Below are positions 1 to 45,172 of a stretch of 45,172 nt of DNA, piece after piece; the stretch's first letter is position 1, and the number at the start of each line of letters is the position of its first letter. A model generated the notes under the pieces. It ran no database searches. It saw only the letters and a program-made list of their open reading frames with translations, and was not told where the DNA came from. The stretch lies in the NCBI RefSeq assembly GCF_000315625.1, contig NW_005434524.1, forward strand, positions 1 through 45,172. Direction: 5' to 3'. The DNA comes from Guillardia theta CCMP2712 (taxonomy: Eukaryota > Protista > Cryptophyta). The translations under genes were made by a program, and so were the position numbers.

Positions 1-84
1 CCTAAACCCTGCCGAAAATAACGGCGCCTGCCGAAAATAACGGCGCCTCTAAACCCTAAACCCTAAACCCTAAACCCTAAACCC
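1..84. repeat. Telomeric (CCCTAAA)n tract interrupted by two copies of a 19-bp unit GCCGAAAATAACGGCGCCT (11-48)
   Basis: Read directly: CCTAAACCCT, 2x 19-mer, then ~5 CCCTAAA units; C-rich strand on + as expected at a left chromosome end. Confidence 0.95.
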
Positions 85-272
85 TATTATTATTATTATT
101 ATGTGAGTTTATTAGAATGCTAGAATGTTGCTCGGCCTCGTTGTGGGCTTATGCAATTTGATCCTAGTCTAAAGAGGCGCTCGAGCACTGGGAGTACACG
201 GCCTACAATGCGAACCCTGCTTCTGAGGCGTCTTTCTACTCTCTACTTCTTCTGTCTTCTCTTGGCTTGCTC

Positions 273-474
273 AGCCTCAGTCAGGAGAGTTGCCTCTCCT
301 CACCTTGGCCTTCGGTCGCCACCTACTCTACCTCCATTCAGCTTCCTCAGCCTCAGTCAGGAGAGTTGCCTCTCCTCACCTTGGCCTTCGGTCGCCACCT
401 ACTCCTCCTCCATTCAGCTTAGCCTCAGTCAGGAGAGTTGCCTCTCCTCACCTTGGCCTTCGGTCGCCTCCTAC
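273..474 (-). repeat. Three 72-76 bp tandem repeats in the 3' UTR of element A, each with a GCAA-tetraloop hairpin
   Basis: AGCCTCAGTCAGGAGAGTTGCCTCTCCTCACCTTGGCCTTCGGTCGCC starts at 273, 349 and 421; the minus strand reads AGGAGAG-GCAA-CTCTCCT. Confidence 0.9.
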
Positions 475-499
475 CTTCTCTCCTTACCTTGAGCTCAGC

Positions 500-2674
500 T
501 CAAGCTCGGTACGGGCTCGCCCCGTCTTCTTCCTCGCCCTCGCCTTGCTCTTCCTCCATGTCTTCCTCTTCTTCGTCATCTTCCCTCATCTCCACTCGCA
601 GTCGGTCCTTCTTGTCCACCTTCAGCGAGCAGGCCAGCACATGCATCTCTGCGAATTTACTCAGTGCTATGAACAGGAGGCTAAGAGATCGACGCTCTAT
701 GTCGTCGCTCTCCGCCTCCTGCTCAAGCTCAGCAGCTGCCGTTGCCCGTGGCGAGAACGCGCTGCCCCTCCTTGCCTTCTTGCTCTCTCCTTGCACGCGA
801 GTCCAGCGCTTGCTCTGCAGCCACTTCCCCAGCCTCTCCTTGAGCGCGTTGCGTCCCACTCCCTGCTCCTCTGGCATCTTCGCCCACTCTCCCAGCGCCA
901 TGAACTCCAGGCTCCCCGGAGAGTAGAAGGTGTCGTGGAGGTTGCCAACGGCCTTGTCCAGGACCAGCTTGATCGGCTCGCTCGTCCCCGCCTCGTTCAA
1001 AGAAGCTGCATCTTCGATGACTGCTGACAGCTCGCTGACGAGCTGCATGTCCTCTTGGCTTGACGGAGATGCTGCCTCCATTGTGATCCTCTCCAGGTCT
1101 GTAAACTCCAGCCACTCTCCCTCGCTCTCCTCCTGTCGCTGCGCTGCGTCGCTGGTGCCCCGCTGACCAGCCGCCTCAGAGTCAGGCTCCTTGTCGAAGC
1201 CGACTGCTTCGAGCTTGGTTGCTGCGCCTTCGAGATAGAAGGGCAGCTCCTTCATCATGCGTCGAGCATCCTCCGTGGAGCCGAGGAGGATGCATAGCTT
1301 GGACCCGTTCCAGGACTTGGTGTTCAAATCCTCCTCCATGTCGATGCCTTCAACGTTGATCTCGAGCCTGTTAGCGATCTCCAACAAGACTCTCTTGACT
1401 CTTGCGATAGACGTGTTGCCGCCGTTGCACAGCCCCTCCATCTCCTTCCTCGTGAAGCGACCAGATGCCGCCGTCGACTTGATGATGATCTTGATCTCCT
1501 TGCCGTCCTTGCCGCCTGCCTTCTTCTGCATCCTTGATGCCTTCTTCAACTTATTTCTGGACACAAAGCGATCAGCTGTCAACTCGACTGCGAGCGCCTC
1601 TCTGATCTTCGGGTCCTCGCTGAACAGAGTCAGGTGTACTCCCTCCATCGCTTCGCTCTCTCGGAAAGCTCGAAATGCTGTATCATTCGCCTCTGGGCAG
1701 CTCGAGGAGACGATCCACTCCACCTCCCTCTGTCTCCAGATGACGTTGGCCCCTACAGCGATGAAGCCTTTCTGACCTAAGCCTTTGTGGACTTGCTGTC
1801 CTGGCGCCCCAGCGACCAGCATGCCTGCCAGCGGCTGGAGTTGGACCGCTGCAAGGGACTGGCGCAGCAGCTGATAGCGATAGACGGCAGCTATCTCAGC
1901 CGTTGTCATGCCGCCCAAGGTTAGCAGGTGAGTCAGCTCTGCCAAGCTGCCCCCTTTGCCCCAGGGTCCTCTCTTGGCTCGAATCTTGAAAGATCGATCG
2001 TGCACGATGCTCACATGTACAGCTGTGAACTTGCGACCATCGATCGCGAAGTCCTCTCTTCCCTGCCAGAGCTTCTCCGCTTGTGCATTGCGGAGGAAGG
2101 AAACAGTCACCGGGATCTCCTCAGCACTCGCTATCTCGGGTCTATACGGAGCCTTCCACATGATTGCTTTACTCTCTTGCACTGAGTCTACGATCAGTCC
2201 GATCTCTTCAAATTTCTTCTTCAGCTTTTCTTCATGGTTGACATACACCGAGGAGATGCCCAGGAGAGTCATGGAGATGAAGGAAGTCACCTCGTTGCCT
2301 GCTGAGGCGGTGTATGTCTCGACCTTCTCCTTCTTGGCTTCCTCAATCTGCTGCATAAACCACTCTCTGGATGCGTCACTCCATCCAGTCATCGCTTCTT
2401 GCAGAAGCTCACGTCGTGCCTGCTGACATGTCGAGCGGATGGCTTCTGCGATAGCGTCGGGGGTGCATCCCTCCACAGCCTTGCAAGCCTGGGCTGTCCT
2501 GCTGTTCGGATAACGCTTCGCGAAGCTCTTCACCCTCTCGACGAGATCAGCTTCGAGGACAGAGGCATCCACAAGTCCGCTCTGCGTGTATTGGCATGAT
2601 CTCCGATACAGCAGGTTGCGAACATTTTCATCATACTGAAGAACCATACTTAGAAAGCTATTTGAAGTATACAA
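500..2674 (-). CDS. Intronless ~715-724 aa protein of element A; putative ORF1/RNA-binding protein, no RT or endonuclease motifs
   Basis: Long uninterrupted ORF (first ATG at 2647); two weakly RRM-like stretches (IPVTVSF..FAIDGRKFTAV and KLCILLGSTEDARRMM..LEAVG); acidic C-terminus; N-terminal part conserved in the second copy. Confidence 0.75.
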   Translation of the reverse strand: MYTSNSFLSMVLQYDENVRNLLYRRSCQYTQSGLVDASVLEADLVERVKSFAKRYPNSRTAQACKAVEGCTPDAIAEAIRSTCQQARRELLQEAMTGWSDASREWFMQQIEEAKKEKVETYTASAGNEVTSFISMTLLGISSVYVNHEEKLKKKFEEIGLIVDSVQESKAIMWKAPYRPEIASAEEIPVTVSFLRNAQAEKLWQGREDFAIDGRKFTAVHVSIVHDRSFKIRAKRGPWGKGGSLAELTHLLTLGGMTTAEIAAVYRYQLLRQSLAAVQLQPLAGMLVAGAPGQQVHKGLGQKGFIAVGANVIWRQREVEWIVSSSCPEANDTAFRAFRESEAMEGVHLTLFSEDPKIREALAVELTADRFVSRNKLKKASRMQKKAGGKDGKEIKIIIKSTAASGRFTRKEMEGLCNGGNTSIARVKRVLLEIANRLEINVEGIDMEEDLNTKSWNGSKLCILLGSTEDARRMMKELPFYLEGAATKLEAVGFDKEPDSEAAGQRGTSDAAQRQEESEGEWLEFTDLERITMEAASPSSQEDMQLVSELSAVIEDAASLNEAGTSEPIKLVLDKAVGNLHDTFYSPGSLEFMALGEWAKMPEEQGVGRNALKERLGKWLQSKRWTRVQGESKKARRGSAFSPRATAAAELEQEAESDDIERRSLSLLFIALSKFAEMHVLACSLKVDKKDRLRVEMREDDEEEEDMEEEQGEGEEEDGASPYRA

Positions 2675-2739
2675 ACCTCTCGCTTGCAGCTTCCTTGGCG
2701 CCCTGGCAGCTTCCCCTACACCACGCGTGCAGCCATGGT

Positions 2740-2929
2740 GCCTGAAATAACCGGCGCTGCCTGAAATAACCGGCGCTGCCTGAAATAACCGGCGCTGCCT
2801 GAAATAACCGGCGCTGCCTGAAATAACCGGCGCTGCCTGAAATAACCGGCGCTGCCTGAAATAACCGGCGCTGCCTGAAATAACCGGCGCTGCCTGAAAT
2901 AACCGGCGCTGCCTGAAATAACCGGCGCT
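2740..2929. repeat. Ten perfect copies of 19-bp GCCTGAAATAACCGGCGCT at the 5' terminus of element A
   Basis: Direct count, units at 2740, 2759 ... 2911, no spacers. Confidence 0.97.
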
Positions 2930-2945
2930 CCTAAACCCTAAACCC
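2930..2945. repeat. Short interstitial telomeric tract separating two elements
   Basis: CCTAAACCCTAAACCC between the 19-mer array and the next (TAT)9 tail. Confidence 0.9.
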
Positions 2946-3428
2946 TATTATTATTATTATTATTATTATTATTTGAGTTTATTAGACTCCTAGTCAAGAG
3001 TTTCATAGCTAAGAACTATTGCTCTTCGCTCATCTCTCGCCTAATGATCCGTCTAAAGGGGTTCCCAACCTTGGGAGGTTGGCCCATTTTCCTATAGGCC
3101 CCTTAGGCCTGGTTGCTTCCGTATTACTTGTTTTCAGTAACGATTTCCTCCGGGCCCGTTCCAATTCCGATCCCGGTCCCTTCCTTATTTTCGCTAAGTG
3201 CCGTTGCACCTTCCTGCCCCTTCCCCCCCCAACATGCAGGTCGCCCACTGTGGCTAGGCTGTACCTGCTCCTGCTCAGCGGCTGGCTAGCCCTTCTCTTC
3301 TTCCTTTCATAGCGTTGTCGGGTCAAGGAACTTGCTGACAATTGGGATTTGTACCAGATCCAGGCATTTTCCAGTACAAAATTGTGTGTGAGTAAAAAAT
3401 CGAAGGATTGGAAGGTTTGAAAATCCAT
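2946..3428 (-). mobile_element. 3' end of a second telomere-inserted element (family B) with a basic ORF remnant (3030-3428); 5' boundary unresolved
   Basis: (TAT)9 at 2946-2972 and TGAGTTTATTAGA at 2974-2986, identical to 104-116; patchy 3' similarity to A (TGATCC..GTCTAAAG); ORF segment homologous to ~24890-25035. Confidence 0.7.
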
Positions 3429-6162
3429 TTCCAGCGCTGCACGTTCAACGGCAACCGGGGGTAATTGAGAGCTTAGATAAGTAAACAGTTGTTCCTATTG
3501 CCTTTGCATAGGATCACTTAGGCCCTTGTATAGTGGAGTAATGATTTGTACCAGAACCTGATGGGTAGGCGTGGTAGTATTTCAAATATTCGAACCCAAC
3601 GGACGCGACAGGGGGGTGGGGGGTACAGGTCTTGGTCTGGTACTGTAATGGGTACCTTTTAAAATACATTTAGCAGAGGGTGTCTCCCTCCCCATCTCCC
3701 TGCCCTCCGCACTTGCGCATCCCTATCCTTCCCTGTCCATGAGTCTCAGACTCTCGTCAGACCTTCCCTGATGACCCTCAACTTTCTTTGACGCTTCTGT
3801 CTGCCTTGTCCTTCCTCAACTTGCTGGAAATTCAAACTCTGAAACCATGCCCATGAGTTGACAAGCACTGAGTTTCTCAGTTTGAATGCGGAAGGAAAGA
3901 TGATTCATGGAATGAAACTCAGTGGTTCATATTTCAAGCTGATGGATACGAGTCGTATAGCACTGGCAAATGACTGTCATTTTACTTCTCAATGATACAG
4001 CATCAAGAACTTGCTCTCGATCCATCAGTACTTGCAAAGGGTCATTTTTCAGACAGAACTTCGAGTTCATCTTTATTTTGCGTCGATCCACACGATGACA
4101 TCTGTTTGATACACTATGTTTGATGAATAGCAAGAAAGAAAGGCTGAACTGTGCACCGCTTGACTGAATTTTCTACAATACTCTTCAATTGTGTAAGAGA
4201 GCATGTCACATGTAATCATACCAGGCAAACAAGTCACAGTATCGCTCCAAACCGCGTTGTGCTTGAAACTGAGACTCTACATGAAGATGTTATCGGACTA
4301 GTCGAATGATGTACAACTTTATGGTGATACGTGGTTTAGAACTGTTGCAAAGCGGACATGGGAATATGTAGCGGCCTAGGTGATGTTTTCAACGTACTTC
4401 AATAAAACAAAGCCAAGTTGTTGCTAACAACATCATCATTTCTCCATGAGCCTGCATGACCTGATGTACATGTTAGAGAAGTCGATGCTCATTCATCAAA
4501 AGAGTGGTTAGACAAGAAATTGGTAGATGCTTCTGCGCAGCGTTCTTGTGTATGTGGAATCGTGCACACTCACCGTCGTGTGGAAGTGTTTGCACATTCT
4601 TCTGCGCAAGTCTCATACATTGTCCTTATCATCTGGAATGGTTGACTTTCGCTGCAAGTAATATGAGCAGCGCAAAGTTGGCAAACTTATCCATATGGTT
4701 GGAATGCCGGCGATGCATTGCAGCCTGCATAGCACCTGAGCGCTTTGTTCCACTTATCGCTTGGTTCCAAACAATTGATGATATCGCAGCATGCAACTCG
4801 CATTGGCCCAAGGGTGTCAAGCGAGGAAAAGATCAGGATGATGGTAGAGCGAGAATGCAGCGAATAAGAGAAGCTGGTCAGGCTCAGTTTACTTTGTGTA
4901 AGAAAATGCCAATGCTTTGTACATGTTAGGTTACAAAGAAAGAGGCAAGATGGCTCTGGTATGAGACTCGAGAAGAAAGATATATTCAAAAGGGTATGTC
5001 CATTTTCATCTGCATGATTCAATCGGATCCAACATCCGATTAACTGCTCCTGATACCATGTCAGTCTAGTCACAACAAAGATATCAGCACCTTGAAAATT
5101 TCCAGTGCTTCGACTCGAGGTGAAGGAAATGAAATATGATTTACAATGCTATAAGGGGTATCGTTTTGTCGCTCAAAGCGTCTTGATTGTAAGTCATGAA
5201 ATAGAACACGACATGCAATCAATTTGCAAGTCATGCCTTCATGTGGTACCTCATCACTGCCATTTGATGAATGCACTGGTATTCCTTGAAACTCTTTACA
5301 TGCCTTGGCAATACTCTTGCATATTGCTCAGACCGCCCTCAAGCCCGACTCTTTGCAGCAGATTCCTATGAAACAAGTATAGATCATGCTGTCTCCGTGA
5401 CATGCTTCATGACTTCCTACTTATTGCTCATGAGAGTCAATGTCATCCATCGTACAGCGCCACTAGCGGACGGTCCGTGCGGAGTACTCCTTATTCAAGC
5501 TGCTAAAATCTATGATGATCAACCCTCTTTACATGTGTTTGCAATCACAGAGATGTTTTCAGACTGCTGCGCTCACACCAGATTCTGCAGGGATTGCCTC
5601 TGCTTGTCCTGGTCTGAGCTCTCCTGCTGCAGATGAGTCACGTCTGCGTAACATTCACTTGCTACCCTTGGATATGCAACCAGGGAAGGGAAGGGGCAAG
5701 GCTTGAGAGCTCCCTCTGATCTACAAGGGTGGTCTATGTTGGTCGGAGGCAGGGTAGGGTCCAAAACTTGACCCCATCGGAGAAGGGACTTTCACTGGGA
5801 AACAGGTGGGTCCAAAGCATCATAGTTTGAACAGGGGAGGTACCGCATAAACTATTTTGGTACAAGTTTTCCTAACAGTACTCGAATATGTACCATAAAA
5901 TTGGTACTGTTGGTACAATTATTTGCTACCAGGAAGTACCCTACCCCCTTAAACAGGTCCCAACCAATTTGAATCAGCTCCCAGCCGTCTGACCCACCCC
6001 AGACCCCAACTGCCATTTGCTATTCACATGTGTGGAAGGATACCCCCACAGAAAACTATTGGAAACCAGAGGGGTCAGTTGAGAGCGACAACGCTATGTC
6101 ATGCGGCCCATGACCATGCGCCATGGATGGTTTGCCCATGAGCCGCGCTTGCCCCCATCGGA

Positions 6163-6444
6163 CTACATCGACTCTCTTACCCTTCTTGCCGTTCATAGCG
6201 TATGTTGTACCTCCAGCAGTTGCTTGATTGCTGCTGTCTTGATGCCTTCCCATTCCGTGTCCTCCACCCTTAGCCTCCTGAAATTCTCATGCCATTCCCT
6301 CTCCATGATCGATCCTTTCACTCCTGCTATGAATGTTGCTTGTTCCACTTCATGGTCAGGTAGCAAAGCTGTGATTTCTGCTCGTAGGGGGGCATATTTC
6401 TCTTCCTTTTCCTGAAATTTCTTCTTCAGGCATTCCAGACTTGT
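6163..6444 (-). pseudogene. C-terminal restriction-like endonuclease (RLE) remnant of a non-LTR retrotransposon, 5'-truncated at telomeric repeats
   Basis: Manual translation (absent from the ORF track): TSLECLKKKFQEKEEKYAPLRAEITALLPDHEVEQATFIAGVKGSIMEREWHENFRRLRVEDTEWEGIKTAAIKQLLEVQHTL*TARRVRESM*; KxxKY..L and FIxGVxGSI match the RLE tail of R2/R4/NeSL/Dualen-type LINEs. Confidence 0.7.
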
Positions 6445-6478
6445 AACCCTAAACCCTAAACCCTAAACCCTAAACCCT
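6444..6478. repeat. Interstitial telomeric tract (~5 units)
   Basis: TAACCCTAAACCCTAAACCCTAAACCCTAAACCCT. Confidence 0.95.
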
Positions 6479-6602
6479 GTCTTACTGTACAAGATCTGTC
6501 TTACTGTACCGTTTTATTTAATTTTACAAGATCTGTCTTACTGTATTACTGTATTATATATGACCGGTACAGTAAGACAGATCTTGTAAAATTAAATAAA
6601 AC
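6479..6602. repeat. AT-rich foldback: perfect 35-bp inverted repeat (6511-6545 / 6568-6602) plus direct repeats of AAGATCTGTCTTACTGTA
   Basis: GTTTTATTTAATTTTACAAGATCTGTCTTACTGTA and its exact reverse complement, 22 nt apart. Confidence 0.9.
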
Positions 6603-6715
6603 TGATTGGTACAAACCAGGTACTCCTGTCTTAAAAGTAGTTGTAAAACTTACCCAATATATGAGAGTTTCCATAAAGTGTTGATAATAACATTAATTGC
6701 CCTCCAACCATCTCA

Positions 6716-6787
6716 TAAACCCTAAACCCTAATTCTAATAAACTCAACTACTACTACTAGGGTTTTTAGGGCTATTATTATTATTAT
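6716..6787. other. Composite junction: C-strand telomere repeats, inverted minimal element end (TCTAATAAACTCA-(ACT)4), G-strand telomere repeat, (TAT)5 tail
   Basis: TAAACCCTAAACCCTAA-T-TCTAATAAACTCA-ACTACTACTACT-AGGGTTTTTAGGG-C-TATTATTATTATTAT read directly. Confidence 0.85.
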
Positions 6788-7147
6788 CCTAGTTAGATCC
6801 CAATCCGCGATGCCGTGGCGATGTCCTAACTGCAAGGCAAGGGAGCAGCGATGAGATGCTACAACCTTCACTCTCATACTTGATTGAGATGCTTCCTTTA
6901 CTCCCGAACATCTTTTCCTCTTGATCATTCACTTGCTGGAAGCACTTTGATGGCCTCCTGACTCGAAATACTGCAGATCGATGTCGATCCTCGTACCGAT
7001 GACAGCACAAAATGCGTAATTTGAATAGCTCCTTGTTGCCGTCATCTGACTTTGCATCTCTTACGTGTTACCATGGATTGGCAATTCTTCTTGGGAAGGC
7101 GGTAAGCAATTTGTCTGTTTGAACCATGTGCTTGCTTTGAACGATTG

Positions 7148-8010
7148 GCTGACATGGTTTTCAATCTTATTGCTTCTTGCTCGGATGGACTGCTTTTGGC
7201 ATTGGATAGGCGGTAAGTGACGCTTATGAAACATGCTCTCAGGGGACGTTTGGCTAACATGTTTTTTGCAAATTCCTGGTTTTTCCTTGCTTACATGGAC
7301 TGAATTCGTCTTAATAGAATGTAAGTGTCACTCCATATATGCGGCCAGGGGACGATAGACTGACATGTATTTTGCGAATTCCTGTTTTTTCCTTGGTTGC
7401 ATGGATGAAATCGGTCTTCATAGGATGTAAGTGTCATATCATATGATGCGCTCAGGGACGATTAGACATACATTTGATTTTACGATTTCTTTTTGTGTCT
7501 GCTCGGATGGGTTGCGAATGGGGCTGGATAGGTTGTAAGTATCTTGATTAAATGATGCGGTCAGGGAACAATCGGCTGACATCTGTGTTGCAAATCTTAT
7601 CACTTTTCGCTCGGATGGATGAAACTTGGGCCCGATAGTATGTAAGTAACGATTATGAATGATGCAGGGAACGATCGGCTGACATCTGTGTTGCAAATCT
7701 TATCGCTTTTCGCTCGGATGGATGCAATGTTGCTGGATAGGCGGTAAGTGACGCTTATGAAACATGCTCTCAGGGGACGAAAGACTGACATGTATTTTGC
7801 AAATTCCTGGTTTTTCCTTGCTTACATGGATTATATTCGCCTTCATAGAATGTAAGTGTCATATCATATGATGCGCTCAGGGATCGATTGGACTGACATA
7901 TGGTTTTGCGTTTTTTCCTTTTCGCATCGGCTGGGATGTGAATTGGACTGGATAGTATGTAAGTAACAATCTTGAAAGATGCGGTCAGAGAATGATTGGC
8001 TGACATGTAT
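7148..8010. repeat. Diverged ~103-110 bp tandem repeat (~8-9 units) with ~530-bp higher-order duplication
   Basis: (G/A)CTGACAT-like anchors at 7148, 7253, 7359, 7465, 7575, 7678, 7784, 7892 and 7999; units 1 and 6 share GGATAGGCGGTAAGTGACGCTTATGAAACATGCTCTCAGGGGACG; units 2 and 7 are also close. Confidence 0.85.
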
Positions 8011-8116
8011 TTTGCAATTCGGGTCTCTGCTGGCATGCTCTGGGTTGCGGCTGTTTTTTTTCTAGTGCTGCGTTTGCTACTACGACGATCAAACTGAAGA
8101 TAAAAGGCAAGAACGC

Positions 8117-11100
8117 ATGTGCCAGCACTGCAAGGATCGACGTTCCTGCGTGCACAACCTTGAGCAAGATCTTGTATCGTCAAGACCCAGTTGGCAGGGC
8201 ACCATCGCCAAGATTGAGAAGGTCCGCAAATACGCTAACAACTTGAGGAAGCCGTTTGCCGAGAGACTGGACCTAGTCAAGTGCCACTACATCTTCGGGA
8301 TGCAAGGGATAGATACCTCTGCTGTCGATGAGTTGAAGCAGCTCCTGTCGCGCGGGGAGCTCGGGAGCTGCTACAACGCCGAGGAAGGCATGCTCAACAT
8401 GTCTTTGCGGACAGATACGATGAAACGATATGTGATACGAGATCTGAGGATGAAGAGCCTGCCTCGCTGGATCTCCGAGCTCGGTGTCGCTTTTAAAGTC
8501 ATCGACGTGTCCGGTAACCCCAGCCTCTCCCGCCTTCCCTTGGACGAGCTCTGCAGCATGGAGTCTAGCCTGCAGGAGGTCAAGTGTGAGAGCTGCGTCA
8601 GGCTGCAGCTGCCTCCCCCTGAGATCGCCAGTCAGGGAGGAGCAGCTGCTTTCACGTACCTGCAGAGTGTCAAGAGAGACAGCAAGGCGAACAAGCGTAT
8701 CAACCTCATCCTTATAGGCAACGGAGAGGCAGGCAAGACGAGCGTGCTAAGAGCTCTGAGGTCAGACAAGGACAAGGCGGACAAGATCGAGGTAGACAGG
8801 AGGACGATCGGGATAGACCTGCACGAGTGGAAGCCTGAGGACGCTGACGGGCTGACGTTTGACGTGATGGACTTCGGGGGGCAGCAGATCTACGCCAAGA
8901 CGAACCAGTACTTCATCGTGAGGCGGGCCTTGTACCTGCTGGTGTGGAGCGTGAGGGCGAAGCGAGACAAGCAGAGCAAAGAGGATGGAGGGGGAGGCAT
9001 GGAGGAGCTGAAGAAGATGATCTCTACATGGCTGCGAGCTACGCAAGCGCGAGTGCCGGGAGCGAGCGTGTTGCTCGTAGTAACGCACATTGATCTTGCC
9101 GGGGAGAGCGAGGTGACGGATCAGTGTGAGGAGGTGAAGGCATGTGTGGAAGAGGAGCTGAAGAAGATGGCGGAGGAAGACGATGAGAACATCCTGCCGT
9201 TGCACGTTATCAATGATGGCGCGAGCTTCCGGGTGAACTGTCTTGAGGGACATGGAGTGAAGGAGCTGCGACGATCTGTGTGCAAGACTGCAAAGGACCT
9301 GCTGTGGTGGGAGGAAAGAATCCCTGGACCTTATCTGAGACTGAGAGAGGCTGTGGAGAAGCGAAAGTCGGGGTCTGTCTCGTACGTCAAGGTAGAGGAG
9401 TACAAGGAGATGTTGAGAGAGTCAGGGGTCAACGAGAAAGAGCACAAGGTGGTGACAAGCTTCTTGCACGACATGGGCGTGCTCAAGTACTTCGGTCATG
9501 AACTCAGTGCGGATGAAAGCAAGAGAGACCAAGGCAAGTACTCCGTCGAGGACACGGTCTTCATCGATCCCGTGTGGATGATCGATGTGTTCAAGGGGGT
9601 GATGCGACATGACTGGGAGCACCTGCTCGACTTCTTCCAGCAGGACCCCCAGCAGGGCCCGACGAAGTCCAAGAAGACGAAGAAGCTGCTGCACCTGGGT
9701 ATTATAGACGAGGACATGTTGATGTACTTGTGGCCACAGCGAGACAGTGACTTCTGGCGCAATGCGAAGACAGACAAGACATCAAGATCGGAAGAGGTAG
9801 GCTTCATCAAGAGCCATGTGGAGGTGCAGGAGGCGGTGGCTCTGCTTCGGGGCTGCGATCTGGCGCACTTCCTTGGCGTGGGGATGAAGGACTTGAAGGA
9901 TACAGACAACAAGAGCAGAGAGCTGCTGTGTCCCGGCATCATCCCGTCGTTCACGCATGAGCACAAGCGAGCAGTGACGGACAAGGACAAGCAGTCGCTG
10001 TGCGCAGCTCTCGAGTGCGAGTACAACATCTTCCCCGCAGGCTTCATTGACAGGCTGGTCGTGCTGTGCGCTGCTCGACACTTTGAGGTAGACTGCAGCG
10101 GCTCTATGGCGGTGATGAAGGGCTGGGGCCGGACGCTGCTGGTGAGCTGGCGGGAAGACAATGACAAGCACGTGCTGAGAGCTGATGCGTCGACGAGGCA
10201 GCAGATCGAGAACTTGCAAGAGGACTTGAAGCGACTTGAGGCGTTCTTCCCGGGGATGAATCGAAGAAGCAACGAGGAGAGGTCCGGCAAAGAGGCCGTG
10301 CAGGTAGGGATCTTCACGCATGGAGAGAGATCAGGAGAATGTGGGCTGGATATTGAAAGATCAGTGAAGGAGCTTTACAAGGCAGAGAACCTCCCTCTAG
10401 GTCTTACTTGTCAGATTCATCTATGTGACCGACGTGGAGATGCTGGTGATGAAAGTCTCGTGAACATCTTGTGTATATCGACAGAGTGTGTTGATGAGCA
10501 GGGAGCTATGCAAAGAGAAAGTAGCTTCAGCAAGCTGTGGAACACATTGACAGCGAGCAAAGCAGTTATCATCCCCGTCGTATTGCCAGACTACTACGAC
10601 AAGCAGATCAAGCAGAAGAACAGGTTCAACGATTGGTGGCCGCGGGAGATACAAGGGATGGAGCGATACCGGATCTTTCACGAGTACAAGAAAGAAGATG
10701 AAGTATCGAATGATGAATCATCGAAAGACAAAATATCAGTATATGAAAAGTCAATGCGAACGTTGTACGACGGCATCATCAAGAAGCTTCATCAGGGACG
10801 AGGAAGCTTCGAAGACTTGTACGAGGTCACCAGTCAGAACGAGCTTCTGTGCCAAGCTTGCTTGCATGATAGGTCTGAGTCTCAACCTGCCTCCCAAGGT
10901 GATCGAGCCGTGGGCAGGTTTGATCCGTCGAAGATCAAGGCAGCGCTAGATAAAGAAACCAGGGGTATGACAGACAGGCAGCAAGAGCTGGAGCAGGAAT
11001 ATGTCATCAAACACAAGATCATGATCAAAGCAATCACTTGCACAAGGGGTCATACGACAACCGTGAAGGAGGTGCTGGCGTTCAATGACTCGAGCTCCCC

Positions 11101-11938
11101 GTGTCCGTCTTGCTTGAAGGACAAGAGAGTCCCGCACTTCTTCAGCCGACCCAAGTGCTTGAGCATGCTCGCTCGCGATCTAACGGCTAAAATTCACTGC
11201 GACGGATGTCAGAGAGAGGTGGACGTGCTGGACATCACGCCGCCTCAGGTGTTCTTGAGCTACCAGTGGGGGCACGACAACTCGACGCAGAAGATGGTGA
11301 GGGATGTGAAGCGGCGGATCGAGGAGCAGACAAGCCTGCAGTGCTGGTTCGACGTGGAGGGAGGGATCAACCCCGGGGAAGATCACATGCAGAAGATGGA
11401 GCAGGGAGTGTCTCGATGCGAGGTGGTTGTGGTCTTTATGAGCGACAAGTACGTCAAGAGCGGCAACTGCAGGAGAGAGTTTGCTCGGGCGTGTGAGACA
11501 GAGAAGTACATCATCCCTGTGCTGGTGCCGGTGCTGTATGAAGAAAGTCGAGACTCAAAAGACTTGGAGTCAGAATCAGGCTGGAAGGGCGACAAGGAGG
11601 GTGAAGACTGGTGGAAGAGAATTGCGGAACTAGAGAAGGAGACAAGTGAAGCTGCCAACAAGGTCAAGGTCGACTGGAAGTTTCTCGCGTCATTCTCGAA
11701 GCCCTTGAAGATTCAAGCAAAGAGGGAGCAGCAAGAACAAGAGCAGAAAGAGAAGAACCATGATGGTTTGCATGTGTCAGGGCTGGAGGCGCTGGTGGCA
11801 GCAGTGCAGGCGAGGGTTTACCGGGGAGGCGTCGTATTTCACGACCAAAAGGAACTGCTCAACAGCATTCTTGATCGTACAAGCCTGCTGCAGTCAAAGA
11901 TGCGGTCAGGGATTGACAACCCTGATGATCTACCTTGA
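8117..11938 (+). CDS. Roco-family protein: short LRR, Roc GTPase, COR, Cys-rich Zn-ribbon-like region, C-terminal TIR
   Basis: G1 GNGEAGKTS, G2 RTIGID, G3 DFGGQ, G4 THID; COR motifs FLHDMGVLKYF and VFIDPVWMIDVFK; TIR VFLSYQW..CWFD..VVVVFMSDKYVKSGNCRREF; 1273 aa uninterrupted. Confidence 0.92.
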   Translation: MCQHCKDRRSCVHNLEQDLVSSRPSWQGTIAKIEKVRKYANNLRKPFAERLDLVKCHYIFGMQGIDTSAVDELKQLLSRGELGSCYNAEEGMLNMSLRTDTMKRYVIRDLRMKSLPRWISELGVAFKVIDVSGNPSLSRLPLDELCSMESSLQEVKCESCVRLQLPPPEIASQGGAAAFTYLQSVKRDSKANKRINLILIGNGEAGKTSVLRALRSDKDKADKIEVDRRTIGIDLHEWKPEDADGLTFDVMDFGGQQIYAKTNQYFIVRRALYLLVWSVRAKRDKQSKEDGGGGMEELKKMISTWLRATQARVPGASVLLVVTHIDLAGESEVTDQCEEVKACVEEELKKMAEEDDENILPLHVINDGASFRVNCLEGHGVKELRRSVCKTAKDLLWWEERIPGPYLRLREAVEKRKSGSVSYVKVEEYKEMLRESGVNEKEHKVVTSFLHDMGVLKYFGHELSADESKRDQGKYSVEDTVFIDPVWMIDVFKGVMRHDWEHLLDFFQQDPQQGPTKSKKTKKLLHLGIIDEDMLMYLWPQRDSDFWRNAKTDKTSRSEEVGFIKSHVEVQEAVALLRGCDLAHFLGVGMKDLKDTDNKSRELLCPGIIPSFTHEHKRAVTDKDKQSLCAALECEYNIFPAGFIDRLVVLCAARHFEVDCSGSMAVMKGWGRTLLVSWREDNDKHVLRADASTRQQIENLQEDLKRLEAFFPGMNRRSNEERSGKEAVQVGIFTHGERSGECGLDIERSVKELYKAENLPLGLTCQIHLCDRRGDAGDESLVNILCISTECVDEQGAMQRESSFSKLWNTLTASKAVIIPVVLPDYYDKQIKQKNRFNDWWPREIQGMERYRIFHEYKKEDEVSNDESSKDKISVYEKSMRTLYDGIIKKLHQGRGSFEDLYEVTSQNELLCQACLHDRSESQPASQGDRAVGRFDPSKIKAALDKETRGMTDRQQELEQEYVIKHKIMIKAITCTRGHTTTVKEVLAFNDSSSPCPSCLKDKRVPHFFSRPKCLSMLARDLTAKIHCDGCQREVDVLDITPPQVFLSYQWGHDNSTQKMVRDVKRRIEEQTSLQCWFDVEGGINPGEDHMQKMEQGVSRCEVVVVFMSDKYVKSGNCRREFARACETEKYIIPVLVPVLYEESRDSKDLESESGWKGDKEGEDWWKRIAELEKETSEAANKVKVDWKFLASFSKPLKIQAKREQQEQEQKEKNHDGLHVSGLEALVAAVQARVYRGGVVFHDQKELLNSILDRTSLLQSKMRSGIDNPDDLP

Positions 11939-11984
11939 CTCTGTGAGGATAAAATAAGCTAGCTAACTGAAGTATACGTGAGCA

Positions 11985-12707
11985 TCAGGAATTCGAATTA
12001 GTCGAATTAAACTCACGCATCAATTGACGAAGAAATGGCGTCGTCAATTCACGAAATGACAACCAAGAATCAGACGCAGTATTATCATAACCTTTCCATC
12101 TGATCAAGTACTGCACACGACGACCTTTCCCACGACGTGCTAAGATACGATCAACTTCGTAGAACTCACCATCGGGATACACAATGGGCTCAGGCTGTGC
12201 AACCTTATTGTTGAAACACTCGTCACGAAGATGATACGGTCGAAGCTTCGAAACGTTGAACACTGTGATCTTATGCATTTCCTGAAATCTGGAAGTAATC
12301 TCCAACTTGACTGTGCTGTCAGAAACCTTCCCCACAACAGTAAAGGGACCCACGAAAGGCAACATCATCTTGGGTATTGGCACTGACCACTTCAAATCCT
12401 TGGTAGACAACATCACCCTATCTCCAACCTTGTATTCGTAAGACCTTCGTTGTTTCGACAACCTCCTTTCTGTATGAATTTGTTGTACACACAACCTTCG
12501 GGAAGGAGGGAGAGCACCAGAGCAACCACTGTGCGGTATGAGTCTTTGGTCCGGTGTACCACATCGCTCCCACTGCTCGGAAGCGTTGGAATAACTTTTC
12601 CACTTCACGAGGTACTGCAGTCCACGACCACACTTGCGCTTGGCAAGAATCTGTTCAACTTCGATCTCGGGTCCATGACGAGTTTCGATGCTCGAGGAGC
12701 AGCGCAA
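11985..12707 (-). mobile_element. Ty3/Gypsy chromovirus remnant: integrase C-terminal GPY/F region plus chromodomain, preceded by a second partial chromodomain
   Basis: YKVGDRVML..FVGPFTVV..FNVSKLRPY; FYEVDRILARR..QYLIRWKGY..DSW; EVEQILAKR..QYLVKWKSY; no RT, DDE core or LTR seen. Confidence 0.85.
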
Positions 12708-13533
12708 GGGCGACAGCGAGGGAGGGAGAGAGAGCGAGAAGAAGAGGAGGGGATTGGTTTAGGTGGGTTTAGGTGGATGGGAATGTAAGGGGGAGTGGGA
12801 GGGGAGTAAATAATCTGAAAGAGTGGCTCGAGATTAACAGCCTGCTTGCTCATCAGTATCTTCATGCAGTCGGACAACAGCTCGCTTCTCTCATTCATCC
12901 TTCCGAAAGAGTGCTCGCAGGTGCCTTCTCTCTCCTCCTCCTCCTCCTCCTCCTCCTCCTCCTCCTGATCCATACTTGATCTCTCTCATGCTGGCAGACA
13001 TGCTAATGAGGCAGCAGTTGTCGACGAGATTCTCAGTCCGGTAAGGGGTATCAAGACTTGGCCATGCAGCTCTCTCAGCTATCTGGGAGCGCATGCCCGC
13101 CTACCCCCACTTGTCATACCCGTACCTATACACCCCTACCACACCTCAGCAAGACCTTAGTACTGATATGATCAGTGCTGCTGCCTTCATTTCCTCCCCC
13201 TTCTACCGATGGATCTTCAGTAATCTTGAAAGGTACTGTTCAGTTAGTGGAAGGGACAAACAAGAGCAAGCGGCAAAGGTATGGTCACCACAAACATTGA
13301 TGCAAGTGGAGGTTTATGTAAAATCGCCAGGTTTTTGTCGCACGAAACTCGTTGATACAACGCATCCGTCAAGTGATCAACTGGCCTTGCTCCATTCGAA
13401 CTTGTCTACGGCAGGAACGTCAAAACTCAACTGGCTCTCTAACCTGCGTCAGCCTCAGCTGAAGACCCAGAGTCTATCAGAGAAGCTATCGAAGTTCACA
13501 TGTAAGCCGCTCACGACGCCATGGATCTAATCC

Positions 13534-14169
13534 CTAGATCAACCGAGCAGCAGCTCGACCAGCGTCCTCATCGATCTCTTCATTGCCGCAGGTCCACCCG
13601 TACCTTGCATGCATGCCTTTATTTTCCACATTCTTCACCCTGAAGCTGTTGAGATTCTCCTTTGGAACGACAAACACTATCTCCACCTTCCAGCCTTCAT
13701 CCTTCCCAATGCCCAAAAGTTGCAGGCACTGTGCCATGTACCGTAATTTAAGGTCATGCGGCTGCCTAGTCGTGACCTGCACAAAGCGCACAAATTTTTC
13801 ACTCCAGTCAACAATCACTGCATCGTAGCCCCCCTGATTTCATTTCAATGGCTTCAGGCCCACCCTTGCTACTTTTGTCATTTCCCGCAGCTTATTGATT
13901 TCCATTGCTGCCAGCCTTATCACGTTACAGCTTTTCCAATCGTCGCCTTTCTCGGACCTCGTGGTAAGCTGCAGCCCTGCCCCTCCTATCCGAGCAAAGA
14001 ACAGCATCTCAAACAACCAACCCCGAAGTGTCGGATTCTCAGTTGCGTCAACGCGTTCTTCAATCTTCCTCACAAACGATTCTCCAAGCTTCTGTGCTAG
14101 CTCCATGGAAACAAACCTGCTGACAAGCGTCCAGTGCACCTCGTCTCGCTTGATCTGTCCTATGTTCAA
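13534..14169 (-). pseudogene. Crinkler/RHS-like C-terminal REase-fold fragment with an in-frame stop
   Basis: NPTLRGWLFEMLFF..KPLK*NQGGYDAVIV..VRFVQVT..HDLKL; the two listed ORFs are in one frame, split by a TGA at 13840-13842. Confidence 0.65.
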
Positions 14170-15110
14170 ACATATATTGGCGTGAGCCTCCTACAATCTG
14201 ATACTTTGACTCGATTTCTCATTCGCATCTTGCTCAGAAATCTTCTTTGCTCGAGAGGGAAAGGAAATGAGAGTGGAGAAAGCAAAGGTGACAGAAGAAA
14301 CAGAGGAGTTGCAACGGTAAAGCGCGCAAGGCAGTAAACCAAGAAATTGACAACAAGTGGATTACAGAAATTTACACTCACAGAGTTCAATTCATCTTTC
14401 TTCTCTGCCTCGTCCTCTCCGCCTTTCAAACGTAGGGGTAGTGGAGATCCAGCGCCTTGGCACGACTTACGGCTCTTGAGCTTGGCATACTTACCTGTCT
14501 CAACGGATCGAAGCGCAGATTCGGAGGATAGCAAGAGATGCAAGAAAAAAATTCAATTCCCTCATGATGGACAGTAGAAGTTCTGAAGTTCAAATCAATG
14601 TCTCTTGATACCACGAGTATAGCTGAGAGAAATGCGAACGCGAATCAGATTATTTGGATATCTTTCAAGCCTGCAAGCAGAAGTTCATAATTGTGGAGTG
14701 GACAGTCCAACTCAGTCCTCTCGTTTGCTCAGGAAATTGTCTCTTTATCTCTGAGGCGTGTTCACTCGCTTCCACCTGGACTCCACTTTACTCATCAGTG
14801 CGATGCACATTTTCCTTTGCTTTCCACTTCCCTTCACTTTCCTTCGCTTTCCGTTTCTCATCCTCACCTCACCTCTTGACAGTCTGTTTCTGCTTTGACC
14901 TGGCTGGTTGTGATTGATCTCTTCATCTTGGTTACTCTCTAGGCCGGCGGGAGACTCTGGCAGCGGCTCAGATAACCCCACCTCTGCAGCTCAGAGGAAG
15001 GGGTACTCTGCCCCCTTCCTCCCATGTATCGCTCGACCTCTTCTCTCTTCTCTCCTCTCTCCCTCTCTCTCTCCCTCCCTCTCGTCTCTCTAATATGCAA
15101 ACTCGCAAAC

Positions 15111-15590
15111 ATGCAGTTCGCTGATGGGAGGGAGCTGGACGGAAGTTTTATGCGCGGAGGAGATGAGAGCTCCAAAAAGGAGGTAGAGAAAGAGATCGAG
15201 GGGGTAGTGAAAGAGATCGAGGGGGTAGAGAACGATATTCAGGTTGTAGAGAAAGAGATCAAGAGCGTAGGGCAACAGGAACCGAGGAGGCATGCAGAAC
15301 TTCTTGAAGACAAGAAGCAGCTTCGCAAGGACAAGAAGCAGCTTTGCAAAGACAAGAAGCAGCTTCGCAAGAAAGAGCAGCAGCTTCGCAAAGACAAGAA
15401 GCAGCCAGAGTCAGATGCTGGGCTTGATCACCTCGGCTTGTGGAATGACAAGAAATACTTCCGTGTAGATACCTCTTACTTGATGGTGGTCGGCGATGGG
15501 AACAGCCGACACGAGCGTCTGCTCTATTACCCAGAAGCCTTCTTGAAGGAGCATACTTTCCTGAGAGAGCGGGTGCTTGACCGAGGGCAC
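15111..15590 (+). pseudogene. Coiled-coil (KQLRKDK repeats) N-terminal fragment of a Crinkler-like protein, truncated before the expected P-loop
   Basis: 21-bp repeats encoding DKKQLRK; LLYYPEAF..FLRERVL resembles the segment upstream of CRN-type NTPase domains. Confidence 0.45.
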
Positions 15591-16169
15591 CGACGGCGAC
15601 GTAATCCCTCTTGTCAGGCTGAATGTTGTAGCAGACGGCTTTTGTGTTCAAGTCGCAGGTAGTGAGGCTGACAGACCAAGGCTGCCGTTTCTGATCAAAG
15701 ATTTAGGAGTGAGATGCCGCGTCCACCTGCAAGGCGTTCCATTGACAAGGATGGGAATAGCCCGAATACTGCGGCAACGAGGAAACTCTTGGAGGGATTG
15801 AGCAGTGTTTCCTCGTTGTACGCCAAGATGATCTGCTACATCAAGCTATGTCATGAAAGAAGTGTCGCGGCTGGCGGTGCCGCGCGCGGCACCATTCTGA
15901 AATGAAAAGATCCTTGCAGTGTGGGAGGCGTGAAAGAGCGCCTCCGGGACCCTTCATGAGTCGTCTTGCATCTTTCTGTTTTTGTATCAATGAAATCTCA
16001 AAGCATTACTCTACTCTGCTTGGACTCCTCCTCAGTTCAAAGGTGGAAACGCAACCTTCGCCTTCTTCTTCTCCTCGCCTTTCTTCCATCCATATCCCTC
16101 CAGCGCCCCACAGTCTTCGACAGGGCTTATCCGGAACACCGGCATCCTCTGATTCAGGATGAGAAAGAT

Positions 16170-16360
16170 GATCTCCACCTTTTCCATGCACGACCTGGAG
16201 GAATGCCGAGGGCCGTGAGAGCATCCAGGAAGAAAGAAAGCTTCAGAGCATGCTTCTCTCTCACGGTTACCTGCACAAACACTGCCTTCTTGGCATTCTT
16301 GTGTACGATCACAGCATCGTATCCTCCCTGAAGCTCGCTGATCGGCCTAAAGCATACTGC
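16170..16360 (-). pseudogene. Second Crinkler-like REase fragment, paralogous to ~13600-13860
   Basis: FRPISELQGGYDAVIVHKNAKKAVFVQVTVREKHALKLSFF aligns with KPLK*NQGGYDAVIVDWSEKFVRFVQVTTRQPHDLKLRYM. Confidence 0.65.
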
Positions 16361-16371
16361 AGTGTGAGGGA

Positions 16372-16503
16372 GAGAATGATTGCCTTGCAGAGAGATGCGG
16401 GAAGGAGCTGCTGCTGCAGAAAGCCTTGGATGGAAAAACTTGTAACGATGAAGCAAGACTCAATAATCACTCAGATGTTGCCGAGTATCTTCAAAGTCTT
16501 GGC
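16372..16503 (+). pseudogene. Ankyrin-repeat C-terminal fragment
   Basis: Manual translation CLAERCGKELLLQKALDGKTCNDEARLNNHSDVAEYLQSLG (GxT..A...H..V..YL pattern). Confidence 0.55.
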
Positions 16504-16680
16504 ACGGAGTCGTCTCAGACTGAGCTATCAAGTCACTTTGATAAAATGATTCTCTTGCCTCAAATTCAAGCCTCACTCCTTCGTTTTCTACATGAGACTT
16601 CTGGGAACAGAGTGCCATAGTGTGACGAAGCTATCGATCTTCGCGTCTCAAGTATTTTCGCAGACTCTTATCGTCTCGCT

Positions 16681-17312
16681 CGAAGTCCTCTCTTCCCTGC
16701 CAGAGCTTCTCCGCTTGTTCATTGCGGAGGAAGGAAACAGTCACCGGGATCTCCTCAGCACTCGCTATCTCGTCTTCGAATTTCATCTTCAGCTTCTCTT
16801 CGTGATTGACATACACCGAGGAGATGCCCAGGAGAGTCATGGAGATGAAGGAAGTCACCTCGTTGCCTGCTGAGGCGGTGTATGTCTCGACCTTCTCCTT
16901 CTTGGCTTCTTCAATCTGCTGCATAAACCACTCTCTGGATGCGTCACTCCATCCAGTCAAGCTCACGTCGTGCCTGCTGACATGTCGAGCGGATGGCTTC
17001 TGCGATAGCGTCGGGGGTGCATCCCTCCACAGCCTTGCAAGCCTGGGCTGTCCTACTGTTCGGATAACGCTTCGCGAAGCTCTTCACTCTCTCGACGAGA
17101 TCAGCTTCGAGGACCGAGGCATCCACAAGCTCGCCCTGTGTGTATTGGCATGATCTCCGATACAGCAGGTTACGAACACTTTCATCATAATGAAGAACCA
17201 TACTTAGAAAGCTATTTGAACTATACAAACCTCTTGCTCGCAGCTTCCTTGGCGCCCTGGCGGCTTCCCCTACACCACGCGTGCAGCCATGGTGCCTGAA
17301 ATAACCGGCGCT
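16681..17312 (-). mobile_element. 3'-truncated, frameshifted relic of element A with intact 5' end and a single 19-bp unit
   Basis: High nucleotide similarity to 2047-2758; 22-codon internal deletion and a 14-bp frameshifting deletion; GCCTGAAATAACCGGCGCT at 17294-17312. Confidence 0.92.
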
Positions 17313-17335
17313 CTAAACCCTAAACCCTAAACCCC
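17313..17335. repeat. Interstitial telomeric tract at the 5' end of the element A relic
   Basis: CTAAACCCTAAACCCTAAACCCC. Confidence 0.92.
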
Positions 17336-17731
17336 GGGCCGGTTCAACGGGTTCACTTGCCAAGTTGACTGTCTGTCGAACTTGAAAGCCAGCGTGGCAG
17401 GTTTATCATATTAAGAGCAAGAAAGGCCGCCCCGCGGCAAACTTGGCATTACTGTCAGTATGCAGTACCAAGTTGGCAGCAAGTACCTGCTCCGAGGCTC
17501 GGAAGGTACTCGATGTTACTGTGGCCCTGTTTCATTGCCGGAATTCATGTTGTCGCTGACTCTGTACGGTAAATGGTACGGTGGCGACACGGGCAACTGT
17601 TTGAGTCTCACCCCCCCCCTTGTGTCTATCAGCAGCATTAAGTTTGAGAGAGGAGAAGTGGGCGACGCCGAGGGACTTCGGCGAGGCTGGTGGAAGCAGA
17701 ATGAACATAAGAATAAATTTCACATCAGATC

Positions 17732-17784
17732 CGAGTAGTCGTCTCCCAGCGAGTAGTCGTCTCCCAGCGAGTAGTCGTCTCCCA
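17732..17784. repeat. 3x 18-bp repeat CGAGTAGTCGTCTCCCAG just downstream of the helicase stop
   Basis: Direct observation. Confidence 0.85.
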
Positions 17785-17798
17785 CGACATCCCTGACT

Positions 17799-20700
17799 CT
17801 ATCTCAGGAATAGCGTCCTGAACAGCCGCAGGCGCATTTCCAGCAGCTCGTCGGCTTCCATCCTCATCATCGCCGCCTTCCCCAGCCAATCTTTCTTCTC
17901 CTGCATCTCCATGATCTTCTGCTCAATGGTCCCTTGGCACATGTAGCGGATGATGGTGACTGGGCGCGTCTGCCCGATGCGGTGGAGCCGATGCATCGCC
18001 TGCTCATCAACTGCCGCGTTCCACCATGGTTCCATCATGTAAGCTCTCGACGCCATGGTGAGCGAGAGCCCCACGCCTCCCACCTAGAAGGAGGTCAGAG
18101 CGAGGCAAGGGGAGCAGGGGGAAGGAGATCGAAAGGATTGTGACCTTGGTGCTGAGGAGGAGAAGGGCGCCTTGAGGGTAAGTGTCGAAGTCTTGTATCA
18201 GCCGCCGGCGCTGGAGGATGCTCGTCTTGCCATCAATGCGAAAGATGGGGATGCCAGCAGCGATCATGGCACTTTCTATCTCATCCAAACATGAGAGGAA
18301 GTTGGAAAACACGACGGACTTGACTGTCTTGTCTGCCTGCAGAGCCTCCTGCACATCGAGGAGAAGCGCATGAATCTTGGGGTGAAGCCTCTGCTCCTCC
18401 TCTTCCCGCTCCTCCTCTTCCGCTTGCACCCGATCCGTCTGCCTCTCCCCGTCCTCGTCCTCGTCGGATGCGTTGCGAGCAAGGTTCTGTTGAGCCTCCC
18501 TCGTTTGCTCTACCGAGAACACGTCGCCCTTTGAAAATTTGCCGCGGCATAGGGGACAGACAGCGTCCCCGCCGGAAGAAAGTTCCAGGAGCTTCATGAC
18601 ACAGTCCTCGCAGAAGCAGTGACAGCAGGACCGAATTACCCGCTTCGTCTCCTCGTCGAGGTCATCCAGGCAGACGACACATTCCATGGTTTCCTCCTTG
18701 CCAGAAAGCTTCTCCAACATCTTGTCCGCCTCCTCCCGCGTGAGCAGCTTCGTCGCGTTCTCCTCGTCTCCTGCCTGCTGCGCTTTCTTCCTCTCCATAT
18801 AACTCAACACGTACCTTGCCCTCTCCATCCTCTGCTGGGAGACCCCGCGAGAGGAGCAGCAGGTCTGTCGGAGGCGGAGGATACACTCGAGCACTGAAGA
18901 GTACCTCCTCATGACCGCTGTTCCTCCATGCTCGTCGAGGGCAAAGAAAACAGAGCTGGCGGACTCGAAGAGCAAGTTGTACATGTGGAGGTGATGGCCG
19001 TGGAGACGGACAGTGTGAGTCTGGATGGAGAGAGGAGGAAGAGAAGAAGCGAGGAGAGCCTTGGATCGCCTCAAGCAGAATGCCTGCATCACCACCCGCA
19101 GTCGCGTGATGCCGAGGGAACCCTGTGTCTTCAAGAGCCTGTCAAGGAAAACCAACGGAATTAGGGTAATTAAAAGTTGAGAGGAGGAGGGAGGAGGAGG
19201 AGGAGGAGGAGGAGGAAAAAAGAGGTTTCACTTTTTGACATATGTCAGCCAGGTAGAATACTTGTCGAGCGGTTCCACTCTAAGAAACTGCAAGAGAGAC
19301 TGGATATCGTCCACATCATTCTGCAATGGCGTTGCTGTCAAACACCACCGGTTGATGGCCGTCAGTTGCAGACAAGCTCGATGACTTCTTGTTTTCCTGT
19401 TCTTGATCCAATGCGCTTCATCGAGGATCACTCGCCACCATCTCATGTCGAAGATGTCGATGTTCTGGTTTCCGATGATGTCTTGTTTCGAAGATCGTCG
19501 TCCTGTATGATACAAGAGTGATGCAAGATGATAGGATCCACATGCAAACTCACCGTCCTTCTTGGCATGTGTTGCATTGCGATTAAAGAGCCATCTTTGA
19601 TAAAGATTTCTCAAGGTCTCATAGCTTGTAAGAACAACATCGTAATCAGACAGACTGCGTGAGGACACGTTGCAATTTCTTTGCAGGTACTTCGAGTGCA
19701 GTATCATCTTGGTCATCTTGCCATCCTCAATGTGCCTTTCGATCTGCGAGTCCCAGCTTGTCAAGACAGAAACCGGACAGACAATTAGTGTCTTTGCTCG
19801 CTTGCATCCACTTTCAGCCTTGTCAGCTCGGAGAGCGCGATCGGGATCGTTGGACAGGATGAGAGAGAGAACCTGTATTGTTTTGCCTGTTTGAACCGCA
19901 TCACATCATTTGAAGGAGACAGTTGCTCAACATGCAGCTCACCCAATCCCATGTCATCTGCGAGAATTCCACCGAAGATAGGTTCAGGTCGTGAGGTCCT
20001 CCGGACTTTTGCGATCACGCTTTCGTAGTGAGATATCCCTCCATACCCCGTCACTTTCTTCCAGAGAGCTGAGTAGACGAATTCATTAGTGCTAGAACGA
20101 TTGCTGACGTTGTCAGGTTTGAGTTGGCTGTGGAGGTTGTTCCTGTTCCCATCGCTATCGATCAGGTAGCAGTCTTCTTTGTTCAGTGATGCGTTTGTAC
20201 AAGTGCTCAGAGTTGCGTTTTCTCCTCCTTCCCCATCTTGTCGACATTCTCTACTCAACATCCAGTTAATCCCTCGCAACTGGTAATCGTACAGAGTAGT
20301 TCGTAGCCCGAGGGTTCGCAATGTTTCCATGCGGACAAGGGAGAGATCGAGGGAGCTTGTAACATTCTGCAAATCATCAATGATACCCTCCAGCGACTCT
20401 TGTGAGTTCTGTACAGTCCCAGCTGTCCGGTTGATCACGATTGGGTTGTCAAAGATTTCTTGGGTAGCATTCACTATGGTGAAGGGTAGTCCTGACCGTC
20501 TCAAGGCCTTGATCGCCCTCTCTCGAACATTACTGCCTCCTGACAGTCTGACGTCGCAATGCCACACTTCCTTTCTCTCCTTCTCATCGTTGCGATCCTC
20601 TCCTTGCAAACTTTCGTTTTCTTGAAGAATTTTCTGCAGGTACACTCGCGCCCAACAGCGCTTCCTCCAGGATACTGATGGGATGAATTTGCAAAGAAAA

Positions 20701-21119
20701 CGGGCGACTGGTCCGTCCACGAAGCCTACAAGTTGATAAGTTTCGTAAATCTGCAAGAATGTCAATCATTCAAAAGAGGATGAAGTAGTTTTCAACACGA
20801 AACAGGAGTTGAAATCCAATCAGTTCATCGCAAAACCCTAGAGTTTGCGAAGAAGCAATGGTTCATCTGAAATCTTCGATATCATATCATCCCATCTCAC
20901 CTGGCAGACATTTTTCAATATGTCTATGTCTACTTCAAATCCCCAGTGCACATTGACATCTCTCATGCTCTTGGTGAAAACACATGTCGCGTTCATTCTT
21001 GCAATGAGCGTACTCGTCCGCTTCTGAGGCTCTCTGTTCGACGATCTCCTCCTTTCCACTCTGCGATGCAAACCGAACGTGAAGGGACTGGCTGTAGGAT
21101 CCACACCTGCTGCAAGCAC
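17799..21119 (-). CDS. RAD5: RAD5/HLTF-like SNF2 helicase with RING finger (multi-exon; 5' end approximate)
   Basis: GGILADDMGLG, WWRVILDEAHWIKN, RWCLTATPLQN, RING CVVC..CCHCFC..C..CPLC, SVVFS, EPWWN..QAMHRLHRIGQ; GT-AG introns at 18084-18144 and 19139-19231 restore frame. Confidence 0.88.
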
Positions 21120-21356
21120 TTAGATGAAGACAGGAAGGAGAAGACAAACGGACGGAGACTTGGCTGACGGTGAAAGCAATCGGGAGCTGCAACGGCTGCT
21201 TGCATTAGCATGGAGTTTGAATAAGAAAGAAGAGAAGTAAAGGAGTAAAGTATGGAGAATGGAGCCACGAGGAGGTGGTGGAGGATTAGGAAAGAGGAGT
21301 AGAAGGGAGGAGGAAGGAGGAAGGAGGAGGAAGGAGGAGGAAGGAGGAGGAGGAAG

Positions 21357-22187
21357 NNNNNNNNNNNNNNNNNNNNNNNNNNNNNNNNNNNNNNNNNNNN
21401 NNNNNNNNNNNNNNNNNNNNNNNNNNNNNNNNNNNNNNNNNNNNNNNNNNNNNNNNNNNNNNNNNNNNNNNNNNNNNNNNNNNNNNNNNNNNNNNNNNNN
21501 NNNNNNNNNNNNNNNNNNNNNNNNNNNNNNNNNNNNNNNNNNNNNNNNNNNNNNNNNNNNNNNNNNNNNNNNNNNNNNNNNNNNNNNNNNNNNNNNNNNN
21601 NNNNNNNNNNNNNNNNNNNNNNNNNNNNNNNNNNNNNNNNNNNNNNNNNNNNNNNNNNNNNNNNNNNNNNNNNNNNNNNNNNNNNNNNNNNNNNNNNNNN
21701 NNNNNNNNNNNNNNNNNNNNNNNNNNNNNNNNNNNNNNNNNNNNNNNNNNNNNNNNNNNNNNNNNNNNNNNNNNNNNNNNNNNNNNNNNNNNNNNNNNNN
21801 NNNNNNNNNNNNNNNNNNNNNNNNNNNNNNNNNNNNNNNNNNNNNNNNNNNNNNNNNNNNNNNNNNNNNNNNNNNNNNNNNNNNNNNNNNNNNNNNNNNN
21901 NNNNNNNNNNNNNNNNNNNNNNNNNNNNNNNNNNNNNNNNNNNNNNNNNNNNNNNNNNNNNNNNNNNNNNNNNNNNNNNNNNNNNNNNNNNNNNNNNNNN
22001 NNNNNNNNNNNNNNNNNNNNNNNNNNNNNNNNNNNNNNNNNNNNNNNNNNNNNNNNNNNNNNNNNNNNNNNNNNNNNNNNNNNNNNNNNNNNNNNNNNNN
22101 NNNNNNNNNNNNNNNNNNNNNNNNNNNNNNNNNNNNNNNNNNNNNNNNNNNNNNNNNNNNNNNNNNNNNNNNNNNNNNNNNNNNNNN
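21357..22187. other. Assembly gap (N run) flanked by GGA/GGAA purine microsatellite (~21270-22435)
   Basis: N run with low-complexity flanks. Confidence 0.99.
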
Positions 22188-22649
22188 GGGGGGAGGAAGA
22201 GGAGGGGGGAGGAGCAGGAGCAGGAAGGATGAGGAGGAGGATGAGGATGAGGGAGAGAAGCAGGAAGGAGCAGGAGCAGGAGCAGGAGCAGGAAGGGGAA
22301 GCAGGAGGAGGAGCAGGAGGAGGAGCAGGAGGAGGAGCAGGAGGAAGGAGTAGGAGGAAGGAGGAAGGAGGAAGGAGGAGGAGGAGGTGGTGGTGGTGAT
22401 GGTGGAGGAGGAGCGAGGAAGGAGGAGGAAGGAAAGCTATCGAAGCAGCAGAGAGGAGCAATCCAAAGGGAGATGAGAAGGAAGCGAGGGAGGATGAACA
22501 GTCACAAGGGCAGAAACAAATACGCACAGCTTCCGAGGAGCTCCGATGAAAATCGAGATCCTTTCCAGGGATTACGAACAGCAGAGAAAGCAATGTTGGC
22601 TGTCTCTTTGGCATCGTCGTCAAGATTGCTGCAGACAGAAAACAAATCA

Positions 22650-23293
22650 TAGGGAGTTAACATGAAAATCTTTCGTCACTTGTATCCGCTGATCTCGCTG
22701 GCTCGTCCAACAGCATGAGACGGGACTTGTTCTGTCACTGACTGGTTTCCTTGGTCGAGATTGCTGATGATCCATCTGCTGCCGTAGCTCACTTGAGACC
22801 ACTGCCAACTCCAACCACCTCACGGCATCCTCGACGTCTCCTTGCGGATCCTGAGCGACAGCCCTCTGCAGTGAAGAGTCAATATGATATGATGGAGTGC
22901 TCTGCAGCGACCTTTGCCGTTGACCTCGATGCTCCCATCTCCATTAGCCGCGTCACTTTCCTCTCCAAATCGTTGCTCATCGCCCCTGATGCGATAAGAT
23001 GAGGGGAGCAGGGAGGGAAAGGAGGGAGAGAAAGGGGAGATTGGGGTGTCAGTAGAACCATCACCTGAGCTGCTCTCCTCGTTATCAGACTGCCAGTCGT
23101 TTCCTCCACCTGAGCTGCTCTCCTCGTTATCAGACTGCCAGTCACTTCCTCCTCTACACGGATGTATGCGACTCCGGAGCTGACAGATCCTGGAGAATGT
23201 GCTGCTGCTACCTCCGACTGCCTGTTGTACCCTTGATTGCAAGGGAGGACAGAGGAGCAGAAGGATGACGATCTTGAGCATCTTCGTGATCAT
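22650..23293 (-). CDS. Spliced gene with signal-peptide-like N-terminus, a 13-aa duplication and a UBA domain (3' extent uncertain)
   Basis: MLKIVILLLLCPP; DWQSDNEESSSG twice; removing two GT-AG introns gives LERKVTRLMEMGASRSTAKRAVAQDPQGDVEDAVRWL, a UBA-like pattern. Confidence 0.55.
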
Positions 23294-23458
23294 CTGATCG
23301 GGAGACATCCAAGCCCTTGTCATGCATCCTCACTCGACCATGAGCATGTGGGAACCCTCCTCCTTCTCCTGCTCCCTCTCCCTGTCCTGTCCTGTCGGGT
23401 AAGGTTATACACCCTACCCCTCATGAAGGACTTTTTAATTACCAGAAAGGGATTAAAT

Positions 23459-23497
23459 GCCCCTGCCCCTGCCCCTGCCCCTGCTCCTGCTCCTGCC

Positions 23498-23547
<50 letters not shown>
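23459..23547. repeat. (GCCCCT/GCTCCT)n hexamer microsatellite, followed by a pyrimidine tract (~23640-23825)
   Basis: Direct observation. Confidence 0.9.
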
Positions 23548-23548
<1 letters not shown>

Positions 23549-24299
23549 CCTCTGCCCTCTCTTGCGACTGCAGCTCTATGTGTCCGTCTCTCTTGTCCAT
23601 CGAGAAGACATATGAAGCAAGCCTTGCCCTACCTTCGTCCTCCCTTTCCTCCTCTTTCCCTCTTTCCCTTCTCCCTCTCTTCCTTCCTCCTTCCTCTCCT
23701 TCCCTTCCCTTCTCTTTCCTCTTTCTATCGCTTCTCTTTCCTTGTCTCTCCCTCACATCACCTGACCTCTCCCTTCCCCCTCCCTTCCCTTCTCTTTCCC
23801 TACCCTCGATCCTCTCCTCTTCCTCAGCTTATCCTACCGAGCTCTGTCAGGACCCCTCCTTTATCTCTCCCTCCCACCCCTACCCCACGGTCCAACTCAT
23901 TGAGGGTCACGTTGTCCTCCCGGCTGCACTACAAGGGCCCGGGCCTGTGGAATGTACGGTCCCGGCCCGGGCCCCGGGCCGTGACTGAGACTCACCTCTC
24001 AGCTCCAGCTGTGGGGCCACGTGAGGATGCAAGCTGCACACCCGACCTTAGCAACTTAGCCCGGCACAGGCCCTGGTGACAGCATTGCCCGGGGATTCGT
24101 GCAAGACATGGGAAGGCCCTTGCAGGTCCTCAGAGCAGGTAGTGATATCGACAGTGGCGGCCAAGGTCGTTCTTCCCAAGTACCTGGCACTGAGGAGCTC
24201 CATCGAGGTGCCGGTTGTGGGTAGGGCCCCGGCAGCCCACGGGCGCAGCCTTCAGCGCAGGAAACTCGATCTCGCACTGGAGCATTATGAAAATCGGGA

Positions 24300-25039
24300 T
24301 CTTCACAAGCAAGACGCACCCTCACGGGGGCAGGCCTGTCTCCATCCCGTAAGATCCACTGCAGCTGACTTGGTGAATTTATTTAGGACCTTATTCACGT
24401 GCTTCTCATGGAGGATAGCGTCGCCCGAGGCCTCTCCAAATATGAGCTGATGACGAGAGGCTTGAATATTGCCAGGGTCAAGCCGCAAAGGAGTGTCTTG
24501 GTAAATCTGATCGAAGTCATCAGTCCGCCTGCACTGCTCAGCAGCGGCTGGTCGCAGTGCAGGATGAGGTCCCCGGGTGACTGTGCGTGGAGGGCGACCA
24601 CGTATGAAAGTTAATGCGACGCGTGGCCGAGCGAGTACCATAGGTGTGCGACAACCGAAAGGCCGCGTGTGAAGCTCTGCAGCGCTTGGCTCGTCAGACA
24701 GCGGAGCCTGGGTAGGTGGGGCCTCAGACTGCGAGGATCTGGCAGGAAGGGGCCCAGGATAGCCCCAGTAACTCCAGAAGATGAAGGTAATGAACACCGT
24801 TGAAAAGCCTAGGCTGAGGTACCCCTACCATGGAATGCCACAGCTCCCGGCCCTCCGTCTCTTGTGCACCGGCCTCCTCCTCCACGCCCTGGTTGCTTCC
24901 GTATTAGATATTTTCAGTGTTGTTGACCTCCGGGCCCTGCTTAAGTCCGAGCCCGGTTCCCTTCCTGGTGTCGTATCCTCCTAGCCCCTCTTCCCTCCCC
25001 ACTGTCATCATGTGTACTGAGTCGGCCACTGTGGCAGGG
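24300..25039 (-). mobile_element. Decayed relic related to family B, joined at its 5' side to telomeric repeats (left boundary uncertain)
   Basis: ~24890-24960 encodes PGSDLSRARRSTTLKISNTEATR vs PGSELERARRKSLLKTSNTEATR at ~3108-3177; CCACTGTGGC also shared. Confidence 0.6.
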
Positions 25040-25095
25040 CTAAACCTTCACTAAACCCTAAACCCTAAACCTTCACTAAACCCTAAACCCTAAAC
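25040..25095. repeat. Interstitial telomeric tract with a variant unit, as a 25-bp duplication (CTAAACCTTCACTAAACCCTAAACC)x2
   Basis: Direct observation. Confidence 0.9.
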
Positions 25096-26623
25096 TCTCA
25101 TCCTGGCATCTCATCCTCCCATCTCATCCTCGCATCCCCTTGCGGTTTGTCTTGCTTCACACAGTCCCACCGATACTTCCACATTCCAAATCCTAGAGAT
25201 CCGGATCCTCTTTCATGACGAAATCAACATCCCACCAGCTTTAGATTGTGCTGCTGTGACGAGCACTACCGACTTCTTCCAAGTTGAGGCCGCAAGAAAA
25301 GGCTTGGCGAGACTTCCATGACCTCCATTCATACTGTGCACGAGACACAACGAAGTCTTCATGACATGCGGGAGGTCGCAGTCCTGGGTCGCGCAGAGAA
25401 CACATGTCGCAGAAACGTTAGTGTCGGACAGCAATGAGGATCAAACAACCGCAGTGGATTCCCCCAAATCACAAACCATAGATACAGCGGGGAATTTGCT
25501 CAAGAACAGAAGAGGAAGTTACGCCACTGTTACAGATGCAGTTACCCTCAGTCCGCATAATGGATCCATTGATCAGGACGTTAACTTCTCCGGCAGGACG
25601 AAAGAAAAACTTGCTTTTGGGGAAATGGAATAAGTACATCATCGCATTCATATGTTCTTAATTATTTGGTATTTCCATTCGTGGTACAACAAACAAAACT
25701 GAATTCGAGATTCATCATAAGAAAACGCACGGTTTGGCTGCTTGCTCAAGAAACGCAGCAAACACTGACTGCTGGTCTGTTTGGGTCTGACGAACTGACC
25801 AATTCGAATTCCTGTCAAAACCAATCAATGCGACCCTTGCACCTCATCAAGCAATTATTCACCTGAGATGTTGCAACATCCTTGCGGAAATTTTGCAACC
25901 GTTCTGCAAGTTTAATTGTCGCATACTGCATGGGAGTGTAGCACAATTGAGTTCTTACCTACATCAAAATTCGAATGATCTCCATGTGCCCGTTTCCAAT
26001 GCAAAGTGCAAAGGGGTCTGCAAGCAATATTTATGTGAAAGTGCAAGCAATATTTATATGAAGTGATCCACCTCCCCGTCTTGGTTTTGGGCATTGATGT
26101 TTGCTCCAGATTCCAGCAACAAATTTACAACTGCTTGCTGCCCAACACAGCACGCATAATGTGGTGGCCTCCTGCCACACGACCATCAAAGCACTTCTAA
26201 CTCCCTCAGACAGCACAAACCCAATAGCTGCTGGTGGAGTTAGAAGTGCTTTGATAGCTTCTCTTCCGCATCTCACTTGTCGCAGGACGGGCCAACGCAC
26301 CCAAGCATCAAACAAGACTGGTCGAGGAGGTGAAGAGCGGCTGCCGGAATCTTGAGACCTGCCTCAGGTCGGAGGGGATCAGAAACCTCGAATGCAACTC
26401 TATGCTAAACGCCGGAGAGAAGAACGGCTAGGCTTACGGAGAAGACGACTCTAAGGTAGGAGAAAACGATGATAAGGAGAAGTAGGAGAAGTGAGAGAGA
26501 AAAACTGCAATTTTGCGGTTTATGTAGAACTGATGATTCCTGTCCCCTCCCTCTTTTCACCTTCACCTCAGCCTGACACTAGGAGCCGGAGAGGATCTGG
26601 CGGAGAATGTTCCTGCTCACCGG

Positions 26624-29600
26624 TTAGGAGGAGAGCAAGGAGAACAAGTAAGCAGAGCAAGCAAACCTGCTCTCGTGTTCGAGCAACACGCAGACGGCAT
26701 GGTAGAACATCGCCTGCATGCTGTCTGCGCCCGTTCCGTCCTCGAGGAGCTCGTTCACCTCCCGCGGAATCTCTAGGATGGTCGTCTGCTCATCCCCCAC
26801 CTGAGCATGGAAGTGTCCCGAAACCTTTTGCTGGACGAAGTTGGTGAGGCCGAAGCAAGCCCCTGGGTCGAGGATCTTGTAAACATCGTCAAGCCGCTTC
26901 AGCTTGACTTGTCCCGTGAACACAAAGAAGATGCTTGCCGTCCTGTGCGCCAGGGCGAACTCGCTCCTTCGCTCCAGCCGATGGACTTTGCCGTACCTGT
27001 CCAGAATGCTTGCGAACGAGGGCTGCCGGTGAGCTGCCTCGGTACTGGCGCTGGCCTTGTGATCGGCGATGTTGCGCTTGAGGAGGCTGAGGACCTGGAA
27101 GGCACGATGACAGGAGGCGAAGGCCAGCTCGAAGGTGTTGTAGAGGGTAGAGGAACCCTCACAATCTGTGGAGACGCGAATGATAAGCGTGGTCTGCTGG
27201 TAGCGATCCTTGAACGCAACGCTCTCCATGGCAGCGACAGGCATCAGCTGCGATTGCAAGTCGATGACGGGGCCGTAGATGAGCGGGTCTAGGATCACAT
27301 ACCTGTTGAAGAACATGATCCTCATCTTAACCTCCTTCCGCAGCTCCGGGCGTCTCAGCTTGCACTTGAACGTGCGCAGCAGTCGCTCCGTCAGCGGCAG
27401 CCCAAAAGTACGGATGCAGCTCGTACGGAGTCGCTCCTTGGCGTCCTGCTCGGGGAGGATAGAACGATCGTTGAGTGCCTTGAGGGAGGCCATCCGGATC
27501 ATTTCCATCTGGATGCGATCAAGTCGTATGGCAAGCAGGATGCTCAGGGACTTGTAAAAGCTGCTCGTCTCCCTTGCTGTCCGTAGCCCCTCGATGGAAA
27601 TCTTCTCGACATCTATCTCCTCGCTTCCACTCTTCTCTCTGTTGCTCCTCAGCAGCTCGCGATCTCTCGCCTGGTCATTTTCCTGGCTGCCCTGCGACTC
27701 TTGCGACACGATCAGCTTCTGGATGAAAAACGTCTTGTAAGGCTTGGGTGACGAGATTCGCGTCAGGTCCTGCTGGTTGCTCTCCATTCTGCTCGATAAC
27801 TTCGAAGCCTGCTGGATCTGCGAGATCCACATCGCTCTTTCTTGCTCGTTTAATGCCGCGCAGTAGAAGGTGCGATTCTGCATGACGTCTTGGATCGCGA
27901 AGGCCCACAGGCACTCGCTGTCCGCATGCTCCGACACATGGCAGTCGCGCAGGTTAATATTTCCCTTCGCTACCTCATTGCCTTTGAACGCACCCTCACT
28001 CGAGTAGTACTCCAGCTGCTGCCCCTTGAGCACAAAGTAGCGGTCCTTCCAGGACAAATTGTACCAGCCTCGCTTCTTGAGGACGCCTCTGCGAGAATGT
28101 GAGGAACGGAAGCAGATCAACAGGTACACAGAGAGGAGATATAGACTCACTGGTGGACGGAGCGAAAGTAGGAGATGTGCAAAAGACTCGTGGTCTGCCC
28201 TTCTGCTTGACTCGCTTGCACTGTACGGCCTCGCTTAACCAGGCAGATTACCTGAGTCTTGTCCTCGCGAGCTCGCAGACTCATGAAGGTCCCGTCGTAG
28301 AGGAAGTCAGCACCGAGCACCACGGAGCCGGAGCCGAAGATGCACAATATGGGTACACGGACGTTCTGCCTGTTGTTTTCATCGGGGATGCTGTTGCCGA
28401 GGCTGTGAAACTGCACCATCACATTGTTGTCATCTTTCAAGACTCCCTCCACCGCCCCCTTCTGGATGAAGTAGACGTAGTCGTTGCGGAAAGACTCTTT
28501 GGTGAGGTACTCGCCCTTGCGCAGCGTCATGGAGATTGCGAACTCGTTGTGGGTGAACATCAGCTGGAAGGACCTGATCTGAGCCTCAATCAGTCGGTCG
28601 CTTGATGCCCCGTCGAAGAACAGCAGCTTTGTTTCGGGCTTGAGATGAACTTGCAGGTGAAATGTTTGGTCAAACATCTGATTCGAGCTGTCCTTATGCA
28701 ACATGTCCACGTTACGCTTGTGGAAAACAATCAAATCTCTCCCTTCGTAGAAAGATGTATGGAACATGACGAAGAAAGCGAGTTTGCGCTTGGAGTTCAT
28801 CCCAACATTCTGGAAGACACAGGGCAACGTCAAGCATGAAACTTAAAGACAGCGAGAGAGGAGGAGAGCAGAGAGGGAGAGAACAGAGAGGAAGGATAGC
28901 AGAGGGGGAGGAGAGGAGAGTGGGAGGAGAGGAGAGCGGGAGGAGAGGAGAGCGGGAGGAGAGGAGAGCGGGAGGAGAGCAGAAGGGGATGAAAGCTCAC
29001 CGGATGGATAAAGAAGTCTATTCTCACATCTGCCCAGATTAAGACATCCGTGCTAAGCTCAATATAGACTCCATATGGCTCAGACTCCGACTTTGTTTTC
29101 ATGACCTCTTGCGGGGGAATCAAGTCGAGAGAGTCCAACACGACTGTCCTCTGACATTTCACGACGTAACTGCAGGCCATTGGTTAACAGCCGTCGAGTC
29201 GACCACGAGAGACAGACAGGGTTGGAGGGGGGAAAGGAGGGGCAGCAAGAGCAGCAAGAGTCCGAGAGAGAGAGAGCGAAAGACAGGAGGGCGGGAGCAG
29301 AAGACTTAAAGCAGGATCACCTCATGCGTACCGACTTGTACTTTTCCATGAAGCGATTGCAGCGGAGCGTCAGTTTCTCCATGAAGCGGTACTTGACACT
29401 CCAGGGGTCTACCCCACTGTACAGCACGGCTTCCAGGTAGTAGACATAGCGCAACTGACTAGGGCCCTGCACACCTTGGTTGTGCTTCACATTGCGTCTG
29501 CCTACCCCATCTTCGATATCCTCGTCCAGCCCATCCTCAGGGATATAGTCTTGCGTTCGCCGGTACGTGAAGAGCTCCAGAGCGTCAAGAGCGCATCTCC

Positions 29601-31787
29601 TATGCCCAGTCCACATGAGGAGGCCGGCGATCATCACACCAGTCCTCCCCTTCCCTCCTTTGCAGTGCACTGCGATCGTGTTCTGACGGTCTCTCGACAT
29701 CCAAGCACACGACTCCTGACACATGAAGATGAGCTCCGACAAGAGCGGTGGCGCGTGATCTTCGAAGGGAATTCTCTGCACTTGGTTGAACAGCAGCTGG
29801 GGATGGTAATTCCCCATGACGCCGTCCGATGAGTTGTAGGTGTCGCACAAGTTGAAGATGAAGAACTTTCCATAGTGCCGCTGAGACAGAAAGCGAGAGA
29901 CCATATGGATGTCGTTTCGAAAGGCAGTGTGTCCTCCGAAAGCAGGAGCCGACATGGCGATGATCCTGTCCGTTATGTAGGTGAGATCCAAGTTGTAGCC
30001 ATGCTTCTTGTATCTCCTCTTGTTCTGTGGAAGCGTGTTAGACAAAAGTTATTCAGCTCATCATCTCTACCTGAGAAACTGCCTTCCTCAGCTTCTTGCT
30101 CACTGCCCCACTCAGCATTCTCGCTCTTCTCACGGTAATCAGAACGCGAACGAATCGCATGACCATGGCGATTCTAGAAAAGACGCGCAGGCTTGTGGCA
30201 GTACTCTTGGTGGACTGGAGGCTGCTAGCTACCCCGCTTTGAGATTCAAAGATTTGCTTGACGACCTAGGAGAAATCAAACTTCAGCAACACGTTTGAAA
30301 GCTACTCATTCAAGCCTCACCAGCACTCCAATGCTCAACCAAACCACGAAGAAGTCAAAGATGTTCCACATGTTGCTCCAAAAGCGCTTGCGTTGAGCAA
30401 TTTGCCTCAAGCTGAGCTCAAGGAGGAAGAGCGACATAACTGTGAAGTTGACGGCAGTTTGCCAGGGCTGCTCAGAGTCAGTCGAGTAGTAGAACGTGTA
30501 GACCAAGATGTTGGAGAGATCCAACATAACGAGGCCCAAAACCATAATGTTGACCCACATGGACTCCATCGCCTTTTCTAGTCTTTCTCGCCAGTACAAC
30601 TCGGAAGGCTCCTCGTCATAGTCGATGTCTTTCTCGTCGGCATCGGCGAAGAGATCGTCTACCTCGGGCTCAACTTGCAGTTCCGGAGTCCGAGAAGGGA
30701 ATTTCAAGTTCACTTGAGACCCTCTCCTTTCTGGGTCCGGAGGGCGCTCGGCACGTTTGTATGAGAACGAGCCTGATAAAGAGTGACTGCTTTTGTGAAA
30801 GAAATATCCAGCTGAGATGGAGGAGAGACGGTGCAACATAGAGATGCTGATTTCCCGACTCTCAGGTCGAGACTCACACATTGAAAGAGACTTAGACAAT
30901 GTAGGAGGATACCAAGATCGATGCGTGGGCAACATCTCCAGTTCCACATCGACCTCACACGGAAGGCCGTCCTTTCCCATCACAGGATCTCCCGAAGTTG
31001 TGCATAGAACAAAGGTCAAGTGCTTTGCAGTCTCGACGAGCGAGCACAAAACAAGCAGATCCACAGAAACCTTGCCCACATAGTCATTCGAGCTCAAGCG
31101 GTCCCAATCGAAGCATTCGATCAACAAGCCAATGCCACATGACGCCCCTTCACTCACTTGCAAGCTCTTTGCGAACTCGATATGCAGCTCATGAACAAAA
31201 AACTCGAAGCTTTCACGATACGAGTACTCGTAGACATTCTTAGCCACTTGAGTCGATCTCTTCTGCTGATCGAACGTAAGAACGAGGAAAGGATCACATC
31301 TGCCGTCCGCGTCCATTTGAGGAAGATGTCGAACAGCGAGTTTTCTTGCATGAAGCATCATATGTTTTGGAGGTGGACCAGCTCTTTGCTCCGGGACGTG
31401 TCCATCCTCAAGAACATCACTCTGTTCCACGTAGCGGGCGTCCGTGAAGGGATAAATAAAATCTCCGGGAGACAGAACCTCAGTCCCCTGCAGCTCCCTT
31501 CTGTCTTCCATGTGCGAAGGAGACATGTTGTCATCGGAGTCCTGGATACGAGCCCGGGTAGGGGCTGGGGTCGCAGAGAGGGAGTTGGTGTCCAAAACTA
31601 TTTCTCCACGGATGTTTCCTTCAAGATTGAAGGTCCGACTGAGGTCTCCTCCATCCACCAGGATCCGTTCTTCGGCCGCCAGAACGAGACCCGAAGGTTG
31701 AGCATGTGTAGTTTCTGGACATTGAGCATATCCTTCAGCCTCCTTACGCCACTCCGAGGCTCCCTCAGAAGCGACAACGATGTGCAT
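26624..31787 (-). CDS. Multi-exon voltage-sensing phosphatase (VSP/TPTE-like): C2, S1-S4 voltage sensor, PTEN-type phosphatase, PTEN-C2, cNMP-like, PH, GRAM-like, cNMP-like
   Basis: C2 (LPQMDADGRCDPF..FDWDRLSSNDYVG); S2 FLLELSLR; S3 WNIFDFFVV; S4 exon 30071-30265 LRVFSRIAMVMRFVRVLITVRRAR; spliced linker LRKAVSQ/NKRRYKKHGYNLDLTYIT; FEDH; P-loop HCKGGKGRTG; PSQLRYVYY; PH GVLKKRG..WKDRYFVL..W; gene ends and linkage of the 3' exons approximate. Confidence 0.85.
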
Positions 31788-32977
31788 GTGCTCATCGTTG
31801 TCGAGGGCCTAAAGTTAACTTACAACCCACCCCTATCTATAAGTACGATACTGGTACCCCCACATACCACCTCTAATACGGTCCAAAAGACCCGGTCATG
31901 TGCCACCCTTACCCCTGGCTAGAAAATAATTTCACAGATTGCTACCCGCCGTCTTTTCCGTCGCACCCACGCCAGTGGCAGTCCTTGGAGTCCTTCCGAG
32001 GGTCCTTGAGAGGCCTCAGGCCCGGCCTGCTTGCTAGCATCACCTCTCACGATCATCAGTATCGTGAGACCCCTGCCTCCAACCCCAAGGTAGTTGCAGG
32101 GTCCTCAGCCGCCAAGTTTGTTCCGTGTAAAGAACAACGGCAGGTCCGGGGCCAAACAGTCACCTCATCGTTGCTGTCGTTATCGTTGTCGTTCTCGTGT
32201 AGCACATGAAACATGATTTGAATCAAATCATTTCAACGAATGCATCAAACTTCAACATTCGAATGACCCGGTCTATTGCGCTACTCCACACTTGTAATCT
32301 CAACATTGCTTGCCATGAGCATACGTGGAGACGAGTGTAGGTAGGTAGAGCGCGCTTGCGCTGCTTTCAACCCGTCATGCCCCCGCCCATGCACACATTC
32401 TCCCCTCTCCCTCCTCCGGCGCTTCACCTGTAAACGATGATAGAAGAGTCTGTATGTGAGAGTGGAGGAACCTTTCTTGATTCCTTGCCACATCCACGTG
32501 TCAGGCTTGTAGCTTACCGCGTCTAGCTCAGCTCGCCTACCCAACCAGCGGACACATGCGATGCCGCCTCCTCCCCTCATCTCACCCCACCATCACCATC
32601 GCAGACAGGGCAAGATAAGACACAGGCAGGCCTTGCTACCGCTCCTGTCCTGATCTCGCCTCGCACTTCTCGTCCTGCTCAGCCTCGCAGCACAGGGGGA
32701 GGGAGGGGGGAGCTGCCAGGTCCCAACGTGCCCCCGCGTGTTTTGGCGTGTCGGGGTCGAGGGGGCCCATCTTGATAAAGGCTTCCCCCCCCTCCCCCCC
32801 TGTCTCGTGACTTGCTATATTTAGCATCGAATCTATGACCCACCCCCTGGAGCAATGCCACTACCCCCTGTAGGGGCCCGCCTCATGGGAGAGACAGCGC
32901 GAGTGTATTATATCATCGTACACTCTCTCGTACTCGTGTGGAGCATAGGCTGCCGACCTCTGCGCCGACTCGCTCCT

Positions 32978-33732
32978 TCACTCGCCCACGTAGACCAGCA
33001 GGGGCGCGATCAGCTGCAAGGCTAGGTACGCGTCGCGATCTCGCTTCACTCCGAAGACCGCCCCGCTCCACTTGTGAAGACACGCTTTCACCTGCTCCCT
33101 CCAGTCAGCTCCTCTCCCCTCCCCTGGGCCTCCGCTCTCGCGGCCTTGGTGCTCACTCTGAGGTCCTCAAGAGGTACGGTCAGGGCGGTGTTGATCTCCG
33201 GCTCATAGGAGGGGAAGAACCGCTCGCACAACCGCTCGTACGTCCTCACCCGGTCTATTGCCCTCCTCATCTTGAAGCTCCAGACCGTGTGCACGACTCG
33301 GAAGCCCTCGAGGCCCCTCACGTCCCTGAGGACCCTCTGGATCCTTCTGGCTACTGCCCTCAGAGTGGAGCGGGCGGAGGAGGCGGAGCGAGCTCCGACC
33401 ACGACCATGCTGCCGCTCTCGTACACCTTGACGACGGTGGAGTGCAGCGGGAAGCGCAGGGTCACAGAGCGAGCGTTGGTGAGATCTCCCCCGTACTGGG
33501 AGTTTCTCAGCCTGGACGCCAGCAGCTTGGTGTCGAGGCGACGAGGCCCGGCCAGCCTCGCGCGGGCTACGACATTGACCCTTGCCGACGAGACGAGCGC
33601 ACAGTCGCAGCGAGGAAGAGCAGAGATCAACCCGTCAGACTCGTCTCCATCAGCCACGAGGGCGACTTACGTTCTAAGGTCCGAGAAGTTTTCATCAAGG
33701 GTCATGGTCTCAACATTGCTTGTCATGAGCAT
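32978..33732 (-). CDS. Divergent TATA-binding-protein-like factor, copy 1 (exons 33732-33671, 33580-33157, 33091-32978; 199 aa)
   Basis: Introns GTAAGT..AAG (90 nt) and GTGAGC..CTGAC..CAG (65 nt); the spliced product aligns over both TBP repeats: VNVVA, LRNSQY, VYESGSMVVVGARS, FRVVHTV, SYEPEI, VFGVK..AYLALQLIAPLL. Confidence 0.85.
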
Positions 33733-34351
33733 ACGTGGAGACGAGTGTAGGTAGGTAGAGCGCGCTTGCGCTGCTTTCAACCCGTCATGCCCCCGCCCAT
33801 GCACACATTCTCCCCTCTCCCTCCTCCGGCGCTTCACCTGTAAACGATGATAGAAGAGTCTGTATGTGAGAGTGGAGGAACCTTTCTTGATTCCTTGCCA
33901 CATCCACGTGTCAGGCTTGTAGCTTACCGCGTCTAGCTCAGCTCGCCTACCCAACCAGCGGACACATGCGATGCCGCCTCCTCCCCTCATCTCACCCCAC
34001 CATCACCATCGCAGACAGGGCAAGATAAGACACAGGCAGGCCTTGCTACCGCTCCTGTCCTGATCTCGCCTCGCACTTCTCGTCCTGCTCAGCCTCGCAG
34101 CACAGGGGGAGGGAGGGGGGAGCTGCCAGGTCCCAACGTGCCCCCGCGTGTTTTGGTTCCCCCCCCTCCCCCCCTGTCTCGTGACTTGCTATATTTAGCA
34201 TCGAATCTATGACCCACCCCCTGGAGCAATGCCACTACCCCCTGTAGGGGCCCGCCTCATGGGAGAGACAGAGAGAGTGTATTATATCATCGTACACTCT
34301 CTCGTACTCGTGTGGAGCATAGGCTGCCGACCTCTGCGCCGACTCGCTCCT

Positions 34352-35106
34352 TCACTCGCCCACGTAGACCAGCAGGGGCGCGATCAGCTGCAAGGCTAGG
34401 TACGCGTCGCGATCTCGCTTCACTCCGAAGACCGCCCCGCTCCGCTTGTGAAGACACGCTTTCACCTGCTCCCTCCAGTCAGCTCCTCTCCCCTCCCCTG
34501 GGCCTCCGCTCTCGCGGCCTTGGTGCTCACTCTGAGGTCCTCAAGAGGTACGGTCAGGGCGGTGTTGATCTCCGGCTCATAGGAGGGGAAGAACCGCTCG
34601 CACAACCGCTCGTACGTCCTCACCCGGTCTATTGCCCTCCTCATCTTGAAGCTCCAGACCGTGTGCACGACTCGGAAGCCCTCGAGGCCCCTCACGTCCC
34701 TGAGGACCCTCTGGATCCTTCTGGCTACTGCCCTCAGAGTGGAGCGGGCGGAGGAGGCGGAGCGAGCTCCGACCACGACCATGCTGCCGCTCTCGTACAC
34801 CTTGACGACGGTGGAGTGCAGCGGGAAGCGCAGGGTCACAGAGCGAGCGTTGGTGAGATCTCCCCCGTACTGGGAGTTTCTCAGCCTGGACGCCAGCAGC
34901 TTGGTGTCGAGGCGACGAGGCCCGGCCAGCCTCGCGCGGGCTACGACATTGACCCTTGCCGACGAGACGAGCGCACAGTCGCAGCGAGGAAGAGCAGAGA
35001 TCAACCCGTCAGACTCGTCTCCATCAGCCACGAGGGCGACTTACGTTCTAAGGTCCGAGAAGTTTTCATCAAGGGTCATGGTCTCAACATTGCTTGTCAT
35101 GAGCAT
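34352..35106 (-). CDS. Divergent TBP-like factor, copy 2
   Basis: As copy 1; HKR instead of HKW in exon 3. Confidence 0.85.
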
Positions 35107-35772
35107 ACGTGGAGACGAGTGTAGGTAGGTAGAGCGCGCTTGCGCTGCTTTCAACCCGTCATGCCCCCGCCCATGCACACATTCTCCCCTCTCCCTCCTC
35201 CGGCGCTTCACCTGTAAACGATGATAGAAGAGTCTGTATGTGAGAGTGGAGGAACCTTTCTTGATTCCTTGCCACATCCACGTGTCAGGCTTGTAGCTTA
35301 CCGCGTCTAGCTCAGCTCGCCTACCCAACCAGCGGACACATGCGATGCCGCCTCCTCCCCTCATCTCACCCCACCATCACCATCGCAGACAGGGCAAGAT
35401 AAGACACAGGCAGGCCTTGCTACCGCTCCTGTCCTGATCTCGCCTCGCACTTCTCGTCCTGCTCAGCCTCGCAGCACAGGGGGAGGGAGGTGGGAGCTGC
35501 CAGGTCCCAACGTGCCCCCGCGTGTTTTGGCGTGTCGGGGTCGAGGGGGCCCATCTTGATAAAGGCTTCCCCCCCCTCCCCCCCTGTCTCGTGACTTGCT
35601 ATATTTAGCATCGAATCTATGACCCACCCCCTGGAGCAATGCCACTACCCCCTGTAGGGGCCCGCCTCATGGGAGAGACAGAGAGAGAGTAGCGCGAGTG
35701 TATTATATCATCGTACACTCTCTCGTACTCGTGTGGAGCATAGGCTGCCGACCTCTGCGCCGACTCGCTCCT

Positions 35773-36527
35773 TCACTCGCCCACGTAGACCAGCAGGGGC
35801 GCGATCAGCTGCAAGGCTAGGTACGCGTCGCGATCTCGCTTCACTCCGAAGACCGCCCCGCTCCGCTTGTGAAGACACGCTTTCACCTGCTCCCTCCAGT
35901 CAGCTCCTCTCCCCTCCCCTGGGCCTCCGCTCTCGCGGCCTTGGTGCTCACTCTGAGGTCCTCAAGAGGTACGGTCAGGGCGGTGTTGATCTCCGGCTCA
36001 TAGGAGGGGAAGAACCGCTCGCACAACCGCTCGTACGTCCTCACCCGGTCTATTGCCCTCCTCATCTTGAAGCTCCAGACCGTGTGCACGACTCGGAAGC
36101 CCTCGAGGCCCCTCACGTCCCTGAGGACCCTCTGGATCCTTCTGGCTACTGCCCTCAGAGTGGAGCGGGCGGAGGAGGCGGAGCGAGCTCCGACCACGAC
36201 CATGCTGCCGCTCTCGTACACCTTGACGACGGTGGAGTGCAGCGGGAAGCGCAGGGTCACAGAGCGAGCGTTGGTGAGATCTCCCCCGTACTGGGAGTTT
36301 CTCAGCCTGGACGCCAGCAGCTTGGTGTCGAGGCGACGAGGCCCGGCCAGCCTCGCGCGGGCTACGACATTGACCCTTGCCGACGAGACGAGCGCACAGT
36401 CGCAGCGAGGAAGAGCAGAGATCAACCCGTCAGACTCGTCTCCATCAGCCACGAGGGCGACTTACGTTCTAAGGTCCGAGAAGATTTCATCAAGGGTCAT
36501 GGTCTCAACATTGCTTGTCATGAGCAT
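35773..36527 (-). CDS. Divergent TBP-like factor, copy 3
   Basis: As copy 2; DEIF instead of DENF in exon 1. Confidence 0.85.
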
Positions 36528-37173
36528 ACGTGGAGACGAGTGTAGGTAGGTAGAGCGCGCTTGCGCTGCTTTCAACCCGTCATGCCCCCGCCCATGCACA
36601 CATTCTCCCCTCTCCCTCCTCCGGCGCTTCACCTGTAAACGATGATAGAAGAGTCTGTATGTGAGAGTGGAGGAACCTTTCTTGATTCCTTGCCACATCC
36701 ACGTGTCAGGCTTGTAGCTTACCGCGTCTAGCTCAGCTCGCCTACCCAACCAGCGGACACATGCGATGCCGCCTCCTCCCCTCATCTCACCCCACCATCA
36801 CCATCGCAGACAGGGCAAGATAAGACACAGGCAGGCCTTGCTACCGCTCCTGTCCTGATCTCGCCTCGCACTTCTCGTCCTGCTCAGCCTCGCAAGACAC
36901 AGGCAGGCCTTGCTACCGCTCCTGTCCTGATCTCGCCTCGCACTTCTCGTCCTGCTCAGCCTCGCAGCACAGGGGGAGGGAGGGGGGAGCTGCCAGGTCC
37001 CAACGTGCCCCCGCGTGTTTTGGCGTGTCGGGGTCGAGGGGGCCCATCTTGATAAAGGCTTCCCCCCCCTCCCCCCCTGTCTCGTGACTTGCTATATTTA
37101 GCATCGAATCTATGACACCTCTCTCGTACTCGTGTGGAGCATAGGCTGCCGACCTCTGCGCCGACTCGCTCCT

Positions 37174-37928
37174 TCACTCGCCCACGTAGACCAGCAGGGG
37201 CGCGATCAGCTGCAAGGCTAGGTACGCGTCGCGATCTCGCTTCACTCCGAAGACCGCCCCGCTCCGCTTGTGAAGACACGCTTTCACCTGCTCCCTCCAG
37301 TCAGCTCCTCTCCCCTCCCCTGGGCCTCCGCTCTCGCGGCCTTGGTGCTCACTCTGAGGTCCTCAAGAGGTACGGTCAGGGCGGTGTTGATCTCCGGCTC
37401 ATAGGAGGGGAAGAACCGCTCGCACAACCGCTCGTACGTCCTCACCCGGTCTATTGCCCTCCTCATCTTGAAGCTCCAGACCGTGTGCACGACTCGGAAG
37501 CCCTCGAGGCCCCTCACGTCCCTGAGGACCCTCTGGATCCTTCTGGCTACTGCCCTCAGAGTGGAGCGGGCGGAGGAGGCGGAGCGAGCTCCGACCACGA
37601 CCATGCTGCCGCTCTCGTACACCTTGACGACGGTGGAGTGCAGCGGGAAGCGCAGGGTCACAGAGCGAGCGTTGGTGAGATCTCCCCCGTACTGGGAGTT
37701 TCTCAGCCTGGACGCCAGCAGCTTGGTGTCGAGGCGACGAGGCCCGGCCAGCCTCGCGCGGGCTACGACATTGACCCTTGCCGACGAGACGAGCGCACAG
37801 TCGCAGCGAGGAAGAGCAGAGATCAACCCGTCAGACTCGTCTCCATCAGCCACGAGGGCGACTTACGTTCTAAGGTCCGAGAAGATTTCATCAAGGGTCA
37901 TGGTCTCAACATTGCTTGTCATGAGCAT
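37174..37928 (-). CDS. Divergent TBP-like factor, copy 4
   Basis: As copy 3; shared upstream sequence ends at ~38167. Confidence 0.85.
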
Positions 37929-38932
37929 ACGTGGAGACGAGTGTAGGTAGGTAGAGCGCGCTTGCGCTGCTTTCAACCCGTCATGCCCCCGCCCATGCAC
38001 ACACTCTCCCCTCTCCCTCCTCCGGCGCTTCACCTGTAAACGATGATAGAAGAGTCTGTATGTGAGAGTGGAGGAACCTTTCTTGATTCCTTGCCACATC
38101 CACGTGTCAGGCTTGTAGCTTACCGCGTCTAGCTCAGCTCGCCTACCCAACCAGCGGACACATGCGAGAAAGGGGAGGAGGTGTGTCACCCGCGGGTCAT
38201 CATGATTCCGATTGAGCGTCATCCCGCCATTCTTCTGTCTTGTGCCTTGTGTCTTGTGTCTTGTGCCTTCTGCCTCCTTCTGCCTTGATCTTGCTCTTTG
38301 TGCCCTCACCTCTGTCCTTTTCCTCCTTCCTGCTTCTTTTTTGATCACTTCCCATTGATTTCTTTCTCCCTGGTGTGGTCCCCCTCCTCCTCAACCCCTG
38401 CCTCCGCTCCCCTTCTGCTTCATTTCTCTGTCACTTGTTGCGTCCTCCTCCTCCTATCACTGTACCATCACCACACAGAGAGAAGAAGCGGCTGCAGGGG
38501 GGAGTCGATGGTCTAGAGCAGGATGAGGACGAGGATGACAAGAGAGAGGCAGAGAAAGAGTGCCAATGTTCGACAAGTCAATCTCGTCCAAGGACGCAAA
38601 CATATCATACTTGCCTCGAGACAAAGGAGCAAGCCACTTTGACAGTGAGGAGAGGGAAGAAGAGAAGGAGACAGTGGTGATCGAGGAGAATGTTTCAGAC
38701 AGAATCAAGCAACCCATGCTTTAAGGCAGCAGCGATGAAAGTTCAATTGCTGCTCGTCTTCTGTGTGAACAACAAAAGATAAAAGTATCTTGTGGCTGTT
38801 CTGTCGCTAATTGATCGACGAGGAGAGATCGAATTTGTGATTTACATTAAAACGAATCCCTAAAAAACAAGAAAACCCTATAAACAGTATGAGAAAGCTC
38901 ATGATGTGAAAAACAATCTGTTGGACATGCGC

Positions 38933-41900
38933 TCAAGCCAGCTTGTAGCTGGTGTCAGGCACTTTACACTTCTTTCGTAGGATGACCTTTGAATCCTTTT
39001 TCTTGAAAGTTTTGCAGATAGTTTCTTCTTCGGGCCACATAGAATGGAAAGGATTCCTGCCCAGTCCTATCTCGTCCAACAAGTCGTAACACAATCTGTC
39101 ATGTCTCCGGAGATGTGAAAAACCCGGGTCCAGGTCTTCCTTGGTCTCCACGTGTCCAACAGTTGCAAAGACGATTTCCCCGATCAGACACTGATGCTGA
39201 TGCTGTATATGACGTTTCATTAGCTTGTCTTCTCTCAAGAAGTTGCTCAAGCTGCTGTTGTTGAACATCACAAGGGAGATCAGAAGGCCAAACAAGAGAG
39301 TTACAATGATTATCGTAAACATCGCCCAATTCGCTGTCCGTTGCTTTATTGGCATCAGCCCAAGCGACGGGTAGAGAGCCGTATATTGCAAGTTTCTCAT
39401 CACGACAAGAGCACCAGAACTCGAGCAGGAGCAGAAAACGGCAAGGGAGTTCTCGTTGGTCTCTATGACCGACGTCAGCTGACAGGCGTCCAATGACCAG
39501 GTACTGACGTTGGTCAACCACAGAACGCATGCAAGCTGCTGCTTCAGGTCAAAGAGGTAGTTTTCAGTTCTGTTAATGTGGACGCGAGGCAAGGAAAGTT
39601 TGACACGGAGGCAAAACTTGTTCTGTGACGGGCATTTGAACATGGAGCCCAAAGATTTGCCGGGGTAGACGGGAAGGAAGAGGATCGGCTTCTCAGAAAC
39701 CTCATGGTACTGCAGAGCATGCAGGTAGTCCAGTCTCCAGAACGCGTACATCTCTGCCACGTACAGACCAAGATCGCCACTCTGAGTCACTAGCACGTCA
39801 TTAGGAAAGGCGAACCTGAGGTCGAAAGAGTAGGTCCAGGTTGTGAAGTTGTATTGTTTCAAGTCTGATCTCAGTCGGAAAGTGTAAACCTTCATGTTCA
39901 CAGAAGACAAGGACACTGGCTTTTCTGATGAAACCATGGAAGTCAAGTAGACCTCGCAAGTCTGCAGCAGGACATTCAGCACAGACAACATGGTTACATC
40001 TCTCAAAGTTTTGTTGTATCTCTTTGAAACCTCAATCCGATTGTCTTCTGTTGCGAACAATCTCACAAACAACCCTTGACGCAGGTCACTAGCCCTCAAA
40101 TGGCCTGCACAAGATTCAATCACTTCACTCGAGTCTGAAAACGCTGCCAAGTCAATCTCGGACGGTTGATTGTTGAGTTTGAGACTTGTGGTCAAAGCTG
40201 AAGTTGCCGTCCTCTGATTCATTGAGGTTTTCACGGGGCCTTTCGCCATGGAGCGTAGAAGCATAGTTCGCACCCGCATCCTGTAAGCTAGTGAAGATGC
40301 CAGCAACCTTCTTTTCGCTGCTTCTCCTGTCTCCAGACTGCTGGCAAAACTCGAGCTCAACTGTAAGATCTGCGAAACGCTCCCAAGACTGTTCATGTCG
40401 TCAAGGACTTTGCTGACGTCAGCAAATTCAGATCCGCTTAAGGATGAAGAATTAACAACAACAGGTGCGTGTACGACTTGAATGCTGGTTTTTTCTGACA
40501 CCGCAATGTTCCCGTCACTGTCAATGATCTCTGCGTAAACAAGGTATCCTCCAGCTGGCAGGGAGAAGGAGTAAGAAGTCAAGCTCGATGGAGCACTTGA
40601 CGAGACCTCAGAACTTTGACTGCTGGGGTGGATCGCAAACACATAGAAAAGAGGCCTGGCCGATGATATCCAGTACTGACAGGTGCAAGTGAAAGTATCT
40701 ATCAGGGCAACTCCAGTGGTGGGCAAGACAGTGCATTGTCCTCCGGTGGGAGGGAAGGAGATGTACAGGGACTTGGTTGCACGGCCTGAGATTCTCCCGG
40801 TGATCGCAGAGAGCTCAATTCTGTACGTGCCGGGAGAGAAGAAGGATCGGTACACCACAAGATTCTCTGCTTTGAGTCCAGCTGGAAGGCTCGGGTTCTC
40901 AGCTTCCCATTGATTGCCGGCGAGGAGATTCCCATTGGAGTCGTAAATTGACCATTGGTACTCTGAGCAAGAAGTCTTGCAGGAGCCTTTTAACGAGATC
41001 ATGAACGTATCCTCACTCACTACTTGGATCTGTGCTCCTGGTGAAAGCCCCGTTGTGATGTTGAGAAAGACGGACGTCATGTCAGTCTGCATGCCGGAGG
41101 ATACTCGCACTTGGAGTTGGATGAGGTTGCACGCGGAAAAGTCCAAGTGTTGGAAATTGTAAACAAATGCAGACGAACTTGGCAAAGAGACCAAAGATCC
41201 ATTCACAGTCCTGCATGGACTGCCACAGAGATAGCATGACCACTGGAACATCAATGGGTAGGAGGAACAGGACTGGTTCTTCACCACTCCCTCACAAGTG
41301 TCCAAGTCTTCAGAGCTTGAGGCGTTGAGAACCACATCGTCTGTGATCGAGAGGGTTCTGTTACCTCCCTCAATCTTTGCCTTTGTTCCTGCATATCCTA
41401 CGATGAACGGTACTTCTGTTATCAAGATATCTCCCTGCACGGTAAACCCAGACAAGGTACACATGTATTGACTGCCAGCCACAAGCTCAGTGGTCTTGGC
41501 TTCAAAGAAAGGGCCATCTCCGCTGAGAATGGAAACCCCTGCCAGCGAGACCTGCCACGTCATCTGAATCTGTCCCTTGTTTGTGTCACATGGCGCGAAA
41601 GTCGCCTGAGAAGCAAAGAAGATCGGGGTAGGACGAACGTATGGGGAGGGAGCAACATCGATGTTTAGCGTTGGGATCGGATTGGCGCTGACAAAGAGAC
41701 TATGAGTCGAGGACGTTGCAGACGCACCCAAGAACGTCAACACTGAAGCAGTTATATTGTACGTCATCCCTGTTTGAAGCATGGAAGGAGTCAACCTCAA
41801 GACGGGACCGGAAACATCCGCTATAAGGTCGTTGAGAGCAAGATCGTTGACAACGCTCCAAGTAAAGCTTGCTGGCCGAGGAGAGTCAACGTTTGCCACC

Positions 41901-44900
41901 AGCTCCGCATTCTCGCAGTAGGAGATCTGGTTTGGTCCGGTAAGAGTGACTTGAGGAGCGGGCAGAAGGCTTGGAGCGTCGACCACGACCGACTGTTCAA
42001 CTCCTTCCGTGCTGGAGATTCCTTGGAAGTCGCTCACATTGCCGATGAAGCTAAGGGTGTTTGTTGGCATGAGGACGGCTTCTCTTCCGAGAAATACTCT
42101 GAGCTGGCTTGCTGTCAGCCAGTAACAGTGATATCCATTGCCCAGAGAGGATAGGTTTCCTGCGGCGATCACCAACGAGCAGTCTACTCGTCTTAAAGGT
42201 GCGTTGGTGTCCTGGTCAAAATCGAGAGTGAGCTGCGAGCCAAAGCCGTTGAAGCTTGCTCCTGTCAACTTGGGCGATGTGACGAGGGTGAAGTTAGCGA
42301 TGCCTGCGACAGTCTCGTCTCCCTTGAGAGCTGCACGCAAGAAGTACGTTTGCAGAGGCAAAGTCTGAGACAGGACGGAAGGAGTCTCGATGCTGACAAG
42401 GTATTTGCCACCTGAGAATATCAGACTCTTAATGCCGGTCGAAGAGTTGCTCAAGGTGAAGATGAAGCTTGAAGATGTGAGAGATGGGGGAAATCCGGTA
42501 AGTTGAATGCTCATGAGGGTTCGTCTTGACATGGGAGCAATGCAACCCTTCACACATAATGCTTGTGTTGATAGTGAAAAAAATAAAACTTCTGCTCTTG
42601 CCGATTTGTCTTGTTGAAAAACTGTCAAAGCCTCCACTTTTGGAGCATTGCTTGAAATTTCTGCCACAACTGAACTTCCTGCAAAACAATGCGATAGTCA
42701 GACCAAGTCAGTTGAAATTATGTGTTCAATCACTAACCAAACATGTCCGAGAAGATAATCTCAATCACAGAGAATATAGTGCTCCCAACTCGAACCTGCA
42801 AATCTGCAGCATTGGACAACGGAGGAAAGCCTGTGATTTGAATGGTTACTCGGGAGAGTTTACTGGAAGGCAGCTCCGAGGGTGATACAGACAAGACCAT
42901 TGCCGTCGGCTGCGGGATGGAAAGATCTTTTTCAAAATCAAAGCTTTGGATTCCAAAATTAGCAGATGAGTTGCTGGCGATTCTGATCTTTGTCTTGACA
43001 ACCTTGAGCAATGGCGGAATCGAGATCTCGATGACTACTTTTTCTGCGTCAGAGGACAAAACCTTGGGTGAATCAAGTAAGAGGATCAAAGAAATGATTC
43101 AAGTCTTACTACCTTGAGATGCAAATCTCTGCGGGCATTCGAAAGCAGGATCTCTTTGTCAGGGCCGTATATGACAACCACCATCCCATTCTTCCGATTG
43201 AAAGATTGGGGGATGTTCAGCAGGGTAGCCTGCAAGGAGCAGCTCTTGACTACACTGCAATCTGAGTTCATGAATTTCAAATCCTGCAACGACGGGGATG
43301 CTAGGAAGTTCAAATAAGCTCCGGTTGGATGAAATGTTCCATCGCATTCAAAGAAGATTGAACGAGATTCCGCAGTGCTGATAGTGGGCGATAATCCGTG
43401 GACAAGCATTGAGTTCGAAGTTTGAACAACAGAAGAATAATTCCACATATGAAGCAATCCGATGTAGATGGAGCATTGCAATGGAAAGCCGGAAGGCCAA
43501 GTATAAAACATAATGTTGATCGCTTCTTGTCCAGACGTCAAGACCGTTGCAGGAAAAACTGTTGGGAGCGGAAAGTTGTAGGTGAATGAGAACTTTGCGA
43601 GACGCTTCATCTCAGCATCGAGAAAGAATCCTGACTCTGTTCCTGCAAAAGATGTAGGAGGACAGTTGGCCGAAACAAGAGCTTTTGAGAGCTGGGAGAC
43701 AGGAACCGGTAGTGAAATGTTGGGAGGAAACTGCACCCATGCTACCAAATCTGACTTTTCAAAAGCAAGAACATTGAACTTGATTTCAGAGCCTCCAGAT
43801 TGAGCACAAGACTGCGGCTGAACACCTGGAATGTCTGCCAAGCAGGCAATCGAGTCCGATGATGCGCAAGGGCTACATTCTTGAGACGCTGGAAACATGC
43901 GATACTTTCCTTTACCACATTGCGTGCAGCGATCACTTCCTGTCGCAGAAATCCAGTCATCCGCACAGGGTTGACACGCGGAGAGGCCAAGCGCTTGTTT
44001 GTACTTGCCCGCCGGACATGCCACACACGACCCTGCGTCCTCCTGCGAGTATCCCGGCTTGCAGACGCAAGCGGATACGTTTGCGCTGGTCGTCGACGCT
44101 GTCGTGCTGTTCTCGGAGCACTTGCTGCACCCCACGTTGCCGACCGTGCTCTTGTACGTCCCTACAGCACACGGCAGGCAGGAGGCGTTGTCGTAAGCGT
44201 AGCCAACGTTGCACTGACACCAGCTGACGTTGACACTCCCGGCCTCCGAGGTCGCGTGTGGGAAGCAAGTACTGCACAAGGTCTGGCCGCTCGTATTGCT
44301 GTAGGTGCCCGCTGGACATACCAGACAGTCGAAGGAGCTCGACGCCCCAGCTGTAGTGTTGGATATGAAGTATCCAGCTGGGCACACACACGTCTCTACT
44401 CCGGTGGCAAGACCTGAGCTCAACGTGTTGGCAGGGCAAGTCACGCACGATCCGTTGGAGATGTACTGGCCCTTGTCGCACTTGAGGCACTTGTTGCTAC
44501 TGCTGGTGTATCCTGGCTTGCATACGCACTGACTCAGCTGCGTGCTGCCTACCGACGGAGTGACAGAGTTGTTGGGGCAGTTAGTGCAAGCGCCTGGGCC
44601 GAGCGCTTGTTTGTACTTGCCCGCCGGACATGCCACACACGACCCTGCGTCCTCCTGCGAGTATCCCGGCTTGCAGACGCAAGCGGATACGTTTGCGCTG
44701 GTCGTCGACGCTGTCGTGCTGTTCTCGGAGCACTTGCTGCACCCCACGTTGCCGACCGTGCTCTTGTACGTCCCTACAGCACACGGCAGGCAGGAGGCGT
44801 TGTCGTAAGCGTAGCCAACGTTGCACTGACACCAGCTGACGTTGACACTCCCGGCCTCCGAGGTCGCGTGTGGGAAGCAAGTACTGCACAAGGTCTGGCC

Positions 44901-45172
44901 GCTCGTATTGCTGTAGGTGCCCGCTGGACATACCAGACAGTCGAAGGAGCTCGACGCCCCAGCTGTAGTGTTGGATATGAAGTATCCAGCTGGGCACACA
45001 CACGTCTCTACTCCGGTGGCAAGACCTGAGCTCAACGTGTTGGCAGGGCAAGTCACGCACGATCCGTTGGAGATGTACTGGCCCTTGTCGCACTTGAGGC
45101 ACTTGTTGCTACTGCTGGTGTATCCTGGCTTGCAGATACAGTCCACGTTGCTAGTCCTCCCCTCGTACTTTG
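38933..45172 (-). CDS. 3' part of a giant single-pass surface protein: Cys-rich GCC2/GCC3-type repeats, Ig/IPT-like domains, PKD/REJ-like region, GPS-like motif, TM (multi-exon; extends beyond the window)
   Basis: Repeated CxxCPAGxY/CxCxPGY units; IEGGNRTL..VVLNASSSEDLD and PPTGGQCTVLP..F..TC..W (REJ); CVLW....WSLDAC..FCSC (GPS); hydrophobic WAMFTIIIVTLLFGLLISLVMF. Confidence 0.8.
43990..45134. repeat. Intragenic duplication, 612-bp period; ~533-bp blocks 43990-44522 and 44602-45134 appear identical
   Basis: The same peptides recur in several frames of the ORF track 612 bp apart. Confidence 0.93.

What the first reader, a model, noticed from the sequence alone, without database searches (positions are those of the whole stretch)
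26624..31787. Non-animal voltage-sensing phosphatase with an expanded multi-sensor architecture
Seen: after manual splicing, S1-S4 with an Arg-rich S4 joins the PTEN domain through LRKAVSQNKRRY, and the P-loop is HCKGGKGR. Known: that linker and the Gly (PTEN has HCKAGKGR) are the signatures of Ci-VSP/TPTE, which consist only of VSD, phosphatase and C2. Here an N-terminal Asp-containing C2 and C-terminal cNMP-like, PH, GRAM-like and second cNMP-like domains are added. The cNMP-like domains lack the canonical GE..R cassette, so ligand binding is doubtful. Inference: a single enzyme integrating voltage, Ca2+ and lipid signals in an alga; of evolutionary and tool-building interest.
Basis: partly seen in the sequence, partly recalled or inferred. 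Interest (0 to 1): 0.82.

Follow-up and report, generated by a model that had tools for sequence, protein, structure and literature searches.

The report
Cryptophyte voltage-sensing phosphatase with extra domains
The alga Guillardia theta expresses one spliced gene that joins a membrane voltage sensor to a PTEN-type lipid phosphatase, as in animal voltage-sensing phosphatases, and adds a calcium-type C2 domain in front and PH, PH-like and degenerate cyclic-nucleotide-binding-like domains behind.

Summary
On the minus strand at 26624-31787 lies a six-exon gene of Guillardia theta CCMP2712. Five GT..AG introns are seen in spliced public RNA contigs, and the joined frame is open for 1552 codons.

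Domain order:
- Ca2+-type C2
- S1-S4 voltage sensor
- 19-residue linker with NKRRY
- PTEN-like phosphatase with HCKGGKGR
- PTEN-type C2
- CNBD-like β-roll
- PH
- a second PH-fold (GRAM-like) domain
- CNBD-like 2

The public annotation holds only a 219-aa fragment (GUITHDRAFT_80690).

The reading is partly right. It is a member of the voltage-sensing phosphatase clade. In a careful tree, VSD-coupled phosphatase domains separate from PTENs on one branch (99/98). Gly versus Ala in the P-loop tracks the presence of a voltage sensor. However, NKRRY is shared with PTEN and is not a VSP signature.

"Non-animal" is not unique. Similar uncharacterised proteins occur in Cafeteria, Balamuthia, Paulinella, a diplonemid and other cryptophytes. 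G. theta itself has at least 10 such loci.

What is new is the accessory-domain layout, which cryptophyte relatives share in part. Both CNBD-like domains lack the cNMP-contact residues here; a Teleaulax relative keeps them in the second one.

The scan found this family before on other DNA of this genome (s1-448778, s1-437174). Voltage control itself is inferred, not shown.

The parts
26624..31787 (-). Coding region of the whole gene: 6 exons, 1552 codons plus stop. Exons 30321-31787, 30071-30265, 29321-30024, 29001-29169, 28151-28809, 26624-28088.
   Evidence: Spliced RNA contigs give all five introns. The joined frame is open with no internal stop.
31056..31352 (-). N-terminal C2 domain (aa 146-244). 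Asp sits at all five Ca2+-ligand positions of synaptotagmin-1 C2A/C2B (MD, CDP, FD, WD, ND).
   Evidence: Pfam C2 E 1.7e-10. Alignment to synaptotagmin-1. In the paralogue model the C2 matches Ca2+-bound C2 domains at Z about 17-18.
30321..30575 (-). Voltage-sensor helices S1-S3 (aa about 405-489). S1 carries an Asp, S2 has F-x-x-E-x-x-x-R (FLLELSLR), S3 has N-x-x-D (NIFDFF).
   Evidence: Pfam Ion_trans E 6.9e-7. Alignment with family members and with animal and protist VSPs.
30113..30190 (-). S4 (aa 515-540). Arg at 520, 526, 529, 535 and 538 lie on one three-residue register, interrupted by M523 and I532. R516 and R536 are additional.
   Evidence: This exon is 92% identical to the C14 paralogue, against 71-75% for the accessory exons.
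30004..30112 (-). S4-to-phosphatase linker with the basic phosphoinositide-binding motif (SGAVSKKLRKAVSQ|NKRRYKK). It is split by the 46-nt intron 30025-30070.
   Evidence: Joint 30024|30071 in runs X1 and X2. Linker length is within one residue of cnidarian and mouse VSPs.
29371..30024 (-). PTEN-like phosphatase domain. P-loop HCKGGKGR at 29644-29667 (Cys675, Arg681). The general-acid Asp is in PFEDHAPP (Asp643).
   Evidence: Best solved relative is Ci-VSP, E 4.8e-37, then TPTE2, then PTEN. The tree places it in the VSD-coupled clade.
28630..29370 (-). PTEN-type C2 domain. It spreads over the end of exon 3, exon 4 (29001-29169) and the start of exon 5, and is interrupted by introns 29170-29320 and 28810-29000.
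   Evidence: Pfam PTEN_C2 29.3 bits against cut-off 27.1. Relatives score E 1e-10 to 4e-14.
28195..28572 (-). CNBD-like domain 1, β-roll (aa about 925-1050). It has no Gly-Glu and no cassette Arg.
   Evidence: Pfam cNMP_binding E 8.2e-4, below cut-off. A family profile against PDB hits PKA-R at 8.9e-5 and PKG at 2e-4.
27788..28087 (-). PH domain (aa 1066-1165). It is inserted between the CNBD-like β-roll and its C-terminal helices. At this position it occurs only in this gene and its C14 paralogue.
   Evidence: Pfam PH E 1.1e-16. Nearest solved PH domains are IPCEF1, CERT and FAPP1. Absent from Teleaulax and metagenome relatives.
27035..27451 (-). Second PH-superfold domain, 'GRAM-like' (aa about 1278-1416). 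It is conserved across the family.
   Evidence: AF2 model residues 213-351 have pLDDT 75-87. PH-fold matches at Z 13-14, including the Lam6 GRAM/PH-like domain 5yqr at Z 13.0. No Pfam GRAM hit.
26663..26995 (-). CNBD-like domain 2 (aa about 1430-1540). The cassette reads FGLTNFVQQKVSG, so both Glu and Arg are lost.
   Evidence: Pfam cNMP_binding E 3.2e-3 here, but E 4.5e-12 in the Teleaulax relative, whose cassette GEVNFALERSAG is intact. Foldseek hits to CooA, CAP and PKG.

Best explanation
This is a full-length, expressed member of the voltage-sensing phosphatase (VSP) family in the cryptophyte Guillardia theta.

Proposed core mechanism (inferred):
- A four-helix voltage sensor (S1-S4) sits in a membrane.
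- On depolarisation the Arg-bearing S4 moves. Through a short basic linker (KKLRKAVSQNKRRYKK) that binds phosphoinositides, it switches on a PTEN-fold phosphatase (Cys675 in HCKGGKGR, Asp643, Arg681) backed by a PTEN-type C2.
- The enzyme would then remove phosphates from plasma-membrane phosphoinositides.

Additions around this core:
- A cytosolic N-terminal C2 has all five Ca2+-ligand Asp residues.
- A C-terminal train holds a CNBD-like β-roll, a PH domain, a second PH-fold domain and a second CNBD-like domain.
- The most likely roles are Ca2+- and lipid-dependent membrane docking or autoregulation of the catalytic region.
- The CNBD-like domains of this gene have lost the cNMP-contact residues. 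They probably act as structural or regulatory modules, not as cNMP receptors.

Shown: gene structure, expression, domain identities, catalytic and sensor residues, clade membership.

Inferred: voltage dependence, substrates, the roles of the added domains.
For: One transcript:
- Spliced contigs cover 26570-30024 and 30071 to beyond 32000, and meet at the joint 30024|30071.
- The frame is open for 1552 codons.
- A G. theta paralogue has C2-VSD-phosphatase in a single 722-codon exon.
- Transcript-derived relatives are single ORFs of 1412-1716 aa.

Phosphatase:
- Ci-VSP is the best solved match, E 4.8e-37, ahead of PTEN at 3e-31.
- The Teleaulax relative aligns to TPTE2/Dr-VSP from S2 to the C2, E 4.7e-45.
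- The AF2 model of the paralogue (pLDDT 75.7) matches the Ci-VSP catalytic domain at Z 23.4 and rmsd 1.6 Å over 212 columns.

Clade:
- In the careful tree, 46 VSD-coupled domains separate from 21 PTENs on one branch, support 99/98, in 100% of bootstrap trees.
- The P-loop Gly/Ala state changes only twice on the 129-row tree.

Sensor:
- Conserved S1 Asp, S2 FxxExxxR, S3 NxxD and S4 Arg register.
- S4-to-NKRRY spacing is within one residue of cnidarian and mouse VSPs.
- The S4 and phosphatase exons are 92% and 96% identical between paralogues whose other exons are 71-75% identical.

Accessory domains.
Against: - No functional data exist.
- The S4 register is interrupted by Met523 and Ile532.
- Taken alone, the voltage sensor of the family matches Nav/Cav/NavAb sensors in PDB (best domain 20.9 bits) and does not reach Ci-VSD at E <= 1. 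It scores about the same against Balamuthia and coral VSP sensors, 23-24 bits.
- The residue at the Ci-VSP Glu411 position is Gln here, while most family members have Glu or Asp. Substrate preference may therefore differ.
- The S4-to-phosphatase junction rests on 22-letter overhangs.
- The E6 structure model is poor overall (pLDDT 57).
- The tree holds only the query's 150 nearest cluster representatives and has no outgroup.
Confidence: 0.75

Rival explanations
1. Independent (convergent) fusion. A cryptophyte ancestor joined a Nav/Cav-like voltage sensor to a PTEN-family phosphatase on its own. The protein would then work like a VSP without sharing the fusion event with animal VSPs.
For: The isolated sensor of a G. 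theta paralogue hits Nav1.5, Cav1.1 and bacterial Nav sensors in PDB, and no VSP sensor at E <= 1. The WNIFDF motif in S3 is channel-like.
Against: - Phosphatase domains of all VSD-coupled proteins form one side of a 99/98 branch against PTEN.
- They share the P-loop Gly.
- S4-to-NKRRY spacing is conserved to within one residue.
- The same sensor scores 23-24 bits against Balamuthia and coral VSP sensors, no worse than against channels.
Confidence: 0.12
2. The sensor is only a membrane anchor. The S1-S4 module no longer responds to physiological voltages, and the phosphatase is governed by Ca2+ (C2) and lipids (PH domains).
For: - Two hydrophobic residues interrupt the S4 Arg register.
- Many regulatory domains have been added.
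- From general knowledge, voltage-driven catalysis has been hard to show for some mammalian TPTE proteins.
Against: - The charge-transfer centre (S2 Phe and Glu, S3 Asp) and five in-register Arg are kept across a diverged family.
- The S4 exon is among the best conserved parts between paralogues.
- The AF2 model gives one continuous S4-linker helix, residues 441-482 at pLDDT 84-93, as expected for a coupled sensor.
Confidence: 0.1
3. Mis-joined neighbouring genes. The locus would hold two or more genes (C2-VSD protein, PTEN-like enzyme, PH/CNBD protein) and the single long model would be an artefact.
For: The public annotation has only a 219-aa partial protein here. The key junction has a 22-letter overhang.
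Against: - Canonical, frame-preserving junctions are seen in spliced contigs of independent studies. One 3073-nt contig spans phosphatase to CNBD-like 2 and another spans S4 to the 5' UTR.
- Collinear architecture recurs in at least 5 paralogues.
- Complete transcripts of other cryptophytes show the same architecture.
Confidence: 0.03

Closest known systems
Animal voltage-sensing phosphatases (Ci-VSP, Dr-VSP/TPTE2, mouse TPTE)
   Same: - S1-S4 sensor without a pore.
- S4 joined by an 18-19-residue basic linker (..SQNKRRY..) to a PTEN-fold phosphatase with HCKGGKGR, followed by a PTEN-type C2.
- The phosphatase domain is 38-48% identical and lies on the same side of the VSP/PTEN branch.
   Different: - About three times longer (1552 aa against about 510-660 aa).
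- Extra N-terminal Ca2+-type C2 and a C-terminal CNBD-like / PH / PH-like / CNBD-like train.
- Gln instead of Glu at the Ci-VSP Glu411 position.
- The S4 register has two hydrophobic gaps.
- No functional data.
PTEN
   Same: Phosphatase plus C2 fold, the N-terminal basic NKRRY motif, the catalytic Cys, Arg and Asp.
   Different: PTEN has no membrane sensor and has Ala in the P-loop (HCKAGKGR). PTENs form the other side of the 99/98 branch.
Uncharacterised protist VSD-phosphatases in databases (Cafeteria roenbergensis KAA0147428, Balamuthia mandrillaris 'tpte2' KAL6075666, Paulinella, Artemidia, choanoflagellates)
   Same: VSD-linker-phosphatase core with HCxGGKGR. They show that the VSP core exists across eukaryotic supergroups.
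   Different: They fall in other clades of the tree and are mostly 470-830 aa. I did not scan these proteins for domains.
Cryptophyte relatives of the same family (Teleaulax amphioxeia EP00802_P000743, 1716 aa; MMETSP and metagenome proteins; G. theta paralogues on contigs C14, C21, C190, C4)
   Same: - Collinear N-terminal region / VSD / phosphatase / PTEN-C2 / CNBD-like / PH-fold / CNBD-like.
- 59-96% identity in the phosphatase domain.
- Clade support 99/97.
   Different: - At this position the PH insertion is found only here and in the C14 paralogue.
- In the C21 paralogues a PH-like match lies downstream of CNBD-like 2.
- Teleaulax keeps an intact cNMP cassette in CNBD 2 and gives no Pfam C2 or PH hit.
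Other voltage-controlled enzymes (for example the Paramecium VSD-bearing adenylyl cyclase, cited in PMC12223298)
   Same: A voltage sensor coupled to a cytosolic enzyme in a protist.
   Different: A different enzyme, and a pore-like module is present. No sequence relation was tested here.

Membership tests
Voltage-sensing phosphatase (VSP/TPTE) | Four-helix voltage sensor with periodic S4 Arg and S1-S3 counter-charges | tested here: met
   - Pfam Ion_trans E 6.9e-7 on S1-S3.
- S1 Asp, S2 FxxExxxR, S3 NxxD, S4 R520/R526/R529/R535/R538 aligned with VSPs.
- Four long helices at pLDDT 83-96 in the paralogue model.
- A fold search of the sensor itself was not obtained, because the hit lists were filled by the phosphatase and C2.
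Voltage-sensing phosphatase (VSP/TPTE) | No pore domain; S4 joined directly to the phosphatase by a short basic linker (phosphoinositide-binding motif) | tested here: met
   19 residues lie between the S4 Arg535 and NKRRY, against 18 in a coral VSP. There are no S5-S6 helices.
Voltage-sensing phosphatase (VSP/TPTE) | PTEN-fold phosphatase with CX5R P-loop HCKGGKGR (Gly where PTEN has Ala) and the general-acid Asp | tested here: met
   HCKGGKGR at 29644-29667 and Asp643 in PFEDHAPP. Among relatives, 47 of 47 VSD-bearing have Gly and 63 of 72 without a VSD have Ala.
Voltage-sensing phosphatase (VSP/TPTE) | Phosphatase domain groups with VSPs, not PTENs, in a phylogeny | tested here: met
   Careful IQ-TREE with 67 rows gives one branch, 99/98, in 100% of bootstrap trees. 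Left out: P0143 (long branch), fragments, two thirds of the PTEN rows. No outgroup. The AU test did not finish.
Voltage-sensing phosphatase (VSP/TPTE) | PTEN-type C2 after the phosphatase | tested here: met
   Pfam PTEN_C2 29.3 bits against cut-off 27.1. Relatives reach up to E 4e-14.
Voltage-sensing phosphatase (VSP/TPTE) | Sensing currents and voltage-dependent phosphoinositide dephosphorylation | not testable with these tools
   Needs electrophysiology and lipid reporters.
Cyclic-nucleotide-binding domain (functional cNMP receptor) | Phosphate-binding cassette with Gly-Glu and Arg-[ST]-Ala | tested here: not met
   - CNBD-like 1 reads FGSGSVVLGADF... and CNBD-like 2 reads FGLTNFVQQKVSG.
- All G. 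theta paralogues examined are likewise degenerate.
- Pfam scores of 19.7 and 17.8 bits are below the 27.5 cut-off.
- The fold and homology are supported.
Ca2+-binding C2 domain (synaptotagmin/PKC type) | Five Asp Ca2+ ligands in loops 1 and 3 | tested here: met
   Alignment to synaptotagmin-1 C2A and C2B shows all five positions are Asp. Ca2+ binding itself was not tested.
PH domain | Pfam PH above the curated cut-off | tested here: met
   61.7 bits against 25.1. The β1 Lys and β2 K-x-R basic residues are present. Lipid specificity was not tested.
GRAM domain | Sequence match to GRAM, and a PH-like fold | tested here: inconclusive
   No Pfam GRAM hit at E <= 1. The fold is PH-like at Z 13-14. 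The Lam6 GRAM/PH-like domain (Z 13.0) is tied with many ordinary PH domains.

The most novel reading that the evidence does not exclude
The protein is a coincidence detector. Catalysis would need depolarisation (VSD) together with a Ca2+ rise (N-terminal C2), and would be shaped by its own lipid products through the PH domains. This would link the electrical signals of a channelrhodopsin-bearing alga to phosphoinositide signalling.

A second part concerns origin. Together with its relatives in five or more eukaryotic supergroups, it would show that the VSD-phosphatase fusion dates to early eukaryotes rather than to the animal lineage.
Probability: 0.25. Interest if true: 0.8.

Novelty: new variant of a known kind. 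Interest (0 to 1): 0.62.

Why it matters
Voltage-sensing phosphatases are the standard example of a voltage-controlled enzyme. They are widely used to deplete PI(4,5)P2 on command and as the basis of voltage indicators. All functional work has been on animal proteins, and the papers I could search extend predictions only to choanoflagellates.

A well-supported, expressed cryptophyte family with the same sensor-linker-enzyme geometry matters in three ways:
- It argues for an early-eukaryotic origin of this coupling.
- It offers natural experiments in how extra inputs (Ca2+, lipids, perhaps cNMP in some species) are wired onto a voltage-driven enzyme.
- It provides new sensor and catalytic modules for tool building.

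It also corrects the public annotation, which has only a 219-aa fragment of this 1552-aa protein.

Tried and rejected
Searches that gave nothing:
- A word-index search with the last exon (487 aa) found nothing in its length band.
- Rfam over the window: no hit.
- Paper searches for non-holozoan VSPs or a Guillardia VSP. They gave only choanoflagellate mentions (PMC3440755, PMC12223298) and an unspecific 'PTEN/TPTE2' orthogroup remark for dinoflagellates (PMC9909359).

Steps that did not finish or did not reach the target:
- The AU test of 'all Gly-type rows are one clade' did not finish in two 300-s runs. I replaced it with a careful tree on a reduced set.
- Fold searches of the 722-aa paralogue model never reached the voltage sensor, because the phosphatase and C2 filled the lists.
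- One script call returned no answer and was repeated.

Ideas considered and rejected:
- Pseudogene: the frame is open and the gene is expressed and spliced.
- RNA contigs coming from the close paralogue on C14: that locus is only 74-78% identical in DNA, and the contigs match this locus with no differences.
- NKRRY as a VSP marker: it is shared with PTEN.

The joined spliced protein:
- I sent it to no search or fold tool. Exons were searched one by one by reference.
- A single-exon G. theta paralogue (L004:49-2214) or database relatives stood in where a contiguous VSD-phosphatase sequence was needed.
- The exons were joined only inside a local script, to check the reading frame.

Full report
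**Source and setting**

The phosphatase exon is 100% identical to GUITHDRAFT_80690, a 219-aa 'partial hypothetical protein' of Guillardia theta CCMP2712. The window is the whole 45-kb contig C150 of that 87-Mb assembly.

**Gene structure and expression**

The long minus-strand ORFs at 30306-31787, 29317-30045, 28147-28833 and 26624-28150, plus a short S4-bearing ORF at 30053-30166, were already suggestive.

Contigs of three public runs from different studies were laid on 26400-32000. They show five joints that are GT..AG on the minus strand: introns 30266-30320, 30025-30070, 29170-29320, 28810-29000 and 28089-28150.
- One 3073-nt contig runs from 26570 through four exons to 30024, plus 22 letters of the S4 exon.
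- A 2223-nt contig runs from 30071 through the first intron to beyond 32000.
- Both match the window without a single substitution. The nearest paralogue (contig C14) is only 74-78% identical in DNA, so the contigs come from this locus.

With these junctions the frame is open from ATG 31787 to the stop at 26624-26626, giving 1552 codons.

Two caveats apply.
- The joint between the S4 exon and the phosphatase exon has only 22 letters on its short side, under the tool's 31-letter rule. It is seen in two studies.
- The RNA contigs have one extra G after 31767, which moves the start to ATG 31795. That start is preceded by an in-frame stop nine codons upstream.

A 2026 raw-read RNA run gave only 12 reads, so expression there is low.

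The joined protein was not sent to any search or fold tool. Exons were searched one at a time by reference, and the exons were joined only in a local script for the frame check.

**Domains of this gene**

Pfam on the exon ORFs gives:
- C2, E 1.7e-10.
- Ion_trans over S1-S3, E 6.9e-7.
- PTP-type phosphatase families.
- PTEN_C2, 29.3 bits against cut-off 27.1.
- PH, E 1.1e-16.
- Two cNMP_binding hits below the cut-off.

N-terminal C2. It aligns to synaptotagmin-1 C2A/C2B with Asp at all five Ca2+-ligand positions.

Voltage sensor. It has the S1 Asp, the S2 F-x-x-E-x-x-x-R motif, the S3 N-x-x-D motif, and an S4 with Arg520, 526, 529, 535 and 538 on one register, with Met523 and Ile532 in between.

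Linker. S4 is followed by SGAVSKKLRKAVSQ|NKRRYKK. The distance from the S4 Arg535 to NKRRY is 19 residues, against 18 in a coral VSP. The whole segment aligns in register with cnidarian, choanoflagellate and mouse VSPs.

Phosphatase. It has HCKGGKGR (Cys675, Arg681) and Asp643. Its best solved relatives are Ci-VSP (E 4.8e-37), TPTE2 and then PTEN.

**Accessory C-terminal modules**

Alignment with relatives (A1; A2) shows the layout:
- a CNBD-like β-roll;
- in this gene only, a PH domain;
- the helices that normally close a CNBD (FYKSLSILLAIRLDRIQMEMIRMASLK);
- a conserved β-rich module;
- a second CNBD-like domain.

CNBD-like 1. A profile of this region finds PKA and PKG regulatory domains in PDB (8.9e-5, 2e-4).

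The β-rich module. An AlphaFold model of the last exon is poor overall (pLDDT 57). It is confident (75-87) for residues 213-351, which form a seven-strand sandwich with a C-terminal helix. This part matches PH-fold domains at Z 13-14. The Lam6 GRAM/PH-like domain is among them but does not stand out. I therefore call it a second PH-fold domain, with 'GRAM-like' unproven.

The true PH domain. Its nearest solved relatives are IPCEF1, CERT and FAPP1.

cNMP contacts. Both CNBD-like domains lack the Gly-Glu and Arg contacts, as do all G. theta paralogues examined. The Teleaulax relative keeps GEVNFALERSAG and scores E 4.5e-12 for cNMP_binding.

**Relatives**

An exhaustive HMMER search with the phosphatase exon found 4451 proteins. 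The nearest 17 or so (59-72% identical) are metagenome and transcriptome proteins. Where long enough, they show C2, Ion_trans, phosphatase, PTEN_C2 and cNMP_binding in the same order.

Named or full-length ones are Teleaulax amphioxeia EP00802_P000743 (1716 aa), an MMETSP transcript (1412 aa) and an ENA protein (1638 aa).

G. theta itself has collinear paralogues on C14, C21 (two copies, head to head), C190 and C4. It has further VSD-phosphatase loci of other types on C12, C29 and C48.

The C21 copies carry C2, VSD and phosphatase in one 722-codon exon. This gave a G. theta sequence with an uninterrupted sensor for modelling.
- The model has pLDDT 75.7.
- It shows a C2, four long helices with S4 and linker as one helix (441-482), and a phosphatase domain.
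- The phosphatase domain superposes on Ci-VSP at rmsd 1.6 Å over 212 columns, Z 23.4.

**Is it a VSP?**

Among the 150 best cluster representatives and the G. theta copies, every one of the 47 sequences with upstream transmembrane helices and an S4-like segment has HCxGGKGR. Of the 72 without them, 63 have HCKAGKGR. Eight of the other nine carry Gly and are N-terminally truncated fragments; the last has a divergent P-loop.

A careful IQ-TREE analysis used LG+C20+F+G4 on 67 rows. P0143 (a long branch), fragments and two thirds of the PTEN rows were left out. It puts all 46 VSD-coupled domains on one side of a branch with support 99/98, found in 100% of bootstrap trees.

The cryptophyte family is a clade (99/97). 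It is sister to an unnamed metagenome group, and then to a second cryptophyte group with a His-rich S4.

Named members of the VSD-coupled side include mouse TPTE, coral and jellyfish TPTE2-like proteins, choanoflagellates, Balamuthia ('tpte2'), Cafeteria, Paulinella and the diplonemid Artemidia.

So the protein meets every sequence-level criterion of the family. The family is much wider than animals.

The weak point is the sensor on its own. It hits Nav/Cav/NavAb sensors in PDB and not Ci-VSD. It scores equally well (23-24 bits) against Balamuthia and coral VSP sensors. Pairwise scores therefore cannot tell whether the sensor shares the fusion event, and a sensor phylogeny is needed.

**Mechanism**

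The conserved charge-transfer centre, the in-register arginines, the VSP-length basic linker and an intact catalytic site make voltage-driven phosphoinositide dephosphorylation the most likely activity (inference).

The N-terminus of a voltage sensor is cytosolic. The Ca2+-type C2 can therefore dock on the same membrane leaflet as the enzyme. The PH and PH-fold domains can do the same in a lipid-dependent way.

These modules may tether, pre-position or autoinhibit the catalytic region. The CNBD-like domains of this gene are unlikely to bind cNMP.

Between this gene and its C14 paralogue, the S4 and phosphatase exons are 92% and 96% identical in protein, and the accessory exons are 71-75% identical. 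This points to the strongest constraint on the sensor-enzyme core.

**Novelty**

No paper in the searchable library describes a VSP outside Holozoa or in Guillardia. Databases already hold such proteins unnamed or auto-labelled.

This scan has reported two other G. theta VSP-type genes on other contigs (s1-448778, s1-437174).

The finding is therefore a new variant of a known kind. It is real, expressed and under-annotated. It is of clear interest for VSP evolution and engineering, but it is not a new category.

Noticed in passing
window 31767: RNA contigs of two studies carry an extra G after this base relative to the genome. In them ATG 31787 runs into a stop, and ATG 31795 becomes the start. 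This is either an assembly error or a strain difference.
   Followed up: partly
window 26453-26581: Joints 26453|26570 and 26453|26581 are GT..AG on the plus strand, in contigs of higher depth (35-220). Another, plus-strand, spliced transcript abuts or overlaps the 3' end of the phosphatase gene.
   Followed up: no
G000 contigs C14:649361-654622, C21:455691-466910, C190:30648-37204, C4:1134484-1138021, C12, C29, C48: G. theta holds at least 10 VSD-phosphatase loci.
- Five collinear paralogues belong to this family.
- Two loci (C12, C29) have a His-rich S4 and HCRGGKGR.
- One locus (C48) has an S4 followed by HCRNGKGR and a second module with HCKAGKGR.
   Followed up: partly
L003/L004 (C21:456752-465353): The two head-to-head C21 paralogues are identical in protein sequence from S4 through most of the phosphatase domain, but diverge elsewhere (87% DNA identity over 1.2 kb). 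This suggests gene conversion of the sensor-enzyme core.
   Followed up: no
P0027, P0031, P0034, P0035, P0042; G000 C12 and C29: A sister clade of VSD-phosphatases, with one member from the cryptophyte Baffinella, has His where S4 normally has Arg (for example VHVAVHFARAL) and has HC[RQ]GGKGR. What a His-rich S4 senses is unexplained.
   Followed up: no
P0018 cluster (P0196): In a 791-aa VSD-phosphatase cluster from metagenomes, one member is labelled as a Promethearchaeia (Asgard) MAG protein. The most likely cause is a eukaryotic contig binned into the MAG.
   Followed up: no
window 31380-31470 (aa about 106-137); L004; P0182 residues 283-310: A short motif, YP[FY]TDA..EQ.D..E.G.PP.PR.GP, precedes the C2 domain and is conserved across the family. 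Its function is unknown.
   Followed up: no
P0182 C-terminus: The Teleaulax relative ends in CCIA, a CaaX-like prenylation motif. The G. theta protein ends in LLSS and has none.
   Followed up: no
window 25040-25095; about 21000-22700; 32938-38350: - An interstitial telomere-like (CTAAACC)n run.
- An assembly gap of about 831 N.
- Four tandem units of about 1.4 kb, each with the same 270-aa ORF.
   Followed up: no
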